A stretch of DNA of 64,000 nucleotides from Synechococcus sp. Its GTDB lineage: Bacteria; Cyanobacteriota; Cyanobacteriia; PCC-6307; Cyanobiaceae. Shown piece after piece: positions 1 through 64,000 of the stretch. The translations under genes were made by a program, and so were the position numbers. Positions within the stretch are counted from its first letter, which is position 1, and the number at the start of each line of letters is the position of its first letter. Below the pieces are notes generated by a model. It was not told where the DNA came from and made no database searches. It worked only from the letters and a program-made list of their open reading frames with translations. The stretch is from assembly GCA_047284725.1 (NCBI GenBank), contig JBJBEO010000001.1:1112203-1176202 (forward strand), in the 5' to 3' direction.

Positions 1-60
1 GCGTCGTTGACGATCGCCCGTTGAAGGCGAGAATCACTGCATTGCAGGATCTTGTTGGGG

Positions 61-306
61 ATGTCAACGAGTTGGTCGGATCTCAGACGTCGTGTTGCCC
101 GGATCGGAGCCTCGCTTGATGTGGTGGTTCGCAGCGATCCTGAGGTCTGTGGCTTGAGTGGATCGGGCTATCACCTCACCCTCCATCACAGCGGCTACGG
201 CGACTGCACCGTTGGTGATCTCAGCCTGATCGACTGCCCCAACGAGCTTGTGGTGATCGAATTTGAACGTTGGATGCGTGGTGCAGGCCACGTGTTTGTG
301 CCATGA
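61..306 (+). CDS. small hypothetical protein
   Basis: ORF from ATG61; stop overlaps next start (ATGA at 303-306). Confidence 0.65.
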   Translation: MSTSWSDLRRRVARIGASLDVVVRSDPEVCGLSGSGYHLTLHHSGYGDCTVGDLSLIDCPNELVVIEFERWMRGAGHVFVP

Positions 307-722
307 ACCCGGCACGGTTTCAACGCCCGACGTCTGCTGATCGGGAAGCTCGGGTGTTCCGTCGGCGTCGACGTCCTGTGCTGCCCCCTTGGCGTCAGGG
401 CCTGGAAGGAACGCTGATGTTGCTATTGGGGGTTGGCTCACTCGCCTTGCTGACCTGGCTTCCTCAGCGGATTGATCCCCTGCTGATGGTCAGCGAGATA
501 ATCGCTGATCTCATCCAGGGTGTGGCGCAATTGCTGGAAGCGCTGCTGGGACTGGGCTCGGTGTTGTTGCTGGCAGCGTTTCTGCTGCTCGGTTTGGTCT
601 GCCTGTGCGGAGGGGCTGCACGGCTTGTGCGTGCCGTTGTGCGGATCATGCGTGCGCCGCCCAGCCCTCAACGACGCAAGCGTTCCCCTGGTGTGCGACG
701 GACGCCTGCACGACGGAGATGA
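303..722 (+). CDS. hypothetical membrane protein (2 hydrophobic segments, basic termini)
   Basis: ATGA-coupled to upstream gene; Leu-rich TM-like stretches. Confidence 0.65.
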   Translation: MNPARFQRPTSADREARVFRRRRRPVLPPWRQGLEGTLMLLLGVGSLALLTWLPQRIDPLLMVSEIIADLIQGVAQLLEALLGLGSVLLLAAFLLLGLVCLCGGAARLVRAVVRIMRAPPSPQRRKRSPGVRRTPARRR

Positions 723-731
723 GCCCTTCGC

Positions 732-1211
732 TCAGGGTTTCATGCGGGGAGACAGGGCTTTCTGAAGCGACCACAGTTCAGCAAGGCTGACCAGACCGTC
801 ACGGTTGAGATCAAGACTTCTGAAATGACGAGCGACCCAGGGCAGTGCCTGGGCTTCGCGCCTGTTGAGTTGACCATCGCCGTTCCGGTCGGCGCGCCTG
901 ACATGGTGCTGGAGTCGGCGGCCACTGTGATGTGGAGAACGCTGATGCAGATCTTCCAGCAACAGAAAGCCACGGGAGTCGGGGCGACGCAGGCGACGTT
1001 CGAGATAGGCCTGACCACGCACCTCGGCCGGAACCAAACGACCATCTCCGTTCGCATCCATGCGCACGAACATGGCCTCCATGCGTTGGCCGTACAGCCT
1101 GATCTCCTCCTGGCTGGAGGCGGGTCGCAGCCACCCATCCATGCTCAGCACTGACGCAGCCAGGCCGATGGCGATCACGCTGTGGTGGAGGTGGGGCTGC
1201 AAACGTGTCAT
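732..1211 (-). CDS. secreted EF-hand domain protein
   Basis: signal-like N-terminus; loops DANGDGRLVPAE, DRNGDGQLNRRE, DLNRDGLVSLAE. Confidence 0.85.
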   Translation of the reverse strand: MTRLQPHLHHSVIAIGLAASVLSMDGWLRPASSQEEIRLYGQRMEAMFVRMDANGDGRLVPAEVRGQAYLERRLRRPDSRGFLLLEDLHQRSPHHSGRRLQHHVRRADRNGDGQLNRREAQALPWVARHFRSLDLNRDGLVSLAELWSLQKALSPRMKP

Positions 1212-1240
1212 GGCGACAGCCTATGCAGTCTGAAGACGGA

Positions 1241-1261
1241 GGTCATGACTGAATCATGACC
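1241..1261. promoter_or_regulatory. putative OmpR-family operator (TCATGAC x2, 11-bp period)
   Basis: GGTCATGACTGAATCATGACC between divergent EF-hand and response regulator genes. Confidence 0.45.
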
Positions 1262-1351
1262 GGAATCAGGGGAGCTGTGACAGGGTTCAAGAACTGCAGA
1301 CAGCGGCCGTCTCGCTCCATACGATCAGCCCAGTCGCCGGCTTCGGTTGCC

Positions 1352-2077
1352 ATGGGGCGTTCAGCAATGATTTGGGTTGTGGACGACGACCCCGATCTGC
1401 GGCAGATGGTCGGAACCTATCTGATTGATCAGGGCTACGACGTGCGTTGCCTCAGTGATGTGAAGCAGTTTGAGGCGAGGCTGGAGTTTCAGCGCCCCGA
1501 TCTGGTGGTGTTGGATCTGATGATGCCTGGCGATGACGGGCTGACGGCCCTGCGTCGCCTGCGCGATGGCGGGGATGACTTGCCGGTTGTCATGCTCACC
1601 GCGCGGGGTGAAGGCGTCGATCGCATCATCGGTCTTGAACAGGGCGCCGACGATTACCTGGGCAAGCCGTTTCTCCCCAGGGAGCTGTCTGCACGGATTG
1701 ATGCCGTGCTCCGTCGGCGCAGTGCACTGCCCGCTGGAACACCGGTGGTGGATGGCGGTGACGTGAGTTTCGGGGAGAATGTGCTCAACCTTTCGGCGCG
1801 CACCCTGGTCCGTGCAGGCACGCCCGCGGTGATCACCAGCGGTGAATTCAGCCTTTTGGCTGCATTCGTGCAGCACCCTCATCGCCCGCTGTCGCGGGAA
1901 CGGTTGATTGAGTTGGCCAGGGGGCCTGGCTGCGACACCGACAGCCGCAGCATGGACGTTCAGGTCTCGCGGGTCCGCAAATTGGTGGAACCCGACCCCA
2001 GCCGCCCGCGCTATATCCAAACTGTCTGGGGCTACGGCTATGTGTTTGTTCCTGATGGGTCTCCGCGCTCCCGCTGA
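1352..2077 (+). CDS. OmpR-family response regulator
   Basis: VVDDD, LDLMMP, KPF receiver motifs; wHTH end YIQTVWGYGY. Confidence 0.95.
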   Translation: MGRSAMIWVVDDDPDLRQMVGTYLIDQGYDVRCLSDVKQFEARLEFQRPDLVVLDLMMPGDDGLTALRRLRDGGDDLPVVMLTARGEGVDRIIGLEQGADDYLGKPFLPRELSARIDAVLRRRSALPAGTPVVDGGDVSFGENVLNLSARTLVRAGTPAVITSGEFSLLAAFVQHPHRPLSRERLIELARGPGCDTDSRSMDVQVSRVRKLVEPDPSRPRYIQTVWGYGYVFVPDGSPRSR

Positions 2078-2089
2078 GGATGCGATCTG

Positions 2090-3439
2090 ATGGGACGCAG
2101 GCACTCCTGGACACTGCTCTTCCGGGCGTTGATCGGATGGAGTGCCCTTGGGTTCGGCAGTTGGGCTCTGTGTCTGCTGATGTTGCAGATGTTGTTCGGA
2201 CGGCAGGTCGAAGCGCTGCAGACCGTGCAGTTGGGCAGAGATCTGGCCCTGAATGTGCGGCTGGCCGAGTTGGCGCTCGAGCGCTATCCACCCCATCTGG
2301 TCTCTGAGCTCACGGGCCTCGATCTGGCGGTGGTGCAACAGCCCTCCAGTGACCCGCCAGCGTCACCTTCTTTGCAGCGTCAGGCCCAGGCCTTGCAGGA
2401 GGAACTGTGCCGCCGATTGGCGCACTGCCCGATGGTGGTGGCCAATGGTCAACGCTGGGATGTCTGGGTGGAGTTGATCTCGCCCCTCGAACCGATCTGG
2501 CTGCGGGTAAAGCTGCGTTCGCCCATGGCTTGGCCACCGGAACCAACGTTGATGGTGCTGGCGCTGTTGGGAGCAGGCGTCAGTTGTGGGGCGCTCTTTC
2601 TTCTGCTTGAGGTGGAACGCCCTCTCCGTGGCCTGGAGAAAGCCCTTGCTCGCGTGGGCGATGGGGAGGATCCCGATGCGGTGCAGGCCCAGGGCGCTCC
2701 AGAGGTGCAGCGCATCACCCACCACTTCAACGCCATGCTGCAGCGGCTTGCTCAGAACAGACGCGATCGAGCCACCATGTTGGCCGGCATTGCCCACGAT
2801 CTCCGCGCACCGATTACGCGTCTGCAGTTCCGCTTATCCATGCCGGTCCTGTCGGCGGAAGAGCGGGATCGCTGTTCAGGAGATCTGCAATCACTGGAGA
2901 GGATTACCGGGCAGTTTCTTCTGTTTGCAGGTGGCGGTGATGGGGAGGAGCCGGTGGATTTGCCCTTGGATCAACTCCTGGCGGAAGTCTGCACCAGTCA
3001 CCCTCCAGATCAGCTGCAGCTCAACCTCGATCCGGTGCAGGCTGCTGTCAAACCCGTGGCGCTCGGGCGTGCGGTGGCCAATTTGATCGACAACGCCTTC
3101 ACCTATGGCTCAGCTCCTGTGGTCGTGTGTCTGCGTCGTGACCATGCCGATGCGGTGATTGAGGTGTGGGATCAAGGCAAGGGCATGCCGCATGATCAAT
3201 GGGAACGGGCTTTGCTTCCGTTTCAGCGCCTGGATGAATCCCGCGGTGAGCAGGGTCATTGCGGCCTTGGCCTAGCCATTGTGTCCCATGTGGTGCGTGG
3301 CCACGGCGGCGTCTTGAGCTGTGAACGGGTCGATGGAATGACTGATCCAGGGGAGAGGGCATGGGGTCAGTTCGTGATTCGCTTCAGGCTTCCTCTCAAG
3401 GGGCATGCAAGGACTGCATCAATGGTTGAGAAAAGCTGA
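2090..3439 (+). CDS. EnvZ-like sensor histidine kinase (HAMP, HisKA, HATPase)
   Basis: H-box AHDLRAP, N-box NLIDNA, DQGKG, GLGLAI. Confidence 0.93.
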   Translation: MGRRHSWTLLFRALIGWSALGFGSWALCLLMLQMLFGRQVEALQTVQLGRDLALNVRLAELALERYPPHLVSELTGLDLAVVQQPSSDPPASPSLQRQAQALQEELCRRLAHCPMVVANGQRWDVWVELISPLEPIWLRVKLRSPMAWPPEPTLMVLALLGAGVSCGALFLLLEVERPLRGLEKALARVGDGEDPDAVQAQGAPEVQRITHHFNAMLQRLAQNRRDRATMLAGIAHDLRAPITRLQFRLSMPVLSAEERDRCSGDLQSLERITGQFLLFAGGGDGEEPVDLPLDQLLAEVCTSHPPDQLQLNLDPVQAAVKPVALGRAVANLIDNAFTYGSAPVVVCLRRDHADAVIEVWDQGKGMPHDQWERALLPFQRLDESRGEQGHCGLGLAIVSHVVRGHGGVLSCERVDGMTDPGERAWGQFVIRFRLPLKGHARTASMVEKS

Positions 3440-3499
3440 GCTCAGAGGGCCTTGCTGAGGTTTTCAGCCAGACAGGGTCTTGAGGATTGCAGCCAATCG

Positions 3500-4459
3500 A
3501 TGGCGTCAAAACATCGCCAGAAGCATGGGCGTAAAGACAAAGCCCAATCCAAGAAATCTGCTGCTGAAACACTGCCGGATGCGGTGCTGTCGGCCCTTCA
3601 TGGCAGTGAACAGGACATTCAGCTCCCATCTGAACTGCTCGACGATCTGATCGAAGGGGGGTCGCGAAAGGCAGAACGCCTGAACAAGAAGCTCTATGAG
3701 TCTGAGCTGGAACGGCTGCAGACCGATCTCGTGAAAATGCAGTACTGGGTGAAAGCCACAGGCTTCCGCATGATTGTGTTGTTTGAAGGACGGGATGCTG
3801 CCGGAAAGGGAGGAACGATCAAGCGCCTCACCGAACCGATGAACCCCCGCGGATGTCGTGTAGTGGCACTTGGCACCCCTTCCGATCAGCAAAAAAGTCA
3901 GTGGTACTTCCAGCGCTACGTGGAGCACTTTCCCAGTGCGGGCGAAATCGTGGTGTTTGATCGCAGTTGGTACAACCGCGCTGGAGTGGAGCGTGTGATG
4001 GGCTTTTGCACTGAAGCTCAGGTGGAGCATTTTCTTGAGGATTGCCCGCGTTTTGAGCAAATGCTGGTGAACAGTGGAATCCTGCTGTTGAAGTATTGGT
4101 TCTCTGTCAGTGATGTGGAGCAGGAAGCTCGCTTTCAGTCGCGGATTGACGACCCCACGCGGCGGTGGAAGCTCAGCCCGATGGATCTGGAGGCAAGAAA
4201 CCGTTGGGTGGAGTTCTCCAAGGCAAAAGATGCGATGTTTGCCCGAACGAATATTCCAGAAGCACCCTGGTTCACGGTTGAAGCGGATGACAAACGTAGG
4301 GCCCGGTTGAATTGCCTTCGCCATGTCCTGAGCAAAGTGCCCTGGGAAGACATGACTCCACCGGCGATTCAACTGCCCGAGCGTCCTCAACAAGGTGATT
4401 ACACTCGCCCGCCCATCAATGAGCAGTTTTTTGTGCCAAACGCCTATCCCTACAGTTGA
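3500..4459 (+). CDS. ppk2: polyphosphate kinase 2
   Basis: FEGRDAAGKGG, FDRSWYNR, WKLSPMD motifs. Confidence 0.95.
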   Translation: MASKHRQKHGRKDKAQSKKSAAETLPDAVLSALHGSEQDIQLPSELLDDLIEGGSRKAERLNKKLYESELERLQTDLVKMQYWVKATGFRMIVLFEGRDAAGKGGTIKRLTEPMNPRGCRVVALGTPSDQQKSQWYFQRYVEHFPSAGEIVVFDRSWYNRAGVERVMGFCTEAQVEHFLEDCPRFEQMLVNSGILLLKYWFSVSDVEQEARFQSRIDDPTRRWKLSPMDLEARNRWVEFSKAKDAMFARTNIPEAPWFTVEADDKRRARLNCLRHVLSKVPWEDMTPPAIQLPERPQQGDYTRPPINEQFFVPNAYPYS

Positions 4460-4525
4460 GATCTACAGCAGGTTCACACCCCATCGATGAATCACTGACT
4501 GGAATCGTTGTGAGGCGATGCATCA

Positions 4526-4897
4526 TCACCGCGTACCTCGGCATTGGTGGCATTGTGAGATTTTGTCTTTGTGGCCATCGGGAAGGCTGAGCAGATAGGG
4601 ATCAACATCGAACTCGTAGCCGCATGCGCAAGAAACATGATATTTCAGCTTTTTGGATTTCTTGAGCTGCTTAATCAAGGTGATTTTTCCATAGACCTGT
4701 CCCGGCTTGAACCGCTCAAGTTTGGTTCTTCCTCCTTCTGACTTTTTGGCTGCAATTTTTTTGAGGGCGTTACGAACGGATACCTCACTGCCTTTACCAA
4801 TGATTTTTGGTATTTGTGTCACTGATCTGCCCTCATTGATGTAGAGGTGCTTGATTGCCTCGAGCTCACTTGATGTGAACCCTGATTTGCTCCCCAT
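4526..4897 (-). CDS. basic hypothetical protein, HTH-like N-terminus plus CxC...CxxC motif
   Basis: 123-aa Lys-rich ORF; SCACG and CHQC. Confidence 0.7.
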   Translation of the reverse strand: MGSKSGFTSSELEAIKHLYINEGRSVTQIPKIIGKGSEVSVRNALKKIAAKKSEGGRTKLERFKPGQVYGKITLIKQLKKSKKLKYHVSCACGYEFDVDPYLLSLPDGHKDKISQCHQCRGTR

Positions 4898-5283
4898 GGA
4901 ACTTCACGGCTGCCAGGTCTGCCGACAGTTTAAATCAGGATCAATGGTGATGACCAGTGATAAGAAAGTAGCCGTTGCGCCAGGATGACATCATGCGAAT
5001 GATGATTGTCTTCGAGCTTGATCGTTCGTTCATTGGCTGTGGTTTAGCTGTGCAGCTGAGCAAACCAAAGTCCCGCAAGTTGCCAACTTGACCATAGAAA
5101 GATGGCAAGAAAAAGCCAATTCATCCATGCAGGGCGTTGCTTGTTGTCAAGCATCAGTCGTTATTCCGTAGATCTTTGATTCTCATCTGCTTCACCCGTG
5201 TTCGGTGCAGATTCTCCCAATGCTGTCATCATTTGTACGATCAAGCTGAAAGTGCTTGTATTACTGTCCTCCAGAGGCTTAAT

Positions 5284-7104
5284 TCAGAGTTTTGCTGCAT
5301 AGTCAGGGTCAAAGGGACTCAATTTATGTTTGCCGAGCATGCATGTTAATCCTTGTTTCTCGTAATTATTATCTTTAGATAAATAATAATCTGGAGGCAT
5401 TGGCAAGCCTAGTCCAAATCCTTGTGCATATTGAAAGCCGAGTGTTTGCATGTGTTTTTGATGGTCTTGTTTTTCAATGCCCTCTACGACAACAATCATG
5501 TTGATTTTTTCTGCGATCATTGCCATCGCCTGAAGGACCGCAGAGTGCTTGTCATGTTTCAATGAATCTTGAAACAGCTTCTGGTCAATTTTAAAGCCTT
5601 GGATCGGTAGTTCCAGTAGTTGGGTGAAGCCTGTAAAACCGCTACCAAAATCATCCAGTAAAATTGTCATTCCTGCTTCAACCAGTTGGAGGACCTCTGA
5701 TCGAAGGTGATCGAGATTATCAATAAAGCCTGTTTCTGTTATTTCAATGATAATTTGCTTGTTGTTGATCCATCTCGCATTTTGGATTTTTTGAAGGATT
5801 AATCGGGCCACTCCATTCTTTTTCAGCGTTAGTGCGCTTAGGTTGATGGAAAGTCTGTCCTTGCTCCTCACAATGTTCTCAATGCCATTGCAGGCAAGCA
5901 CGGATTCAAGTACAATCTGGTCAATTTCGTTGATGTTGTTCGATGATTCGAAGTACTTGACAAAGTCTAGAGGTGGCAAAAGCATGCCATTGTTAGACAA
6001 TGGTCGCATCAGAACTTCGTATCCGATGCATTGCTCGAGTCTTAGGTCAAAGATTGGTTGTAAGTGAAAAGGGATTTTGCGCGTTTCTATGATTTTTTTA
6101 GCGCTCTCTCGGATTAAATGATTTTTTGCACGGGTGATTTCAAGGTCTTTGCCGTAGTAGTGAAGATGATCAGCATTTTGTTTGGCTTGGTACATCGCAT
6201 TATCAGCTTGGCTAAGCAATTCTTTGGGAGAATTTGCGTTGTAGCCTAAGCTCGCACCGGCGCTTGATCTGACTCGAATCGAAATTTCTTGATCGCCACG
6301 GTTCACTTTGATTGGTATTTCAGTCAGCTTGGTGAGCCTCTTGATGATTTTGTCGATCGATGATTTTGCATTCTTGGTATTGATTTTGCTGGCAACGATG
6401 ACAAACTCATCGCCAGACAATCTTGAGACGACATCGCATTGTCGTGTTGCTTCAATTAGTTTGTCTGAGAATTGTTTAAGCACTTTGTCGCCAACTTCAT
6501 GGCCAAAGCCGTCATTGATCTCTTTGAATTTATTGAGGTCTAAAAAGATTAAGCCAATGGAGTCTTTTTTGCCCTGTGCGAACTCTTTTTCTAGATGCCT
6601 CGTCAGGCCTCGTCTGTTCAATAAGCCTGTCAGAGAACATGTGTCGAGGCTGTCTTGGAGGTTGTCGATCACAATGAGGTGATCAGTATTTTTCAAAACA
6701 ACAATTTTCGTATTTAATTCAACATTGATTTTTTTAATCTCGCATTCGTAGTGGCTTAATCCTGCCTCACTCTTAAGGGTTATGTTGAAGTTTCCTTCAG
6801 ATAGTTTGAGTAGTGGCTCAAGATTGGACTCGTCCTTGTCTTTCGACAACCGTCTATCTGGTTGATCGTGGTGCGCATTGATGAGTGGAGCCAAGCAGGT
6901 TGATATGTTTTGGCCAAGCATGAATAAGCGAGACTTCATCACCATTTTTTCAAACGAGTTATTGCACCACTCCAAGTTGTTATTTTCGTCGAAAATAATA
7001 ATTGGTTCGTCGACCTTGGACAAGGCAGATTCAAGCCTCGCCAGGGACCTGCGTAGCGGCTCAATCAGATTGTCTGTGCTTATTTCAAGGCTATCCGGTG
7101 TCAT
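5284..7104 (-). CDS. PAS-GGDEF-EAL diguanylate cyclase/phosphodiesterase
   Basis: LTGLLNRR, DLNKFKEIND, RQCD I-site, SGDEF; EVL, EITE, DDFGSG, EGIE, QGF; AT-rich. Confidence 0.93.
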   Translation of the reverse strand: MTPDSLEISTDNLIEPLRRSLARLESALSKVDEPIIIFDENNNLEWCNNSFEKMVMKSRLFMLGQNISTCLAPLINAHHDQPDRRLSKDKDESNLEPLLKLSEGNFNITLKSEAGLSHYECEIKKINVELNTKIVVLKNTDHLIVIDNLQDSLDTCSLTGLLNRRGLTRHLEKEFAQGKKDSIGLIFLDLNKFKEINDGFGHEVGDKVLKQFSDKLIEATRQCDVVSRLSGDEFVIVASKINTKNAKSSIDKIIKRLTKLTEIPIKVNRGDQEISIRVRSSAGASLGYNANSPKELLSQADNAMYQAKQNADHLHYYGKDLEITRAKNHLIRESAKKIIETRKIPFHLQPIFDLRLEQCIGYEVLMRPLSNNGMLLPPLDFVKYFESSNNINEIDQIVLESVLACNGIENIVRSKDRLSINLSALTLKKNGVARLILQKIQNARWINNKQIIIEITETGFIDNLDHLRSEVLQLVEAGMTILLDDFGSGFTGFTQLLELPIQGFKIDQKLFQDSLKHDKHSAVLQAMAMIAEKINMIVVVEGIEKQDHQKHMQTLGFQYAQGFGLGLPMPPDYYLSKDNNYEKQGLTCMLGKHKLSPFDPDYAAKL

Positions 7105-7466
7105 GGTATTGGTTTCAAATGAGCTCCGAAGTACCAGTCCTCACCTTGCTTTTCAGCAACAATATAGTGCTCTGAGTTGATTTCTTCTCCGTCGGCCCGT
7201 AGGGCTTTTAGATTTAATGGGTGGCCGACAACCTGCGAATTCTCTGGAGAGCTGAAATTTGAGAAGGCTAGGTGGTGTGACATCCTGAAGACTTCAGGCA
7301 GCACGAGGTCCAATGTTTTTCCTTTGATGTTAGTGATGTCCCAGCCAAAGCACGTCTTAAACTCCTTGTTGACATCAATAATCAGACCTTGATTGTTGAC
7401 CATGATGAATGGTGTGTTCTCGTTCGACATGCCTTTGAGCACTCCTCCTTCGGGATAATTGCTCAT
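7101..7466 (-). CDS. stand-alone PAS domain protein
   Basis: PAS-like IIDVNKEF...FGW...LVLPE...H...RADGEEI; stop overlaps GGDEF-EAL start. Confidence 0.85.
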   Translation of the reverse strand: MSNYPEGGVLKGMSNENTPFIMVNNQGLIIDVNKEFKTCFGWDITNIKGKTLDLVLPEVFRMSHHLAFSNFSSPENSQVVGHPLNLKALRADGEEINSEHYIVAEKQGEDWYFGAHLKPIP

Positions 7467-7782
7467 TGGGTCTAAGGCCTCACAGCTTCTCTATTCAAAC
7501 CATAGGCGAAACGATTGGTGATGGGTTTATCGATTTTTTGAAACTTAATGACTTGCGATAGTGCCCGTTCGCTTTAATTTATCTTTAATATCATATCGTT
7601 GATATGACTGCCTTGGGTAAGACTGCGCTCTGTTGGGTGTCGTTGTTAGGGGTTTGACGCTTGTCAGTCTTGGCTTGAGAGGCCATCCGTGTTGATGCGG
7701 AGCGGGTCGCTCGGTCCTTGGCTCTGATCACGCCCGAGATGCCATTAGATCAGACCGCTTCCAGTTAGGGTCTCGCCCCGCT

Positions 7783-7938
7783 CTAGGGCTGGATACGGAC
7801 TTCTGCTGGGCTTGTGGATGAGCTTCCCGTGCTTCTGCGCGGATCGTTTCCATTGCGCCAGGGTGTGAACAGCAGAAAATTGCCCATCACCAATCCTGTG
7901 GTGACGATCACTGCAAACAGCTGTTCCAGGCGGTTCAC
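7783..7938 (-). CDS. small membrane-anchored hypothetical protein
   Basis: GTG start, single hydrophobic segment LFAVIVTTGLVMGNFLLF. Confidence 0.4.
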   Translation of the reverse strand: MNRLEQLFAVIVTTGLVMGNFLLFTPWRNGNDPRRSTGSSSTSPAEVRIQP

Positions 7939-8302
7939 GTTGGCCCTGCACACAGCTCCACACAGCTGATCATGCTGTGTCAAAGCCCGACTCTGCTTGG
8001 GAAGCAGACGATTTGTTGAGGTGTTGGCACCAGGCAGTGGGCTGGCTAGGTGTGGATTATTCCACGTTTTGCAGTGGTGTCATGTCTGTGATCAAGCCGG
8101 AGGATCAGCGTCCGAAATTGGAGCGGATGGCCAGGCACTGGCCGCGGAACCTCCAGGAACACTGGCACGTGGATGAAAGGCGACGTTTGAATCTCCCCGC
8201 AACACTGCTGTCTGAGTCGATCAGACTTGGCTCAGGAAGCAGGGTTGCGACCAGATCGTTCGGTAAGCGCAAGTGCTATCTGGTCCCTCCCTGTTGAGTA
8301 GA

Positions 8303-8557
8303 TCACTGATCTGTGGTGGCTCGGAAGGCTTGAACAGTCGTGCTGGATGCACTCCAGTCAGCCGTCCGAAACGAGACTTCCTGTCCGCCAGCGCGCTTCA
8401 GATCATGCATGCCCTCAAGCTGGTTGTAGATCGAGACAAGCTGGCGTTGGATATGGTCCGTGTGGGGAAGCCCATTCAGCGTATGGAGCGCCCGCTCAAG
8501 GCTCCCTTTGGCTTCGATCAGCAAGCGACAATCCTGACTACCCGGTTCGTAGGCCAT
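8303..8557 (-). CDS. hypothetical protein (MAYEPGSQDCR...)
   Basis: protein-like helical C-terminal part of ORF 8303-8800. Confidence 0.6.
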   Translation of the reverse strand: MAYEPGSQDCRLLIEAKGSLERALHTLNGLPHTDHIQRQLVSIYNQLEGMHDLKRAGGQEVSFRTADWSASSTTVQAFRATTDQ

Positions 8558-8633
8558 TTGTCCGTGGTCGATCCTCCTATTCACCCGTGAGTTGGATGGT
8601 GATGGTGTGCCAAGCGACACCATTCCCTGCCCT

Positions 8634-9227
8634 TCATTCAGCCATTCCTCTGTCTCGTTGGGCTTCCTTGTGGTCCCAGGGGCGGGGAATGCCATCGGGC
8701 ACGCTCCAGACCCCCAGCCGCTCAGCCTTCGCCTTGGCTTCCAAGGTCTTATAGAGAAGATCGTCGCAGCGACCGAGGTGGCCATCGCGGACAAACGCAT
8801 GTCCCTGCCGGATCAGGGATTCGCCAATATCACCACGGGAGATGTTGGGGTTTGTCTGGGACACGCGATCAGTGCGTGGAAGCAGACGTCCCACCAGTCG
8901 TCCTTCAACATCCCTTGCGCGTAATTCCAACGTGATCTCCGTTCCTTCGGGGAGGAGTTCTCTCAAGGCCGCCGTCGCTTCGCTCGCCCACGGCTGTTGA
9001 TCAGGTCTCGGGGCAGCGAGGCAGCTCAGCTTCACCGCGCGACCTTGGCCTCGGCTTTCCACCAGAACTTCCTGGCCGTCATTCACCCTCAAGACTCTGA
9101 CCACTTCACGTGATTGTTGATTGGCTGCCGCCGTTGAGGCCAGAGCTGCTGCGAGGACGAGGCCCGTGAGGGCGCCCCTTCCCCACGGCTTCAAGGGGTG
9201 ATGGAGCCTTTGCATCAGGAGATCCAC
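8634..9227 (-). CDS. thermonuclease (SNase-like) family protein
   Basis: signal peptide; VNDG, RDVEGRLVG, AKAERLGVW motifs. Confidence 0.85.
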   Translation of the reverse strand: MDLLMQRLHHPLKPWGRGALTGLVLAAALASTAAANQQSREVVRVLRVNDGQEVLVESRGQGRAVKLSCLAAPRPDQQPWASEATAALRELLPEGTEITLELRARDVEGRLVGRLLPRTDRVSQTNPNISRGDIGESLIRQGHAFVRDGHLGRCDDLLYKTLEAKAKAERLGVWSVPDGIPRPWDHKEAQRDRGMAE

Positions 9228-9293
9228 GCGCTGCTCCCGCGAAGGCTACGGCGATCGTTGTCCAGTTGCCTCTCCATTGAGCATCCTGAAGCG

Positions 9294-9941
9294 ATGGCCG
9301 ACCCTTCCTCTTCTCCTTCTCCTTCGTCTGAGGATCGACGTCTCTACTTCCCGGCGACAATGCGCAACAGGGAGCCCATTGCTGCAGTGATGGCTGACTG
9401 GCTCCCCAGCGAGGGTGTGGTGTTGGAGGTCGCCAGTGGCAGCGGCGAACATGCTGTGTTTTTTCAGCAACGGTTCCCCAGGCTTCGGTGGCAAGCCACA
9501 GATCCAGATCCGTCGCATCTGGCCAGCATTGAGGCCTGGAGGGTTCACCAGGGTCTCAATGATCGGATGCCTGCAGCCTTCGGCCTGGATGTGCTGCAAC
9601 GACCCTGGCCCGTTGCGCCCGGCGCATCCATTGATGCGATTGTGGCCATCAACCTGATTCACATCGCGCCCTGGTTGTGCTGTGAAGCCCTTGTGCGTGA
9701 AGCGGCGCGATTGCTGCCTTCCCATGCTCCCTTGGTGTTGTATGGCCCGTTCCGTCGTGCAGGGGCGCATTGCAGTGAGAGCAATCTTGCCTTTGATCAG
9801 TCGCTGCGCGCTCGCTGCCCAGCATGGGGAGTCCGCGACTTGGAGGCTGTCGAGTTACTGGCGAGTGACTCGGGGTTCACTTCGATGCAGGTCAGAGAGA
9901 TGCCTGCCAACAATCTTGCCCTTGCTTTTTGGTGCTGTTGA
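9294..9941 (+). CDS. DUF938 family SAM-dependent methyltransferase
   Basis: RNREPI, VLEVASGSGEH, INLIHIAPW, SNLAFD, MPANN. Confidence 0.9.
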   Translation: MADPSSSPSPSSEDRRLYFPATMRNREPIAAVMADWLPSEGVVLEVASGSGEHAVFFQQRFPRLRWQATDPDPSHLASIEAWRVHQGLNDRMPAAFGLDVLQRPWPVAPGASIDAIVAINLIHIAPWLCCEALVREAARLLPSHAPLVLYGPFRRAGAHCSESNLAFDQSLRARCPAWGVRDLEAVELLASDSGFTSMQVREMPANNLALAFWCC

Positions 9942-10037
9942 CTTGGCATCAAGTGTCTTCGGAGTGTCTCTGGGGGTACTTCGGGGTTGCTCAGCAGGTG
10001 ATCGGTTGTTAGTTTTGGCTTGTCGAGAAGTTGCTTG

Positions 10038-10280
10038 ATGAAGGGCTTGCCCCGCGAGAATCAGGTCAAGCTCACGGTCTCTGTGCCGCCGAGCCTTCAT
10101 GTGCTCCTCCGCAGTTGGGCTCAATGTGAGGGGCGGGAGCTCACCAGCGTTGTTCTTCAGTGCGTTGAGCTGTCGGTGCGGCAACTCAAGAGCAACGGCT
10201 CCATCCCTGCAGGAGCCATTCGCAACTATGAGATCGCCTGCGAGGAGCGTCTTGCAGGTAGTGGCATGGGGGGCGCCTGA
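10038..10280 (+). CDS. small ribbon-helix-helix-like protein
   Basis: KLTVSVP strand followed by two helices. Confidence 0.55.
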   Translation: MKGLPRENQVKLTVSVPPSLHVLLRSWAQCEGRELTSVVLQCVELSVRQLKSNGSIPAGAIRNYEIACEERLAGSGMGGA

Positions 10281-10708
10281 TGATCCAGCTGGATGTGATC
10301 GAACAGGCTCTGCTCGCACCCTGCATGGATTCAGTGATCGCTGTGAGCGAGCGCTACCAGTATCTGAGCGAGCACAGGGGCGCTCGCGTGTTCACTGCCT
10401 ATCGCGAGGTGGACCACACCCTCTGCGTCGGATTTGCCAAGGATCTCAATCAGGTTGAGCGTCAGAGCCTTAATTCAAGAGGATTTGTCCTGTTCGGCGA
10501 GCGTGACGGGACCCAGCGGGAGCACCGCCTCCTGTTGATGACATTGAATGAAATCGGTTTCTCCGCCACCTACGGACCTCACTATTTCCTGGCATCCAAA
10601 GATTTGCTCAGGCATCTCAGCAATCTCGGCTGGCCCCTCGGAGGGTTGCAGCGACTGGCGCATCCGTCACGGTGTGCTAAGGATGGCTCGTCCGCGTCCC
10701 CCTCGTGA
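10280..10708 (+). CDS. hypothetical protein
   Basis: TGATG coupling with upstream ORF. Confidence 0.6.
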   Translation: MIQLDVIEQALLAPCMDSVIAVSERYQYLSEHRGARVFTAYREVDHTLCVGFAKDLNQVERQSLNSRGFVLFGERDGTQREHRLLLMTLNEIGFSATYGPHYFLASKDLLRHLSNLGWPLGGLQRLAHPSRCAKDGSSASPS

Positions 10709-10834
10709 TGGTGAGATTGGCGCAGGGGAGATTGCTGGCAGTCGTCCTCGCGTTGTTTGAGCGTCTTTTGCTGCTGATGAGCCGTTCAATCGTGAACCCG
10801 CTCTCGGGGAGCTGATCGCGACGGCAAGGCAATG

Positions 10835-10858
10835 AAAAACCCAGTCAATGACTGGGTT
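10835..10858 (-). terminator. intrinsic terminator downstream of tRNA-Ser
   Basis: AAAAACCCAGTCA-A-TGACTGGGTT inverted repeat with A-tract on + strand. Confidence 0.7.
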
Positions 10859-10895
10859 CGAGATTTGTCCTGGATCTTTCAGGACGTTGTTTCAA

Positions 10896-10980
10896 CGGAG
10901 AGGGTGGGATTCGAACCCACGGAGGCTCGCACCTCGCTGGTTTTCAAGACCAGAGCCATCAACCACTCGACCACCTCTCC
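10896..10980 (-). tRNA. tRNA-Ser(TGA)
   Basis: GGAGAGG acceptor, CTGGT-CTTGAAA-ACCAG anticodon arm, long variable arm, GGTTCGAATCC; no encoded CCA. Confidence 0.96.
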
Positions 10981-11030
10981 ATGGGTGTCGCCTGAAGATC
11001 AGGAGACACCATTTTAGTCCCTGAGGGTCT

Positions 11031-13361
11031 TCAGTTCTCAGGTTTCGCCAGCGGCAGTAGGCATTTGTCGGAATCGCAGCCCGCAGGGCCCGCTTCACTC
11101 AGTTCACCACTGTCATACCGCTGCAATGCATCGAAGAAGTCGTTGTTCACGCGGCGTTTCACCACCTCGGCCTGCATCGTCTCGTAGGTCGAGGCGTCAA
11201 TGGGCTCGAACGGCAGCCTTGGGAAGGTGGCGTTCGCATCAAAGCGAGCCAACAGAGCTGCCGAGATGTACCCCTCGCCGTTTTCGATGGTCTGGTGGAG
11301 GGCATCCGCCAGAGGTTCAATTTCGTGTTCGCGGAACTCGATGGTGGCTGAAGTGTTGTGGGCGGTGTAGTGGGTTTGCACCTGCATATAGAAGTCGAAT
11401 TGCGCCATCGCGGAGAACGCGTTGATGTCGACGGCATCGGCTCCGGGCAGGTTGGCCCAGCTCACCTCGGTTGGAATTTCCACCAGCCACTCCGTGCAAC
11501 GGGGATCGAATGGATCATCCAGAAGGCGACCCTGTTCGTCTTTGTCCGACTGCGATGGCACAACGGTGTAGCCGTAATCCATGCAGGCCATCGCCACCGG
11601 ATCGTTCTTCCGGAAGGTGATGCGTCGGATGAAGCGCTGTGCCTTGGGGGGATGCCATCCGGGTGCTGCGCCGGTGAGCAAGCTCTTGGTTCCAGCCGGT
11701 TGCACCGTGGTGCATCGGTTGGGACGGCGCAAGCCATGACGGTCGCAGTACTCCCAGACCGTCTCGTTGACGATGGTCTTCCATCGGCTCAAGTATTCGG
11801 CTTCCTGGCGCTTGAACTCCCGACCCTCGTCACTGTCGGGGCGTCCTGCTTCCCACCAGTTCAGCCAAGGGGTGCCGAAAGCATGGACAAAGAAATCGAA
11901 CAAGCCTGTGAAACTCACACCCACGATTGGATCCCAGGCTCGGCTTTGTCGATACCGTTCGATCTCAAAGCGATGATTCAGCAAACACGCCACCGATAAG
12001 GCGCCGGCGCGGAAGGCGTCGCGTTGGCCTTCGTCATCAGTGGGATCAATCTGATTGAGATGAATCTCCGCCAGATTGCAGTGGAAATCAGCACCCAGGA
12101 TTTCTCCACAAGGATTGAGGCCGTAGCGGCTGAGGCGGTGCTCGAGCTCAGCGGCATCGATCGGGCCATGGTGCAACTCAAGCCAGCGACCAGCTTCGTC
12201 GCGGCCCTGATCGCAGTAGATATCGATGAATTCCTTGCGAAGTTCAGGCGTGGTGAGCAGATCAGCGTTGGAGCGGGCCAGGGCTTCGGGTGCGAACTGA
12301 ATGGCCCCCTCACCTGAATGGAATTGTTTGGTCACCGCCTGCAGCAACACCTCTTTGCTCGGCCGTGTGTGATAGACGCGTGTGTGGTTCGCCATCCTCA
12401 GGGCATCCCTTTCAGGATCGATCCTCCAGTTGCCCTCGCTGTCTTGCTGCCAGAGGTTGTCTTTGGCGGAAGCCGCTTCCTGATCGTCGGCCGCGAACTG
12501 GCGCATGCCGGCACTGCGGCGAATGTTGCCAGCGACAATCGTCACGGCGGCCTCGTCGATCAGCAGGCAGCATTCAATCGACGTGAGTCGACGGCCGATC
12601 GCTTTACCAAGCAAACGGGCCACCCGCCCGTAGAGATCCTTCAGCTTGACGGGATTGGCCATGCCGCCGAACCCCTTCAGCGTTTCACCAACCGGGCGTA
12701 CATCGGAGAGATCGACGCTCACCTGAACGGTCTGACCGTTAAAACGCTCATCGCTGCAAAGTTCAAGGATGAGCTGGTAGCTATCAACCCAGCCACGACG
12801 CGTATCACCCACCTTGATGGAGACGTGGTTGCCGTCGACGCTGTGCGTGGTGACCTCCTGACGCTTGCCAGCTTGGGTGACGCCGATGTCGCTGACCGCA
12901 AGGATTTCGATCGGGTTGCGAACGATGGGCAGCCTGTCGATCAAGCGCGGCTCGATGATTGCGCCGGTGCCGCAACCCATCATCGCCAGGTCCATCATCA
13001 GACCGAAGGCTTCCCAGTCGATCAGATTGGTGGATGTGCAGTTGTAGGCACCGGAAAAGTTGACCTGCTGCTCGATCCAGGGAGTCCCGCCGATCCAGAG
13101 CCACCGACCCGATGGCAGAGCCTTTTTCTCGGCTTGCATGCGGGCCATCAATGCGACGTCCTCATCGCTGAGGTCGCCAAGGCGATGCAGACCGGCGAGG
13201 TTGCGTTGACCCACCTGATCCCAGCTCTCTCGACCCGTTGAGGTCTTACGGCTGTAGGTCCGATAAAAGACGGGGTTCGCTGCAGGGGCAGTCGCAGGGA
13301 AGTCACCGTTGGCCAGAGCGAGCTCTTTGGCGTCCGCCGGACGGCTTGGGGTCAGAGTCAC
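11031..13361 (-). CDS. nrdJ: class II (B12-dependent) ribonucleotide reductase
   Basis: PSGRWLW, YNC, GNIRRSA, NPCGEI, TTVQPAGT, C-terminal CDSDKC. Confidence 0.95.
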   Translation of the reverse strand: MTLTPSRPADAKELALANGDFPATAPAANPVFYRTYSRKTSTGRESWDQVGQRNLAGLHRLGDLSDEDVALMARMQAEKKALPSGRWLWIGGTPWIEQQVNFSGAYNCTSTNLIDWEAFGLMMDLAMMGCGTGAIIEPRLIDRLPIVRNPIEILAVSDIGVTQAGKRQEVTTHSVDGNHVSIKVGDTRRGWVDSYQLILELCSDERFNGQTVQVSVDLSDVRPVGETLKGFGGMANPVKLKDLYGRVARLLGKAIGRRLTSIECCLLIDEAAVTIVAGNIRRSAGMRQFAADDQEAASAKDNLWQQDSEGNWRIDPERDALRMANHTRVYHTRPSKEVLLQAVTKQFHSGEGAIQFAPEALARSNADLLTTPELRKEFIDIYCDQGRDEAGRWLELHHGPIDAAELEHRLSRYGLNPCGEILGADFHCNLAEIHLNQIDPTDDEGQRDAFRAGALSVACLLNHRFEIERYRQSRAWDPIVGVSFTGLFDFFVHAFGTPWLNWWEAGRPDSDEGREFKRQEAEYLSRWKTIVNETVWEYCDRHGLRRPNRCTTVQPAGTKSLLTGAAPGWHPPKAQRFIRRITFRKNDPVAMACMDYGYTVVPSQSDKDEQGRLLDDPFDPRCTEWLVEIPTEVSWANLPGADAVDINAFSAMAQFDFYMQVQTHYTAHNTSATIEFREHEIEPLADALHQTIENGEGYISAALLARFDANATFPRLPFEPIDASTYETMQAEVVKRRVNNDFFDALQRYDSGELSEAGPAGCDSDKCLLPLAKPEN

Positions 13362-13661
13362 TGGAGGGGGTCTAACGATCGTTTTGGCACCCTAACTCCA
13401 CCACTGGGGTCTGCAAGTGATCGTCGCCACTATTGGCAGTGCATCGGCTGCGAGTGGTTGACGGCTGGAGCATCCCTGCCGCTGCTCTCGCAGGCCCTGC
13501 GGATGGTGCTGGCGTTCACATCGCCCCCACGCTTTGGCCGATGATGAGGAGCACAGCCCCGATGTCCGCAAGAAGTGCCTGAAGCGCGGATGGGTGAAGA
13601 GTGGCTTGAACGTCTCTTCCTGACTCGCTCTTCCTGACTCCCAAACTCAATCGTCAAAACG

Positions 13662-14372
13662 ATGATGCAGCGCATTCCTGAGCCTGAGTTGATGGAGTCG
13701 GCGCCGCAGGTGTCTGCCTATGCCTCCGCAAACTTCAGTGAGACGGACGCATCGGTGTTGACTCGGCTGGCAGCGCTTGTCCGGCAGTTCGGCTTAGAGC
13801 CAACCGAGGACGATGTGTTGGTGGATCTGGGTTGTGGACCTGGCAACATTTCAGAGCGATTGCATCGACGCTGGCCGATGTGCCAGGTCATCGGTCTGGA
13901 TGGTGCGGACGCCATGCTTGGGGCTGCTCGTTCCCGTCAGGCCGACTTGGCTGGCTCTGACGCCCACCTGCAGTATCGACGGGCTGGACTGGCCGAGCTG
14001 GCCATGCATGGTTGGCGCGCTGTGGCTGATGTGGGCGGAGCCGAGGCGGCACTGGTGATCAGCAACAGCCTGCTGCACCATCTTCACAACCCCCACCAGC
14101 TGTGGCAAGCCATGCTCAAGCTGTCCAGGCCTGGAGCGGTGGTGATGCATCGCGACCTGCGCCGTCCCGCCAGTGCTCAGGAGGCTCTCGCCCTGCGGGA
14201 GCGTTATCTGCCTCAGGCCCCTGACGTGCTGCGTCGTGACTATCTGGCGTCGCTGCATGCAGCCTTCACTGTGGAGGAGGTCAGGGCTCAGTTGGATCAG
14301 CTTGGCCTCAGCGCCCTGCGGGTTGAGGCGGTGGCAGACCGTTATCTCGAGGTGACAGGGCGCTTGGATTGA
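13662..14372 (+). CDS. class I SAM-dependent methyltransferase
   Basis: VDLGCGPG, SNSLLHHL, DLRRP. Confidence 0.88.
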   Translation: MMQRIPEPELMESAPQVSAYASANFSETDASVLTRLAALVRQFGLEPTEDDVLVDLGCGPGNISERLHRRWPMCQVIGLDGADAMLGAARSRQADLAGSDAHLQYRRAGLAELAMHGWRAVADVGGAEAALVISNSLLHHLHNPHQLWQAMLKLSRPGAVVMHRDLRRPASAQEALALRERYLPQAPDVLRRDYLASLHAAFTVEEVRAQLDQLGLSALRVEAVADRYLEVTGRLD

Positions 14373-14423
14373 TCGGTCCGGTCGGCCCTCGGGCTGGCAG
14401 GCTGGCACGATCGTCCGAGGAGA

Positions 14424-16088
14424 TTGAGTCCGGTGTCCGCCAACGTGAACAACGCTTCGAAGCCCGAAGCCGCCTCGCTGGAGGACCTGGCAGAGGCCGT
14501 GGATCGGCGCCGGAATTTCGCGATCATTTCCCACCCTGACGCCGGCAAGACGACGCTGACTGAAAAACTTCTGCTTTATGGGGGTGCCATTCAGCAGGCG
14601 GGTGCCGTCAAGGCGCGTGGAGAACAAAGGAAAGTGACATCTGACTGGATGGAGCTTGAAAAGCAGCGCGGCATTTCGATCACCTCCACCGTTCTTCAAT
14701 TCGACTACGGCCCCAACATCATCAACCTGCTGGACACGCCTGGTCACCAGGACTTTTCCGAGGACACCTACAGAACACTGGCGGCCGCTGATAACGCGGT
14801 GATGCTCGAAGATGCGGCCAAGGGTCTTGAACCACAGACCCGCAAATTGTTCGAGGTTTGTCGCATGAGACAGATCCCGATCTTCACCTTCATCAACAAA
14901 ATGGATCGCCCCGGCCGCGATCCCCTCAGCTTGCTTGATGAGATCGAATCGGAACTCAAGCTGACTCCCTGGGCTGTGAATTGGCCGATCGGAAGCGGTG
15001 AGCAGTTCCGTGGTGTGATTGATCGTCGAAGTCGCCTCGTGATTCTGTTCAGTCGCGCCGAGCGGGGGCGTCAGTCGGAGGAGCTGGAGCTGGAGCTGGC
15101 TGATCCCAGGCTTGCAGACCTCGTAGAGGCCGATCTGCTTGAGCAGGCGGTGGAAGAGCTGGAGCTGCTGGAAGCGGCAGGCGCTGAACTCGACCTGGAG
15201 ATGGTGCATGCCGGTGAACTGACGCCCGTGTTCTTCGGTTCAGCCATGACCAACTTTGGAGTGCGTCCCTTTCTGGACGCTTTTCTGGAGATGGCGCAGC
15301 GTCCGATTGCTCGCAGTGGTAGTGATGGACTCATCGATCCCCTCAGGCCCGAGTTCAGTGGATTTGTGTTCAAACTTCAGGCCAACATGGATCCTCGCCA
15401 TCGCGACCGAGTGGCGTTCGTGCGGGTGTGCAGTGGTCGGTTCGAAAAAGATATGAGCGTGCGCCATGCCCGCACAGGGAAGTCGATTCGCTTGTCCAGA
15501 CCGCAAAAACTGTTTGGCCAGGACCGTGCGGTGGTCGAAGATGCGTATCCAGGCGATGTCATTGGTCTCAATAACCCTGGAATGTTCGCGATTGGAGACA
15601 CGCTCTACACAGGATCCAAGGTGGAATTCGAGGGCATTCCCTGTTTCAGTCCGGAGATCTTCAGCTGGTTACGCAACCCCAACCCTTCGGCCTTCAAAAA
15701 CTTCCGGAAGGGCGTGAATGAGCTCCGTGAGGAAGGCGCTGTACAGATCCTCTATGACACCGATCAAAGTCGGCGTGATCCCATCCTCGCGGCGGTAGGC
15801 CAGCTTCAGCTGGAAGTGGTTCAGCACCGCCTTGAGAACGAATATGGCGTTGAAACCCGTCTGGAGCCGATGGGCTACCAGGTGGCGCGTTGGGTGGATG
15901 GTGGCTGGCCAGCCCTGGAACAAATCGGTCGCATCTTCAACTGCAAAACCGTGCAAGACGCCTGGCAGCGACCTGTTTTGCTGTTCAAGAACACCTGGAA
16001 TCTCAATCAGTTGATCGAGGAGCATGCCGACCTGGAGCTGAGTGCGGTGGCGCCGGTTGTGAGTGGCGTGGAACCGATCAGTCTTTGA
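14424..16088 (+). CDS. prfC: peptide chain release factor 3
   Basis: [22 protein letters not shown]. Confidence 0.97.
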
Positions 16089-16148
16089 ACGCGGGGCTCG
16101 CGGTCTGCTGATCGTCTCGCCAGACTTTTTTAAATCCATAAGACCGCG

Positions 16149-16373
16149 ATGGTGACCACCATCTGGTTACACCGTCCTAGTGATGACGGCGGCACCGATT
16201 ACGTCTGCTTTCGCAATGTTCAGGGAGGTGTCGAGATTCTCGAGGGCTATCACCTTCCTCCCCAGATGCCCTTGATCAAGACCCGCCTTTCGCTGGGCGT
16301 CTCGCAGGCCCAGAAGCGGCGCGCCCACTTGGAGGAGTGCCTCGGTTATCGCCATGGCCCTGCCGTGTTTTGA
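16149..16373 (+). CDS. small hypothetical protein
   Basis: 74-aa ORF filling intergenic gap. Confidence 0.6.
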   Translation: MVTTIWLHRPSDDGGTDYVCFRNVQGGVEILEGYHLPPQMPLIKTRLSLGVSQAQKRRAHLEECLGYRHGPAVF

Positions 16374-16459
16374 GACTGGCCGCTTTGCATCGAGCTTGTG
16401 CATCGGTTCGCCGCCTCGGCAACTGAATCGATACGCTGCTATCAGCGCAGGTTGGTGTT

Positions 16460-17149
16460 ATGGCTTCCGGGGTTGATTCCGGTTCTGATCCCGGTTCACA
16501 GGACCCATACGCAAAGTTAGGAATCTCTGCCGACAGCGGTTTTGAGGACGTTCAGCGGGCCAAGGCTGCGGCCTTGACGTCAGCGGGCGATGACCCCCAA
16601 GCCAGGGCCAAGGTTGAGGCGGCTTACGACGCCGTTCTGATGGCGCGCCTGAGAGATCGACAGTCCGGGAAGGTGAGCATGGCTGCCGCCAATGCATCGG
16701 CTCGGGAACAACAGGGCGCGACGCAGGTGGCCGGGAGTGCGGACGATTCGGGTGTGTTGACGCGCCTGCGTCAGTTGTCTCTTCCCACGCCATCGATTTC
16801 CACGGCGGGATGGATGCCCGACCTGAGACTGGTGGAAGGTCAGGATCTGTTGGTGCGTGCCGGGGTTGGTGTTGTCGGACTTCTGCTTCTGATGGCCACC
16901 ACCGGCACCGCTGATCTGGTGTTGTCCCTGGCCACGATCGGCTTGTTCATCAGCCAGGTGCGTCGAGGCCGACGACCGTTGGCCTCGCTGGGGTGGAGCT
17001 TGCTTCTGCTCGCTGTTGGTCTTGCTGTTGGAGCCCTGCTTCTCAGTGCGATGGGTGCAGGCACCGCCACCTTGCCTGTGGCCCCTGATCAGGTGCAGGC
17101 GCTTCCGGCATTTCTCCTCATGCTTGCGGGTGCCTTGCTGCTGGCCTAG
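16460..17149 (+). CDS. CPP1-like (J-like, DUF3353) membrane protein
   Basis: [19 protein letters not shown]-terminal TMs. Confidence 0.85.
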
Positions 17150-18051
17150 GCGGCCTTGATCAGTTCCTCCAGGCTTGCCGCATCCACCTTGTACACCTCA
17201 CTGCAGAAGTGACAGGTGAGTTCAGCGCCTCCATCGTCTTCAAGCATGGAGGTGAGTTCCTCAGCGCCCAGGAGCTGCAGTGCTCCAAGGCTTCGCTCAA
17301 AGCTGCAGGGGCAGTGAAAGCGGATCGGTTGGCTCGGTTCTCCGGCTGGAATCGGCTGGGGGTCGAGATCAGGGAACACCTGCTTGAGCAGGTCTTCAAG
17401 GTTGTTTTCACAGGCGGCAAGCAATCCGCTGAAGTTGTCGATCTCACGGCAGCGTTCCTCCAGCAGTGCCACCAGGGCTGGCTCTTCGGCTGCTTTCGGA
17501 AGCACCTGCACCAGGAGTGCACCACTGCTTTGCAGCCCGTCGCTGTTGATCTGTTCGCCGACAAACACCGCTGAAGGGGTCTGCTCCGAATGGAGCAGGT
17601 AGGAGGCCACGTCCTCGCCGATCCCGCCGCGCACCAGCTCCACTGTGCTGCTGAAAGGCTCCCCTTTGCCTTCATCCCGCACCACGTGCAGATAGCCCGT
17701 CCCCGCAGCTGCGGCGAAGTCGAAGCCGTAATGCCCCTGTTCATCGGCGACGGGATCGAGTTCCAGTGCCGGGTTGCCCACATAACCACGCACGGTGCCG
17801 TTGCGGCCTGCATCCACGGAAAGTCCGCGCAGGGGACCGTCTGAACCAAAGCGAAGATTCACCCGGCCATGGCTCACTTTCATCGAGCTCGCCAGCAGAA
17901 GGCCCGCCCCCATGGCCCGACCCAGCATCACCGTGGTGAGGTACGACATGCCATGGCGTCTCTGGGCCTCTCGGGTGGCCTCCGTGGTGGTCACGGCCAC
18001 CAGACGAATACCGCCCCCGGCTGCAGTGGCCCGGACGAGGCGGTCACGCAT
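17146..18051 (-). CDS. hslO: Hsp33 redox chaperone
   Basis: SEQTPS, CPCS, CHFC. Confidence 0.95.
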
Positions 18052-18056
18052 GGATC

Positions 18057-18704
18057 TCAATCAGCTGGGGCCAATGGTGACAGAGCACGGAGTCGTCCTC
18101 CCTGCAATTTCCATTCTTCGCATGCCCAGCGATGGAACAGATCCGGCTCATGGGTCACCACGATCAGCACTTTGTCCTTGGCGAGATCCTGAAGAAGTGA
18201 GAGCACGTCATCCCGCACGGACCAATCCAGTCCGGCTGTGGGTTCGTCGAGCAGCAGCACATCAGGCTCCCGCAGGAGTTGAACCGCCAGCGCCAGGCGT
18301 CGTTGCTGCCCACCGCTGAGACGTTCAGGTGCTTGCTTGAGATCGATGGCGTGGAGGCCAACCCGTCGCAGAACCTGGTGGATGCGTTCCGTGCTCAGCC
18401 GTCGGTGGCCGAGTTTGAGCTCCTGGATCACGCTCAAGCCGAGGAAATGGCGTTCCGGAAACTGGAACAGCACCCCACACAGCCAGCGTCGCTGACGTCG
18501 TGTCAGTCGCGCACCATGCCAGTGCACTGAGCCATCCTGTTCGCCGGCAAGGCCACTGATCACTTCGATCAGACTGGTTTTACCGCTGCCGCTGGCCCCC
18601 GAAATCAGCATGGGGCGACCAACGCCAATCCGGAGATTGATGCTCTCCAGGATGGGGTGCTCGGTGGTGGCCGGCTGATAACGCAGGTTGATCAGTTCAA
18701 GCAT
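18057..18704 (-). CDS. ABC transporter ATP-binding protein
   Basis: [20 protein letters not shown]. Confidence 0.92.
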
Positions 18705-18799
18705 CAGGTGCTGTCTGAGCCGTGGGCAGCGATCGTGTCGCCACAGCTTGACCGATCCGTGCACCTCTGCAGCGATGATGAGGTGGGAAGTGCAAAAGC

Positions 18800-19249
18800 A
18801 TGAACGTTCGTTTTCGAGACGTTGATCCGTTTAACTGTTGGTTATGGCTGCGATTCGCAGAGGTGCCCAGTCAGGGGGAACGGAATTACGTGGATGGCGT
18901 CTTTGACAGCTGGTATGTGTTGGGCCGGCTCGGTGCCTTCAATGCCGAAAACCTCCAGAGTCATGAGGAAGGCGATGAGCTCAGCTGGATGAGTTACGAC
19001 AATGAGGAGGCAGCGGCAGCCATGCCTGCCTTGATGCACAACATGGGCCAGCTTGAATACAACGAGCAGTGGGGCCGTTGCTGGGTGGATCTGGGGACCA
19101 GTGATGCCCTCGCCCTCGATGTCCTGATCAATGCCTTGCGCCAGCTCGACAGTGATGTGGTGCAGCTGGAGGAAGTGTTGGTGGGTGGTGAAAACGAGGA
19201 TTGGCCCGTCGAGGAGCATCCGGACAGCGTGTTCCCTTCCATGAACTGA
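18800..19249 (+). CDS. DUF3531 family protein
   Basis: FRDVDPFNCW, WVDLGTSD motifs. Confidence 0.8.
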   Translation: MNVRFRDVDPFNCWLWLRFAEVPSQGERNYVDGVFDSWYVLGRLGAFNAENLQSHEEGDELSWMSYDNEEAAAAMPALMHNMGQLEYNEQWGRCWVDLGTSDALALDVLINALRQLDSDVVQLEEVLVGGENEDWPVEEHPDSVFPSMN

Positions 19250-19255
19250 AGCCCG

Positions 19256-20017
19256 ATGGCGGAACTGCGGCGCCTGTTGATCGCCCCGGATCGCCTGGAG
19301 CATGGTGGTGGCGCGCTTGCTCTGCAGCCGAAGGAACAGCATTACCTCAGGCGGGTCCTGAGGCTCCGTCCTGGCGATCCCTGTGCTGTGGTGGATGGCG
19401 TCGGCCACCTCTGGACTGCTGAACTGATCGATGGACAACGTCTCGCCTTCCCCCGCGGGGTGGATCACCCCTGCCTGGTGACGCCACCGCCAACCCCCCG
19501 CTTGGGATTGGCGGTGGTTGGTGTTCGGCGGGGAATGGATGCGCTGATGCGCATGGCTTGCGAGCTCGGGATTGACTGCATTCAGCCCCTCACCTCCGAA
19601 TGGCGCACCCCTCAGGCTGACGATCGCCCTGAACGTTGGCAAACAATTGTTGATGAAGCCGTTGAGCAGTGTGAGCGGCTCTGGACGCCAGCGTTGCGGC
19701 CGACCATGGAGGTGAAGGCCTGGTGGGCGTCGATGCCCGACACCAGTGCCTGTGCCGTTGCCACGACCCGCCAGGAGGGGATCTTGCATCTCACCGAGTG
19801 GCTGAGCGGGCTTGATCGCACCATGGGGGGTGAAGCCCCTGAACAGGTCTGGATCACGATCGGACCTGAAGCGGGATGGAGCGTCCGCGAACAGGAGGAG
19901 GCCCTGGGTTCAGGCTTCAGTGCCGTTCAACTGGGAGCGTCGATCCTGCGGACCTCCACAGCTGCTGTCAGCGCCGCCACCTTGATGACGACCTGGCGGG
20001 ACGCCAAGTCGTCTTGA
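19256..20017 (+). CDS. rsmE: 16S rRNA m3U1498 methyltransferase
   Basis: HYLRRVLRL, EQCER, IGPEAGWS, ILRTSTA. Confidence 0.92.
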   Translation: MAELRRLLIAPDRLEHGGGALALQPKEQHYLRRVLRLRPGDPCAVVDGVGHLWTAELIDGQRLAFPRGVDHPCLVTPPPTPRLGLAVVGVRRGMDALMRMACELGIDCIQPLTSEWRTPQADDRPERWQTIVDEAVEQCERLWTPALRPTMEVKAWWASMPDTSACAVATTRQEGILHLTEWLSGLDRTMGGEAPEQVWITIGPEAGWSVREQEEALGSGFSAVQLGASILRTSTAAVSAATLMTTWRDAKSS

Positions 20018-20034
20018 TCACGCGATTCGACCGA

Positions 20035-20460
20035 TCAGAGGCTGTTTTCTCGGCCGGTGGAGGAACTCTTGAACAACTCGGAGGCCATGGAGCGGAAGCC
20101 CTTCAGATTGGCGCCCTGACGGCGACGCTGGGGGCGCAGGCCGTTGCCAGGCTGCAGCGCATTGGGCGCGTAGGTGGTCATGGTCACCGCAGGGCGTGCG
20201 GATTGCGCTGCGGCGAGTTCGGCTGCGATCGCCTCAGCCGTGGTCAGCGAGGGGCCCTTGGCCTTGGGCTTGTCGACTGCCTGGGGGGCCGGAGCCTCAG
20301 CAGGCGTTGGCTTAACCGCTTCAGCGGCTGGGGGGGTCTTGGCTGTCTTGGTCTCCTCAACGGCTTCGGTCCGCACCGGGGCGACCGTCACGGCAGGGGT
20401 GCTGGGGGGGGTGGAGTCCTGCTCCAACTCAAGGAAGAAGCCCTTCTTGTTGAACAGCAT
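20035..20460 (-). CDS. hypothetical Pro/Ala-rich protein
   Basis: N-term FFLEL, C-term RRRQGANLKGFRSMA. Confidence 0.7.
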   Translation of the reverse strand: MLFNKKGFFLELEQDSTPPSTPAVTVAPVRTEAVEETKTAKTPPAAEAVKPTPAEAPAPQAVDKPKAKGPSLTTAEAIAAELAAAQSARPAVTMTTYAPNALQPGNGLRPQRRRQGANLKGFRSMASELFKSSSTGRENSL

Positions 20461-20519
20461 GCCCGGATCCCAACAATGACCTGGGCTGATTATCCGTTGC
20501 CCGCGTCCCCCCTCGGTGG

Positions 20520-21299
20520 ATGCTTAGGGCAGTGCAACACTGGCTGATGCTCTTTCCTGCTTCCGATCCGCTGGTCTGGGCTGGGGCATTCGCGCTCAAC
20601 GGGGTCTTGATCGCCCTGGCTCAGCGGCTGCCGCTCCTGACGCGCTCCGGTTGGTGTCATGCCGGAATCCTGGGCACGATCCTCTGGGGATGTCTGGGTT
20701 GGCAGGGGTGGCTGATGGTGGTCAGCTATCTCGCCCTCGGCTCGCTCGTCACCCGGCTTGGCTTGAAGCGCAAGCAATCCCAGGGTCTGGCGGAGGCCAG
20801 AGGTGGCAGGCGCAGTCCAGCCAATGTCTGGGGATCAGCAGCGGTTGGCACCGTGCTGGCCTTGCTGGTGGGAGCTGGCGTGGGTGCTCGCGCTCTTTTG
20901 CTCCTGGGGTTTGCCGCCAGCTTCGCCGCCAAGCTGGCTGACACCTTTGGCAGTGAAATCGGTAAACGCTGGGGACGCACCACGGTGCTGATCACCACAT
21001 TGCGGCATGTGCCCCCAGGCACCGAGGGGGCGATCAGCCTGGAAGGAACGTTGGCCAGTGCCGCCGGCAGCGCTTTGATGACCCTGATCGCCGTCCTTCT
21101 GGGCCTTGTGCCACTGACTCGTGTCGTCTGGCTGGTGGTGATTGTCGGCCTCCTGGCCACGCTGTTGGAGAGCGTGATCGGTGCCGTGGCACAGCGGCGT
21201 TTGCCTTGGCTCAGCAACGAGCTGGTTAACGCCATCCAAACGGTGATTGCGGCAGGGCTGGCCATGGTGGCGGCGGCCCGATTTCAGCTGGTGCTCTGA
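20520..21299 (+). CDS. DUF92/TIGR00297 membrane protein
   Basis: NVWGSA, ADTFGSEIG, GTEGAISLEGT. Confidence 0.9.
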   Translation: MLRAVQHWLMLFPASDPLVWAGAFALNGVLIALAQRLPLLTRSGWCHAGILGTILWGCLGWQGWLMVVSYLALGSLVTRLGLKRKQSQGLAEARGGRRSPANVWGSAAVGTVLALLVGAGVGARALLLLGFAASFAAKLADTFGSEIGKRWGRTTVLITTLRHVPPGTEGAISLEGTLASAAGSALMTLIAVLLGLVPLTRVVWLVVIVGLLATLLESVIGAVAQRRLPWLSNELVNAIQTVIAAGLAMVAAARFQLVL

Positions 21300-22084
21300 A
21301 CCGAAGGCGTGGGATGCCTGCAGGCCAGCTGTTGCAGATTGTCCAGGGCTTGCCTGAGTTCAGCGCGGATGACCCTGCTGTTGATACCAGCGCTGACGCT
21401 GATCTGACGAAGGCTTTCGCCATGGATGTGATGGCGGATCAGCCATTGACGCGTTTGGTCGGGGAGTTGCTGCAGAGCCTGAAGAAGCCAATCTCTGGCC
21501 CCATCGTCGCCACCGTCATCCCTGCCATCCCTGAGCTGATCGAGCAGGCAGCCGTCTGAGGCATCACTGCTGCTGTCGCGATGCATCGGTTGGTGAAGGC
21601 TGATCAGCCGTTGTTGATCGTTCGCGGTGCAGGCCTCCTGCCAGCGTTGACGTGTCACTCCGAGGGCCTGCGCCAGACGGTCCGGTGACAGCAGCGGCAA
21701 TTGCTGGTGTTGCCGCTGCTGTTGCAGTCGCATTCCTTTGGCATGGAGGGACGCAAGCCTCCAGGGGATATGCAGCATCGCCTCGCGGTCCCTGCGGTAA
21801 TGAAGGATCTGACCTTGAGCCATGGCCACGCCGTAGCTGCTGAAGCGATGGCCACGGGAAGGTTCAAACCCGCTGACGGCTTTGATCAGGCCCAGACTGG
21901 CCTCCTGAAGCAAATCATCGAGAGCTCCGGTGCCCCGCGCCGACTGACGCTGGGCTGAGAGATGGGCGAGGCCGTAGTGCTGAAGCACCATGGCATTGCG
22001 GTGCGTGATGGTGGGTGCGAGTCCCCGTCGCTGCTCGCGGCGGATGCGCCGCTGTTGGCGTTGGGCGTCTGACAGAGAAGACAT
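21284..22084 (-). CDS. alternative sigma-70 factor (SigF-like)
   Basis: DDLLQEASLGLIKAV, FSSYG, ILHYRRD; region-4 HTH. Confidence 0.85.
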   Translation of the reverse strand: MSSLSDAQRQQRRIRREQRRGLAPTITHRNAMVLQHYGLAHLSAQRQSARGTGALDDLLQEASLGLIKAVSGFEPSRGHRFSSYGVAMAQGQILHYRRDREAMLHIPWRLASLHAKGMRLQQQRQHQQLPLLSPDRLAQALGVTRQRWQEACTANDQQRLISLHQPMHRDSSSDASDGCLLDQLRDGRDDGGDDGARDWLLQALQQLPDQTRQWLIRHHIHGESLRQISVSAGINSRVIRAELRQALDNLQQLACRHPTPSVQSTS

Positions 22085-22248
22085 GGAAGGTGAAACCACT
22101 GCCTTCACGCTCTGTCCGATCTCATCGACGGCCCTCCCCCGCTGGGAGGTTCCTGTTCATGCCTGAGAGGGAAGACAGCGCGTCGGCCGTGAGCCCGAAG
22201 GGATGGCTGTGCGGGTGTTGAAGCGTTCTGCCGGTGTCTTCTGCCGCT

Positions 22249-22503
22249 TCAGGAGGGGCTGCCAGGGAGAAATTCCTGCTTCAGCGCGGCGATCAGTTCG
22301 AGGCATGAACGCATCGGCATGCCGTTGTCGAGGCTGGGTTGGAGCTCCGACTCCAGCGCTTGAATCACGTCATCGGCGCGTTCACCGCGTTTGATCAGCT
22401 CCCTCACCGCGAGGATGGCCGCCTCTTCGGTGAAGCCCAGGAGATAGTCCTTGAGTTGGCTTGTGGAGGCCTGGGCAATGATGGCTGCGGTGGGGTTCGG
22501 CAC
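22249..22503 (-). CDS. small hypothetical protein
   Basis: helical 84-aa ORF in gap; start uncertain. Confidence 0.5.
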   Translation of the reverse strand: MPNPTAAIIAQASTSQLKDYLLGFTEEAAILAVRELIKRGERADDVIQALESELQPSLDNGMPMRSCLELIAALKQEFLPGSPS

Positions 22504-22548
22504 AGATGCAGTGCTGAATGTCTGACTTTACGAAGGCTGATTCCGCCC

Positions 22549-23226
22549 TCAATTGGATCGCGGTGTGCGTTGCGGTTGCGCTTCCAGACCGGCCCAATCC
22601 CGCAAGGCTGGCCACTGCATCAGACGTTGGTGAATCCAATGATGCCCCCCTGCATTGAGATGGATGCCATCGGGTTCCACCCAGCCCAGCCAGCCCGGCT
22701 GCTGCTGCATGGCCTGATGCAGCGGCAGGAAGGGCACGTCTGCGTCCAGACAGGCTTCTTCGAGCAGGGCTTCGTAGATCGCGATGGAGGCGTTGTCATA
22801 CCAGAGGCACTCCGCAAACGGCATCGACTGTTCGTCGACCGCGGTGAGACCGACCACCATCACCTGTGTGCGCAGCTGCATCGCACGAATCAGTTGCTCC
22901 GCACCGAAGCGATAGGCATCGACGGAGAGCTGCGGCCGTCCATCGACTCGGCCCACCCGGGCGGTGTCATTCAGACCCACCGCCAGCACCAGGCCTGCGG
23001 GGACCTGGCGTCGCAGCTCGCCGCGACACCCCCATTCCTGTTCCCAGCGTTTGGACACGTTCTCGAGGCCATCGCCCCGGACCCCCAGGCTGTACACAAC
23101 GGGTGCATCCGGGGTCTGCATCCAGGTGCGCCGCAGTCGTTCGCACCAGCCACCGCCATCGCGATCGCCCCATCCATACACGCCGCTATCGCCGACCACC
23201 GTGAGCTGGCGAGGTGCTGATGCCAT
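22549..23226 (-). CDS. GDSL/SGNH lipase-esterase
   Basis: GDSG, GLND, DGIH. Confidence 0.9.
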   Translation of the reverse strand: MASAPRQLTVVGDSGVYGWGDRDGGGWCERLRRTWMQTPDAPVVYSLGVRGDGLENVSKRWEQEWGCRGELRRQVPAGLVLAVGLNDTARVGRVDGRPQLSVDAYRFGAEQLIRAMQLRTQVMVVGLTAVDEQSMPFAECLWYDNASIAIYEALLEEACLDADVPFLPLHQAMQQQPGWLGWVEPDGIHLNAGGHHWIHQRLMQWPALRDWAGLEAQPQRTPRSN

Positions 23227-23260
23227 CAATGAACACTGCGTTGCTGCCAACTCTGCAGGA

Positions 23261-24814
23261 TCAGGACGGAGCGGAGTCACCGAGCGTTCGCAACCACCGT
23301 TGTCTGAGCCCATCACTGATCGCTTCACCCACCAGGGTGAGCACGGAGAAACAGACGATCAACAGCAGCACAGCTGCCCAGTGAAAGGAACTCAGCGACT
23401 CAATCAGCATCCACCCCAGTCCTGTGCCCCCCACCAGCCCCACCACAACGGTTTCCCGCAGGATCACATCCGTGCGATAGGCCCCATAGGCCAGGTGGGA
23501 ACGGCTCTGCGGACTCAGCGCTCCCACCAGCCAGGCCTGCCTGACCCCTGCCCCTGTGGCTTGGATCGCCCTGAGGGGTTGCTGGCTCTGCTGGTCCAAG
23601 CCTTCGTTGAGCAGCCTTCCCATCACCCCGGCGTTCTGAAGTCCGAGGGCCAGGGCTGCCAGCGCCAGGCTCGGCACATTGGCCAGCAGCAGCATCAGCA
23701 GTGTCAGGGGTGGTGGAAGCACTCTGATCAAGGTCCAGGCGGCCAGCAGCAGCTGTCTGGCGATTCCATCGGGCAACAGAAGCAGGCAAAGCGGAGGCAG
23801 GCCAATGGCGATGCCCGCCGCCAGGAGGGTGAGCTCCAGGGTCTGTTGCAACAGCATCAGCCAGGGCAATTCCAGTGCCGCCGCCTGGATGGCGCTGAGA
23901 TCGGGCCAAGGGGGAAGCATCCATTGCAGCGGCATGGCGCTGTCTCCCAGCAGTTGGTTCAGCCAGTGACCACCCATCAGGAAGGCCATCACCACCAGGC
24001 TCATCCCCATCACACCACCCCAGGGCGTGGGCCGGCGCCGTTGCTGTCGACGCCACAACGCCAACACCTGCTCCAAACCGACACTGAGGCCAATCAGCAG
24101 CCAGAGGCCCGTCCAGAATTCGTTGAAGCGCAGGGATTGCAAGGTGAGTTGCAGTTCGGTGCCGATGCCGCCGAGGCCGAACACCCCGAGCAGGGTGGCG
24201 CTGCGCAGCGCGCATTCCAGCCGGTACCCTCCGTAGCTCATCAGGATCGGCTGCAGGGGAGGCCCCAGGCTGGTCAGTAACGCTTCAGGTGCTGAGGCTC
24301 CACCCGTCAGCAAGGCCTTCAGAGGACGACGATCCAGGCTGTCGAGCTGATCGCGGATGACGCGCCCCACAAGCGCGGAATACGGGATGGTGATGGCGGC
24401 GACGGCCACCCAGGGGTGGAGGCCCACCACCTGCAGTAACAGCAGTCCCCAGAGCAATTCATGGACGGCTCTCGGCAGGGCGAAAAGCTTGCGCAAGCAG
24501 CCTGCTGGCCAGGTGGGCAGGCGGTAGCTCCACCACAGCACGTCACTGCTGACGATTCCCACGATCAGGCCCAGGAGCGTGCTGAGCCCCCATCCCACCA
24601 GTGCTGTTGCCAGGGTGACCTGGAGGCCCTGGCGAAGCGACTGAAGCAGGAATGGATCGCTGCTGGGCTGCACGGCAGCTGTGAGGAATTGGCCCCAACT
24701 CTCCAGCCCTCCGCTATGAAGTCCTGACGCGACAATCCACAGCACTGGCACAAGAGCCAGGCCAGGCAGCAAGCACAACAGAGCAGGACTGGGACGCAGC
24801 CAACGCCGCTTCAT
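23261..24814 (-). CDS. phnE: phosphonate/phosphite-type ABC permease (duplicated PhnE domains)
   Basis: two repeats of YRxExxLR..GxxGxGG; in operon with phnC/phnD-like genes. Confidence 0.85.
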   Translation of the reverse strand: MKRRWLRPSPALLCLLPGLALVPVLWIVASGLHSGGLESWGQFLTAAVQPSSDPFLLQSLRQGLQVTLATALVGWGLSTLLGLIVGIVSSDVLWWSYRLPTWPAGCLRKLFALPRAVHELLWGLLLLQVVGLHPWVAVAAITIPYSALVGRVIRDQLDSLDRRPLKALLTGGASAPEALLTSLGPPLQPILMSYGGYRLECALRSATLLGVFGLGGIGTELQLTLQSLRFNEFWTGLWLLIGLSVGLEQVLALWRRQQRRRPTPWGGVMGMSLVVMAFLMGGHWLNQLLGDSAMPLQWMLPPWPDLSAIQAAALELPWLMLLQQTLELTLLAAGIAIGLPPLCLLLLPDGIARQLLLAAWTLIRVLPPPLTLLMLLLANVPSLALAALALGLQNAGVMGRLLNEGLDQQSQQPLRAIQATGAGVRQAWLVGALSPQSRSHLAYGAYRTDVILRETVVVGLVGGTGLGWMLIESLSSFHWAAVLLLIVCFSVLTLVGEAISDGLRQRWLRTLGDSAPS

Positions 24815-25587
24815 TGCACAGACTCAGGACGGGTTGGACCAGGACGTCGTTGATACAGCTCCGTGAGTTGTTCCTGGGTGACGTCGGCCGCCGATGTGTC
24901 GAGGACAACCTCGCCTTGTCTCAGGCCAATCACCCGGTCGAAACGATGAATCAGGTCGGGTCGATGCAGGCAGATCACCGTGCATCGGGGCAGTGGGTCT
25001 GCCGGGCTGGACGGGCACTGGCGCAACAGCGTATTCAGCAGCTCGTCCACCAGGGCAGGATCCAGGCTGGAGAGAGGTTCATCCGCCAGCACCAGTTCGG
25101 GTTGCTGCCGGAACAGTCGGGCCAGGGCGACCCGCTGTCGCTGCCCCCCTGATAACGCTGAAACGGGACGATCAACCAGCTCTGGCGCCAGTCCCGCCTG
25201 GTGAAGGCAGTCCACACAGGCGGATTGCTCCAGGGGAAACAGCAGATTGGCCAAGGCCCACCCCAGGGATCGACGGCCCAGGGCTCCGCAATTCACGTTC
25301 TGTGCCACCGTCAGTTCCTCCACCAGGTGCAGGTCCTGCCAGAGGGTGCCGATCCTGCGTCGGTCGCGTCTGGAGCGTTTCACCAGGGGTGTGCCCCGCC
25401 ACGACACCTGGCCGGAACTGGGCTTGATGCTGCCGTTGGCCACGGCCAGCAGGCTGCTTTTGCCAGCGCCGCTCGGGCCGAGCAGCGCCACCGTCTCTCC
25501 GGCCTTGAGCCTGATGGAGACCTGCATCAGGCGAGGGCCATTGCGACCGAGCAAGCCAACGTTGTCGAGCTCGAGCAGCGTGCTCAC
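24811..25587 (-). CDS. phnC: phosphonate-type ABC ATP-binding protein
   Basis: GPSGAGKS, LSGGQ, LADEP. Confidence 0.85.
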   Translation of the reverse strand: MSTLLELDNVGLLGRNGPRLMQVSIRLKAGETVALLGPSGAGKSSLLAVANGSIKPSSGQVSWRGTPLVKRSRRDRRRIGTLWQDLHLVEELTVAQNVNCGALGRRSLGWALANLLFPLEQSACVDCLHQAGLAPELVDRPVSALSGGQRQRVALARLFRQQPELVLADEPLSSLDPALVDELLNTLLRQCPSSPADPLPRCTVICLHRPDLIHRFDRVIGLRQGEVVLDTSAADVTQEQLTELYQRRPGPTRPESVQ

Positions 25588-26483
25588 CGGATCTTGCCCA
25601 GCTTCCTCCCCACGGACTCGATCGATTCGTACTGCGACGCAGTTGCAGGAATGAAGGCCTTGGCTGCAAACAGATTCAGGATCGTTTTGCCATTGGTGGT
25701 GGTGGGCTTGATCCCCAGAATCGCTTTCTGAAGCCTGGTGGTGAAGCCGGTTCCAAACCGTTTGTCGAGCCCTGGACGGGCCACCCAGTGGTAATCCACG
25801 TAGGTGGGAGTCCGCCAGATCACCCGCACTTTGCTGGGATTCACCGCACCCGACTGGACCGCACTGGTCCACACCTGTTCATTCAGCGCGCCTGCCTGGT
25901 AAGAACCGCTCTTCACGAGCGCAATGGTGGCGTCGTGACTGCCACTGAAGCCAGGCCTGCCTCCAGAGAAATCGGCCGGGGTGAGGCCTGCCTTCTGGAG
26001 GAAATACTGCGGCATCAACCGCCCTGACGTTGAACTCTCGGAGCCGAATGTGAAGCGGCTTCCCTTCAGTGCTTTGAGCCCCGGAAGGCTGCTGATCGGT
26101 TGCAGACCCGACTGGGGGTTGGCAATGAAAACGGAGCGGAATTTCGCATCGATATCCCGTTGCGCCAGCACCGTCGCCCCAGGGGTTTGCAGGCGTGCCT
26201 GCACGCCGGTCAATCCACCGAACCAGACCAGGTCAAGGCCGCCGGTCCGGAAGGCACTGACCGCAGCCGGGTAGTTGCTGACCGGCACATAGCGCACAGG
26301 AACCTGCAGCGTTCGGCTCAGGTCCTTGGCCAACAGTCCATAGAGGCGGTTCAATTTCTCCGGGTTCTGATCAGGGATTGCCCCAATGCGCAGTGCCTCA
26401 ACGGCCCAAGTCGGCAAGGCCGTCGTCGTCAGACTGCAGAGCAGGGCCAGGCAGACGACGGCCCGATGTTCTCGTGCTGGCAT
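25584..26483 (-). CDS. phnD: PhnD-family substrate-binding protein
   Basis: GAIPDQ, WFGGLTG, STSGRLMP, GSHD. Confidence 0.85.
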   Translation of the reverse strand: MPAREHRAVVCLALLCSLTTTALPTWAVEALRIGAIPDQNPEKLNRLYGLLAKDLSRTLQVPVRYVPVSNYPAAVSAFRTGGLDLVWFGGLTGVQARLQTPGATVLAQRDIDAKFRSVFIANPQSGLQPISSLPGLKALKGSRFTFGSESSTSGRLMPQYFLQKAGLTPADFSGGRPGFSGSHDATIALVKSGSYQAGALNEQVWTSAVQSGAVNPSKVRVIWRTPTYVDYHWVARPGLDKRFGTGFTTRLQKAILGIKPTTTNGKTILNLFAAKAFIPATASQYESIESVGRKLGKIR

Positions 26484-26513
26484 GAATGGTGGGGAATGCG
26501 TTGAAGTGGGTGA

Positions 26514-27695
26514 CTAGGTCTGGTTGGCGATCAGGCGCTTCATCCTGCTGAGACCCTCCACGATCGTCTCATGCGACACGGCGCAAGAAAGTCGCACGCA
26601 GCGGTCGTTGCCGAAGGCCGCACCGGGCACCAACGCCAGGCCCTCCTGTTCCAGGGCTGTCTCGCAGAAGCTGAGGGAGTCGCTGCAATGGTCTGGGAGC
26701 TGAGGGAAGGCGTAGAAAGCGCCCCGAGGAACGGCGAGGGTGAGACCGTCCATGGCCTGGAGCCCCTCCACCAGCAGGCGCCGGCGGCGGTTGTAGCTGG
26801 CTGCCATGGCGGTGACGCAGTCGTGGGGACCGCGTAACGCGGCCAGGGCACCCCGCTGGGCAAAACTGCATACATTGCTGGTGCTCTGACTCTGGAGTGC
26901 AGCTGCGGCTTTGATCACCTCTGAGCGTCCAGCGAGATATCCGAGGCGCCAACCAGTCATCGCCCAGCCTTTGGCGAATCCATTCACCACAAAGGTGCGA
27001 TCGGCCAGGTCCGGCGCCACGGAGGCAAAGCTGTGGTGGGTTTCCCCCTCCTCAAGCAGATATTCGTAGATCTCATCGCTCATCACGAGGAGCTGGGGGT
27101 GGCGACGCACAAGTTCAGCCACGGCCTCCAGTTCCTCCCGGTCGCTGACCCGACCTGTGGGGTTGCTGGGGGTATTGATCACCAGCAGTTTCGTCTGCGG
27201 CGTGATCGCTGCTTCCAGCGCCTGCAGGTCGAGCTTGAAGCCCTGCTCGGCCGAGGAGGAAATCACAACGGGTTCCGCTCCTGCCAGCTTGGCCATCTCC
27301 GGATAACTCAGCCAGTAGGGCGCAGGGATCAGCACCTGATCTCCTGGATTCAGCACGACCTGGAACAGGTTGAAGATGGCCTGCTTGCCACCGTTGGTGA
27401 CCAGGACGTTGTCGGCCTTGGAGGCAATGCCGTTGTGGCGCGTCAGTTTGTCGGCGATGGCGTGCCGCAATTCCGGATCGCCCGCGGCGGGGCCGTAGCG
27501 GGTGATGCCGTCATGCAACGCCTTGATGGCTGCTTCGGTAATGAAGTCAGGCGTGTTGAAGTCAGGTTCCCCGGCCGACATGCTGCAGATGTCGCGGCCT
27601 TCCTGCTGCAGCGCTTTGGCACGTGCGCTGATGGCCAGGGTGAGGGAGGGTTTGAGGGCGACAGCCCGTTGAGAGAGCAGGGACGGGCTGGACAT
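26514..27695 (-). CDS. aspC: aspartate aminotransferase (class I PLP)
   Basis: GEPDF, NPTG, SDEIY, AKGWAMTGWRLG. Confidence 0.92.
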   Translation of the reverse strand: MSSPSLLSQRAVALKPSLTLAISARAKALQQEGRDICSMSAGEPDFNTPDFITEAAIKALHDGITRYGPAAGDPELRHAIADKLTRHNGIASKADNVLVTNGGKQAIFNLFQVVLNPGDQVLIPAPYWLSYPEMAKLAGAEPVVISSSAEQGFKLDLQALEAAITPQTKLLVINTPSNPTGRVSDREELEAVAELVRRHPQLLVMSDEIYEYLLEEGETHHSFASVAPDLADRTFVVNGFAKGWAMTGWRLGYLAGRSEVIKAAAALQSQSTSNVCSFAQRGALAALRGPHDCVTAMAASYNRRRRLLVEGLQAMDGLTLAVPRGAFYAFPQLPDHCSDSLSFCETALEQEGLALVPGAAFGNDRCVRLSCAVSHETIVEGLSRMKRLIANQT

Positions 27696-27805
27696 CAAGG
27701 CGGCACCCCTCCAGCGGGTGCGCAGGTAGCCACCATCCTGCCTGATCTGCTGCCGCCGGCCAGGAGGTTTGGGCCAACATCAGTCGACATTCACGAATCT
27801 GTTGC

Positions 27806-28207
27806 ATGGCTGGCTTGGAACCCCTCGAGCGGCAGCTGAGTTGGGTGCTTGCCTCGTCTGATCCAGAGCGGATGGCCCTGTTTTATGCCGCTCTGCTGGA
27901 GGTGAACCCGCGGCCGGGATTCTCGTCTGCCCATTGGCTGGTCACCACGGCCGCCGGCGTTGATCTGCAGTTCTACCGACCGTCTCGGCAGCGTCGATTG
28001 GCCGCTCAGGGCAGGGCCTGGTCGCCCTGTTTCTGCCAACGGTCGGAGCAGGATCCGCTGCAGCACCTTGAGCACTGGTGTGAACGGGCTTGCCACCGGG
28101 GCGCGCAGCGACTGGATCCTCCCCGCCTCGAGCCGTTCGGGGCTGAATGCTGGCTGAAGGATCCTGATGGCAATGATTTTCTGTTGTTGGTGACGCCCAC
28201 GTCGTGA
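27806..28207 (+). CDS. VOC/glyoxalase family protein
   Basis: FYAALL, FGAECWLKDPDGN. Confidence 0.8.
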   Translation: MAGLEPLERQLSWVLASSDPERMALFYAALLEVNPRPGFSSAHWLVTTAAGVDLQFYRPSRQRRLAAQGRAWSPCFCQRSEQDPLQHLEHWCERACHRGAQRLDPPRLEPFGAECWLKDPDGNDFLLLVTPTS

Positions 28208-28219
28208 TCACACCATCGC

Positions 28220-28837
28220 TTGGAGCCCGTGTCTGATTCGCTGACGTTTGATGCCGCCTGGCTGGCCCGTTGCAGGGCCTGCCGCCACTGTGATCTCGCT
28301 TCCACACGACAGCATGTGGTGGTCAGCCGTGGCAATCCCGAGGCCAGGGTGATGGTGATCGGTGAAGCGCCCGGCGCCAGTGAGGATGCCCGTGGACTGC
28401 CGTTTGTCGGGCGTTCCGGTCAATTGCTGGATCAGTTGTTGCAGCTGGCGGGACTGGATCCTGCAGAGGATGTGTTTGTCACCAATGTGGTGAAGTGCCG
28501 GCCACCCAGCAACCGCAAGCCGACCGCCGTTGAACTCAGGTCTTGCCGCCCCTGGATCAATGACCAGATCGCCTGGGTCAACCCCGCTGTGGTGATTCTT
28601 GTGGGCGCTACAGCGGTCGCCGCCATGTTGAACAGCAAGCAGGCCATGCGTGGTTTGCGGGGGCGATGGATTCGTCGCGATGACCGGCTGTGGATGCCGA
28701 TCTTCCACCCGTCCTATCTGCTGCGCAATCCATCGCGCGAACCAGGCAAGCCAGTGTCCCTGACGGTTGCTGATCTCCGTCAGGTGCAGGAGTGGTTATG
28801 TCAGGGTGAACCTGCATCCGGTGCGCCGAACCCTTGA
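28220..28837 (+). CDS. family 4 uracil-DNA glycosylase
   Basis: CxxC, GEAPG, KCRPP, HPSYLLR. Confidence 0.93.
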
Positions 28838-30054
28838 CAGCCACTTCCGTCTCTGCCATCAACGCGCAGTCCCGGCGCTACGACACCCAGATCCATCGAC
28901 GCGTCACCCGGACGGTGATGGTGGGAGAGGTGCCGATCGGCAGTGAGCACCCGGTGGTGGTGCAGTCGATGATCAACGAGGACACCCTCGACATTGAGGC
29001 AGCCGTTGCTGGGATTCAGCGTCTGGCGGAGGCAGGTTGCGAAATCGTCAGGGTCACAACCCCCTCCATGGCCCACGCCAAAGCCATGGGAGAGATCCGA
29101 TCAGCCTTGCGTGCTCAGGGCTGCACGGTCCCGCTCGTGGCGGACGTTCACCACAACGGCATCCGTATCGCTCTTGAGGTGGCCAAGCATGTCGACAAGG
29201 TCCGCATCAATCCAGGGCTGTTTGTGTTTGACAAACCTGACCCCTCCCGGCAGGAGTTCAGCCAGGACGAATTTGAAGCCATTGGCCAGCGCATCAAGCA
29301 GGATTTTCTGCCTTTGGTGGAGTTGCTGAAGGCGCAGAACAAAGCGCTGCGCATTGGTGTGAATCATGGTTCTCTTGCGGAACGAATGCTCTTCACCCAC
29401 GGTGATACCCCCAAGGGGATGGTGGAATCCGCGATGGAATTCGTTCGCATCTGCGATGAACTCGACTTCCACAACATCATCATTTCGATGAAGGCTTCAA
29501 GGGCTCCTGTGATGCTTGCGGCCTATCGCCTGATGGCGGACACCCTCGATGCCGAAGGGTTCAACTATCCGCTTCACCTCGGTGTGACTGAGGCGGGTGA
29601 TGGTGATTACGGCCGCGTCAAGAGCACTGCAGGCATCGCCACCCTGCTGGCTGAAGGCCTGGGCGACACCATCCGTGTGTCTCTCACCGAAGCCCCTGAG
29701 AAAGAGATTCCTGTGTGCTTCTCGATTCTTCAGGCCCTTGGCCTGCGCAAAACCATGGTGGAGTATGTGGCCTGTCCAAGCTGCGGTCGCACTTTGTTTA
29801 ATCTCGAGGATGTGCTCAATCAGGTGCGTGACGCCACGTCGCATCTGACGGGTCTCGACATCGCCGTGATGGGATGCATTGTCAACGGCCCCGGTGAGAT
29901 GGCTGATGCTGACTACGGTTATGTCGGCAAAACCCCTGGGGTGATTTCCCTTTATCGCGGTCGTGATGAGATCCGTAAGGTGCCTGAACAGGAGGGGGTT
30001 GCCGCTCTGATTCAGTTGATCAAGGATGACGGGCGCTGGGTGGAACCGGCTTGA
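28834..30054 (+). CDS. ispG: HMBPP synthase
   Basis: [38 protein letters not shown]. Confidence 0.97.
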
Positions 30055-30091
30055 ACTCGTTAGGCTGAACAATCAGGCTTGCGTTAACGCC

Positions 30092-31444
30092 ATGCCAGCG
30101 CCACAACTCAATCGCTCCAATCGCTCTGCATGGTTTTGGGTTGTTGGGGCTGGTGGCATTTCAGCGGCTGTGGCCCTGTCATCACCCGGCCTCGGACTTC
30201 CCACGACTGGCTCCTCTTCGATCACCGACAGCCCGAAGGAGGTGATTGATCAGGTTTGGCAGATCGTTTATCGCGATTACCTCGATTCAACCGGTCAGTA
30301 CGACCCTCAGCAGTGGAAACGCCTCAGGCGCGAATTGCTGGCCAAACCCTATGCCGGAACCCCTGAATCGTACGAAGCGATCAGGGGCATGCTCGCAAGT
30401 CTTGAGGACCCATACACCCGTTTCCTGGATCCGAAAGAGTTCAAGGAAATGCAGATTGAGACCTCCGGTGAATTGATGGGGGTTGGCATCCAGATTTCCT
30501 TGGATAAGGAAACGAAGGAAATCGTTGTCGTTTCCCCGATCGAGGGCACACCAGCTTCCCGCGCTGGTGTGCAACCCAAGGATGTGATCGTTTCGATTGA
30601 TGGTCAGTCCACGAAGGGGATGACGACCGAGGATGCCGTCAAACTGATTCGCGGCAAGGAAGGCACCGACGTCACCCTTGGACTCAGGCGGAAAGGACAG
30701 GTGATTTCGATGCCCTTGACGCGGGCCCGGATTGAAATCAATTCGGTGGACAGTCAGCTGAATCGCACTCCCGGCGGCGAGAAGGTCGGTTACATCCGCC
30801 TCAAACAGTTCAATGCCAATGCAGCCAAGGAAATGCGGGCTGCCATCCGCAAACTGGAAGGCGAAGGGGTGATGGGTTATGTGCTCGATCTGCGCAGCAA
30901 CCCTGGTGGTCTGCTTGAGGCCAGTATTGACATTGCGCGTCAGTGGCTTGATGAGGGCACGATTGTCAGCACCAAAACCCGCAACGGCATTCAGGACGTG
31001 CGGAGAGCCACGGGTTCAGCGCTGACGCAACGGCCCGTGGTGGTGCTTGTGAATGAGGGTTCAGCCAGTGCCAGTGAAATTCTCTCGGGTGCTCTGCAAG
31101 ACAATGATCGGGCCCAGCTGGTGGGCAAGAAAACCTTTGGCAAAGGTCTCGTGCAGTCGGTTCGCGGGTTGGCGGATGGTTCTGGCCTCACCGTCACGAT
31201 TGCGAAGTATCTGACTCCCAACGGCACGGATATCCACCAAAACGGCATCAAGCCGGATGTGGCGGTGGAGATGAGCGAAGAAGAAATCAAGTCGCTCAGT
31301 GTTGAGGATCTGGGTACAAACAAAGACAGCCAGTACCGCACCGCGGAAACCACTCTGCTCAAAGCATTGAAGACCGCCAACCAACAGCAGACCTTTGTGC
31401 CTGGATCAACCAACCTCAGCAAGGCGTTCGCAGGAGCTGGCTGA
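30092..31444 (+). CDS. ctpA: C-terminal processing protease (S41, PDZ)
   Basis: DPYTRFL, DLRSNPGG, SASASEI, TFGKGLVQ. Confidence 0.92.
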   Translation: MPAPQLNRSNRSAWFWVVGAGGISAAVALSSPGLGLPTTGSSSITDSPKEVIDQVWQIVYRDYLDSTGQYDPQQWKRLRRELLAKPYAGTPESYEAIRGMLASLEDPYTRFLDPKEFKEMQIETSGELMGVGIQISLDKETKEIVVVSPIEGTPASRAGVQPKDVIVSIDGQSTKGMTTEDAVKLIRGKEGTDVTLGLRRKGQVISMPLTRARIEINSVDSQLNRTPGGEKVGYIRLKQFNANAAKEMRAAIRKLEGEGVMGYVLDLRSNPGGLLEASIDIARQWLDEGTIVSTKTRNGIQDVRRATGSALTQRPVVVLVNEGSASASEILSGALQDNDRAQLVGKKTFGKGLVQSVRGLADGSGLTVTIAKYLTPNGTDIHQNGIKPDVAVEMSEEEIKSLSVEDLGTNKDSQYRTAETTLLKALKTANQQQTFVPGSTNLSKAFAGAG

Positions 31445-31472
31445 CGTTCTTGGATCGAGACTCCTCTTGACA

Positions 31473-31508
31473 CAAAAAGCCCCAAGCGAGAGGCCGTCAC
31501 TTGGGGGC
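31473..31508 (-). terminator. intrinsic terminator
   Basis: AAAAAGCCCCAAG...CTTGGGGGC inverted repeat. Confidence 0.55.
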
Positions 31509-31535
31509 ATGGTTGATTTGAGCGCTGAGGTGGGC

Positions 31536-31697
31536 TCAGGAGATGGGCTGCATCAAGCCTCCACCAGGCGTTGAATCGTCATCATCATTTTCCGTGTCGT
31601 CTTGAACAAGAGCGAACACGCCGAGAGCGGCGGCACTGATCAGGCCTCCATACAGCCCAAACGGAACTGAATTGATGGGATCAATGAACTCACCCAA
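31536..31697 (-). CDS. 53-aa small membrane protein with acidic tail (not in ORF track)
   Basis: TTG start with GGAG upstream; MGEFIDPINSVPFGLYGGLISAAALGVFALVQDDTENDDDDSTPGGGLMQPIS. Confidence 0.7.
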   Translation of the reverse strand: MGEFIDPINSVPFGLYGGLISAAALGVFALVQDDTENDDDDSTPGGGLMQPIS

Positions 31698-31793
31698 GGC
31701 GTGTCTCCACAAGGCCCCCAGATTGTAACGAAGAATTGCGCTGTGTGTAGGAACCTTCTCATAGAAGTGTTCCCCTCTCGAGCGAGGGCCTGT

Positions 31794-34700
31794 TCAGACC
31801 GATAGGACGGCTTCGTTCTTCGCTGTTTCCTGGCTGGCCCGCTGAGCCTCGGTGAGGCCATCGGCCCCAGGAATCTGGGCCGCCATCTGCTCAAGCCATG
31901 ACTTGAGTTCCTCCAGCTGTTTCTCCATGGGCAGCACTCCGAGGCCTCGGGCCAGCACTTTGGCGGAGGTGCCGCTGCCCGCTTGAAACACCAGGCGTCC
32001 ATGCAAGTGTTGGGGCAGACCCTGGCGCAGCATGCGGAAGGCGGGCTCCTCCATGGGTGTTTCGAGGGCGATGTTCGGTTTGTCCGGACGGATTCTGGAA
32101 AAGCCACAGCGTTTGGCCAGCAGTTTCAGCTCCATCAACTGCAACAGCGATTGCACAGGGCCCGGCAGTGCTCCGTAGCGATCGGCCCAGACCGCAGCCG
32201 TTTCCACCAGAGCCTCCTGGCTCTGACATTCCGCGGCGGCACGGTAGGCCCCCATCTTTTCGTCGGCATCGGTGATCCAGTCAGCCGGAATGAAGGCGGT
32301 GACCTGCAGATCCACCTGGGTGTCATCCACTGACGGGATGTCCTGTCCCTGGATCTCCGCCAGGGATTCCTGCAGCATCTCCATGTAGAGGTCAAAGCCG
32401 ATGGCCTCCATCTGGCCACTCTGTTCAACCCCCAGCAGGTTGCCAACCCCTCTGATTTCCATGTCGCGCATGGCCAGCTGATAACCGCTACCCAGTTGGG
32501 CAAACTCCTGAATCGCCCGCAGTCGTTGTCGGGCTGCATCGCTCAGGGAGGCGTCACCCGGATAGAACAACCAGGCATGGGCCTGAATGCCGCTGCGTCC
32601 GACACGACCGCGTAGTTGATACAGCTGGGCCAATCCGAAGCGATGTGCATCTTCGATCAGAATCGTGTTCACCCTGGGGATATCGAGGCCGCTCTCCACG
32701 ATCGTGGTGCAGAGCATCACATCGGCTTCTCCTCCGTTGAAGGCCACCATGGCGCTTTCGAGTTCGCCTTCCGCCATCTGACCGTGGGCCACCAGAAGTT
32801 TGAGCCCTGGCAGCATCTGGCGCAATTTGCCAGCCACATCTTCGATGCCCTCCACACGGGGCACCACATAAAAGATCTGGCCGCCTCTGTCGAGTTCCTG
32901 ACGAATCGCACTGCGCACCGCTTCGTCATCCAGGGCGGCGAGGTGGGTCTTGATCGGACGGCGCAGGGGGGGCGGTGTTGTGATCAAGCTCATTTCCCGC
33001 ACCCCGGACAGGCTCATGTACAGCGTGCGGGGGATCGGTGTTGCTGAAAGGGTGAGAACGTCGACGTCTTTGCGAAGGGCCTTGATTTTCTCTTTCTGAT
33101 TGACACCAAATCGCTGCTCTTCATCGACCACCAGCAGCCCGAGTTTGTCGAATGATGTGCTTTTGCTGAGCAATTGATGGGTGCCGACGACCGCATCAAT
33201 CGTGCCCTTGTTGAGGCCTTCAAGGATGGCTTTGCGTTCGCCTGTGGTCCGGAATCGATTCAGCAGCGCCACCTTGATCGGATAGGGCGCGAACCGTTCC
33301 GACAGCGTGCGCCAGTGCTGCTGTGCCAGCACAGTGGTGGGCGCGAGCATGGCCACTTGTTTGCCGGCGGTGATCGCTTTGAAGATCGCTCGGATCGCCA
33401 CCTCGGTTTTGCCGAAACCCACATCACCGCAGACCAGGCGGTCCATGGGTTGGCTTTTCTCCATGTCGCGTTTCACGTCTGCCGTGGCTTTGATCTGATC
33501 CGGTGTCGGTTCGTAGGGGAAGGACTCCTCCAGTTCCGTTTGCCAGGGTCCGTCCACTGGGTAGGCAAAGCCGGGCGCCTGATGCCGCTCCGCGTACAGC
33601 TTCACCAGATCGAGCGCCACCTTGCGGACCGCCTTGCTGGCACGCTCCTTCGCCTTGACCCAGGCTGAGCCCCCCATTTTGCTGAGCTGAGGTGGGCTGT
33701 CGCTGTTGGCCCGATAGCGCCCGAGGCTGCCGAGCTGATCGGCGGCGACGCGCAGGATTCCGTCGGCATATTGCACGACGAGGTAATCACGCACCTCACC
33801 GCTGATCGCCAGCTTTTCCAGCTGTTTGAACCGACCGATGCCGTGGTTGCGATGCACCACGAAGTCGCCCGGTTGCATCTTGTTGGGGTCGACGGTGCGG
33901 CTCGCCGCTTTGCGACGCCGACGCACATAACCACTGCTGGTGAGGTTCTGCTGACCGAAGAATTCTCGGTCGGTGATCAGCACCACGCGCCAGGCGGGCA
34001 GCTGCAATCCCTCCAGTTCACCGGTTCCCTTGGTCTTGAGGGCGACTGGTGTCGACTGTTCAATCAGACGATCAATGGCCTGATGGTCGGCGGCATTGGG
34101 AACGAAGCGGCTGATGCAGTCGTGTTCCTCAAGCAAGGCCACAGCTCGGCTCGGCTGCGCTGAGAGGAGCCAGACAGCTTGTCGATCCTGTTGGTAACCC
34201 TTGATCAACTCCCCCAGCTTCCCGAATTGATTGGGGTAGGCCGGTACGGGCCTGCTGGCCAGATCGAAGCTGTTGCTGTGGTTGTCGTTTTCCTGCAGCT
34301 CGGCGAGATCGAAGCCCGTAAACGAATCGGCCAGGGCCATGGCCGCATCAATGCTGCGGTGTAAGGGCGGTAGGGACAGCCCCAGTTCGTTGTAATGGTC
34401 TGATGCATGGTCCAGCCATTGCTGACCATGGGCTCTGCCATGGCGGCGCTCGTCGATGGCGACACAACACCCCGCAGGCAGATAGTCGAGTAAGGATGCT
34501 GGCTCTGCCCAGGCCAATCCCATCAGCCGGCGCATGCCTTCAGGGGTGTCTCCCTCGAGAAGGGCATTGCGTTGCTCTTCATTGAGGAGCTCGTCCAGCC
34601 CATCCGGCATGTTTTCGCGCAGCTGCTCGGCAATCAGAGGGCTGAACCCCGTCGGTGTCAGACGCAGTTGATCGACCGGATCAAGGGATCGCTGACTGGC

Positions 34701-35336
34701 GGGATCGAATTCGCGCAGTTTGTCGAGTTCGTCGCCAAACAGTTCGAGCCGCACAGGCAGCTCGCAACTGACCGGAAAAATGTCGACGATGTCGCCGCGT
34801 CGACTCCAGGTGCCCTCCTGATCGATACTCGAGACACGCTCATAGCCGAGCTGGCTCAGGGTCAGAGCCAGTGCTTCCAGGTCGACGCTGTCTCCCTTGC
34901 GAAGGGTGCAACATCGGGCAGCCAGCGCTTCCGGTGGCGGGAGATGCGGTTGAAGACAGCGTTCTGTCGCCACGATCGCCAGGCCAGCGCGGCTGGTTGC
35001 ATCCTGAAGTTCACTCAGAACCTGAAGCTGTCCCCAGGTGATCTCCGTGGTCGGATCAAAGGGTTCGTAGGGGGAGCCTTCACTGGTGGGATACAGCTGG
35101 GCTGAGCGCCAGCCCATCTGTTCGAGCAGCGTTGTCCAGCGACCTGCCTCTTCAAGGCTGGGGACCACCACCAACAGAGATTGATCGGCACGAGCGGCCA
35201 GGGCGCTGGCCACCAGGGCTCTCGTTCCACGGCCTGCACCACGCAGCAGCAGGCGCTCGGACCGGTCCGTGCGCTCCAGCAGCTCACCGGTCAGCGCCGA
35301 CGTCTGCAGCAGGCTGACCAGGGAGCTCAGGGGCAT
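31794..35336 (-). CDS. mfd: transcription-repair coupling factor
   Basis: 1180 aa; GDVGFGKTE, DEEQRFG, QLRGRVGR. Confidence 0.98.
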   Translation of the reverse strand: MPLSSLVSLLQTSALTGELLERTDRSERLLLRGAGRGTRALVASALAARADQSLLVVVPSLEEAGRWTTLLEQMGWRSAQLYPTSEGSPYEPFDPTTEITWGQLQVLSELQDATSRAGLAIVATERCLQPHLPPPEALAARCCTLRKGDSVDLEALALTLSQLGYERVSSIDQEGTWSRRGDIVDIFPVSCELPVRLELFGDELDKLREFDPASQRSLDPVDQLRLTPTGFSPLIAEQLRENMPDGLDELLNEEQRNALLEGDTPEGMRRLMGLAWAEPASLLDYLPAGCCVAIDERRHGRAHGQQWLDHASDHYNELGLSLPPLHRSIDAAMALADSFTGFDLAELQENDNHSNSFDLASRPVPAYPNQFGKLGELIKGYQQDRQAVWLLSAQPSRAVALLEEHDCISRFVPNAADHQAIDRLIEQSTPVALKTKGTGELEGLQLPAWRVVLITDREFFGQQNLTSSGYVRRRRKAASRTVDPNKMQPGDFVVHRNHGIGRFKQLEKLAISGEVRDYLVVQYADGILRVAADQLGSLGRYRANSDSPPQLSKMGGSAWVKAKERASKAVRKVALDLVKLYAERHQAPGFAYPVDGPWQTELEESFPYEPTPDQIKATADVKRDMEKSQPMDRLVCGDVGFGKTEVAIRAIFKAITAGKQVAMLAPTTVLAQQHWRTLSERFAPYPIKVALLNRFRTTGERKAILEGLNKGTIDAVVGTHQLLSKSTSFDKLGLLVVDEEQRFGVNQKEKIKALRKDVDVLTLSATPIPRTLYMSLSGVREMSLITTPPPLRRPIKTHLAALDDEAVRSAIRQELDRGGQIFYVVPRVEGIEDVAGKLRQMLPGLKLLVAHGQMAEGELESAMVAFNGGEADVMLCTTIVESGLDIPRVNTILIEDAHRFGLAQLYQLRGRVGRSGIQAHAWLFYPGDASLSDAARQRLRAIQEFAQLGSGYQLAMRDMEIRGVGNLLGVEQSGQMEAIGFDLYMEMLQESLAEIQGQDIPSVDDTQVDLQVTAFIPADWITDADEKMGAYRAAAECQSQEALVETAAVWADRYGALPGPVQSLLQLMELKLLAKRCGFSRIRPDKPNIALETPMEEPAFRMLRQGLPQHLHGRLVFQAGSGTSAKVLARGLGVLPMEKQLEELKSWLEQMAAQIPGADGLTEAQRASQETAKNEAVLSV

Positions 35337-35442
35337 GGATCACCAACGTCGATGACGTCTGATCCTCGCAAGTGGAGGAGATCTGTCGCGACAGGGCAAG
35401 CCATGGTCCGTCTGCCTAACGTTGAAGAAATCGTCTGGTTCG

Positions 35443-35730
35443 ATGCCTCGCTTTCGTTGCCCCGACTGCTGCTGTGGGCCAGCGATCGTGTTGCGTCCTC
35501 CCAAGGGTGCGACCCCCATCTGCTCCCGTTGCGGCACCGTGCTGGAGCGTCAACCACTGGTGCGGCCGATTCCGCTTTTTGTGTTTCTTGGCGTCAGCGC
35601 CTCATTCATTGTGTTGTCGGTTCCATCCTTGTTCTTTCCGCAGCCTGCGCCACGGCGTCAGCCATCTGTACCCGTTGATTCAACCGACGTCACGGAATCA
35701 CGCCAACGTGATGTTGTTGCGAAGGCTTAG
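35443..35730 (+). CDS. zinc-ribbon + TM hypothetical protein
   Basis: CPDC...CSRC followed by hydrophobic helix. Confidence 0.6.
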   Translation: MPRFRCPDCCCGPAIVLRPPKGATPICSRCGTVLERQPLVRPIPLFVFLGVSASFIVLSVPSLFFPQPAPRRQPSVPVDSTDVTESRQRDVVAKA

Positions 35731-35921
35731 GTCGTAGGAGGTCATCACTGCCGTGGAAACAAAACTGCTTGCCTTCCTGGCCTTTGGCGCTGCTGTCACC
35801 ACCCTGGCCGCATGGATGTTGGCCAACGTTGGTTCAATGGATTCCAATCAGCGCTGACACTCCTAGGTGTTTGATCTCGAACCCCTGTTTTGTTGATCAG
35901 ATTTTCCCTGCACAACCTTCG

Positions 35922-36167
35922 CTAGGTGGGTGTCGGCAGGCTGACTTGATAGAGAGTGTTTGTGGCTTTTTTCCATTGCACAAGATGATTGCTGTCAATC
36001 TTGTTCTTGGTGAGGCAGTCGTTGATGTCGTTGCCAGCCATGGTGGCTCTGCTCCAATGATCGCCCTGGCTCCTCATTTGGCTGCGGTTGCGATCTTTCC
36101 AGTCACTCCAGGTGATGTTGGGATACTTCGATCGATGTTCACTCAGAATCACGATTGTGAAATCCAT
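35922..36167 (-). CDS. possible hypothetical protein
   Basis: protein-like C-terminal part of ORF; start uncertain. Confidence 0.35.
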   Translation of the reverse strand: MDFTIVILSEHRSKYPNITWSDWKDRNRSQMRSQGDHWSRATMAGNDINDCLTKNKIDSNHLVQWKKATNTLYQVSLPTPT

Positions 36168-36414
36168 GGCTCTGCCTGTCTTCGGCTGAAAACTATAGGG
36201 AACCGGCTGATGCGATTGACACGGCCAGGGCTCCCTAGTACTGCTGTCGCGTCTGGAGGCGTTGATGACGGTGCAGTCGCTCACGCACTGGCTGGTCTGT
36301 GTCGCTGCTTGGTCTGATCCCTCTGACCCGTGGATGCAATCGTTTGATGTTGACTCAATGATTCGATTGACGCGTTGCGGAACCTTTGCTGTCTGAACTC
36401 TGGCCTGACCGGTT

Positions 36415-37182
36415 TTATTGGCCGCTGACGATCTCATTTTCAAGCAGCATATTAAAACCGAGAAGTTGTTCATCGCTCAACGATTGGCGACTGCTGGCTC
36501 CAAGTTTGTCCTGCAAGAAGGCACGCGCTTTTGCAGGCTCCCACTGAAGGCTTTGCAGCATCTGATCCCCCTGGCTGATCAGCTCACTGCGACGAAGCGG
36601 AACAGGTGCCTGATCAGCCGAGGTGCCTGGCTCCAGGGCTTGCAACCGTTTGATGTAGGCCACGAGGTCGCTGTAGCGCGTCACCTTGTGGCGGCTGCCA
36701 TGACCAAAGGCCCGTTCCAGGTAATGGCGCTCCTGGGCTCGGTCCCAGCCGATCCGCTGGAGTTCCAGGTCGATGGCGGCAAGTTCGTCGCTCCAGTCGT
36801 CAGGGTCGGTTGGCGCTTCGCTGGGGGCCTGGTCCGCTTGCTGTGGCTCAGGGCTCTGAAGCAATGGCAGGTCCGGGGGGACAGGGTTGCTCGTTTTCGG
36901 CACCTCCTTGGTGTTGCCTTCTGGCGCGGCGTTCGGCGTGACGGCTGCTGGCTTTGGTGTTGCTGTGCGGGGTGCGGCTGATGGGGGATTGGGAGGTGGT
37001 GACACGGAGGCCTGTTCTGTTCCGAGGCGCCGAAGAAGCCTCTCCAGGGCTCGGTCTTCAGCCTCTTCGGCACTGCTTGCCTCCCCGATGGCACTGGCGA
37101 TCACCGTGCCGCCCTCGGAGGCCATGACCAGCACCACACAGCGCGTCGACTCGATGTGGCAGAGCTGAGCCTGGGTGTGCAT
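36415..37182 (-). CDS. hypothetical protein
   Basis: AEEAEDRA, DWSDELAAIDLELQRIGW, Pro-rich linker. Confidence 0.8.
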   Translation of the reverse strand: MHTQAQLCHIESTRCVVLVMASEGGTVIASAIGEASSAEEAEDRALERLLRRLGTEQASVSPPPNPPSAAPRTATPKPAAVTPNAAPEGNTKEVPKTSNPVPPDLPLLQSPEPQQADQAPSEAPTDPDDWSDELAAIDLELQRIGWDRAQERHYLERAFGHGSRHKVTRYSDLVAYIKRLQALEPGTSADQAPVPLRRSELISQGDQMLQSLQWEPAKARAFLQDKLGASSRQSLSDEQLLGFNMLLENEIVSGQ

Positions 37183-37220
37183 TCCACTGGTGCAAGCTGC
37201 CCATTTCTAGGCTGCATCCC

Positions 37221-37949
37221 ATGGATTCAGCAGCTCTGCCATCACTCACCCCCCTTCTTGACGGTGTCGACCGTTGGGGGGAGTTGTTGCCTCTGTTGCC
37301 GGTGTTGGTGTCGTTGGAACTGATTCTTTCCGCTGACAATGCCATCGCCCTGGCCGCCATCGCCAGCGCTCAGCACGATCCAGAGCGGGAACGCCAGGCT
37401 CTGAATCTGGGGATCGCCATGGCTTTCGGCTTAAGAATTGGCCTGATCCTGATGGCTCAATGGGTGCTGGCATTCCGGCCCATTCAGTTGCTGGCTGGTT
37501 GCTACCTGCTTTGGTTGTTCATCGACCACTGGCGTTCACGTTGGCCGAACAGTGAGACGACTGACAGTTCAGCCGCAACATCGGCAGCGGGTGCCAATTC
37601 CTTTGTTCGTACCGTCCTGGCCCTGGCGTTCACCGACCTGGCTTTTTCCATTGACAGTGTTGCAGCGGCCGTGGCGATCAGTGACCAGCTGATTTTGGTG
37701 ATCACCGGCGCCTTCATTGGCGTGGTGGCTTTGCGTTTCACATCGGGTCTTTTCATTCGCTGGCTTGAGATGTTTTCCCGTCTCGAATCGGCTGGTTATT
37801 TCGCGGTCGCCTTTGTCGGCCTCAAACTTTTGGTCTCCTTGGTTTGGCCAACCCTTGTTGTGCCGGAATGGTGCACTCTGGTGACCGTGACCCTGTTGTT
37901 GATCTGGGGGTTTTCCGAACGAAGATTATCGATGGCCGAGGAATCCTGA
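37221..37949 (+). CDS. TerC family membrane protein
   Basis: LELILSADNA, DLAFSIDSV. Confidence 0.9.
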   Translation: MDSAALPSLTPLLDGVDRWGELLPLLPVLVSLELILSADNAIALAAIASAQHDPERERQALNLGIAMAFGLRIGLILMAQWVLAFRPIQLLAGCYLLWLFIDHWRSRWPNSETTDSSAATSAAGANSFVRTVLALAFTDLAFSIDSVAAAVAISDQLILVITGAFIGVVALRFTSGLFIRWLEMFSRLESAGYFAVAFVGLKLLVSLVWPTLVVPEWCTLVTVTLLLIWGFSERRLSMAEES

Positions 37950-37951
37950 CG

Positions 37952-38293
37952 ATGCTGGTTGAACTTCGACAGGCCGGAAGTGAGCGCCTGGTGGATCGCA
38001 TGGAGCTTGATGAGGCACCTCACCCAGGTCGATGGTTTGAGCACGGACAGCACTCCTATTTCGTGCTGCAACGACGTCATCGCTACGCCCTGCGATCCGG
38101 TCGCTATCAACTCGCGTCCGTTGTGTTGTCGGTGAAGCAGCAACGCCAACCCCTGGATGCGCGTCGTTTCCGCCACGGCTGGGTGATTGGCGATCCAAGC
38201 TGTCGCTTCAATGCGCTCAGTCCACTGCTGCGATGTGCCGTGTTGCCTGATGGACCCTGTGATTCCTGTCTGCAGCGTGAAGCGCGCTCTTAG
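37952..38293 (+). CDS. hypothetical protein, Cys-rich C-terminus
   Basis: IGDPSCRFNA...RCAVLPDGPC. Confidence 0.8.
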   Translation: MLVELRQAGSERLVDRMELDEAPHPGRWFEHGQHSYFVLQRRHRYALRSGRYQLASVVLSVKQQRQPLDARRFRHGWVIGDPSCRFNALSPLLRCAVLPDGPCDSCLQREARS

Positions 38294-38296
38294 GCC

Positions 38297-38791
38297 ATGA
38301 ACGAGCCATGGCCAGATCTCAGATGGCATTCCTGCCGACTGCTGCGCGGCCATGGTGTTGCGTCAGGCCATGCCAATCGTGACCCTCTCCGCCCCGATTC
38401 GCCCTATCCGGCTGGCACCATCACGATGCAAGCCCCCTTGTTCGCGGAGAGGGGGCTCGATCTTTCCCCTTACTGGCCCGGAACTCTCAACGTGTCCTTT
38501 GCACCCAAGAGCGTGGTGTTGAGAGACGCAGATCATTGCTTTCCCCATCTTCGTTGGACACCCTTGCATCCACCTGAAACCTTTTCGTTCTGGCGCGTGG
38601 TGTTGCGGCGAATCAGGTCATCGCAGGAGCTGAGTGGCTTGATTTATTTCCCCCACCCAGAGACCAAGCAGCGCCACTGGCAACCTCAGTCTGTGGTGGA
38701 AGTTCTCGCCCCATGGATCGCTTATCTTGATCCTCAGGAACCTCTGGCGCTGGGCGTCAGTCAACGTCAATTTTCGTTGCTGGATGCTTGA
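38297..38791 (+). CDS. hypothetical protein
   Basis: GHGVASG, SPYPAGTI, HPPETFSF, PHPETK. Confidence 0.8.
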   Translation: MNEPWPDLRWHSCRLLRGHGVASGHANRDPLRPDSPYPAGTITMQAPLFAERGLDLSPYWPGTLNVSFAPKSVVLRDADHCFPHLRWTPLHPPETFSFWRVVLRRIRSSQELSGLIYFPHPETKQRHWQPQSVVEVLAPWIAYLDPQEPLALGVSQRQFSLLDA

Positions 38792-39300
38792 TCGTCCAGT
38801 TCAAGATTGAGGGCCTGGGCTGTGGACTTGTCAAGTTGTGTGCTGATCCATTCAGATGCATCCAGCCGAGCGATCGCATGGATTTAAATATTGATTGGAA
38901 GCCGTTGGGGCGAGGAGGTCATGACTCCAGATTGGATTGGTGTGGCTGCGTTGTTGTTGATTATCGCCACAATCACTGCTGTTGGTTACCTGGAAGGGCA
39001 TTCAATGCTCTGACGCCTCGAAGCAGTGCTGTCAGCTCGTAGTCCTTGAATCAGTTTGTCTTGCAACCTGACCAGCAAGCGTTCCATTCTTGATGCAGGT
39101 GTTTTGTGGTCAGAGAGTTGTCAAAACCACGCCACGTCTTGTCTGCCTGTTTGTCCGTTGCCATCAGTGACACCAGCAAGTCAATGGCTTCGTCGGCTGT
39201 GACGCGTCGCCCTGAGGGTGTTTTTGGCAGCAATTGAGCGCCTCTTTGCGCCAACACGGCCAATCGAATCGCCACAATGGGGGCCGATCAACGGAGCACC

Positions 39301-39964
39301 ATGGTCAGAAGCCCTGCTCCCTGGTTGGCCCTTGCCGCCCTGTCTGCAGCAGTGACCGGGTGTTCTGTCTTAACAGGGCGTGTTCCAAGTGTTTGCAAGG
39401 CGTTTCCTCTTTGCTCGCCTGCTGTGTCGACGTCGACGCCGATTAGCAAGGCAAGCCGCGAAGCAGCTGCAGGAGGCCACCCATCTCCGCAGCTACCGCA
39501 GAGCCGCGGAGGTCCTGGACCGTGAACTGATCCAACTCAGTGAAGGTCCTCTTTCTCCAGGCGAGAAGCGTGAGGTCGACCGACTGACGTCGCTCAACCG
39601 AACAGCGCAGATCGTCGTGCTGGAGGAAACCAAGGCCCAGGCCAGCCTGGATCGGGCCAGCGACGCCATCACTGCGGCATCCAGGCTGAGGGGTGCAGGC
39701 CAACAGAGGCAGCTGGCGCAGGCCAAGGATCTCCTGGTGCAAATCCATGGCCGCAGTTTTGCCGATGAGCGATCACGGCGGCTGATGCAGGAACTGGAAC
39801 GCCTGATGGCTCAATCCGAACTTGAGGTTCCGAAGGACCCCAAACAGGAGCCAAGCAAGGCTGGGGATCCTGTGGCTCCACCGCAACCAGCCTTGCCTCC
39901 ACCAAGTCAAGGCGATTTGCAGGGCGGTCAGCCAGACGGTTGGTGGGACAAGCCCCTCTTCTGA
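39301..39964 (+). pseudogene. frameshifted lipoprotein gene
   Basis: lipobox VTGC in one frame, helical body in the +1 frame from about 39450. Confidence 0.55.
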
Positions 39965-40025
39965 CGCCACGTTGAATCCAGGAAGGCCTGGCTTAATCTC
40001 TGGGTCCGATGGATTCGTGGGGCTT

Positions 40026-40595
40026 GTGCGTCAGAAAGCTGGTGTGATTGCAGGTGTCGCGCTATCAGCAGCTGCCTCTTGGCTCTCTGTGGAGCCGGTT
40101 CTGGCCGGAGCCAGCGCACGGGGGTTTGTCTGCGGTGTCGCCAATGGTGCTCCAGCCACCAACGCCCTGAAAGCTGATGGCACGCAGATCCCTGTGATCC
40201 GCTGGACCAGCAGCACGTTCACTGCTGCCGGCTGGGGTCCGCAGCGTCGCTGCGAGGAGGTGTCCGAACGGTTCGACACCTATCTCAAGCAGGGACGTCT
40301 GGCCTACATCACCACAGGACGGATGAATCGACTGCCTGTGATCTGTACAGCAGCGAGCAAGCGTGGCCCCTGCGATGGCTTGCTCTACACCCTGAAGCCT
40401 GGTCAGAACGCCACCGCCACGTTGAAGGACTTGTTGCAGATTCGGGTCAAGGCACGGGGACCACTGAATGAGACCAGTGGCAGGCTCTACGTGAGTCTCG
40501 ATGAGCTGATGACCGCGTCCGAGGCCAGCACCGATGCTGTGATGGCACCCGAGCTCTCAGACACGTCGACTCAGCCCACGACTCCCCTCTGGTGA
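40026..40595 (+). CDS. COP23 domain secreted protein
   Basis: FVCG, VIRW, PQRRCEEVSERF, TTGRMN..PVIC, LLYTL. Confidence 0.85.
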   Translation: MRQKAGVIAGVALSAAASWLSVEPVLAGASARGFVCGVANGAPATNALKADGTQIPVIRWTSSTFTAAGWGPQRRCEEVSERFDTYLKQGRLAYITTGRMNRLPVICTAASKRGPCDGLLYTLKPGQNATATLKDLLQIRVKARGPLNETSGRLYVSLDELMTASEASTDAVMAPELSDTSTQPTTPLW

Positions 40596-40906
40596 GGCTG
40601 TGCCGGAAGGTCCGCCGTGTGGCCAAAACAACGTTCGTGATCCCTTCACAGTTGTCTTTCTTTCATTCAGGAGGACGCGTCAGTCGTCGTTGTGATTGCT
40701 CGGTTCGTGGCCATGGGGTTCCAACACTTTTCGCCAGACCCGGCGAGGGTGCTTACCGCAAGGCATGGACTTGATGCGTGATTGTGTGATTCGATCAACG
40801 ACTGGTCTGATTGGATTTGCGCAGCTTCATCAGGTGATGCAGCTTTTGTTCGGCAGAGCTGTCGCTGCATTTCAGGGCTATGTTTTGAATCCTGTTGGCA
40901 TTCTCA

Positions 40907-41332
40907 ATGCCTGAATCGTCTTGCTTGAGCTGGCCTCAGTTGTTCAAAAGGGCAGCAACGAAACCGTTTGACTATCGGTCAACCTCATCAAGGGCTGAGT
41001 ACTGGGTCTTTGTGATTTCCATGGCAGTCGTGCAGGCCATTGTGTCCATGATTGTCACCATCGGTACGGCGTTCTATGTCTATGCCTCCACGGCCCCTGA
41101 AAGCATGGGTTCCGAATCGTCTGGGCTGATTTCGGTGGGAGTCCTTTTGTCGGTTGTAAGTGTGCTTAATTTTCTGATAAGCATCTATATCATTCTTGCT
41201 ACATCTGCGCTTGCCAACCGACGACTGAGAGACCTCCAAATGAATACCTGGTTGACGCCCTTGTTCCTGATTCCTTGCCTGAATTTTATCCTTGCGCTTG
41301 TTTACTTCACGAGGAAAAGGGCTTTGGCATAA
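40907..41332 (+). CDS. DUF805 membrane protein
   Basis: SSRAEYW, RRLRD, LIPCLN. Confidence 0.85.
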   Translation: MPESSCLSWPQLFKRAATKPFDYRSTSSRAEYWVFVISMAVVQAIVSMIVTIGTAFYVYASTAPESMGSESSGLISVGVLLSVVSVLNFLISIYIILATSALANRRLRDLQMNTWLTPLFLIPCLNFILALVYFTRKRALA

Positions 41333-41457
41333 CCGCTTGAATCGGCATCTCGGACTGCTGGAGTGCTGATTGAGCGACATATTCAGAAGCCTGGCACGAA
41401 TGGACGACTTTGAATTCAGGTTCTGCGCGATCGTCGTGGGTCGCTTACAGTTGTCAT

Positions 41458-41501
41458 GAGCGAAGCGAGTGGAAGCTATTCGGTTGATCCAATTGTTCTG
41501 C
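41458..41501 (-). repeat. truncated attC (first arm only)
   Basis: minus strand GCAGAAC-AATTGGATCAACCGAATAGCTTCCACTCGCTTCGCTC just after the stop; no returning arm. Confidence 0.5.
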
Positions 41502-41508
41502 TACACCA

Positions 41509-41970
41509 TTAGTTGGAATGACCTTGATTGCCGTACCAACCTCCTGTGTCACCCCCAATCCAAACTTTATGTTTGAATTGGGGGAAATATTCATGACAAA
41601 GACTTAGGATGTTATCGTCTTTAGTTATGTTGTCGCCCTTTTTGTAACCTTTTGGGTAAAAGATTCTATCAATATATTTGCCTTGTACTCTTATCTGGCC
41701 GATGACGTAAATTCCATTGCCTACCCCGTATACGGAGCCTTCTTTTTGCTTTGTGTATACTGCTACATATCCACCGTCAGCTTTTGTGTAATGGTTAATT
41801 GTAGGCAATATTCGTCTTTCGAGGCCTGGTAAGGGATAATTGATTGCTATATTTTCCTTTACGTAAACTTTAAAATCACGTGGCAAAAGATTGCTTGTCG
41901 AGATTCGAGGATTACCAGTGCAGCCTAGTGTAGTGAGGCTAAGTGCAATGAAGAGTGTCAATTTTTTCAT
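41509..41970 (-). CDS. cassette-borne lipoprotein of unknown function
   Basis: MKKLTLFIALSLTTLGC lipobox; AT-rich. Confidence 0.8.
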   Translation of the reverse strand: MKKLTLFIALSLTTLGCTGNPRISTSNLLPRDFKVYVKENIAINYPLPGLERRILPTINHYTKADGGYVAVYTKQKEGSVYGVGNGIYVIGQIRVQGKYIDRIFYPKGYKKGDNITKDDNILSLCHEYFPQFKHKVWIGGDTGGWYGNQGHSN

Positions 41971-42101
41971 ATTTTTTCTTTCTATTTTGTTGAAAGCTGC
42001 CCCGCAGTGGCAGGCAGAGAGTTTGTAGTGGCGAAGGAAGAAGATTATTGTTGGTGGTCTGCCTACTTGAAGGACTTGTTCGATGCCCATAAAGGCTAGG
42101 G

Positions 42102-42419
42102 CTAGATCTCGCCATCGACTAAGAAGAGGCGCCTCTGAAACCCGCCTCGCGTTTCGGCCTTTTGCCTTCGCACGACCTCAAGCTCCTCCAAGGTATGGCC
42201 CTTGGCCACGCAGAGAGCGCGGATGACTTCAAGGGTGTCTGCCAACTCCTGAATGTCGCCACTACTCTCGGAAACCTCGGTGACCTCTTCGTGGAGTTTT
42301 GCAATGAGTTGTGCCACGTATTCGTCGTCGCGCAACTCCCGGACGGTGCATGCCTTTCCGGCAGCTTCCATGACCTCAGGGATTCGGTCGCGGACAAGCT
42401 TGTTGTAGGTCTTTCGCAT
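42102..42419 (-). CDS. MazG-like all-alpha NTP pyrophosphohydrolase
   Basis: YNKLVRDRIP, EEVTE...ELAD, RGGF. Confidence 0.9.
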   Translation of the reverse strand: MRKTYNKLVRDRIPEVMEAAGKACTVRELRDDEYVAQLIAKLHEEVTEVSESSGDIQELADTLEVIRALCVAKGHTLEELEVVRRQKAETRGGFQRRLFLVDGEI

Positions 42420-42427
42420 CTAGAGGC

Positions 42428-43462
42428 TTACAGCAGGGAGTTGGCGACAAATGAGTTCGCTGGTCGCCAGCGACTTGGTATCGCGTTGATAGCGAGCTGG
42501 TCGCATTGCTGAAGGAAGCTCGCGCGTTTCTGCTTGGTGGCACCGGTCTGCGCAATCAGCGTCTCGCGGAGTGGGTGGTGGCTGTCTATGAGCCAGTTGT
42601 TCCTCACGTTCAGGCGCTCAAGGTACTCGATGTGTGGGATGAGGTCGAATTTTCCACCTGGGCCACGGTTGCACTCTGTGCAGGCCAGAACGAGGTTCCA
42701 TACACCGTCGATATTCAAGCCACAAAACGGCTCGGCATGGTCGAGTCGCTTGGGGAAAAAGTGGTCGACATCGGCGTCCAACGTCTCACTACGGTCGATG
42801 GTGATTGGTTGATGGCAATAGAAACATGTGCCTTTCTGATACCCGTTTAAAGCATCGCGCACTCCGGCTATTGACACCCGACGAGTTGCGTCAGTCGCGA
42901 TGAAAAGCTCGCCAATCTCAATGTCTGTTCTTACTTCCAACACGCGCGAAGGCACTCCAAGGTTCCAGGCCGTCTCAACTAGACGCCATCGTGCTTCCGC
43001 CTCTAGCGCCAAGCTGTTGGCCTGCGTGTCCGCCATGAGTCGTCGAAACTCTTCAGTGAGCCGGATTCCTTTGGCTGTCGCACGCTCGTCGTGGAAGAAC
43101 CGAATTGGTACATCTGAAGAGCCGACGATGTGAAATGCATCGATGACATTGTTGAAGCCACGCCTGACGGTCTCCATGCGTAGTTGATCGGCTGAGAGTT
43201 CGCCGCGGTTGAAGTTGCGACAGGCGTCGAGAAACACGCTTGAGCGCGAGGTCGCTTGTCGATCCGCGGAATTGAGGTGTCGGGCGATCTCCCGAGCGAA
43301 AGGTACCGCGAGATCATCAAGGCGGACGAGGTCATCGGTTGCTGGGGCGAGCTCAACCAACGAGCGAGCGAGGGCAAACTTGTATGACGCGACGTTTCGA
43401 CCAAAAAGGACGATCGCCCGCCAGCAGGATGCGGGATTCGGCTTGCTCTCAATGAATGTCGT
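42428..43462 (-). CDS. HNH endonuclease (canonical start missing; ACG at 43462, first TTG at 43360)
   Basis: in-frame WRAIVLFGRNVASYKFALA upstream of the called start; CFYC, VDHFFP, WNLVLACTECN. Confidence 0.85.
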   Translation of the reverse strand, partial: TTFIESKPNPASCWRAIVLFGRNVASYKFALARSLVELAPATDDLVRLDDLAVPFAREIARHLNSADRQATSRSSVFLDACRNFNRGELSADQLRMETVRRGFNNVIDAFHIVGSSDVPIRFFHDERATAKGIRLTEEFRRLMADTQANSLALEAEARWRLVETAWNLGVPSRVLEVRTDIEIGELFIATDATRRVSIAGVRDALNGYQKGTCFYCHQPITIDRSETLDADVDHFFPKRLDHAEPFCGLNIDGVWNLVLACTECNRGPGGKFDLIPHIEYLERLNVRNNWLIDSHHPLRETLIAQTGATKQKRASFLQQCDQLAINAIPSRWRPANSFVANSLL

Positions 43463-43515
43463 GGTCGAGGCGCTTCGGATGCACCCCGATTCTACTTAAG
43501 CCGCTTTCTCGATGC

Positions 43516-43596
43516 TTCTAACGCCCAAGCTGTGCGGCGCAAACGAAGCGCAGCGTAGTTTGCGTCCGAACGAGCGGAACGAGCGCCTTGTTAGCT
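43516..43596 (-). repeat. attC site
   Basis: minus strand AGCTAAC...GTTAGAA with inner IR GCAAACTACGC/GCTTCGTTTGC; contains the upstream gene's stop. Confidence 0.88.
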
Positions 43597-44438
43597 ATTT
43601 TTGAATACATGATTTCGATGGTGCTCCATATAACCCATTAATCTGCTTGGCACCTTCCTCAATTTGAGATTGCCAGCCAATCCAAGTTTTCAATGTCATC
43701 TTGTGATAGTTGAGGGGAAATCATTGCTATACCGGCTTCATCGAATGTGATTAGTCCCAAATCAAACAAGTGATCTAATGTGGGTTGCAATAACAGCCCA
43801 TTCATTGGGTCAAGACGCTCTTGATTGGATGAATCTCTCCACGGTTTGATATGCGAGGCTCGAACCACAGAGAGATTGCCTAACCCAGTAACTGAGCAAC
43901 TTCCCCATACTTCAACTACACCATCCCTGAACAAGCCCTGCCCGATGCGACTCTTTACGATTGATTTTTTTTCAGTTTGATCTAGCGATTTGAATTCATC
44001 CTTGTGCGCTTCGATATCGTCAAACATGTCTGGACGTTGACTTTTGTTCCCGACCGAAAACACAAATTGACTGGGTGACGAGCTAAGGCGGCGATGTTCT
44101 TTTAGATGAATCTGTCCGCAATACACAAATGGCGTATGATGAATGTCTCGATAAAAGAGGTGTATTTCATCATTCACAGACTCTGCATTGATCACTCTGT
44201 TGTCTGATGAATGCTTTTCTTCGCCTTCTCAGTGAAGCAGCTCGCCGTCTAAATAATCATTGTATTGAGTTAGTGCTTCTTGTTTTTGTTTTGTGACAAA
44301 CAGGATGATGTATTTAGTTCCTGATGGCGTTACAACGCCCCTGGAAATAGCCTGAAACCCTTTGTAGCCCCAAATATCAGCCAGGGATGGCCGCTCATAT
44401 TCTTGCCCAATTTTCAGTTTTTCAAGGCTGACTGGCAC
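43591..44438 (-). pseudogene. N-terminal domain + HNH endonuclease cassette gene, disrupted
   Basis: in-frame TGA at 44229-44231; RIGQGLFR, ASHIKPW, NGLLL..LDHLFDLGLITF; frameshift near 43688 restores YMEHHRNHVF and a stop inside the attC. Confidence 0.85.
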
Positions 44439-44454
44439 GGTATTTCCTTTTGAT

Positions 44455-44612
44455 GGCTAACAGTGTTTCGGCGGACAGTAGAAGTTGCTAATAGTTGATT
44501 TTTTGCTGCATAAGCTGGCAATGGCAGCTTTCCCCCAAGATCAACACCCCAGCTCTAGCAACAATTTTAGCGGATTCCACTCCTCGCATGGATTGTTATG
44601 CGGACCGCAAAA
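44455..44612 (-). repeat. 158-bp attI-like element, copy B
   Basis: ends in GTTAGCC just before a cassette; end-to-end similarity to 45215-45372. Confidence 0.65.
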
Positions 44613-44707
44613 GCTCTTCAACGCTTGGTTGCTTAGCTGAAGGCCATAATCCTTATGGAGACCATTTCAAGTCATTCATATGGGGCGATTGTTGGTCGCT
44701 TAATGGT

Positions 44708-44809
44708 GCCTAGCGCCCCGTTTAGCGGCTTTTTATAGTTGGCTAAAATAACGAACGCAATGAGGGAAGCCAACTATTAAAAGTCCCAGCCTGCAACGCC
44801 TTGTTATAT
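44708..44809 (-). repeat. attC site (R' degenerate: GCTAGGC)
   Basis: minus strand ATATAAC...; inner IR ATAGTTGGCT/AGCCAACTAT; overlaps upstream stop. Confidence 0.85.
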
Positions 44810-45208
44810 GTGTTGAACACCATTCCATCCATTTCGGTTTATGATTTTAAACTTTGAATCGTCTTTGCTGTAGCAACTAGACTTTAATGATGAAAAGTCT
44901 AGGTTGTTTCGCGGAACCTCAAAGTATTCAAAAACCTTGTTGCCATCGGTAGCAACCAATAAAGTAATACCATCTAGTGTGTGAATTTTACTTTTTGTCT
45001 CGATGTCGAACTTAAAGCCTATTAGATCTTCCGCGCTTTGGTTGTTTGAATAAGGTGTAATTATGCAAACTTGTTTCCAGTTCCCTCTTATCTCTATTGA
45101 TAAGTCGACAAACTCTTTTGAATGGTCAAAAGTTCGTTCTGGAGCTTCGCCCACCTTGGAGCAAGAAATCAATAATATCACTAAAATAACAGTCAGACAC
45201 TTATTCAT
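44804..45208 (-). CDS. first cassette: putative lipoprotein
   Basis: MNKCLTVILVILLISC lipobox; AT-rich; between GTTATGT and an attC. Confidence 0.8.
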   Translation of the reverse strand: MNKCLTVILVILLISCSKVGEAPERTFDHSKEFVDLSIEIRGNWKQVCIITPYSNNQSAEDLIGFKFDIETKSKIHTLDGITLLVATDGNKVFEYFEVPRNNLDFSSLKSSCYSKDDSKFKIINRNGWNGVQHI

Positions 45209-45214
45209 AAACAC

Positions 45215-45372
45215 ACATAACAGTCTTACGGCGGTCCGCACAAGCTGCCGCCAGGCAGCTTATGCGGCAAAAAAATCCGTTTGAATCACCTCTCAGGAAC
45301 CAATTACCTACTTTTAGCAAGACCACCGCACCCCATCCAAGCCCGGCTTGGTTTGTTACCAGGACCGCAAAA
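45215..45372 (-). repeat. 158-bp putative attI platform, copy A
   Basis: starts 11 bp after the intI stop and ends at G/TTATGT of the first cassette; contains hairpin 45236-45267. Confidence 0.65.
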
Positions 45373-45383
45373 CATCCTCGGGT

Positions 45384-46358
45384 TCAGAGCAAGTCCGCGG
45401 GACTGCGGACGACTGATGGACCGCGATTCAGCACATGGGTGTAGATCATCGTGGTCTTCACATCGCTGTGACCCAGCAGCTCTTGAATCATGCGGATGTC
45501 GGCTCCCTGCTCCAGCAGGTGTGTGGCAAACGAATGGCGGAAGGTGTGGCAGGTGGCTGGCTTGCTGATCCCCGCCGCCTGCACGGCAGCACGCACGGCC
45601 CGCTGTACCAGGCTCGGATCCAGGTGGTGTCTCCCCTCCAGTCTCTGCCGGGGACTCCGCCAACGGCGGCATTAGGGAAACAGCCATTGCCAGGCCCATT
45701 CCCTCGCCGCATTTCGGTATTTCTTCTCCAGGGCATGGGGGAGCTCCACCGCACCCCAACCCGCTGCCAGATCGGCCTGGTGCACACTCCTCACGTGCTG
45801 CAGGTGCCGTTGCAAGGGCTCCACCAGGCTCGAGGGAAGCACGGTGCGCCGGTCCTTGCCTCCTTTGCCGCAGCGCACCGTGATGCAGCACTTCTCCAGG
45901 TCCACATCCTTGATCCGCAGCCTTAGCGCCTCCATCAGCCTCAGTGCACTTCCATAGAGAAGCTGGGCCACCAGGGCCTCGGCTCCGCCCAGATGGCCAA
46001 GCACGGCCTTTACTTCATCCACCGTCATCACCACGGGAAGGCGCGCCCGTCTGCGGGCTCGGATCACACCCTCCAGGTTCCCCACATCACCACCCAGCAC
46101 CGTGCGATAGAGAAACAGCAAGGCCGCCAGCGCTTGGTTCTGCGTGGAGGCACTCACTCTCTCCTCTGTCGCCAGATGACTCAGGAACGCATTGATCTCT
46201 GCCTCCCCCATCTCACGCGGATGACGCATCCGTTGAAAGCGCAGGAATCTCCGCAGCCAGTGCTCATAGCTCGACACTGTCCGGCGTGCGTAGTGCCTCA
46301 CCTGCAGCTCTTCCCGGTAGCGCTGGATCAGGCCCGGCGGCTGGTTCGGGTTGGCCAT
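45384..46358 (-). pseudogene. intI: integron integrase with single in-frame TAA (45672-45674)
   Basis: SASTQNQAL, LYGSALRLMEA, GKGGKDR, IntI insert [49 protein letters not shown]; both ORFs in the same frame. Confidence 0.95.
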
Positions 46359-46510
46359 CGATGGGGTGTCTGCGCAAAGGGAGTGTTCCCCCACTTCGAC
46401 AATCATCAGCAACAGCTGTTCACAACATGGATTGGCGATACCTCCCTGCGCCCCGCCTGATACGCCTTGCTAGCGATTGGGCGGCTCCGAGAACCGTTTT
46501 TGCCGTCGAA

Positions 46511-46905
46511 CATTGCCATTCCCATTCACGCTCGGCTGGGGTATTGGCGACCTAACGCATCGGCAATCAGGACCTGCCCCCAACCGGCCTTTCGATCACG
46601 CTGGTGAAACTTGCGAACATCACTTAGATGGCGTGCCAGTGCTGGGAACATGCTTTGTGGCAAGAGCGTCAGTCGATCCTTCCCCCCTTTGCCATCGCGC
46701 ACGCAGAGCTCTCGCCGCTCGATGCTGATGTCTTTGACGCGCAGGCTTAAGGCCTCCATCAAGCGCAACGCACTGCCGTTCAGCAATCCCACCACCAGCC
46801 TTGGTGAACCCTGCAGTGTCGCGTTCGAGCCCGGATGACGGAATCCAACACCAAGGGTTTGCCGAGCAGTTCGCGATCGAGAAACAGCACTGCAACTGGA
46901 TTGGG
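46511..46905 (-). pseudogene. intI: degraded second integron-integrase fragment
   Basis: LFLDRELL..VIRAR / GSALRLMEALSLRVKD, GKGGKDR, GWGQV, REWEWQ across several frames. Confidence 0.85.
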
Positions 46906-47079
46906 GCCTCCGTTGGCTGTCATCGTCTGGGCCGCTGGCCAGGAGCGGATTGCTGTTGACCGATGCAACGCTCCTCCTCGTCGGCCATTGCCTAGAGCGC
47001 AGCAACGTCTTCTCGGTCCACAACCACGTGCGAGACGGTTACGGTCTCGTCGTGAGGTCCGGGGTTTTAGGGAATTGCC

Positions 47080-47298
47080 ATGGCACTGAGTGAGGAAGAA
47101 AGACTCAGGACGCGCCATCGTCTGCTGGAGTTCCTCAAATTTCGGGTGCTTGCCGCAGAGGATCAGTTTTTTGATGACCGTTCCCCCGATCAGCGTCGGC
47201 AATGGTTGAAGGGTCTCTTCCCTCAGGCCCTCTGCCTCTCGGATGAAGACCTGGACCAGGTCTGGCAGCAGGCGTACGCCCTCTACGGCTGTCACTGA
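47080..47298 (+). CDS. small hypothetical protein
   Basis: [13 protein letters not shown] helix; 72 aa. Confidence 0.7.
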
Positions 47299-47368
47299 AC
47301 GTCTGCGGCGGCAATGGCGTGGTAGGTCAGCCGTTTCATGCCCGGCTTCTAGGGTGAAGGGTCTTCGC

Positions 47369-48706
47369 ATGCTGGCCATCACCGCTTCGTTGTCTCCCTC
47401 CGTTGTGTCTGGACAGAGCTTTGGGGATTTGGGCCTCAGTGCGCCCCTGCTCAGGGCTTTGGAGGAGAAGGGGTATCAGGCACCCTCACCCATCCAACAG
47501 CAGGCCATTCCGGTGGTTCTGCGCGGTCGGGACCTGATGGCTGCAGCCCAGACCGGCACTGGAAAAACCGCAGGCTTCACCCTGCCGATGTTGGAGCGGT
47601 TGAGCCACGGCGCTCGCCCCGGGCGTGGTCAGATCCGTGCCCTGGTGCTGACCCCCACCCGTGAGCTGGCGGCCCAGGTTCTCGACAATGTGCGTGACTA
47701 CAGCCGGCATCTGCGCCTTCGCAGCGAGGTGGTGTTTGGCGGGGTGAAGATCAACCCGCAGATCCAGCGTCTGCAGCAGGGGATTGATGTGCTCGTGGCT
47801 ACTCCCGGGCGTCTGCTCGACCTGCATCAGCAGGGGGCCGTTCGCTTTGACCGTGTGGAATTCCTCGTGCTCGATGAAGCCGATCGCATGCTCGATATGG
47901 GTTTCATTCACGACATCCGGAAGGTGCTGTCGCGTTTGCCCGACCGTCGCCAGAACCTTCTCTTCTCAGCCACCTTCAGCCCATCGATTCGCAAACTGGC
48001 CACCGGGCTGCTGCAGGACCCGGAGCAGATCCAGATCACACCGCCGAACCAGACCGCACGCTCCGTGGAACAGGTGGTGCATCCCTGTGACATGAAGCGC
48101 AAACCCGACTTGTTGAGCCACCTGATCCGTTCGAACGACTGGCGGCAGGTGCTGGTGTTCTCTCGCACGAAACACGGCGCCAACCGTGTGGCCGAGAAGC
48201 TCACCAAGGAAGGGCTTGAAGCCGCTGCCATCCACGGCAACAAAAGCCAGGGAGCCCGTACGCGTGCCCTCCAGGGATTCAAGGATGGCCGGGTTCGCGT
48301 GCTGGTCGCCACGGATATTGCGGCCCGTGGCATCGACATTCAGCAACTTCCCCATGTGGTCAATCTTGACCTGCCCAACGTGGCCGAAGATTATGTGCAT
48401 CGGATCGGCCGGACCGGACGGGCTGGCGAATGTGGTCATGCCATTTCCCTTGTGGCCGCGGAAGAAGCCCTGCTGCTCAAGGCGATTGAACGCACTACGA
48501 ACGAGCGTCTCGAAAGGGTCCTGGTCCCTGGGTTTGAACCGACGGTTCTCGAGGCTCCCCCCCTTGATCTCAGTGGTGGCCGCGGTCGTCGTGCACCACG
48601 TGGAGGCAGAGGCGGCGGCGGCCGCCATGATCGTGGCGCCAGTGCCCATTCCCGCTCCCCATCGACCGGCAGGCCGAAACGATCGGGTCGCCCTCCACAA
48701 CGCTGA
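47369..48706 (+). CDS. DEAD-box RNA helicase (RhlE-like)
   Basis: [32 protein letters not shown]-rich tail. Confidence 0.95.
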
Positions 48707-48723
48707 TCTGACCTTGTCTTGTT

Positions 48724-49533
48724 ATGGGCTTTGACCCCCGACAGTGGTCCGCTCAGCCCCGCCACCAGCACGTCACCACCAACGTGGAGGCTCTGCTTGC
48801 AGAGAATGAATCGCTCCGCCGGGAGGTGCGCCATCTGAGAACGCAGCTGGAGTCTCTGGAGCGTCAGCGTCAACACCCCCCCGCATGGAACCGACCCCAT
48901 CAACGGTCGACGCATCCCGACCCCTTGGTGACCGCCCAGCAGGTGAAGCGATGGGGAGAGCTGCTTGCTCAGCAACCCGGCTGGTCAGACCTTCGTGCCA
49001 AGGGGTTGGAACAGCTGGTTGAGACCCTCAATCGCCAGAGTTTTCATCCCAACCTCAGCCTGCAACAGCGGCTTGATCGCTTGCTCCCCGGCCTGGGGCA
49101 AGACCTTCTGTCCGCCATGGCGGGGCCCATGGGCAAGAAGCAGTGGGCTGTTCTGTCGGCCTTTGCCCTCTATGGCGTTCGCACGCGTGAATGGCTGCAG
49201 GAAGATCCTCGCCGAGTCGTGGCAGAACTGCGGCAGCGGTTGGTGCGCAGCACGGCAGGTCGGCGCACCCGTTCTGATCAGCGTGCCTCTGATCGCAGCG
49301 ATGCTTCACAGGGTGCGGGTCGTGGAAGCGGAGCAGAACCAGGCGGGGCGCCGAGAGGAGCGGATCCACGCAAGCTGGAGGATCTGGCGGCACTCGGTCT
49401 GTCCTGGGGAGCCACCCGCGAACAGATCAAGCAGGCCCATCGTCGCCTGGTGAAACGGCACCATCCCGATATGGGCGGTGTTGCAGCGGACTTCCATCGC
49501 ATCAATCAGGCTTATCAGCGCCTAGTCGCCTAA
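48724..49533 (+). CDS. protein with C-terminal J domain
   Basis: HHPDMGG near C-terminus; N-terminal coiled coil. Confidence 0.85.
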   Translation: MGFDPRQWSAQPRHQHVTTNVEALLAENESLRREVRHLRTQLESLERQRQHPPAWNRPHQRSTHPDPLVTAQQVKRWGELLAQQPGWSDLRAKGLEQLVETLNRQSFHPNLSLQQRLDRLLPGLGQDLLSAMAGPMGKKQWAVLSAFALYGVRTREWLQEDPRRVVAELRQRLVRSTAGRRTRSDQRASDRSDASQGAGRGSGAEPGGAPRGADPRKLEDLAALGLSWGATREQIKQAHRRLVKRHHPDMGGVAADFHRINQAYQRLVA

Positions 49534-50556
49534 ACGGTCTCCGACTTCGGCCTGCAGTTGCTGGAGCAGCTGAACGGCACCGGCTCGGCTTTTTCCCTCC
49601 AGTTGTGCTTCTTTCACCAACACTGGGCATCCACGCGAGGCCACCACGACACCGCAGTCAGGCACCACCGCCATCACCGTTCCAGGATCAATCGCTGGGT
49701 CGGACGTTCCGCCCGGGGGCAGGCCATAGCGTTGGGCCAGTTGAGCGGCTTGTTGGCTGAGATCAACAGCAAGGCGTTGTACCAGCGGCTCAGTGGCTGT
49801 GATTTTGAGCCGTTTCCCCTTCCATGTCGTCGTTGCACCGGGGTAAAGACCCATCACCTTGCGGTGAATGGCCAGAGCTGATTGCGTCCAGTCAATCTGG
49901 AAGTCGTCTTTGGTGAGCATCCGCGCGTAGCAGCTATCGGATGTCTGCGGTTTCACGTTCAAGCGCCGAAGCCTTTCCTGCTCGGGCCCTGGACCGGCGG
50001 CTTCGATCAGGGGCATGGCCTTCACCATCAGTTCGGCTGTGAGTTGGCTCAGGCGCTCACCCAGATCGGATGCAGTGTCTTGCAGCTGAATCGGCAGGCG
50101 TTGTTCGAGAAGCACGGGGCCCGTGTCGAGTCCTTCTTCCATCGCCATCACGCCGACGCCGGTTTCGTGATCCCCTTCCAGCAGTGACCACTGAATGGGG
50201 CCTGCCCCGCGCCACCTCGGCAGCAGCGATCCGTGACCGTTCCAGCATCCCAGCGGGGGCTGCTCGAGAATGCGTTTGGGCAGGATCTGACCGAAGGCCA
50301 CCACCACGGAGACATCCGCCCCCAGTGAGGCCAGTGTCTCCTGGCAATCCAGGTCGGTTTTGATGCGCTCCGGGGTGAAGATCGGCAGATCCAGCTTGAG
50401 GGCAGCGTCCTTCACGGGTGAGGGCATCAGCCGTTTCCCCCGCCCACGTCTGCGGTCGGGCTGTGTCACCACCCCAACAATGGTGTGTCCTGCCCGTTGC
50501 AGCGCCGTCAGCGTGGGAACGGCGTAAGCAGGCGTTCCCCAGAAAAGGATGTTCAC
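49522..50556 (-). CDS. fmt: methionyl-tRNA formyltransferase
   Basis: FWGTP, TQPDR, HGSLLPRWRGAGPI, GLDTG. Confidence 0.96.
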   Translation of the reverse strand: MNILFWGTPAYAVPTLTALQRAGHTIVGVVTQPDRRRGRGKRLMPSPVKDAALKLDLPIFTPERIKTDLDCQETLASLGADVSVVVAFGQILPKRILEQPPLGCWNGHGSLLPRWRGAGPIQWSLLEGDHETGVGVMAMEEGLDTGPVLLEQRLPIQLQDTASDLGERLSQLTAELMVKAMPLIEAAGPGPEQERLRRLNVKPQTSDSCYARMLTKDDFQIDWTQSALAIHRKVMGLYPGATTTWKGKRLKITATEPLVQRLAVDLSQQAAQLAQRYGLPPGGTSDPAIDPGTVMAVVPDCGVVVASRGCPVLVKEAQLEGKSRAGAVQLLQQLQAEVGDRLGD

Positions 50557-50568
50557 GTCAACGCTCGT

Positions 50569-51957
50569 TCAGGCTTCTCCGGTGATCGATAAACCATCCA
50601 CCCAGACATGAGGTGACACCCCCTGATGGGTCACGATCGCATCCGATTCAAGATGCACAATCCCGTTCAGGACCTGACGGATATCGCCTGCCACCGTGGC
50701 GGCTTCTACCGAGACTTTTTCGCCACCGCGCACAATCCAGCCATCAAAAGGCAGGGAGAAGGATCCCTGGCTGGCCTTGACCCCGGCATGGAGCGCATTC
50801 AGCCCTTCGATCATCACGAAGGTGTCAGCGGTGGTGGTGTGATGGAGGTGTGAGCTGCCGCTGCTTGTGCCCTCGCTGGTGCTGACTTCAAACCAGTCGG
50901 GTCCCACCGAGACCTTGGCGCCAAGGCCGGCATGGCCCGTGGGCTCGACCCCAAAGTGCCGGGCGGTTGCTTCCGAATGCAGGAAACTCTCCAGCTCACC
51001 ATTGCGGATCAGGCAAAGACGCCGTGTGGGTGTCCCTTCCCCATCGAAGGGGGAGGCACTGACATGGCCTGGATGAAGACCGTTGTCGTGAAGGGAGAAA
51101 AAGGGAACAGCGACCTGACTGCCGATCGAATCCGCCTGGCTGAGACTGACCCCATCAAGAATGGCTCTGGCGTTCACAAGACTGCTGAACGCACCAAGCA
51201 GGTCGAGAAAGGCTTCCGGCGTGAAGCACACCAGGTAGCGGCCCGTTTCAATCGGTTGGTAGTTGAGGTGGCTGATGGTTCGCTCAGCGGCCTCATCAAT
51301 ACAGCCTTGAACATCCAGGCCTGCACTGCCGAGGGCGATGCGCACGGCGCCACCGCTGCGCGGCTTTCGGCCCGCTTCCTCTGCCCTGGCATAGAGGTAG
51401 AGGCTGGCTTGGCTGCGTTGAACCTGACGAAGGGCGCCGTCACTGTTGAGATAGATGCGCTCATTGCATCCTTCACTGAGGCCGTTGTACGGAATGGTCT
51501 CGATCGCGCTGTGACGATTGAGCAGGGACGCTTCCGCATCCTTCAGCGTGGTGAGCAAGGTCTGGATGCCTTGCTCCGGCTGGAGAGGTCGATCCAGCTC
51601 CGGAGCCGGTGCCTTGGCCAGGGGCGAAAAACCCGGAGTATCAGCAGGATTGCCGAACCGACTGGCGTCACGGGCACCGGTCAGAGCTCGCTCGAGGCCT
51701 GAAGCGGAGAGATCGGACGTGCTGGTGATTCCGACAAGCCCGTCGCTGTTCCACACGCGCACGGTGATCGAGCTGCGTTGAGACGCCTTCATCTGCTTAG
51801 CTTCACCACGGTCGACCTGCACGGAGGCGTTTGAGCTCCTGCTGGCACCGAGGTCCCAGCGTTGAATGCCCTCGCGTTGGGCGAGGTGATGCAGCTGATC
51901 GCGCAGTGCCGTCACATCGAGGGCCTGCGCCGCAGCCGGGGTGGTGGTGGTTGACAT
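50569..51957 (-). CDS. pmbA: PmbA/TldE family protein
   Basis: PFDGEG, FSLPFDG; paired with tldD. Confidence 0.88.
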   Translation of the reverse strand: MSTTTTPAAAQALDVTALRDQLHHLAQREGIQRWDLGASRSSNASVQVDRGEAKQMKASQRSSITVRVWNSDGLVGITSTSDLSASGLERALTGARDASRFGNPADTPGFSPLAKAPAPELDRPLQPEQGIQTLLTTLKDAEASLLNRHSAIETIPYNGLSEGCNERIYLNSDGALRQVQRSQASLYLYARAEEAGRKPRSGGAVRIALGSAGLDVQGCIDEAAERTISHLNYQPIETGRYLVCFTPEAFLDLLGAFSSLVNARAILDGVSLSQADSIGSQVAVPFFSLHDNGLHPGHVSASPFDGEGTPTRRLCLIRNGELESFLHSEATARHFGVEPTGHAGLGAKVSVGPDWFEVSTSEGTSSGSSHLHHTTTADTFVMIEGLNALHAGVKASQGSFSLPFDGWIVRGGEKVSVEAATVAGDIRQVLNGIVHLESDAIVTHQGVSPHVWVDGLSITGEA

Positions 51958-51959
51958 GA

Positions 51960-53405
51960 TCAGCGGCCTCCGACGGTGATGGAATCGACCTTGATGTGGG
52001 GTTGGCCCACAGTGACAAAAATGCTGCCGCTCACTGATCCGCAGTACCCAGCTGCCAGATCAAGATCGTTGGCACACATGGAGATTCTCGGCATCACTTC
52101 TTTGGCTTCGCCGATCAGAGTGGCTCCCTTGACGGGTTTACCGAGGCGCCCGTTCTCGATCAGGTAGCCCTCCTCGACGGAGAAGTTGAACTGACCGGTG
52201 GCGCCCACACTGCCTCCCCCCATTGACTTGCAGTAGAGCCCGTTGTCGATGGAGCTGATCAGATCATCAGGGCTGTGGGGACCAGCTGCGATGTAGGTGT
52301 TGCGCATGCGGCTTGCGGCGGCGAAGCCGTGGCTCTGACGCCGTCCACTGCCAGTGCGGGCATGGCCGGTGCGCATCTCTCCGGCACGATCACTGAGGAA
52401 CCTCTTCAGCACACCGTTCTCGATCAGCACGGTGCGTTGCGACTCCATCCCTTCGTCGTCCATGGCAATGGAGCCAAAGGCTCCGGCACTGTGACCTTCA
52501 TCGATGGCTGTGACCGCAGGATGGGCAATGCTTTGGTCCACCTTGTCCGCAAACGGGGTGGTGCCCCGTTCCACCTGGGTGGTTTCGAGGAGGTGCCCGC
52601 AGGCTTCATGGAAAATCACACCGCCAAAACGATTGGCCATCACAACGGGCATCTGGCCGCTGTCGACGTAATCGGCGTAGAGCATGGTGGCGGCACTGGC
52701 ACAGACCTCAGCGGCGGATGCATCCACGTCCCATTCGCGTAGGTCAAGGGGCCGATCGGTGGATCCGTAACGACGGCCGATGCTGGCCCGATGTTGGCCA
52801 TCGGCGGCCAGAACGCTGAGGCCGCTGGACTGGTGGAGTCTGATGTCGCGGGCGAATGTGCCATCACTGGCTGCGACCAGCACCTCCTGCCAGTCGCGGC
52901 TGTAACTGCCTCGGCGCACCTCGAGATGCGCACCGTGCTGCTGCAGACGTTGGGTTCCCGTCAGCAGTTGGGCTGTGCTGGTGGCGAGATCCGGAGACCG
53001 GGATAACCAGTCATGTTTGCCAGCCCCGAAGTCGCGAAGGGGCATCAGCCCCTCAAACCTGCCAGGGCTGCTGGTGGAGCTGCGGGCCAGATTCAACATG
53101 GCCAAGGCTTGATCAAGGGCCTGGAGAAGCCCCGCATCGCTGAGATCGTTCGTGCTCACAAAACCATCGCGTGTCCCGTGGAACACCCGCACACCAGCTC
53201 CCATGCCGAAGGCAGGGCTGACACTGGTGATCAGGTCCTGCTCAGCCAAGACCCCCAGGTGGTCTGTGCGCTCGAGGAACACTTCCACAAGGTCTGCGCC
53301 GGCTCGCGTGCCTTCACCTAACAGGCGCTCGAGTCGTTGCAGCCAGGGGGTGAAGGCAGGGTCAAAGCCTTGATCCCGTGGTTCCACTGAAGGGGATGCG
53401 ACCAA
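51960..53405 (-). CDS. tldD: TldD metalloprotease
   Basis: HEACGH, DDEG, RMRNT, GQPH. Confidence 0.92.
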
Positions 53406-53481
53406 ACCGCCGACCTACTGCATGAGTTATCGATTATGGAGAATCAGGCAGCCCGATGACCGGCTCCAGGCAGGTCTCATG

Positions 53482-53521
53482 AAAAAAAGCCCTGGATCTG
53501 GATCGCGGAGATCCAGGGCTT
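53482..53521 (-). terminator. intrinsic terminator of acsF
   Basis: AAAAAAAGCCCTGGATCT...AGATCCAGGGCTT. Confidence 0.8.
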
Positions 53522-53534
53522 GGATATGACTTGA

Positions 53535-54617
53535 TCAGCGCACAGCAGGTTGGTAGTTCTCGCTGCGCACAGGCGCCATCAGGAACAGTGAGGCCATCTG
53601 AAGACCGTTCGCCACAAAGTGGGGCAATTTGCGCATCAGCTTGATGGGAGCAGGGGCTCCACTGGCGTCTGCTGCCGCCAGGGCCGCGTTGTTGGAGACG
53701 AGGTTCTCCAATCCATCCCAGAACTTGGGGTTCTTGACGTCGAGCACCACTGGGAAGACCCGAGCCGAGGTCTCATTGGTTTTGTCGATGACCATGCGGT
53801 CGTATTCGCGGGCATCAAGACCAAGGGCTTCGTAGAACTCCTTCCGGGCGACGTCACGCACATACATCGTTGCGAAGACGGCGAGAAGGAAGAAACGACA
53901 CCACAGACGGGCGCTGAAGCCACGCACCGTGTCTGGTTGTGCCTTCATCAGGGCATCGAAGAAATCACCATGACGGTTCTCGTCCTGACACCAGTTCTCG
54001 AAGAAATTAAAGATCGGGAAAATCTTGCTGTCGGGATTTTTTTCGAGATGACGGAAAATCGCGATGTAGCGCCAGTAACCGATCTTTTCAGATAGATACG
54101 TTGCGTAAAAGATGAACTTCGGCTTGAAGAAGGTGTACTTCTTGTTGGCTGTCAGGAATCCAAGGTCGAGCTGTAAACCGAAGTCGCTCATGGATTTGTT
54201 GAGGAAGCCAGCATGACGGGCTTCGTCCCTTGCCATGTGCGCAAAGCACTCAGCCAGCAGCGGGTTGCGGGTTTTGATGCGACGGCTTAGTTCCTTGTAG
54301 AGGAGGAAGCCGGAGAATTCAGAGGTGCAGCTCTGTTCGAGAAACTCGACGAACACCTGACGCGTCTTGGGGTCAAGCTTCTCGGCTGCACCATCGAATT
54401 CGTCGTTGCGAACGAAGTGATGGCGGTTGTAATCCTTACGGAATTCCTCGCAGATGGCTTCAAGTTCCGCCTCATTGGGGCGAAGATCCATCGCCGCCAT
54501 CGCGTCAAAGTCGGTGGTGTAGAAGCGCGGCGTGAGGATCGTGTCCTTCACCGGGTCCTTGACGGAAACGGCTGAACCGGGGGCTGCCGCTTCACTGACG
54601 GCGGTGGGAGGCACCAT
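53535..54617 (-). CDS. acsF: Mg-protoporphyrin IX monomethyl ester oxidative cyclase
   Basis: [24 protein letters not shown]. Confidence 0.97.
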
Positions 54618-54686
54618 CTCTTTGAGAACTTCAGATGAAGCCAATGTAGGCGCCCCACCACTTGCAACGACTGCTTTGCTTAAGGC

Positions 54687-55115
54687 TCAGTTGCCTCCAA
54701 GCCACTTCTGTCCGTTCAGGCGCTGCAAGAGGCGCGATTGAAGCAGGGCAAGACTCATCCGCTTCTCATCGATCAGAAACGACTCCAGCAGGCTGGCGTC
54801 AGTGCCTGGATCCGCTAGGGCAATGGTTTTGCCGGCATTGATCGAAGCGTCGTCAAAGCAGAGCCAGAAGCGCCTGCCTGGGGGAAGTTCACCACGGATC
54901 ATCCAGCACTCCCCGCCAACCACAGGCCGTTCGCCCTGGCACAACTCCAGGCAGCTTGGACTGAGGTTGTGATTCTTCAGACCTTGTCGGACAGCTGGGA
55001 TGAGATCGTCCTGAATGAACGCTTCAAACGGCTTGTCTTCCGGCTTGGGAGGCTTCGCGGCCTTGGCTGGTTTGTCAGCAGGAGCGGAGGCGGCTGCAGC
55101 TGGAGTGTCGCTCAC
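54687..55115 (-). CDS. DUF2996 family protein
   Basis: EDKPF, ESFLIDEK, RLNGQKWLGGN. Confidence 0.85.
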   Translation of the reverse strand: MSDTPAAAASAPADKPAKAAKPPKPEDKPFEAFIQDDLIPAVRQGLKNHNLSPSCLELCQGERPVVGGECWMIRGELPPGRRFWLCFDDASINAGKTIALADPGTDASLLESFLIDEKRMSLALLQSRLLQRLNGQKWLGGN

Positions 55116-55170
55116 TGTGATGGTGTCGCTGGCGGAACTGTAAACAGCTTTGCGTTCGCTTCCACAGCCT

Positions 55171-55698
55171 CTACCAGTCGTCGCTTGGAGGCTGATCCCA
55201 GTCATCCGTCGTGTTGGCCTTCGCCTCCATGGGGCTGCTGACGGTGTCCGCAGCGGTGGTTGGCGGTCCTGACTGTCGTCCCCGTTGAATCACCCGAAAA
55301 GGCACGGCCACGGTCGGGGCTGGATCACGGATGTCGCGTTCCGGCCAAGCTGTCGCGGTGGATGGACCCCTGTCCATCTCCTGGCGATGGGGGGTGAACG
55401 GGGCAGGCTCGCTTTCCTGTGCCCAAACGCCCGGGTCTCGACGGCCCCAGTCCATGGACCGATGCACCTGACGTCGCAGTGGTCGGTTGCCTGCCGAGGC
55501 TGAAAAGGCGGCCAGGCCACTGAACAGGGCAGCACCCGTCGATGCCAATGCGATCCATGCGCCGATGGGGAGCTTGCTGGAGCGCCAGGTGAGAAAGCGC
55601 AATGACGTCGGCTGGGTGCCATTGAGGCTTGCCACAGTCAGGGCCATCAGCAGAGGGCTGAGGCAGGGCACGAGCAGCAGCTTTTGCAGGCCGGTCAT
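55171..55698 (-). CDS. hypothetical membrane protein
   Basis: two hydrophobic segments; RDIRDPAPTVAVPFRVI; DDW end. Confidence 0.75.
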   Translation of the reverse strand: MTGLQKLLLVPCLSPLLMALTVASLNGTQPTSLRFLTWRSSKLPIGAWIALASTGAALFSGLAAFSASAGNRPLRRQVHRSMDWGRRDPGVWAQESEPAPFTPHRQEMDRGPSTATAWPERDIRDPAPTVAVPFRVIQRGRQSGPPTTAADTVSSPMEAKANTTDDWDQPPSDDW

Positions 55699-56339
55699 GG
55701 TTGGGGAGAACGCCAGCGTTGGATCGGTTTCAGGTTTTCCCCCAGGCTGTCAAATAATCGGACCACCAGAAAATCGACCATGTCGTCGAGGGTTTTGGGC
55801 TGGGTGTACCAGGCTGGAATCGGTGGGGCAATCCTGGCTCCTGCTTCTGCCAGCGTCGTGAGATTGCGCAGGTGAATCAGGTTCCAGGGCATTTCCCGAG
55901 GGGCTAACACCAAAGGGCGGCCCTCCTTGAGATGCACGTCAGCGACCCGTTCGAGCAGATCAGTCGCCACGCCGGCGGCGATTCGCCCCACGCTGCCCAT
56001 GCTGCACGGAACAATCACCATGCCCCGTGTGCGCACACTGCCGCTGGCGATGCTGGCGGCCTGATCGTTCCAGCGGTGGCATTCAAGAACACCGTGATGG
56101 CAGCGCAAACGTTCGCGCCAAAACGCGGCCTGGGCTTCCGGTTCCACAGGCACATGAACCTCAAGCTCGGCGTTCCACACTTCGTGGGCTCCACGGCTGA
56201 AGATCAGATGCACATGCCGTTGATGTTCAAGCAGCAGCTGCAAGGAGCGTTCCGCCAATTGCTGGGCTGAAGCTCCTGACACGCCCAGCACGATCGGGAG
56301 GGTGCCTTGATCGGAGCACTGGTCTGGCTGGGGCTTCAT
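55695..56339 (-). CDS. ubiX: flavin prenyltransferase
   Basis: GVSGASA, ASGS, PCSM, LKEGR..PREMP. Confidence 0.93.
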   Translation of the reverse strand: MKPQPDQCSDQGTLPIVLGVSGASAQQLAERSLQLLLEHQRHVHLIFSRGAHEVWNAELEVHVPVEPEAQAAFWRERLRCHHGVLECHRWNDQAASIASGSVRTRGMVIVPCSMGSVGRIAAGVATDLLERVADVHLKEGRPLVLAPREMPWNLIHLRNLTTLAEAGARIAPPIPAWYTQPKTLDDMVDFLVVRLFDSLGENLKPIQRWRSPQP

Positions 56340-56350
56340 GCTGCGCCGCC

Positions 56351-58699
56351 TCAGTTGTCGCTCACAGCAACCGGCAAGGCCTTGTCATCGTCCGCTTGCG
56401 CTGATTCGCTCACGACGATGTCGAGATCGATCTGATTGCGTAAGACGTCAACTTTCACGATGCGCACGTTGACCTGATCGCCCAACTGGAAGACACGCCG
56501 ATTGCGCCGCCCGACCAGCCGGTTCTGACGAGAGCGAAATTCATACCAATCATCATTGAGGGCACTGACGTGCACCATGCCTTCCACCATGGAGGGGGGG
56601 AGTTCGACGAAAAAGCCATAGCTCTGCACTCCGCTGATGAAGCCCACGTGCTCCTCTCCCACCATCGGCTCGGCGCTGCGGGACTGCGCCATCGCAATCA
56701 GATCCTTCTCGAGCTCTGAAACCTGGCGACGTCGATTGTTCAAACGCATGGCCTGACGTTCCTGAAAGCCATCCAGCAGCTTCTGCTCCTGAGTGGCGGT
56801 CAGAAGTGGCCAACTCACACGGCTCCCTGCTCCCTTCTGACCGAGATTGACCTTGTCTTTGTGGCGAACGGTGGGACGATCCTTGCCCTCATTCAGGAGG
56901 GCCGCCAGAACGTGCTGATTGATCAGATCACTGGCATGAAGGGTGGGGCAGCACCAAGGGGCACCGATCAGGGATTCGCCCAGTTCATGCTTGGAACCTT
57001 CCGCGCCGATGCCTCCTTCCTGGGTGCTGTCTGCATCGGTTGAAGCAAGCGCAGAGTCTGCTGCGTTGCGTTGGATGCGCAGCTGAGGGGCACTGATGGC
57101 CTGACGCATCTGCAGGTCGAGCATCCTGCGCAGCGGACTGTTCTGAAAGGCTTTGGAGAGGTCGCTGGCGGATGGGGTGCCGTCTTCGTCAAGCTCGAGA
57201 GGGAGTTCCAGCGCGACTGCCGTTTTGGCGACGTCCGTGAGCATGGATGGGTCGGCGGGCGAGGTTTCGAGCACCAGCATCGGCAGGTTCAGATCCATCG
57301 CATGTTCTGCCCAGCACAGGTCGGCGGTTCGCATCAACACCGAGAGGATGGCGTTCGGGTCCTCCACATCGAGGGGTGACAGCCATGGGTGCCTGCTGGC
57401 GTCGGGCTTGGCTGCGCGCAGATCACCCAGACTTTCAATTTCTGGACAGGGCAGGTGAAGTTCGATCATTCCCTGCGTGCAGGCCTGTTGCTGCAGGCTG
57501 CGAGCACAGAACAACAACGTCTCGATCTGACCGAGTTGATCCTTGAGGGGCTTGAGAACGGCGGGTACGGTGCGTGCCTTGGGCTTCCGGGCGGCTAAGG
57601 CTTGGAGGGCGTCGATGCTCACCGTGGCGACGGGCCGTACTTGGCTGAGCTGAAACTCAAAATCACTCACAGCGCCTTCTGCGCTGATATCCATTCGCAG
57701 AGTGATGGCGTCCTGGGTGGCGTCGACATCAAAGCGACACGCCTGGTTCAAGGTGCTGTTGAGCAACGGTTTCCAGGTGTCGCCCAGGCAGACCGCCTCG
57801 CCCTGGTCTTGGATCCACCGATCGATGCTGCTGCCGGGGTTGATGCGTTCGGCCACGCTGGGGGCATGGATCCAAACACGGGTTCCCCCCTCATGGGGCT
57901 CGACGTGGATGGCCGGCAGACCAGGGGCCTCTTGACCCGTCCAGCTGCGCAACAGCAAGGAAGCCTGGGCGGTGAGGTCGACCCTCTTTTTAGGGGCCGG
58001 AGATTTGGCGCTGCTGCGCGGTGCCGAAGCCCGTTGATGCAAATGCGCTTTGGTGATCAGCAGTTCGCGGTCACCGCTTGGACCTGCGTCAAGCGGTAGC
58101 GGACGTTCGACGTGTCCTTTGGCGTTGTACTGAGCCACCGGGAAGCGATCCACGGCCACTTCCACCACCGATGGTGCGTCGCCTGCGGGCAGGTGGCCGG
58201 CATCCTCCTCGGGAAGCTCGATCGAGGCCAGCAATCGATCGTCGAGGGGAACCGCCAGCAAGCGATCCTCCTGCCGTTCGACCTGGGCCAACAGACGGGT
58301 GGTGCTGCGTTCGAGGATGCACTGAACGCCGCCTTCCGGGGAGCGACGTCGTCCCCCTTCTCGGGTGATGCGCACCAACACCCGATCGCCGTTCCAGGCG
58401 TGGTTGAGCTGGTGATCACGGATGTAGATGTCTTCTCCACCGTCGTCACGGATGGCGAAACAAAAGCCCTTGCTGCTGCACCGCAGCCGCGCTTCGATCA
58501 AGTCCTCGTCATGGCTTCGTCTGACGTCGCCGTTCTCAAGAACGCTGACGATTCCCAGCTTGTTGAGACTGTCGAGAGCGAGGGACAGCCCTTGCTTTTC
58601 GGCGCGATTGGACAGCCGCAGGATCTTTTCGATTTTTCCCGTGTCAAGTGATCCGGTGCTTGGGAGATGGTCGAGGAGATCGGCGACCGAAAACTTCAT
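56351..58699 (-). CDS. RNase II/R family protein (CSD, degenerate RNB, S1)
   Basis: KGFCFA..DIYI..AWNGDRV; C-terminal S1 YGFFVEL..EGMVHVS. Confidence 0.88.
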   Translation of the reverse strand: MKFSVADLLDHLPSTGSLDTGKIEKILRLSNRAEKQGLSLALDSLNKLGIVSVLENGDVRRSHDEDLIEARLRCSSKGFCFAIRDDGGEDIYIRDHQLNHAWNGDRVLVRITREGGRRRSPEGGVQCILERSTTRLLAQVERQEDRLLAVPLDDRLLASIELPEEDAGHLPAGDAPSVVEVAVDRFPVAQYNAKGHVERPLPLDAGPSGDRELLITKAHLHQRASAPRSSAKSPAPKKRVDLTAQASLLLRSWTGQEAPGLPAIHVEPHEGGTRVWIHAPSVAERINPGSSIDRWIQDQGEAVCLGDTWKPLLNSTLNQACRFDVDATQDAITLRMDISAEGAVSDFEFQLSQVRPVATVSIDALQALAARKPKARTVPAVLKPLKDQLGQIETLLFCARSLQQQACTQGMIELHLPCPEIESLGDLRAAKPDASRHPWLSPLDVEDPNAILSVLMRTADLCWAEHAMDLNLPMLVLETSPADPSMLTDVAKTAVALELPLELDEDGTPSASDLSKAFQNSPLRRMLDLQMRQAISAPQLRIQRNAADSALASTDADSTQEGGIGAEGSKHELGESLIGAPWCCPTLHASDLINQHVLAALLNEGKDRPTVRHKDKVNLGQKGAGSRVSWPLLTATQEQKLLDGFQERQAMRLNNRRRQVSELEKDLIAMAQSRSAEPMVGEEHVGFISGVQSYGFFVELPPSMVEGMVHVSALNDDWYEFRSRQNRLVGRRNRRVFQLGDQVNVRIVKVDVLRNQIDLDIVVSESAQADDDKALPVAVSDN

Positions 58700-58807
58700 C
58701 GTTGAGGGAGCGTGAACCGGCCTTCAGGACCGGGGGTTTGTGGCACTGGATCAGCCCTGAACCGAAGCTCTTGGGGCCTGCAGAGGCGTTCCAGAGATTG
58801 TTTGACT

Positions 58808-59134
58808 TTAAAGGGCTGACCCTGGTCCGTTCCCGGTACCACCATCGGGTGCATCCATCGGGCTGATCATCGGCCAGAGCAGGCGCAGGCCGATGATCAA
58901 AAAGCCCACTGCAGCAAGAAGCTGCAGCACTTCCGTTGGAATCACACTTGCCATCGACCCCCCTGCGAGAGCCCCGATCAGGCTCGCCAGCACCAGGGCG
59001 CTCGAGGAGCCGAGGAAGACGGCGAGAGGACGATTCGATGTGCCGCTGATCGCGACAGTGGCGAGCTGGGTCTTGTCGCCAAGCTCGGCAAGGAAGACCG
59101 TCAGGAAGGTGGAGAGCAGAAGAGAGAAATCCAT
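58808..59134 (-). CDS. GDT1/TMEM165 family half-transporter
   Basis: AELGDKTQ. Confidence 0.92.
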   Translation of the reverse strand: MDFSLLLSTFLTVFLAELGDKTQLATVAISGTSNRPLAVFLGSSSALVLASLIGALAGGSMASVIPTEVLQLLAAVGFLIIGLRLLWPMISPMDAPDGGTGNGPGSAL

Positions 59135-59145
59135 GGATGACGGAA

Positions 59146-59508
59146 TCAGAGGGTCCTTTGCAGAAGGGATTGCAGGGCTTGAATGCCCAGCCAGACCCCC
59201 AACCCCACCATCAGCACGCCTGCCATCTGTTCCAGGCGTTCAGGGGGAAGAATGCTGGAGAGCCATTGACCCACCAGAACGCCCACCAGGCTCGAGCAGA
59301 TCAAGGCCAGTGCCGCGCCCACAAAGACAAGCCATGGCTGGCCGGATTGCGCTGAGAGCAGGAGGGTGGCCAGTTGCGTCTTGTCACCGAGTTCAGCAAC
59401 GAACACCGTGGAAAAGGTGCTGAGCATCACCGTGGTGAAGCTCAGCCCAGAGGCCTGCTCGGCGGGGGTGATGGAATCGATCCCGTTGCTGGTGTCGACC
59501 TCAGGCAT
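59146..59508 (-). CDS. GDT1/TMEM165 family half-transporter
   Basis: AELGDKTQ. Confidence 0.92.
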   Translation of the reverse strand: MPEVDTSNGIDSITPAEQASGLSFTTVMLSTFSTVFVAELGDKTQLATLLLSAQSGQPWLVFVGAALALICSSLVGVLVGQWLSSILPPERLEQMAGVLMVGLGVWLGIQALQSLLQRTL

Positions 59509-59875
59509 TGATCGGTTTCGATTGGCTCACACTGCGTTTGAACCTACGCAGTTCCCGGCTCCTGCCTCCGTAGATCGAACGAATCTGTTGGTTGCAGCAG
59601 GCGATGGCGAAGGCATCGGCGTCATCCGCTGGGACGTCGAACAGCCTCGCGAGATGACTGACCCTGCAGAAATCAGGTCGCTGGTCGTAAATCCTGCATC
59701 GCCGTCCGCCGCTGTCGTAGTGACGACACCAGCCATCCGGCCCGACCATGTCCATGTAGAGCCTGCGCTGCTCGTCACTGAGGGCCGCTAGGGCTTCCTG
59801 CCGTTCTTCCGGAGCCAGACGACAACAGGCTCCGCAATGGCTGATGCAGGTCCAGGAGTGTGTTGCCTTCGCCAT
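59501..59875 (-). CDS. YkgJ-family cysteine-cluster protein
   Basis: CISHCGACC, CRIYDQRPDFCR. Confidence 0.88.
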   Translation of the reverse strand: MAKATHSWTCISHCGACCRLAPEERQEALAALSDEQRRLYMDMVGPDGWCRHYDSGGRRCRIYDQRPDFCRVSHLARLFDVPADDADAFAIACCNQQIRSIYGGRSRELRRFKRSVSQSKPINA

Positions 59876-59984
59876 GGCCTCAAGCTGTGACAAGCCATCA
59901 CAGTGGCAGGGCATCGTTCGGCTTTTGTTGAGGCGTGTTCCGTAATCTGATGAGATCATTGCGTCGGATCACCGCATTCACCTC

Positions 59985-60092
59985 ATGGGCATTGACTTTC
60001 ATCTGATTGCAAACTTCGCAGCACTTGCCCTGATCACGGTTGCAGGCCCTGCAGTGATCTTCATCCTCTTCTACCGCCGTGGCGCACTCTGA
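59985..60092 (+). CDS. psb30: photosystem II protein Psb30/Ycf12 (not in ORF track)
   Basis: [35 protein letters not shown]; 3' end overlaps the convergent CLC gene. Confidence 0.9.
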
Positions 60093-61435
60093 AGGGTGCT
60101 GAGGGCGTGATACACGGGCTGACGCGCGATCAGCCTCCCCGTGTAGGCGGCAATCACAGCAGCAAGAATCAATCCAGCAAACAACTGCTGGTCACCGGTC
60201 AGTCTCCAGGCGAACACGATGGAGACCAGGGGAAGTTGGGTTGCTCCCGAGAGACCGGCGGCAAGGCCAAGGGCGATGCCGAGGTGCTGACTGATTCCCA
60301 GCACGGCACAGATGGTGTACCCAAGCAATCCGCCAAAGGTGAGTGCTGGGTCGATCAACCCACCCGGCACCCCTGGAGCCAGGGCAATCAGAGGTCCGAT
60401 CAACCTCCCCAGGGTGATCCATAGGCTTGTCAAACCATGCTGTAGTTCGCCTGCATGACTGCCGCTCAACGGCATCCCCTCATCAATCAACTGCTGCAGT
60501 AACGACTCGCCATCGCCGGTACTGGTGCCCCAGCTGCTGAGGGCAATCAAGCTGAGTCCAGCCCCGAGCAAAAGCCCTGTTCGCACAGGGAATGTCTGAA
60601 CCAGAGGCTTCAGTCTGGCGGTTGCCCAGACCAGGATTTTGCTGAACAGACCACCCACCAGTCCTCCCGCGATGCCGATGGGCACCGCCATGAGCAGCTG
60701 CTCCAGTTCCGGTGACATCACGTTGATGATCCCGAGTCCGAAAAGGGGTTGCCCTCCGAGATTGCTGAACCCCGCGGCAGCGACCCCGATCACAAGGGCA
60801 GGCCAGATCATTGTGATGGCGTAGTCGGTGGTCAGTTCCTCGAGCATGAACACCACCCCCACCAGCGGTGTGTTGAAGCCACCGGCCAAGCCGGCCCCAC
60901 CACCGATCGCCACCATCTGACGTTCATTCAGGCTGGGAAGCCAGCGGCTCAGGCGGGGATGGAGCGCCCTGGCAACAGCCGCCCCCACCTGCACCACAGG
61001 CCCCTCCCTGCCGAGCGGAAACATCGCCGCTGTCGCCATTGACCACAGCAATCCCCGTTGCACCGTGCCTGGAGCCGCCATGGCCTCTGCCATGAGGGAG
61101 GGATCATCAAGGGCATTCATGGTGGAGGGAATGCCGGATCCTGCACCCGCTTTCCAGGGACCCCGTTGCAGCATCAACAGGATCGGCATCATCACCAACG
61201 GAAGCGAGGCGACCAGCAGGCCTTGTGAGGTCCAGGCATCCCCTCGCGTTGGCAGAAGACCGAACAGAGCCGTCTGGATGCGGTCAAGACTGTTCAGAGG
61301 CCAGCAGGCCAGGCCGATGGCAATGCCGACCACCATGAGGCCGATGCCATGGCGAAGGAGAGTTTGCAGCGAGGAGCTCCGCTGATCCAGGTGGTTGGGA
61401 ATCAGGTGGTGCTGGTGACGCGGGTCTGACCTCAT
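60071..61435 (-). CDS. CLC chloride channel/transporter
   Basis: GSGIP, GREGP, FNTPL..FMLEE. Confidence 0.92.
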
Positions 61436-63336
61436 GGCTGCATGCCGAGACCGATGGCGGCCTCCTCGATCAGTCCCGCAACGTAGGGGTGGGAGGCGCG
61501 CCTGTCGTCGCAGTGATGCAGGCCGTCATCCGCGAGCGTCACCACCAAGCGTTCACCACTCGGGTTGGTCAGGCTGATGCAACCGCGATGAATTTGTTCA
61601 CAGCTGTAGCGGTGCCCCATCCGCTCAAGGTCCATGGAAGGGTGGTGCTCACGCAACGCCTCGATCTCGAGCTGCAGCCGCTCCTCACCCTGCCATCGGT
61701 TCAGCGAAAGCCTGAAGGCCAGATCAATTCGATCCGGGATGGTTCCCTGGCCCTGCCAGCGCCAGGCAATGGCGTCATGCATGGTTCCGTTCTGGCGCAG
61801 ACGCAGGCGTAGATGCCCTCCCCGCAACGGTCGCTGTTCGATCACCTCACAGCCTCGCGTCCAGAACAGCGGGGCCGGATTGCCAATGCCGAAGGGCTCC
61901 ATCGTCAGCAGTGCTGACCACAGTCGTCGGTCGATCTGGTCAAAGCTGAGCAGGGCTTCAGGTCTGACGACCACACCCTGGGGGCGGTTGCGCATCCATT
62001 CAAGGGCCAAGGTGTTGAGCTGCTCATGCAATGCGGCCACGTTTTCGGCACGAACGGTGAAGCCACCTGCTGCAGGGTGTCCGCCAAAGCGATCCAGATG
62101 CTCTGCGCAGGCTGAAAGCGCCTGATCCACGGCAAAACCATCGGGCGCTCTCACGGAAGCCCGCATGAGCCCATCGCCATCCCCGGCGAGCAGTGCTGCT
62201 GGCCTTTGATAACGCTCCATCAGCCTTGCGGCCACGATGCCGATGACGCCATGGTGCCAGTGGCTCTGGGCCAGCAGCAGGAAGCCGGGCAAGGGTTGGA
62301 TGTCCGCTTCGACCAGGGCGACGGCTTCGGCTTCAATCGCATCGCACAGCTCACGCCGTTGACGATTCAGTCCGTCGCACTCCCGTGCCAGTCCGATCGC
62401 TGCAGCGGTGTTGTCTTCGGTCAGGAGGTCGACGACGAGGCGTGGGTCCCCCAGACGGCCCACGGCATTGATGCGTGGAGCCAGCTGAAAGCCGATATCG
62501 ATGGCACGCAGTGGCCGATCGTCAAGGCCGCTGAGCTGCTGCAAGGCGCGTAAGCCCGCACAGCGGCTGTGATGCAAGCTGCTCAAGCCTTCCCGCAACC
62601 AGCTGCGGTTGGCCCCGGTGAGTGGTGCCATGTCCGCAATGGTGCCGATGCAGAAGAGATCCCGGGCGCTGCTGATCGCGTCTGGTTGATCGAGTGATTC
62701 GGCCAGAGAACGGGCCAGGACGTACGCCAAACCCACACCCGCCAGACCTTTGTAGGGGGACCGACTGGGCGTTGTTTCTGGGTGCAGGAGAGCGAGTGCC
62801 TGGGGTGGTGGATCCGGAATGGTGTGATGGTCCGTGATGATCACCTCAACTCCCAGCTCCTTGGCTCTGGCGAGAGCGGCTTCGGCTGCCACGCCGTTAT
62901 CGACGGTGACCAGAAGCTTGACGCCTTCGTGATGGAGCTCCTCCACCATGCGCACATTCAGGCCGTAGCCATCGTCCATCCGACTGGGAATCGCTGCGAT
63001 CGGATCGGCCCCAAGCGGCTTCAAGGCTCGAATCAGCAGTGCTGTGCTGGTCATGCCGTCGGCGTCGTAGTCACCGCAGATGGCAACGGATTCACCCTGT
63101 TGGCAGGCCTGGGTGAGACGTTCAACAGCCGTTGGAAGATCCGGGAAATGATGCGCCGTTGACGGGAGCGCTGGTGGATCAAGCCACAGGGTCGCTTCGT
63201 CCACAGTCGCGTTCCCCCTCCGAGCCAGCACGGCCCTCAGGGGGAGAGGAAGGTCGAGCCCCTCCAAGGGATTCACGCCCTGGGGTTGGGGCAGTTGCCA
63301 GAGCTGGGGCTTGGAAGCGGAGACCACGAACGCCAT
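61432..63336 (-). CDS. recJ: ssDNA exonuclease RecJ
   Basis: GDYDADG, TVDNG, TDHH, PRINAVGR, GGHPAAGG. Confidence 0.95.
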   Translation of the reverse strand: MAFVVSASKPQLWQLPQPQGVNPLEGLDLPLPLRAVLARRGNATVDEATLWLDPPALPSTAHHFPDLPTAVERLTQACQQGESVAICGDYDADGMTSTALLIRALKPLGADPIAAIPSRMDDGYGLNVRMVEELHHEGVKLLVTVDNGVAAEAALARAKELGVEVIITDHHTIPDPPPQALALLHPETTPSRSPYKGLAGVGLAYVLARSLAESLDQPDAISSARDLFCIGTIADMAPLTGANRSWLREGLSSLHHSRCAGLRALQQLSGLDDRPLRAIDIGFQLAPRINAVGRLGDPRLVVDLLTEDNTAAAIGLARECDGLNRQRRELCDAIEAEAVALVEADIQPLPGFLLLAQSHWHHGVIGIVAARLMERYQRPAALLAGDGDGLMRASVRAPDGFAVDQALSACAEHLDRFGGHPAAGGFTVRAENVAALHEQLNTLALEWMRNRPQGVVVRPEALLSFDQIDRRLWSALLTMEPFGIGNPAPLFWTRGCEVIEQRPLRGGHLRLRLRQNGTMHDAIAWRWQGQGTIPDRIDLAFRLSLNRWQGEERLQLEIEALREHHPSMDLERMGHRYSCEQIHRGCISLTNPSGERLVVTLADDGLHHCDDRRASHPYVAGLIEEAAIGLGMQP

Positions 63337-63399
63337 CGCTTGCGTCTCTGCATTGTGGTGGGTGCTGCAAGCTGGTCGAAACAACGACGACTCGGTGCC

Positions 63400-64000
63400 A
63401 TGGCCCAATTGCAGGCGGTGTTCTGGGATGTGGACGGCACGCTTGCGGATACAGAGATGGATGGGCACAGACCTGCCTTCAATTCCGCTTTCCGTGACCT
63501 TGGCTTGGCTTGGCACTGGGATCGTGCCTCCTATCAGCGCCTGCTCAGCATTCCCGGAGGTCGCCAGCGCATGGCGGTCTATGCCCGCGACCGTGGTGAT
63601 GCGCTGAGTGAGACCCTCTTGGATCAACTGCGTGCTTGCAAACAACAGCACTACCTCGTTCGGATCGCTTCAGGCGCAGTGCAACTGCGTCCTGGAGTCG
63701 CCCGTCTTCTCAATGAGTTGAAGTTCGCGGGTGTCCAACAGTGGATTGTTACCAGCAGCGGTCCGGCTTCGGTGGATGCTCTGCTGAAGGGCCTCTTCGG
63801 GGAAGGGAGCAGTCCGTTTGCAGGTGTGGTGAGTTCCAGTGATGTCGAACGGCACAAACCCGATCCCGCCCCATACCGCTGCGCGCTCGAGCGCAGCGGC
63901 CTCAAGGCGGATGCCTGTGTGGCCCTTGAGGATTCCGCCGCAGGACTGGTGGCAGCGACCGATGCATCCCTGGCCTGCCTCCTGACGCCCTCCGCCTGGG
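63400..64000 (+). CDS. HAD-superfamily hydrolase (CbbY-like), runs off window
   Basis: WDVDGTLADTE..GHRPAFN, KPDP, EDS. Confidence 0.9.
   Translation, partial: MAQLQAVFWDVDGTLADTEMDGHRPAFNSAFRDLGLAWHWDRASYQRLLSIPGGRQRMAVYARDRGDALSETLLDQLRACKQQHYLVRIASGAVQLRPGVARLLNELKFAGVQQWIVTSSGPASVDALLKGLFGEGSSPFAGVVSSSDVERHKPDPAPYRCALERSGLKADACVALEDSAAGLVAATDASLACLLTPSAW

Follow-up and report, generated by a model that had tools for sequence, protein, structure and literature searches.

Parts of PMC4889954 and PMC3575428 describe an inverted-integrase group of integrons (Treponema denticola type), said to include Synechococcus, Chlorobium, Kuenenia and Blastopirellula. The group is reported as paraphyletic in PMC4889954, and the trees in an excerpt of PMC3607928 group Synechococcus sp. 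intI with Treponema. From this literature and from its layout, we infer that the integron studied here probably belongs to the inverted-integrase clade. It differs from the other members in its decay: intI has a nonsense codon, three attCs are damaged and the cassettes number only about four to five. The sedentary chromosomal integron of Vibrio cholerae provides the closest solved integrase, VchIntIA (2a3v), which aligns with ours at full length (283 bits over residues 13-322; XerA reaches 115 bits). The Vibrio system differs in its divergent intI and cassettes, its roughly 100 or more cassettes, its highly uniform attCs and its active integrase. Finally, the CALIN and intI pseudogene remnants treated in part of PMC4889954 resemble our locus in having a cassette cluster beside an inactivated intI; the same genome also has a module at 1.754 Mb that lacks intI. 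Unlike them, our locus retains intI at full length, interrupted by one nonsense codon only, which would place the element at the very start of the path from complete integron to CALIN.

Within a 64,000-nt window (the whole stretch of DNA that was analysed), we found a locus that is very probably an inverted-integrase integron, sedentary and chromosomal, now frozen and decaying (Table 1). It overturns nothing known; its value is that of a closely analysed case from a branch of integron diversity that has seen little description.

Table 1. Positions in the window of the integron features and of the island that holds them
Feature	Position	Strand	Basis
Whole variable island vs congeners	38594..47122	.	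Flank spacing, Pfam
Last co-oriented ORF, putative lipoprotein, GC about 0.38	41509..41973	-	LGC lipobox
attC3, decayed attC, R'' ATCGAAC retained	41985..42092	-	Homology to relatives' attCs
Small ORF, NTP pyrophosphohydrolase-like (MazG / PRA-PH-like)	42102..42419	-	Pfam PRA-PH E 0.14; Atlas 0.95
Cassette ORF, HNH endonuclease, 310 aa	42428..43360	-	Pfam HNH_4; PADLOC PtuB-like, 27 bits
attC1, R'' AGCTAAC, R' GTTAGAA, 5/6-nt spacers, two bulged bases on 5' arm	43516..43596	-	
Cassette ORF, HNH_2-family nuclease, restriction-enzyme-like	43659..44438	-	Pfam PF13391 6e-12; PADLOC HNH PDLC04132 2e-25
Unit U, ORF-less cassette	44455..44712	-	Junctions, homology to G358, direct repeat D3
attC2, R'' ATATAAC holding cassette 1 ORF stop, 15-bp terminal stem	44708..44809	-	Fold; R2 10.2 bits, E 1
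Cassette 1 ORF, putative lipoprotein	44804..45211	-	Signal peptide and LISC lipobox in translation
attI-1, from intI stop to crossover G|TTATGT	45215..45384	-	Homology to relatives' intI-3' flanks
intI, integron integrase, full length, one in-frame TAA	45387..46358	-	TIGR02249 profile and translation
Nonsense codon TAA in intI	45672..45674	-	Opposite Ser of 'LFPS' in VchIntIA
Remnant like attC2 5' half, 82% over 22 nt	46451..46472	-	Repeat D8
Second intI fragment, profile positions 113-209	46511..46893	-	TIGR02249 89.8 bits

The integrase and the layout of the locus

Against TIGR02249 (cut-off 265), the intI product scored 457.7 bits over profile positions 2-313 of 315, surpassing the IntI cut-off by 190 bits, while in the same kind of profile search the XerC and XerD models all stayed far under their own cut-offs. 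Its IntI-specific segment ALEKKYRNAAREWAWQWLFP aligns to VchIntIA, and in the translation and this alignment the catalytic motifs and the GH..Y motif are intact. The protein is thus an IntI and not a Xer, as the original prediction had it. This result bears directly on a different reading of the locus, in which a generic, horizontally acquired defence island lies beside a Xer-like recombinase, the hairpins being either accidental or repeats of REP type. Such a reading would accommodate the non-cassette genes that the island also contains (plus-strand genes of normal GC, COP23-like and DUF805, in its left part at 38.6-41.3 kb), but not an integrase of this identity.

Regarding the layout, intI lies on the minus strand with the attI region and the cassettes 3' of it on the same strand, as expected and as in relatives; it runs in the direction of the cassettes and of the attC top strand, and its 3' end adjoins attI. 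All five ORFs downstream of intI are on the minus strand, co-oriented with it. The order anticipated for this array (lipoprotein, short remnant, HNH, HNH plus MazG-like, lipoprotein) was recovered, together with the four boundary heptamers, which are exact in minus-strand reading: GTTATGT at 45215-45221, ATATAAC at 44803-44809, GTTAGCC at 44455-44461 and AGCTAAC at 43590-43596.

We found IntI above the TIGR02249 cut-off in 48 of the 201 family genomes sampled, which makes integrases of co-directional arrays common in picocyanobacteria. Across 13 relatives' loci, all 41 strong attC matches (27.9-78.9 bits; 21 of them are the model's own seeds) lie downstream of intI and on its strand. The 5 kb upstream of intI gave no attC match, and two of the 13 loci had no match at all; in 11 of the 13, an attC marks the end of an ORF that lies on the same strand as intI. 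The relatives' attCs covary, with 92% of cells paired, compensatory changes in 10 of 21 pairs and none of 500 shuffles reaching the observed score. Judged from these sequences, an intI pointing toward its cassettes is shown to be the usual layout in the family, an already-known arrangement. Family integrons also share an attI of about 165 nt and structurally canonical attCs; none of the genes flanking the 13 relatives' integrons is common to the studied locus.

Downstream of the intI stop, 170 nt can be aligned to the intI-3' flanks of the 13 relatives, all of which finish ..CCGCC.AA....GTTAG, as would be expected of an attI with a GTT crossover. This attI-1 holds the GCGGTCCGC / GGACCGCC-type motif in two direct copies. 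Compared with five other attI copies, a 19-nt stretch within it is inverted (inverted repeat I1, alignment).

Of 25 same-genus genomes, at least 19 have the flanks of the island about 0.3-1 kb apart, and the island is absent. The array has GC values of 0.37 to 0.58, and its flanks are at about 0.6. Based on this low GC and on the absence of the island from congeners, the array is of apparently foreign origin. Since no tRNA occurs within 30-55 kb, we rejected a tRNA-linked island. Elsewhere in the genome we found two further integron remnants, and the 1.754 Mb module mentioned above consists of attI, a cassette and an attC in the absence of intI.

attC sites and cassette genes

The segments 43516-43596 and 44708-44809 have their two ends in common, TAACAAGGC ... 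GGGCGYTAG. This two-ended pattern occurs twice in the studied genome, both times at this locus, and in none of 400 other family genomes; the reversed pattern, used as a control, gave one match in the 401 genomes. Cassette arrays of other phyla often show the pattern, and the independent covariance model R1, built from the relatives' attCs only, recognises many of them. In their R''/R' boxes, 5/6-nt spacers and bulged bases on the top-strand 5' arm, the sites have what we take to be the attC architecture of Vibrio.

The covariance models gave a divided answer to the prediction that both segments would score as attCs. R1 ranked 43516-43596 first in the window at 10.8 bits (E 0.73, not significant), missed 44708-44809, and had no significant match in the window or in the whole genome. 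On the other hand, the broadened model R2 recovered both sites at exactly the predicted positions (18.1 bits, E 0.0069, for attC1; E 1 for attC2) and gave attC3 8.0 bits (E 4.4). R2 is in part circular, since the window's end pattern had first led us to 15 of the 94 sites that seeded it. Out of 17 R2 matches in the window, 43516-43596, 44708-44809 and 41989-42084 took places 1, 3 and 8, all on the minus strand; chance would provide about 0.45 matches in the attC stretch and strand. In a genome-wide R2 search attC1 came first among the 150 of 1693 candidates scored, but a stronger site was found elsewhere in the genome, and we do not call attC1 the best R2 site of the genome. Rfam had no family at E<=1 within 38-48 kb.

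These scores are only marginal, and it is homology to attCs within relatives' arrays that carries the case. attC1 and attC3 are homologous to elements within the arrays of four relatives (G358, G223, G146 and G022); attC3 shares 72% identity across 95 nt with a G223 attC (L186 5743-5834; R1 34.5 bits, E 6.9e-8) and also matches L042 and L041. The marginal model scores do speak for the defence-island reading, as does an energy-only scan for AAC...GTT hairpins, which put 43516-43596 on top with coding-region decoys nearly equal in stability and which we discarded as not discriminating. Against that reading, attI, attC1, attC3 and unit U all have homologs inside relatives' integron arrays, and the two-ended pattern is confined to this locus among the family genomes. 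We therefore regard this alternative as already contradicted and highly improbable, and the two window sites as degenerate attCs of an integron. The same energy-only scan had proposed a terminal attC at 41327-41426, which we dropped because it is absent among R2 matches at E<=10.

Each of the three attCs carries a lesion. attC1 is interrupted by an exact 9-nt tandem duplication (CGCTCGTTC twice, 43568-43585) that its G358 homolog does not have. The native site folds no better than shuffles (z +1.3 on the top strand, -0.1 on the bottom strand), whereas removal of the duplication in silico gave a canonical attC hairpin on both strands, with a bottom-strand z of -3.1. In attC2 the R' junction is GCTAGGC and not the expected GTTAGGC, which the G358 copies have; its unconstrained native fold has modest z values (-1.2 and -2.4). 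In attC3, R' is TTTCAAC instead of GTTCACT (TTT for GTT) and the L' pairing is gone.

Stop codons had been predicted inside R'', and this was true for the first cassette (TAA 44804-44806) but not for the HNH_2 ORF, which ends at 43659, 63 nt before R''. A TAA inside the attC1 R'' does close a frame of just 33 open codons, which is no continuation of the HNH_2 ORF. In heptamer reading, the start of each of two cassettes is complementary to its own R'' at six of seven positions, which is the expected cassette signature.

The lipoprotein ORF of cassette 1 has a GC of about 0.37-0.42 and matched no family in profile searches. The HNH_2 ORF is broken by an in-frame TGA at 44229-44231, with the same frame on both sides. 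For the other HNH endonuclease the search gave 5001 homologs at E<=1e-10; their sources label some of these McrA or HNH endonuclease, and most relatives are about 340 aa long. This endonuclease belongs to one cassette with the small ORF originally called MazG-like. That label found little in the Pfam PRA-PH match and better agreement in the Atlas feature match to NTP pyrophosphohydrolase clusters, with 28 of 30 matches in the pyrophosphohydrolase set. We saw no recognisable attC after the last lipoprotein, and the distal end of the array has no attC boundary. The two lipoproteins are not paralogs, as BLASTP gives no alignment between them. A cassette at a sister locus encodes a KAP NTPase. The putative functions of the two HNH nucleases, the NTP pyrophosphatase-like protein and this KAP NTPase would be in keeping with the idea that integrons store genes for defence.

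Unit U, a cassette with its own attI copy

The short remnant of the original prediction proved to be a conserved ORF-less unit that recurs in the genome and in a congener, and not debris. Unit U has a first part of about 95 nt, after which comes the attI-region copy of 165 nt (44455-44620), and is bordered by G|TTAGGC-type and CTG|TTAGCC junctions. It is 80% identical over 270 nt to the congener G358 (L184 8807-9074). We counted three copies or relatives in the studied genome, where two loci besides this one have a copy, and three in G358, with different neighbours each time. A DNA search of 200 family genomes at E<=1e-5, a sample without G358, found no match outside the studied genome.

Since the neighbours of the copies differ, the unit might be mobile. 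We tentatively propose that this unit of about 255 nt is an 'attI cassette', one that would recombine through a complete copy of the lineage's attI and could move within and between arrays, planting extra integration points. To our knowledge, such a cassette is apparently undescribed for sedentary chromosomal integrons; our literature search gave only Delta-attI-type resistance cassettes of mobile integrons. As far as the relevant part of PMC12901181 goes, gene cassettes of this type occur in class 1/2 mobile integrons and resemble unit U in being cassette-bounded but ending in an attI-type site instead of an attC. Unit U differs from them in having no ORF, in its full-length attI copy and in its residence in sedentary cyanobacterial integrons.

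Decay and history of the array

The ORFs 45672-46412 and 45384-45596 share one frame and are split only by the TAA, and the integrase ORF of the studied genome is thus not intact. The codon is CAA in two near-identical isolates and in metagenome contigs (position 45674 is A>G in X1, X2, X3 with two contigs, and X5 with one contig). By this comparison, the TAA is apparently private to the studied genome; with other strains as the sole comparison, it could be an assembly error instead of a mutation. Upstream of intI and in the same orientation lies the second intI fragment, about 77-79% identical to the full-length gene and covered by repeats D4, D5 and D7 and by BLAST matches to the intI of G358 and G223.

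Because of the TAA, the lesions in all three attCs, the TGA in the HNH_2 ORF and the intI fragment upstream, this copy looks worn out and no longer able to move cassettes. Alternatively, the integron may still be active, the TAA being an assembly error or tolerated and insertion occurring at attI-1 or at the attI copy of unit U despite the poor attCs. The sister isolates lend this some weight, with a CAA codon and an otherwise open intI (15 substitutions and no gaps over 3.1 kb), as do the intact catalytic motifs and a metagenome contig (X5; depth 3, weak) that matches 44456-44663 and diverges exactly at the cassette junction, as if other cassettes followed unit U in nature. However, the same isolates carry the same array, with the 9-nt duplication kept and no difference listed at the TGA, which means no cassette turnover since the strains split. 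Moreover, every resident attC has its lesion and attI-1 its internal inversion. We consider continued activity unlikely and favour the frozen, decaying integron, which may have been caught at the moment of death. Sister strains with an intact integrase over the same frozen array offer a natural pair for measuring the rate of array fossilisation.

In a working copy, the attI crossover (G|TT at 45221/45220) would be the point where IntI inserts cassette circles, and excision would proceed by attC x attC recombination of folded single-stranded sites. Cassette genes would presumably be expressed by transcription from the intI side. A scan of 41300-46600, unit U included, gave no sigma-70-like promoter against 4.4 expected, so this route is unsupported; cyanobacterial promoters may escape the consensus.

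The junctions suggest a likely history. An earlier array would have read intI, attI, unit U, the HNH_2 cassette, the HNH plus NTP-pyrophosphatase cassette and the lipoprotein. The low-GC lipoprotein cassette (44804-45211) would have been the last arrival, integrated at attI ahead of unit U. The present state would then have followed, with a nonsense codon in the integrase, attC lesions at positions that folding or cleavage requires and one broken cassette gene, and with an older intI copy surviving upstream as a fragment only. As a separate observation, the attC2-like remnant sits between this fragment and intI.

Integrase and attI of the window element

We found that the element predicted at 41458-46358 is a real integron, of the inverted-integrase kind already known, in which intI is co-directional with its cassettes. 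In this genome (complete, 2.58 Mb), intI occupies two minus-strand ORFs in one frame (45672-46412 and 45384-45596), whose sole separator is a TAA codon at 45672-45674. Joined, they score 457.7 bits against TIGR02249, the integron-integrase model (cut-off 265 bits), over profile positions 2-313 of 315, whereas the XerC, XerD and XerA models score far under their cut-offs; the gene product is therefore an IntI and not a Xer recombinase, as originally predicted. Its best solved relative is VchIntIA (2a3v), with a full-length alignment of 283 bits that includes the IntI-specific segment (XerA, 115 bits). The nonsense codon aligns with the Ser of "LFPS" in VchIntIA.

Past the intI stop, 170 nt can be aligned with the corresponding stretch of 13/13 relatives, carrying a GGTTAYCGGAYCCGC-type motif at the start and a second copy directly before the conserved GTTAG. 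In the window this region ends at G|TTATGT (45221-45215), and it is the attI, with the crossover at the first boundary of the original prediction. All four boundary heptamers proposed there lie precisely where they were placed, and in each cassette 6 of 7 positions of the start are complementary to the R'' box of that cassette. Across 41.4-45.3 kb, GC falls from about 0.6 to 0.37-0.58.

The island harbouring the integron (38594-47122) is absent from congeners: a distance of 0.3-1 kb separates its flanks in at least 19 of 25 genomes from the genus. The integrons of the relatives G109, G223 and G358 occupy different chromosomal sites. The left part of the island consists of plus-strand genes of normal GC (COP23, DUF805), which are not cassettes; in G109 a copy of the COP23 gene is present at another place.

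Features of the window integron, its island and other integron loci of the source genome (G000). Positions are those of the window unless marked C1 (source contig) or L187 (locus around 1.754 Mb); array elements are listed 5' to 3'.
Feature	Position	Strand	Remark
Older intI fragment	46893-46511	minus	first element of array
Remnant of attC 5' half	46472-46451	minus	between intI fragment and intI
Lipoprotein cassette + attC2	directly after attI	minus	
Unit U	44455-44712	minus	follows lipoprotein cassette + attC2
HNH_2 cassette + attC1	in-frame TGA 44229-44231	minus	follows U
HNH (310 aa) + NTP-pyrophosphohydrolase-like ORF + decayed attC3	41985-42092 (attC3)	minus	follows HNH_2 cassette
Second lipoprotein, unrelated to first	array end	minus	no recognisable attC after
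COP23 (circadian oscillating protein) homologue; DUF805 membrane protein	39822-40595; 40895-41332	plus	strain-specific island
Second intI, heavily degraded	G000:C1:381936-382886		fragments over profile positions 39-313, with TGA
intI-less integron module	G000:C1:1754330-1757000 (L187 about 6330-8995)		third integron-related locus; includes an attI-core remnant
U-like unit with attI copy	L187 6465-6623		1.754-Mb module
KAP-family P-loop NTPase ORF, 758 aa	L187 6644-8920		1.754-Mb module
Well-formed attC	L187 8924-8995		R2 24.4 bits, E 5.6e-5

Integron layout in relatives

IntI scoring over the TIGR02249 cut-off is present in 48 of 201 sampled genomes of the family (G000 counted), representing 20 of 64 genera, and in 4 of 41 genomes within the genus. 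We compared about 20 kb around intI in 13 relatives, where a pattern search returned 21 repeats of about 85-100 nt, every one downstream of intI and on the same strand, aligning with invariant ends CTAAC...GCGTTAG. Their arms covary: 92% of cells are paired (29-42% in slid controls), compensatory changes occur in 10 of 21 pairs, and the observed covariation score was reached by 0 of 500 shuffles. The repeats have two bulged bases in the 5' arm, which we take, by canonical attC geometry, to denote the top strand.

We used these 21 sites, and no window sequence, to build a covariance model (R1). It gave 41 strong matches, distributed over 11 of the 13 loci; every one of them is downstream and on the intI strand, with none within 5 kb upstream. 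A further 6 weak matches were these sites read on the opposite strand. Moreover, an intI-strand ORF ends at an attC in 11 of the 13 relatives' loci with attC matches. Since the attCs lie downstream on the intI strand and ORFs end at them, we conclude that the co-directional layout is the norm among relatives. The reverse orientation first predicted for the window, with cassettes 3' of a minus-strand intI and on its strand, is thus upheld and typical of the family. In earlier work, a Synechococcus intI is placed with the Treponema group, whose described intI orientation agrees with the layout of the relatives (PMC3607928, PMC4889954, PMC3575428).

G109, a congener with an intact intI, is an exception (its locus L036, 6100-10630): it has six attCs, and the six ORFs lying between them all run antisense to intI and to the attC top strand, whereas cassette ORFs are co-oriented in the other relatives.

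attC sites and decay of the array

attC1 (43516-43596) and attC2 (44708-44809) share the ends TAACAAGGC...GGGCGYTAG. This two-ended pattern occurs twice in G000, both times at the window locus, and in 0 of 400 other genomes of the family (reversed control, one match). In a one-genome-per-species collection it matched at least 127 stretches, many of them in multi-copy arrays of Colwellia, Cocleimonas, Blastocatellia, Shewanella, Treponema and others. R1 recognises many of these sites and also neighbours of theirs that the pattern had not selected (79 loci, with 100 matches at E<=0.1), and therefore the pattern marks genuine attC ends.

Both sites had been predicted as attCs. With R1, attC1 was the top window match, at a non-significant score (10.8 bits, E 0.73); attC2 was not recovered and nothing on G000 was significant genome-wide. 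A broadened model (R2) was seeded with 94 attCs, of which 15 were first found via the window-derived pattern, so that its independence is partial. It ranked attC1 first (18.1 bits, E 0.0069), attC2 third (10.2 bits, E 1) and 41989-42084, within attC3, eighth (8.0 bits, E 4.4). With this partly window-derived seed, all three matches fall on the minus strand at independently predicted coordinates.

The low scores are explained by damage to each site. The 5' arm of attC1 contains an exact 9-nt tandem duplication, which its G358 homologue lacks; removing one copy in silico restores a canonical hairpin on both strands (bottom-strand z -3.1), with a paired R box, an unpaired spacer and an L box with two bulges. 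attC2 terminates in GCTAGGC, as opposed to GTTAGGC at the homologous G358 junctions. attC3, 72% identical to a G223 attC (R1 34.5 bits), has TTT where GTT is expected in R', and its L' pairing is gone.

In two isolates of the same organism, 43400-46498 is spanned by contigs without a break, and these differ from the window by 15 substitutions and 0 gaps. The attC1 duplication is common to both (no gaps reported), and no difference is listed at the HNH_2 TGA. Cassettes have been neither gained nor lost since these strains split. Because both isolates carry G at 45674, giving CAA instead of TAA, and marine metagenome contigs read the same, the intI nonsense codon is private to G000 or to its assembly.

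By family membership, cassettes would be inserted through IntI-mediated attI x attC recombination and excised through attC x attC recombination. The lesions argue against integron activity in G000, and the element is in early decay towards a CALIN-like fossil.

Two further observations concern the distal cassettes. Counted from the first start codon, the HNH endonuclease (42428-43360) is 310 aa long, and most of the 120 homologues listed are about 335-350 aa, among them one of 352 aa with 93% identity; its N-terminus may be truncated or its start miscalled. The second lipoprotein ORF contains, in its 3' end, a near-perfect hairpin (41552-41584; 14 bp, 5-nt loop), within which R2 has a weak match (41559-41577, 7.4 bits).

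An ORF-less unit with an attI copy

The "short remnant" of the original prediction, here unit U, has the predicted place in the gene order but is not a remnant: it is an ORF-less, cassette-like unit that recurs in G358. Its first part measures about 95 nt, and the remainder is a copy, 165 nt in length, of the attI region; the unit starts at a G|TTAGGC-type junction and ends at CTG|TTAGCC. A G358 array unit, also located after an attC, is 80% identical over 270 nt, and G358 has a second full copy as well as a partial one immediately after its attI.

The attI-like part of U recurs in G000 beside the badly degraded second intI at 382 kb, immediately past its stop (381936-382011); no convincing attC was found within 12 kb downstream. 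This attI-like part is also present in the module at 1.754 Mb, which is set among restriction/defence genes, neighbouring Mrr, a type I RM S subunit and an HNH_2 paralogue.

U thus behaves like a cassette that lacks an ORF and has an attI-type site. Mobile integrons are known to include Delta-attI-type cassettes (PMC12901181), and the literature searched yielded no report of them in sedentary integrons. Any claim to novelty here is confined to this recurrent, attI-bearing cassette. Judging from the junctions, the lipoprotein cassette came in last, inserted at attI ahead of U. One low-depth metagenome contig departs from the window exactly at junction 44456, a weak hint that U may have different neighbours in nature.

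Elsewhere in G000, distant from any intI, a 58-nt site (C1:916438-916495) is given 16 bits by R1 and 14.6 bits by R2.

Follow-up and report, generated by a model that had tools for sequence, protein, structure and literature searches.

A mobile integron cassette of Synechococcus pairing an HNH endonuclease with a MazG-like NTP pyrophosphohydrolase: a candidate type IV-like restriction module

An HNH nuclease gene and a small MazG-like gene lie side by side in an integron array of Synechococcus sp., within the window (the whole 64,000-nucleotide stretch of DNA analysed here). This raises the question of whether the two genes form a functional unit, what such a unit would do, and whether this copy is still in working order. 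The original prediction had treated them as a single cassette that might couple DNA cleavage to the removal of modified dNTPs.

Anatomy of the cassette

We compared the window with two picocyanobacterial genomes that carry the same cassette, Synechococcus sp. CCY 9618 (L001) and Cyanobium sp. BSA11S (L002). Nucleotide identity to both was 87-90% over exactly the span given in Table 1, and the flanks were unrelated. Homology began at the GTTA core of GTTAGAA and stopped about 109 bp past the second gene, with the cassette junction (G|TT) at 43522|43521. Because homology to both genomes is bounded in this way, the two genes belong to one cassette with no attC between them, just as had been predicted together with the 8-bp gap and the reading of GTTAGAA as R'. 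Likewise, the cassette stood out in GC content, as noted before (0.54-0.59 over 42000-43599 versus 0.37-0.46 in the flanking cassettes). The occurrence of the same two-gene cassette with different flanks in three picocyanobacterial genomes shows that the cassette is mobile. It has the attributes of an integron gene cassette, namely bounds at GTTRRRY core sites, an attC of its own at the 3' end (canonical in L001, degraded in the window) and recurrence of the same unit in different contexts. The attC of the preceding cassette folded only moderately on the bottom strand (-15.8 kcal/mol, z -1.1), and the array lies beside an integron integrase gene, a TIGR02249 match at a distance of about 1.9 kb that is interrupted by an in-frame TAA.

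Table 1. Features of the cassette and its surroundings (window coordinates)
Feature	Coordinates	Strand	Remarks
Cassette's own attC, degraded	41993..42085	(-)	Alignment to L001
Gene cassette, both genes	41995..43521	(-)	1527 bp; span set by homology to L001 and L002
All-alpha NTP pyrophosphohydrolase (MazG/HisE superfamily, COG4997-like), predicted	42102..42419	(-)	105 aa; family, fold, motif
Spacer between HNH and MazG-like genes	42420..42427	(-)	8 bp, from sequence
HNH endonuclease reading frame	42428..43495	(-)	About 344 aa when read from ACG 43462
GGG codon, likely lost start	43484..43486	(-)	GTG start in L001 at the aligned position
In-frame TAA closing the HNH frame upstream	43496..43498	(-)	TCA or TCG in relatives
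attC of preceding cassette	43516..43595	(-)	R'' GCTAAC 43595-43590; R' GTTAGAA 43522-43516
Integron integrase gene (intI)	45384..46358	(-), same orientation as cassettes	In-frame TAA 45674-45672

The two proteins

The HNH frame, open on the minus strand from 43495 to the TAA at 42430-42428, holds the N-terminus FGRNVASYKFALA and the CFYC, DH and CTECN motifs, all of which had been listed in the original prediction. Its product combines a winged-helix-like N-terminal domain (residues ~6-165) with an HNH domain (~182-330), in which the CxxC...DH...N...CxxCN motif (C213-C216, D233-H234, N256, C261-C264 and N265) was invariant across 59 homologues. The match to Pfam HNH_4 only just passed (22.7 bits versus a cut-off of 22), and phrog_338 matched over nearly the full length at 7e-15. 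In the AF2 model (pLDDT 88.6), residues 182-330 resembled the HNH domains of Cas9, McrA and Cap5 (Z 4.8-7.2). The beta-beta-alpha-metal core with its catalytic DH and Asn residues, the two CxxC zinc ligand pairs and the fold matches to the Cas9 and McrA HNH domains place the protein among the HNH / His-Me finger nucleases, and its family is a compact and widespread one that joins a winged-helix-like N-terminal domain to a Cas9/McrA-like HNH.

Residues 6-165 of the model resembled winged-helix domains, including that of Cdc6 (Z 8.4). They also resembled the sulfur-binding reader domains (SBDs) of type IV enzymes, with 115-123 residues aligned to Hga (Z 7.8), ScoMcrA (7.4) and SprMcrA (6.7) and four SBD entries matching at Z 6.7-7.8; Z values of 7-8 are middling and can reflect a common arrangement, Cdc6-type winged helices scoring equally high. 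A protein-atlas search pointed weakly to the SBD (PF26340, score 0.77), and Pfam and NCBIfam searches of the HNH protein returned no SBD family match (PF26340, NF045808). Homology to the SBD was sought with hhalign against an NF045808-like protein and rejected, as only a weak alignment of the HNH part and none of the N terminus was obtained. The N-terminal domain is about 55% identical across phyla and has many invariant polar residues, which is unusually conserved for a reader of DNA sequence. Among longer proteins, we found neither HNH-partner fusions (weak evidence) nor fused sensor-partner forms; the long representatives P0344 and P0361 have N-terminal extensions that look unstructured and hold no partner domain. 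A phage origin was considered and discarded, with only two partial matches in 50,697 phage records and six loci in a viral contig collection.

The 105-aa frame runs from ATG 42419 to TAG 42104-42102 and contains EEVTE and ELAD, in agreement with the original prediction. The EExxE...ExxD motif is the hallmark that defines the all-alpha NTP pyrophosphohydrolase family; here the metal-binding residues (E44 E45 xx E48 ... E58 xx D61) were invariant in 56 family sequences. The AF2 model was helical (pLDDT 95.3) and showed the four-helix-bundle fold of this family, and the top Foldseek rows were iMazG, MazG, DR2231, HisE and DCTPP1, with E values of 0.2-1.5. The best structural match was iMazG, at probability 0.99-1.00, TM 0.50/0.65 and rmsd 2.0-2.8 over 74-79 residues. 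A PDB profile matched HisE at E 0.34, and one homologue (L047) passed Pfam PRA-PH (1.5e-6, 29 bits versus a cut-off of 21.3). The label "MazG-like" thus has indirect support from family, fold and motif, but the window protein itself had no match at E 0.1 or better in the Pfam and NCBIfam search.

As read from their sequences, the predicted nuclease and the predicted pyrophosphohydrolase both have intact catalytic motifs. Both genes were shown to be under purifying selection, with dN/dS values of 0.14-0.19 for the HNH gene, the part upstream of TTG 43360 included, and 0.28-0.58 for the more weakly constrained MazG-like gene.

Partner genes, genomic context and known relatives

A small partner gene was found within 500 bp in 68 of the 80 HNH loci, in many cases abutting or overlapping. 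The partner was an SAM methyltransferase in 51 loci, a HIT protein in 13, a MazG-like protein in three and HIT plus MazG-like in one, leaving 12 with none. Mapped onto the HNH tree, these types require 17 partner changes, so that partners were swapped at least 17 times, and the MazG-linked HNHs fall into two separate starred clades. The conserved unit is thus the HNH protein plus one of several interchangeable small enzymes, usually a methyltransferase. The predicted pairing of HNH with MazG recurs in at least two HNH clades but is a minority form (4 of 80 HNH loci, 2 of 30 MazG-like loci). Outside cyanobacteria the pair occurred in Paenibacillus, a further Bacilli genome, Brevibacillus and a plasmid of Bacillus cereus, this last being one hit among the 18 Bacillus records examined. 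Either gene may come first, and 8-31 bp separate the two. Paenibacillus also holds a decayed second pair, of which both genes were lost together.

The best solved relative of the partner methyltransferase is the uncharacterised RPA2492, and the enzyme is of the small-molecule type. A link to MADS was examined and rejected: the methyltransferase matched PADLOC "mad2" at 5e-19, but its PDB relatives are small-molecule enzymes, and the consensus of 30 partner methyltransferases lacked a DPPY/NPPY-type motif, which marks N6-adenine DNA methyltransferases.

The predicted association with defence was supported, as the HNH family sits among defence genes. Of 114 ORFs within 4 kb of the HNH gene, 36 had a PADLOC match (1e-10 or better), and these were spread over 23 of the 36 loci scanned, a count that has no neutral background rate because the control loci chosen (stand-alone MazG-like genes) proved to be defence-linked themselves, with 28 of 43 ORFs matching. 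The matches include BrxL, ZorD, DruE, HamB, NsnAB, Mokosh, type IV restriction enzymes and several PDC candidates. The cyanophage argument of the original prediction, by contrast, gained no support in any analysis. Its statement that the cassette belongs to no named system agreed with PADLOC v2.0.0, which has no model for the pair, matched the HNH protein at the motif only (PtuB, Cas9, PDC-M01B) and did not match the 105-aa protein. Across Pfam, NCBIfam, PADLOC and PHROGs, nothing was found for the 105-aa protein, and the HNH protein gave motif-level matches only, except phrog_338. Searches of the openly accessible literature turned up no account of this HNH family and its partners.

An unplanned result came from the Bacilli, where 108 of 301 genomes carried the MazG-like family, most of them lacking this HNH. 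At 22 of the 29 loci from Bacilli, the MazG-like gene lay directly upstream of, and abutting, a SauUSI-like type IV restriction gene, and the SauUSI-linked genes matched the A4 profile at E values of about 1e-36 to 1e-40, that is, they belong to the same family as the 105-aa protein of the window. Most of the "stand-alone" MazG-like genes are thus operon partners of another restriction enzyme. This adjacency agrees with Xu et al. 2011 (PMC3141236), who describe a SauUSI-type type IV gene tightly linked to a small NTP pyrophosphohydrolase gene of unknown role. The linkage supports the earlier idea of DNA cleavage coupled to modified-dNTP removal. To our knowledge, the SauUSI-linked pyrophosphohydrolase has never been explained since 2011.

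The cassette resembles the SauUSI systems (PMC3141236) in the tight linkage of a nuclease gene to a small NTP pyrophosphohydrolase of the same family. It differs in its nuclease, a 344-aa winged-helix-HNH protein versus a PLD-helicase-DUF3427 enzyme of about 950 aa, in its reversed gene order with HNH first, and in travelling as an integron cassette. With the phosphorothioate-dependent SBD-HNH type IV enzymes (SprMcrA, ScoMcrA, EcoWI), it shares its layout, a winged-helix-type reader at the N terminus followed by an HNH domain that has a CxxC pair of the zinc-ribbon type; however, there was no sequence-level match to them (Pfam, NCBIfam, N-terminal hhalign), and they are described as solitary genes, whereas this HNH family nearly always has a partner. 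The iMazG of the Vibrio DAT722 integron (PDB 2q9l, 2q73, 2q5z) is likewise a small all-alpha NTP pyrophosphohydrolase on an integron cassette, but only 23-26% identical, and a table entry in PMC3856429 reports it as a single-cassette function and mentions no nuclease. Also similar by description, the only basis of comparison because the paper text gives no accession, is "group 23" of the His-Me finger nucleases (Jablonska et al. 2017, PMC5714182), which comprises unannotated bacterial HNH-fold proteins of unknown function beside MazG family genes; it is said to have no Pfam entry, whereas the window HNH just passes HNH_4. The HNH proteins of Septu (PtuB) and retron Ec78 and the HNH of Cas9 resemble the window HNH in the catalytic core, with matches of about 60-90 residues round the motif at E 1e-6 or weaker, and no PtuA-type ATPase partner accompanies it.

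Possible function and state of this copy

The chances are about even, in our judgement, that the cassette is a type IV-like restriction module of two components, a nuclease and an accessory enzyme that destroys non-canonical nucleotides. The HNH protein would be the effector, its winged-helix-like N-terminal reader directing the Cas9/McrA-type HNH to DNA with a non-canonical feature, for instance a modified base or a modified backbone. The 105-aa enzyme would be the accessory, hydrolysing the matching non-canonical (d)NTP to its monophosphate. Modified nucleotides obtained by salvage or made by phages would thereby be prevented from entering the host genome, which would escape restriction by its own nuclease, and phages whose DNA consists of such nucleotides may be starved as well. 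The accessory role would fall in other lineages to a HIT hydrolase, a small SAM methyltransferase or possibly a Nudix enzyme. We infer the type IV character of the HNH protein only from its architecture and context, and its dependence on modification, the substrate of the pyrophosphohydrolase and the logic of self-protection are likewise parts of the proposal. Against it, the commonest partner, a small-molecule-type methyltransferase, does not obviously fit the cleaning of a nucleotide pool.

A wider and more tentative version, possible but rather doubtful, is that winged-helix-HNH proteins with interchangeable partners form a widespread, undescribed type IV class in which the accessory polices the nucleotide pool. 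Modified nucleotides from restricted or degraded foreign DNA would be inactivated before their salvage into the host chromosome, where they would turn the nuclease against its owner; if true, this would also explain the SauUSI-linked pyrophosphohydrolase. In one specific form, the policed species would be thio-nucleotides, which would fit a sulfur-binding-domain-like reader: nucleoside phosphorothioates are desulfurated by HIT enzymes, sulfur is the atom that TPMT/TehB-like enzymes methylate, and dNTP-alpha-S could be hydrolysed by a MazG-like enzyme. The usual view of type IV restriction enzymes is that a single gene suffices and that no self-protection is required. A nuclease family nearly always accompanied by a nucleotide-modifying or -degrading partner suggests that modification-dependent restriction carries a hidden cost, in that salvage of nucleotides would contaminate the DNA of the host itself; the linkage of MazG-like to SauUSI-like genes points the same way and would suggest a general solution to that cost. 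The loose end left with SauUSI in 2011 becomes testable with simple assays, and a small, portable two-gene module is available. Should the partner do no more than deprive phages of modified dNTPs, the module would still be a compact two-pronged defence, and the cassette adds a picocyanobacterial example to the evidence for defence genes on integron cassettes.

Two other explanations of the pair have to be weighed. The HNH protein could be a generally toxic nuclease switched on by a nucleotide-like molecule during infection or stress, its partner (MazG-like, HIT, methyltransferase or Nudix) holding the basal level of that ligand low, and the outcome would then be abortive infection rather than restriction. 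Three or four unrelated folds of enzymes that act on nucleotides or small molecules substitute for each other next to a highly conserved HNH, as would be expected of enzymes that all dispose of one small ligand, and the N-terminal domain, at ~55% identity across phyla, shows a conservation unusual in a reader of DNA sequence; moreover, a recent preprint (10.64898/2026.01.15.699771) shows defence being triggered by a modified mononucleotide. Nevertheless, the N-terminal domain resembles a nucleic-acid-binding winged helix and not a known small-ligand sensor, fused sensor-partner forms were not found among the longer proteins, and the same MazG-like family accompanies SauUSI-like enzymes, which restrict DNA in dependence on its modification. 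We consider this explanation unlikely. Still less probable is that an ordinary house-cleaning MazG and a selfish or solitary HNH were captured together by accident. A Vibrio integron is indeed reported to carry MazG as a cassette by itself, with dNTP pyrophosphohydrolase activity measured for the product (PMC3856429), and most of the 108 Bacilli genomes with the MazG-like family lack this HNH. However, the pair recurs in separate HNH clades, in either order and with variable spacing, the great majority of HNH genes have a small partner, most seemingly stand-alone MazG-like genes share an operon with another restriction enzyme, and the decayed Paenibacillus pair lost both genes at once.

A further possibility, compatible with any of these explanations, has to do with the condition of the window's own copy: the HNH gene may no longer be translated in this genome, so that only the MazG-like protein, if anything, is made. 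We put this slightly short of an even chance. From the upstream TAA, where relatives read TCA or TCG, as far as TTG 43360, none of the codons ATG, GTG and TTG occurs in frame, and a start at TTG 43360 would cost invariant N-terminal residues; the missing canonical start and the ACG at 43462-43460 had been recognised in the original prediction. At the position of the GGG that faces the GTG start of L001, the metagenomic protein P0121 begins with V, and Logan contigs of two runs, which may derive from the source sample itself, did not differ from the window in the start region. The cassette's own attC has R'' TCGAAC (42083-42078) versus TCTAAC in L001 and R' TTT versus GTT; folding of the L001 copy reaches -22.8 kcal/mol (z -3.6, equalled by 1 of 200 shuffles), whereas the window copy no longer does (-8 kcal/mol, z +0.25). 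TIGR02249 matched intI in two parts around its nonsense codon (N part 1.8e-86, C part 2.9e-44; "1 TAA" in the whole-genome search), and the nuclease gene of a neighbouring cassette likewise holds an in-frame stop. Given the lost start codon, the degraded attC and the broken intI, the module is probably inactive or weakly expressed in this genome. On the other hand, the HNH frame shows no other damage along its 355 codons and has kept every invariant residue, and its low dN/dS relative to relatives means that any loss would be recent. The L002 copy also lacks a canonical HNH start and is conserved all the same, so that initiation at ATC or ATT, or read-in from upstream, is possible.

Boundaries and genomic setting of the cassette

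The window was aligned with the homologous loci of Synechococcus sp. CCY 9618 (L001) and Cyanobium sp. BSA11S (L002), to which the cassette is 90% and 87% identical, respectively. The homology started at the GTTAGAA edge (43522-43516), placing the 5′ boundary at G|TT, and stopped approximately 109 bp past the second gene; the flanks were unrelated. Therefore, this span is a mobile cassette carrying two genes, without an attC between them, as first noticed. Its GC content (0.54-0.59) indeed exceeded that of the neighbouring cassettes (0.37-0.46), the chromosome being at about 0.6. In L001, the attC belonging to this cassette has the canonical form (TCTAAC...GTTAGA) and folds at -22.8 kcal/mol (z -3.6; 1 of 200 shuffles folded equally well); in the window copy, both core sites are mutated and stem folding is lost (-8 kcal/mol, z +0.25).

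Features of the integron region, in window coordinates
Feature	Position	Strand	Remarks
Partial integron-integrase-like stretch	46529-46819 (contig 1158731-1159021)	-	model positions 113-209; second such stretch, just upstream of intI
Integron integrase gene (intI)	46358-45384	-	two TIGR02249 matches, 1.8e-86 (N part) and 2.9e-44 (C part)
Preceding cassette	43659-44438	-	one reading frame broken by in-frame TGA, 44231-44229
Two-gene cassette	43521-41995	-	1527 bp; nucleotide homology span vs L001 and L002
HNH reading frame, open	43495 to 42428	-
MazG-like gene	ATG 42419 to 42102	-	second gene; starts 8 bp past the HNH gene

The minus-strand array sits downstream of the integron integrase gene in the same orientation, and the cassette is its third. 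A single in-frame TAA (45674-45672) splits the intI match. In the preceding cassette, the part upstream of the TGA is weakly DUF3427-like and the downstream part encodes an HNH_2 nuclease (PADLOC 'HNH', 2e-25). This frame has the appearance of a disrupted gene for modification-dependent restriction, adjoining the HNH and MazG-like genes. Co-orientation of intI with its own cassettes represents the 'inverted' layout. A 44-nt direct repeat of 73% identity (44576-44619 and 45336-45379), with one copy immediately beyond the intI stop codon and its counterpart between cassettes, is possibly related to attI or attC.

Predicted families and folds of the two proteins

Neither Pfam nor NCBIfam matched the 105-aa protein itself. 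Homologues at E<=0.001 numbered 831 among 852 candidates, some named by JGI 'house-cleaning noncanonical NTP pyrophosphatase (MazG superfamily)'; residues E44, E45, E48, E58, and D61 are invariant in this family, and one member passes Pfam PRA-PH (1.5e-6). The structural model (pLDDT 95.3) best matched integron iMazG (probability 0.99-1.00), followed by MazG, DR2231, HisE, and DCTPP1, with all E values weak. The homologue names, the invariant acidic residues, the PRA-PH member, and the iMazG match together uphold, indirectly, the label MazG-like.

The HNH protein passed Pfam HNH_4 narrowly (22.7 bits, cut-off 22), matched phrog_338 over nearly its full length (7e-15), and gave a weak protein-atlas pointer to the sulfur-binding-domain family PF26340 (0.77). 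Its family is compact (proteins of about 340 aa), with more than 5000 representatives (90% identity clusters) at E<=0.001 among 8000 scored candidates, and 416 representatives (50% identity) at E<=1e-30 among 1.84 billion. Across phyla, identity between members is about 55%, and invariant residues are numerous in both halves; no fused HNH-partner protein was found among the longer members. The AF2 model (pLDDT 88.6, pTM 0.85) has two domains, of which residues 182-330 resemble the HNH domains of Cas9, EcoKMcrA, and Cap5 (Z 4.7-7.2), and residues 6-165 resemble winged-helix domains (Cdc6, Z 8.4); Foldseek matched the HNH part only. The sulfur-binding reader domains (SBDs) of the type IV enzymes Hga, ScoMcrA, and SprMcrA gave middling scores against residues 6-165 (Z 7.8, 7.4, and 6.7), and Pfam, NCBIfam, and profile comparison detected no sequence-level link to SBDs. 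Therefore, we call the N-terminal domain a winged-helix-type reader by modelled resemblance, rather than an SBD.

Partner genes and defence neighbourhood

Neighbouring genes were examined at the best 80 of 368 confirmed HNH matches in one-genome-per-species contigs. Within 500 bp, 51 of these loci carried an approximately 200-aa class I SAM methyltransferase, 13 a HIT protein, 3 a MazG-like protein, and 1 both HIT and MazG-like proteins; 12, several of them on short contigs, had none of these partners. Of these 12, one lies two genes from a Nudix gene, and a second has a Fic gene. The partners are mostly on the same strand as the HNH gene, abutting or overlapping it. The two-partner-type locus, the only one, was in Brevibacillus fluminis (L047, 3219-3903), where both genes are divergent from HNH. 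The methyltransferase, also found at 4 of 6 viral-contig HNH loci, is closest to uncharacterised RPA2492 (2e-37) and small-molecule methyltransferases, and the HIT partner to Fhit, Ap4A-phosphorylase, and Hint proteins. On the HNH tree (82 rows), partner type changed at least 17 times, against a mean of 29.1 after shuffling, and the MazG-linked rows fell into a picocyanobacterial and a Bacillota clade, both starred and separate from each other. The conserved entity is the HNH gene with any of several small enzymes, the MazG-like form being a rare variant.

In 22 of 29 sampled Bacilli loci (L089-L117), a type IV restriction gene of the SauUSI-like kind (PDLC03658/03659) was directly preceded and abutted by a MazG-like gene. 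The authors of the SauUSI paper had likewise remarked that at least 60 SauUSI-like enzymes have a conserved pyrophosphohydrolase gene linked to them, whose 'function remains to be examined' (PMC3141236), and a figure legend restates this linkage (PMC7641849); it is already known, and so far unexplained. One genome (L091) carried the COG4997-type MazG-like and SauUSI-like pair in tandem copies. At two further loci (L012 and L031), the methyltransferase-HNH pair adjoins a full-length SauUSI-like gene.

PADLOC was run on 114 neighbouring ORFs of at least 220 aa from 36 of the 80 HNH loci, excluding L018 duplicates, partner methyltransferase ORFs, and some edge-cut ORFs. Matches at 1e-10 or better occurred for 36 ORFs in 23 loci, yet the intended control (43 ORFs, 28 loci around MazG-like genes away from HNH) was also rich, with 28 matches, and hence offers no neutral background. 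Many matches at the HNH loci were near full length, namely BrxL, ZorD, DruE, HamB, NsnA/B, Mokosh, type IV REases, NERD-helicases, HEC-05, and several PDC candidates. The pair itself fits no named system, as first noticed, PADLOC v2 having no model for it, and our literature search found no description that joins the HNH family to these partner genes. The HNH 'group 23' adjoining MazG genes, noted by Jablonska et al. in 2017 (PMC5714182), may correspond to the present family.

Alternative readings and the state of the window copy

Judged from gene neighbourhoods, the MazG-like family recurs as an accessory to restriction enzymes that depend on modification, and the winged-helix-HNH protein resembles such an enzyme in modelled architecture and in its neighbourhood. 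On these grounds, we read the cassette, with about even confidence, as a type IV-like restriction module whose accessory would remove the non-canonical dNTP matching the nuclease target, thereby preventing self-restriction via nucleotide salvage and perhaps also starving phages. The mammalian relative DCTPP1 clears 5-methyl-dCTP for a comparable reason. The proposed coupling of DNA cleavage to modified-dNTP removal agrees with this type IV-like reading, but its scope changes, the MazG-like form being only one, rare variant; the methyltransferase partner, which does not readily fit the model, is its weakest point. An unlikely alternative is that the HNH protein is a toxin gated by a ligand, with the partner as its enzymatic antidote. 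Chance co-carriage of the HNH and MazG-like genes is more improbable still than the toxin. Of the best 80 of 368 HNH loci, only 4 have a MazG-like gene near HNH; further pairs were found in a Bacilli genome (L094), in Paenibacillus nuruki (L087/L088, contig 55; a decayed second pair with both genes fragmented), and on a Bacillus cereus plasmid (L118; pyrophosphohydrolase gene first; the one record examined of 18 from Bacillus among 28 plasmid matches). The plasmid pair has 'DNA/RNA helicase domain-containing' genes on both sides and a small 'GTP pyrophosphokinase' gene downstream.

Local pseudogenisation of the window copy, compatible with the other readings, falls slightly short of an even prospect. 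The HNH frame lacks a canonical start, as first noticed: no ATG, GTG, or TTG occurs between an in-frame TAA (43498-43496) and TTG 43360, and initiation at this TTG would lose invariant residues. The GTG start of L001 aligns to GGG in the window (43486-43484), where the metagenomic protein P0121 begins with V, and the TAA is TCA or TCG in relatives. Against decay, dN/dS among the window, L001, and L002 copies was 0.14-0.19 for HNH (MazG-like gene, 0.28-0.58), and the low value also held for the 102 nt preceding this TTG, where 3-4 synonymous and 1-2 non-synonymous changes were counted. Therefore, either any loss of HNH happened recently, or translation uses a weak start of non-canonical type. 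The L002 HNH gene likewise lacks a canonical start, and the start region was identical to the window in two Logan contig sets, possibly from the source sample. Inside the HNH gene, Logan contigs of sequencing runs X1 and X3 differed from the window by C>T at 42530 and C>G at 42676 (plus strand).

Follow-up and report, generated by a model that had tools for sequence, protein, structure and literature searches.

A probable attI of cyanobial reverse integrons and its likely carriage into cassette arrays in a gene-less unit

The attachment site attI has been left unidentified for most integrons and lies beyond the search of IntegronFinder (PMC4889954). attI1 is 65 bp long, lies upstream of a divergent intI, and combines an L box, a 5-bp spacer and a G|TT R box with two upstream R-like direct repeats (PMC12901181, PMC3146285). 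It has AAC three bases ahead of the crossover, and the cores of its direct repeats are GTTACGC and GTTATGG (PMC3146285). Most environmental attI sites are without repeats (PMC3146285). Reverse integrons, in which the integrase is inverted, have been described from Treponema, Chlorobium, Blastopirellula and Synechococcus (PMC3607928, PMC4889954, bioRxiv 427781), and an integron is credited with one attI only (PMC3607928). The accessible text of PMC3607928, PMC4889954 and bioRxiv 427781 yielded no account of attI anatomy in cyanobacterial reverse integrons.

Sequence derived from attI has also been found at internal cassette boundaries, in the delta-attI-type cassettes of class 1 and 2 mobile integrons (PMC12901181). 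In these the attC of an ORF cassette has been lost to an attI fragment, mostly of 14-18 nt, with one of 244 nt and one full attI1 duplication, and attC-X-attI and attI-X-attI arrangements recombine with IntI1 (PMC12901181). Insertion at chance genomic attG sites has been described together with SALINs and CALINs, whose cassettes have no integrase nearby, and attI donors hardly enter genomes whereas attC donors do (bioRxiv 10.1101/2022.09.11.507474). Here we describe a chromosomal reverse integron of Synechococcus sp. in which a 158-bp element occurs twice, as copy A directly behind intI and as copy B within the array. We hold it probable that both represent one conserved element of about 160 bp that follows intI and is most likely its attI, and that B belongs to a 253-bp gene-less unit which IntI likely moves from array to array and which likely provides an extra insertion site.

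The window, the whole stretch of 64,000 nt that was analysed (GCA_047284725.1, contig JBJBEO010000001.1; G000:C1:1112203-1176202 in our numbering), carries on its minus strand intI, copy A, cassette 1 with a 102-bp attC, a leader, copy B and an HNH cassette with an 81-bp attC, in that order (Table 1). The N-terminal part of the integrase scored 290 bits against TIGR02249 (cut-off 265). In the assembly intI is interrupted by TAA at codon 229 (window 45674). The base there differs in run X1 and in three metagenome runs, where the stop is absent, which points to an assembly error or a strain-specific change. X1 differs from the assembly at 15 positions over 3.2 kb, none of which touches the TGA (44231-44229) that splits the HNH cassette ORF. 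Both cassettes have concordant ends: cassette 1 starts with GTTATGTGT, in agreement with its own end core CACATATAAC, and the HNH cassette starts with GTTAGCCA, in agreement with TAGCTAAC. The ORF of cassette 1 had no match in a Pfam and NCBIfam search, and an Rfam scan of 38000-48000 returned nothing at E<=1.

Table 1. Features of the integron on the window; attI, box and crossover assignments are predictions.
Feature	Position in window	Strand	Remarks
intI, integron integrase gene	45384..46358	-	324 codons; reverse layout, transcription towards array
Copy A, putative extended attI directly 3' of intI stop	45215..45373 (158-bp element 45372-45215)	-	
Copy A, parts	distal 19-bp box 45373-45355; proximal box from 45244; L box 45233-45227	-	
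Copy A, simple site	crossover G 45221; R box 45221-45215	-	
Micro-inversion of middle R-like box in A, 25 bp	45254..45278	+	
Cassette 1	44715..45220	-	134-aa ORF 45208-44804
attC of cassette 1, 102 bp	44708..44809	-	long central hairpin, bottom strand
Gene-less leader	44614..44713	-	102 nt, from crossover G 44714 to first base of distal box
Copy B, putative full extended attI within array	44455..44613 (158-bp element 44612-44455)	-	
Copy B, boxes	44613 (-152), 44562 (-101), 44514 (-53), 44484 (-23)	-	
Copy B, simple site	L box 44473-44467; crossover G 44461	-	
HNH-nuclease cassette (PF13391), inserted at B	43523..44460	-	
attC of HNH cassette, 81 bp	43516..43596	-	

The array continues on the same strand over 41509-43515, with a cassette carrying a 310-aa HNH-like ORF and a 105-aa ORF, followed by a 193-aa ORF; the attC sites of this part look decayed by eye. 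A second intI fragment (about 46540-46815, minus strand; residues 123-214, 55% identical) lies just 5' of intI in the same orientation, and an intI remnant is likewise found upstream of an intact intI at locus L008. A second low-GC island (42-50% GC) occupies window positions 4000-8000.

The preliminary description had proposed, from these letters alone, that A and B are diverged copies of a single element. Its coordinates and the length of 158 bp for each are borne out, as are the 28 of 37 identities over the intI-proximal ends and the 18 of 23 over the cassette-proximal stretch, both read off the alignment. Ungapped, the copies share 74 of 158 positions. Their homology holds against shuffled controls, with a global alignment score of 106 versus 33.8 +/- 8.8 and none of 1000 dinucleotide shuffles as high; A against the reverse complement of B scored 27, a value reached by 532 of 1000 shuffles. 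The central motif does lie in opposite orientation in the two copies. A 25-bp segment of A corresponds to the B motif in reverse complement, the inversion is in A only, and A was alone among the elements scanned in having the motif reversed. With the segment flipped back, A scored 65.2 instead of 47.5 bits on a profile for which neither A nor B had been used, and with the motif reversed in no other element scanned this makes A the derived copy.

The inversion is not an assembly artefact, given that X1 holds the whole stretch, inversion included, within one contig with no joint, that a 389-nt contig of metagenome X4 with 5 differences spans A and carries the inversion, and that X3 contains a near relative with the uninverted form. 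The inverted -54 box of A pairs with the proximal box as a local hairpin. A switch by inversion of the core, for which a check of the reads had been proposed, found no backing in contigs from X1, X3, X4 and X5, which have no joint, contigs being a form of data that drops rare variants. The inversion is a lesion private to the allele of A, with no sign of a switch.

Two further copies were found in the same genome, C (C1:1754463-1754620), which lies away from any intI in a restriction-modification island and ahead of a KAP NTPase cassette, and D (C1:381946-382100), behind a decayed intI. An integrase scan of genome contigs gave 79 loci. The preliminary description had reasoned that an element always directly after intI would speak for attI and one repeated after many genes for attC, and the outcome favours the former: one copy lies directly behind the intI stop in all 21 cyanobial loci with a profile match (20 of which formed the training set of the profile; L078 was without a match), its G|TT being 163-174 bases past the stop, and the element is not repeated within the up to 8 kb of flank at these 21 loci. 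A and D share this position at the array head, whereas B and C are not adjacent to intI.

A sequence-only model of the element, with 19 candidates scored per genome, found at least 53 copies in at least 30 of 150 family genomes. By hand count, 26 of the 53 lie behind an intact or decayed intI end (eight of them in the training set), 2 behind a leader, and 25 are other or unclassified; of the best 20 of the 53, 17 stand immediately behind an intI 3' end, be it intact or decayed. intI itself is present in 54 of 151 genomes, many family intI genes being without a model match, and genomes G017 and G018 have different sequences downstream of intI. All fetched loci together, a set biased towards intI, contain 81 distinct copies, of which 43 follow an intI end and 10 a leader like that ahead of B; the other 28 have neither of these upstream, so solo copies must also arise by further routes. 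At L091:7768-7870 (G029) only the proximal 30 bp or so of the element is present, followed by cassette-like sequence, and no intI was seen in the 15-18 kb examined there.

Among 59 full copies, the simple site comprises an L box with the consensus CGCCGAA, a 5-bp spacer and the G|TT crossover. Conservation is highest over these parts and falls off beyond G|TT, and the column frequencies display the L box, 4-5-bp spacer and G|TTRRRY R box by which attI sites are recognised. R-like heptamers in direct orientation stand near -23, -54, -102 and -152; the last three are about 50 bp apart and so probably on the same helix face. The distal and proximal boxes repeat each other in direct orientation and change together between two subfamilies, the proximal 17-mer matching the distal zone at 12.4 in its own copy, 12.2 in the same subfamily, 8.9 in the other subfamily and 8.1 after shuffling (n=47). 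These subfamilies track two IntI C-terminal types across 20 loci, kin among which are not independent. The element has the parts listed above for attI1, including the AAC three bases ahead of the crossover, whereas it is about 160 bp long, has four boxes and lies downstream of the intI stop. Its box, CTTATGC or GTTATGC, resembles the attI1 repeat cores, and by this analogy the R-like boxes may be accessory IntI binding sites like DR1 and DR2.

Cassettes join this site precisely at G|TT, as expected of an attI. The six bases past GTT match the core of the next attC at 4.2 of 6 positions versus 2.7 in shuffled controls (n=29 copies for which a following attC could be detected; none of 5000 as high), and cassette start and end core agree at 8/10 positions for B and 9/10 for C. 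A similar repeat-plus-GTT arrangement beat all 30 shuffles at 10 of 50 non-cyanobacterial integrase loci, six of which (L018, L020, L025, L041, L047, L067) have a repeat distance of 136-157 bases ending before G|TT, so the long layout may extend beyond the cyanobial family. One of these six integrases comes from a record titled as an archaeal MAG. The position next to intI, the L/R geometry, the boxes, the matching cassette cores and the absence of an attC hairpin together make the element most likely the attI of a cyanobial reverse-integron clade, not an attC. The earlier view of it as the recombination platform of reverse integrons is to that extent upheld, as a site of attI type.

B does not follow cassette 1 directly. 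The 102-bp attC ahead of it ends at a mutated R' core, G|CTAGGC (window 44714), which makes B the 3' part of a 253-bp unit. Such a unit consists of an att crossover, a gene-less leader of 102 bp and a full attI-type element, and measures 250-258 bp, about 254, from crossover to crossover. Eight complete units were found, two each in G000, G017, G212 and L177 (three genomes and one metagenome contig); only 3 of 46 genus genomes thus supply full units, and kin are not independent. Six units that were compared are 57-89% identical. The unit starts at an attC crossover in six of the eight and at an attI crossover in two, and the cassette behind it differs in all eight, with a matching end core in six and none found for two. 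Homologous leaders precede the internal copies in G017, G212, copy C and metagenome contigs L177 and L179. All four ORF cassettes of G017 have an internal attI unit in front, one being a second attI type with another leader.

One complete unit, that of C, lies in an integrase-free defence island (G000:C1:1750037-1757000; L086, L094) with type I restriction-modification and Mrr-like genes, identified by eye. The island ends in a decayed second-type attI, 21/26 identical to that of G017, then a full leader and attI, and the KAP NTPase cassette with its attC. Four more units are truncated or decayed: the first of G017, the second copy on G212 C11, one on G212 C31 and the third of L177, whose start is a GTT within the leader. 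Strong matches to the leader model came from 3 of the 46 genomes of the genus and, among 149 genomes from the rest of the family, from one further genus. The latter, G079 (L197, G079:C12), is an exception, in that leader positions 1-82 stand behind an attC with no attI after them. The fragment that cuts this leader at position 82 looks psbA-like, and the cut is possibly a misassembly.

Apart from these units, the second-type attI of G017 (L089:13800-14055, minus strand) follows an attC with an unrelated leader of 93 nt, and at L135 and L136 a common leader runs from a GTT ahead of attI-like copies in G149 and G186. The L177 array with its three leader and attI units also holds, by eye, HicAB-like and MazEF-like toxin-antitoxin cassettes (L177:2030-2770 and 4227-4990).

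The leader itself has no profile match in any intI end that was fetched, no real structure (fold of -0.21 kcal/mol) and, by eye on the alignment, no conserved ORF. No match was found for leader plus B in plasmids and phages by blastn, or for the leader pattern in viral contigs. Weak matches in G004, G117 and G152 stand in other sequence with no element behind and were taken as chance. Two other origins were tried and rejected: the leader is not the 3' flank of an empty integron, as the final attCs in the window, G017, C and G212 C41 have no leader behind them, and a non-coding cassette beginning at the GTTATTT at 44752 fails as that GTT falls inside the 102-bp attC.

B is only 60% identical to A, and in a tree of 28 attI bodies (163 columns, inversion of A included) the leader-borne bodies do not form one clade (AU p=1.15e-6), three of them grouping with A and not B. 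B is therefore not a local duplicate, and either the leader joined with attI bodies on at least two occasions or the bodies have been exchanged. A is probably the resident attI, and B probably came from elsewhere. The preliminary description had offered a mobile attI or a merger of two integrons as the source of the second copy; the first is strengthened by finding B in an attI-bearing unit, and the second, as worded there, is not borne out, since B is preceded by a conserved leader that is not intI and by no intI remnant.

How such a unit would move can be drawn from integrase chemistry. Recombination of attC with attC by IntI excises a circle, which inserts through its attC. A leader and attI lying between an att site and an ORF cassette would leave with that cassette, as a circle of leader, attI, ORF and attC, and this composite could enter a new place via its attC as any cassette does. 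New cassettes would then enter at the internal G|TT, so that cargo turns over and the unit is kept. Excision by attC x attI would alternatively free leader and attI alone, which could insert into array attCs. On these data either circle may be the usual traveller. Re-entry of the composite through attC would account for units directly behind an attI and agrees with the preference for attC over attI donors in genome entry (bioRxiv 10.1101/2022.09.11.507474), and the composite is mildly favoured by the fact that no tandem leader units were seen. The mutated crossover (G|CT) upstream of B means that this copy may be immobile now.

Other readings account for part of these observations. It is very improbable that the element is an unusual host-type attC, which would make leader and element an ordinary ORF-less cassette and intI itself cassette-like, as had been raised at the outset. 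A and B do have a TAAC...GTT span of 147 bp and the attC cores RYYYAAC ... GTTRRRY, the distal core GCRTAAC agrees with the unit start GTTAGGC at 6/7 positions, and the units occupy places expected of a cassette. Yet only 22 of the 59 full copies have the distal TAAC, which forms the right arm of a fixed dyad that also occurs behind intI. No consensus pair exists over 27 aligned copies, and neither strand of A or B folds into an end-to-end hairpin, local hairpins aside, so that the bottom-strand pairing of R''/R' and L''/L' is missing from A, B and the 27-copy alignment. The true attCs of these arrays are long stems, clear in six sites of G017, G212 and L177 and least complete in the two window attCs, in a folding set that leaves out one mis-picked G212 C11 site (2610 nt) and the attC of C. 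Each intI-led locus has a single copy, not one per ORF. Internal copies sit behind a true attC or attI plus leader instead of at the 3' end of each cassette ORF, and the element exceeds the attC range of 57-141 bp (PMC12901181). Two further comparisons carry no weight here: an L-box pairing score proved unreliable, at 0-10 on true attCs versus 1-6 on elements, and comparison of the element's distal core with its own R' (2.18 versus 2.25) was ill-suited, such cores belonging to different cassettes within an array.

If the element is an attI, the internal copies might still be passive relics of rare duplications or fusions of whole integrons, decaying and with neither mobility nor use. Many solo copies in the family do derive from decayed intI ends, the four incomplete units named above attest decay, and the upstream core of B is mutated; we nevertheless consider such an origin unlikely, as the leader gave no profile match in the fetched intI ends, keeps a length of 102 nt in five units of 57-89% identity, and begins at a crossover in all eight complete units, each with different cargo. 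In run X5, moreover, a B-like contig with 4 differences in 208 nt (98% identical) enters other sequence at the crossover of B. That the unit is kept chiefly as a promoter cassette, with the attI incidental, is scarcely credible, even though ORF-less cassettes can be promoters (bioRxiv 10.1101/427781), TTGAAA-N16-TAYGKA/T is conserved in 8 of 11 leaders, and every unit precedes an ORF. No sigma-70 consensus site occurs in 44400-45450, the candidate -10 of B reads TATGGC, and conservation is strongest at the L/R simple site. A promoter role is plausible as an added function of an attI-bearing unit. On a bolder reading, possible but rather doubtful, leader and attI would form a gene-less attI cassette that moves autonomously and brings its own promoter, a portable integron platform that IntI excises by attC x attI and inserts into array attCs and spent attIs, with donor and target roles reversed, thereby seeding new points of capture and expression in arrays and integrase-free defence islands.

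Delta-attI cassettes are the nearest described class to the leader and attI unit, which likewise places an attI-derived site at an internal cassette boundary. They belong to clinical mobile integrons, whereas the cyanobial unit is chromosomal, with a complete attI of about 160 bp, no ORF, a dedicated 102-nt leader and 57-89% identity across genomes. Neighbouring ORF cassettes keep their attC, and in none of the eight complete units has the attC of an ORF cassette been replaced by a truncated attI. The cassette at C has no integrase nearby, as in SALINs and CALINs, and unlike these it sits behind a full leader and attI, where an attG insertion would occupy a genomic site by chance. In the literature searched, which was mainly open-access, neither a cyanobacterial attI nor an ORF-less unit with a full-length attI was found described.

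For the probable attI of a reverse-integron clade there is now a profile to search with and a box anatomy that can be tested, and the inverted box of A offers a natural mutant of the site. Within chromosomal arrays, full attI copies likely travel as part of a conserved unit. Behind these sites, much of the cargo has matches to families with a link to phage defence (HNH, KAP NTPase, GmrSD, STAND NTPase). If the unit is active, an array would have several insertion points and position-dependent expression would be reset mid-array, and some integrase-free cassettes would be satellites of a distant integrase and not accidents at attG. Were the unit in addition an autonomous attI cassette, analogous units with other leaders (the second type of G017, L135/L136) would point to a general feature of reverse integrons and to a hidden source of CALINs and SALINs.
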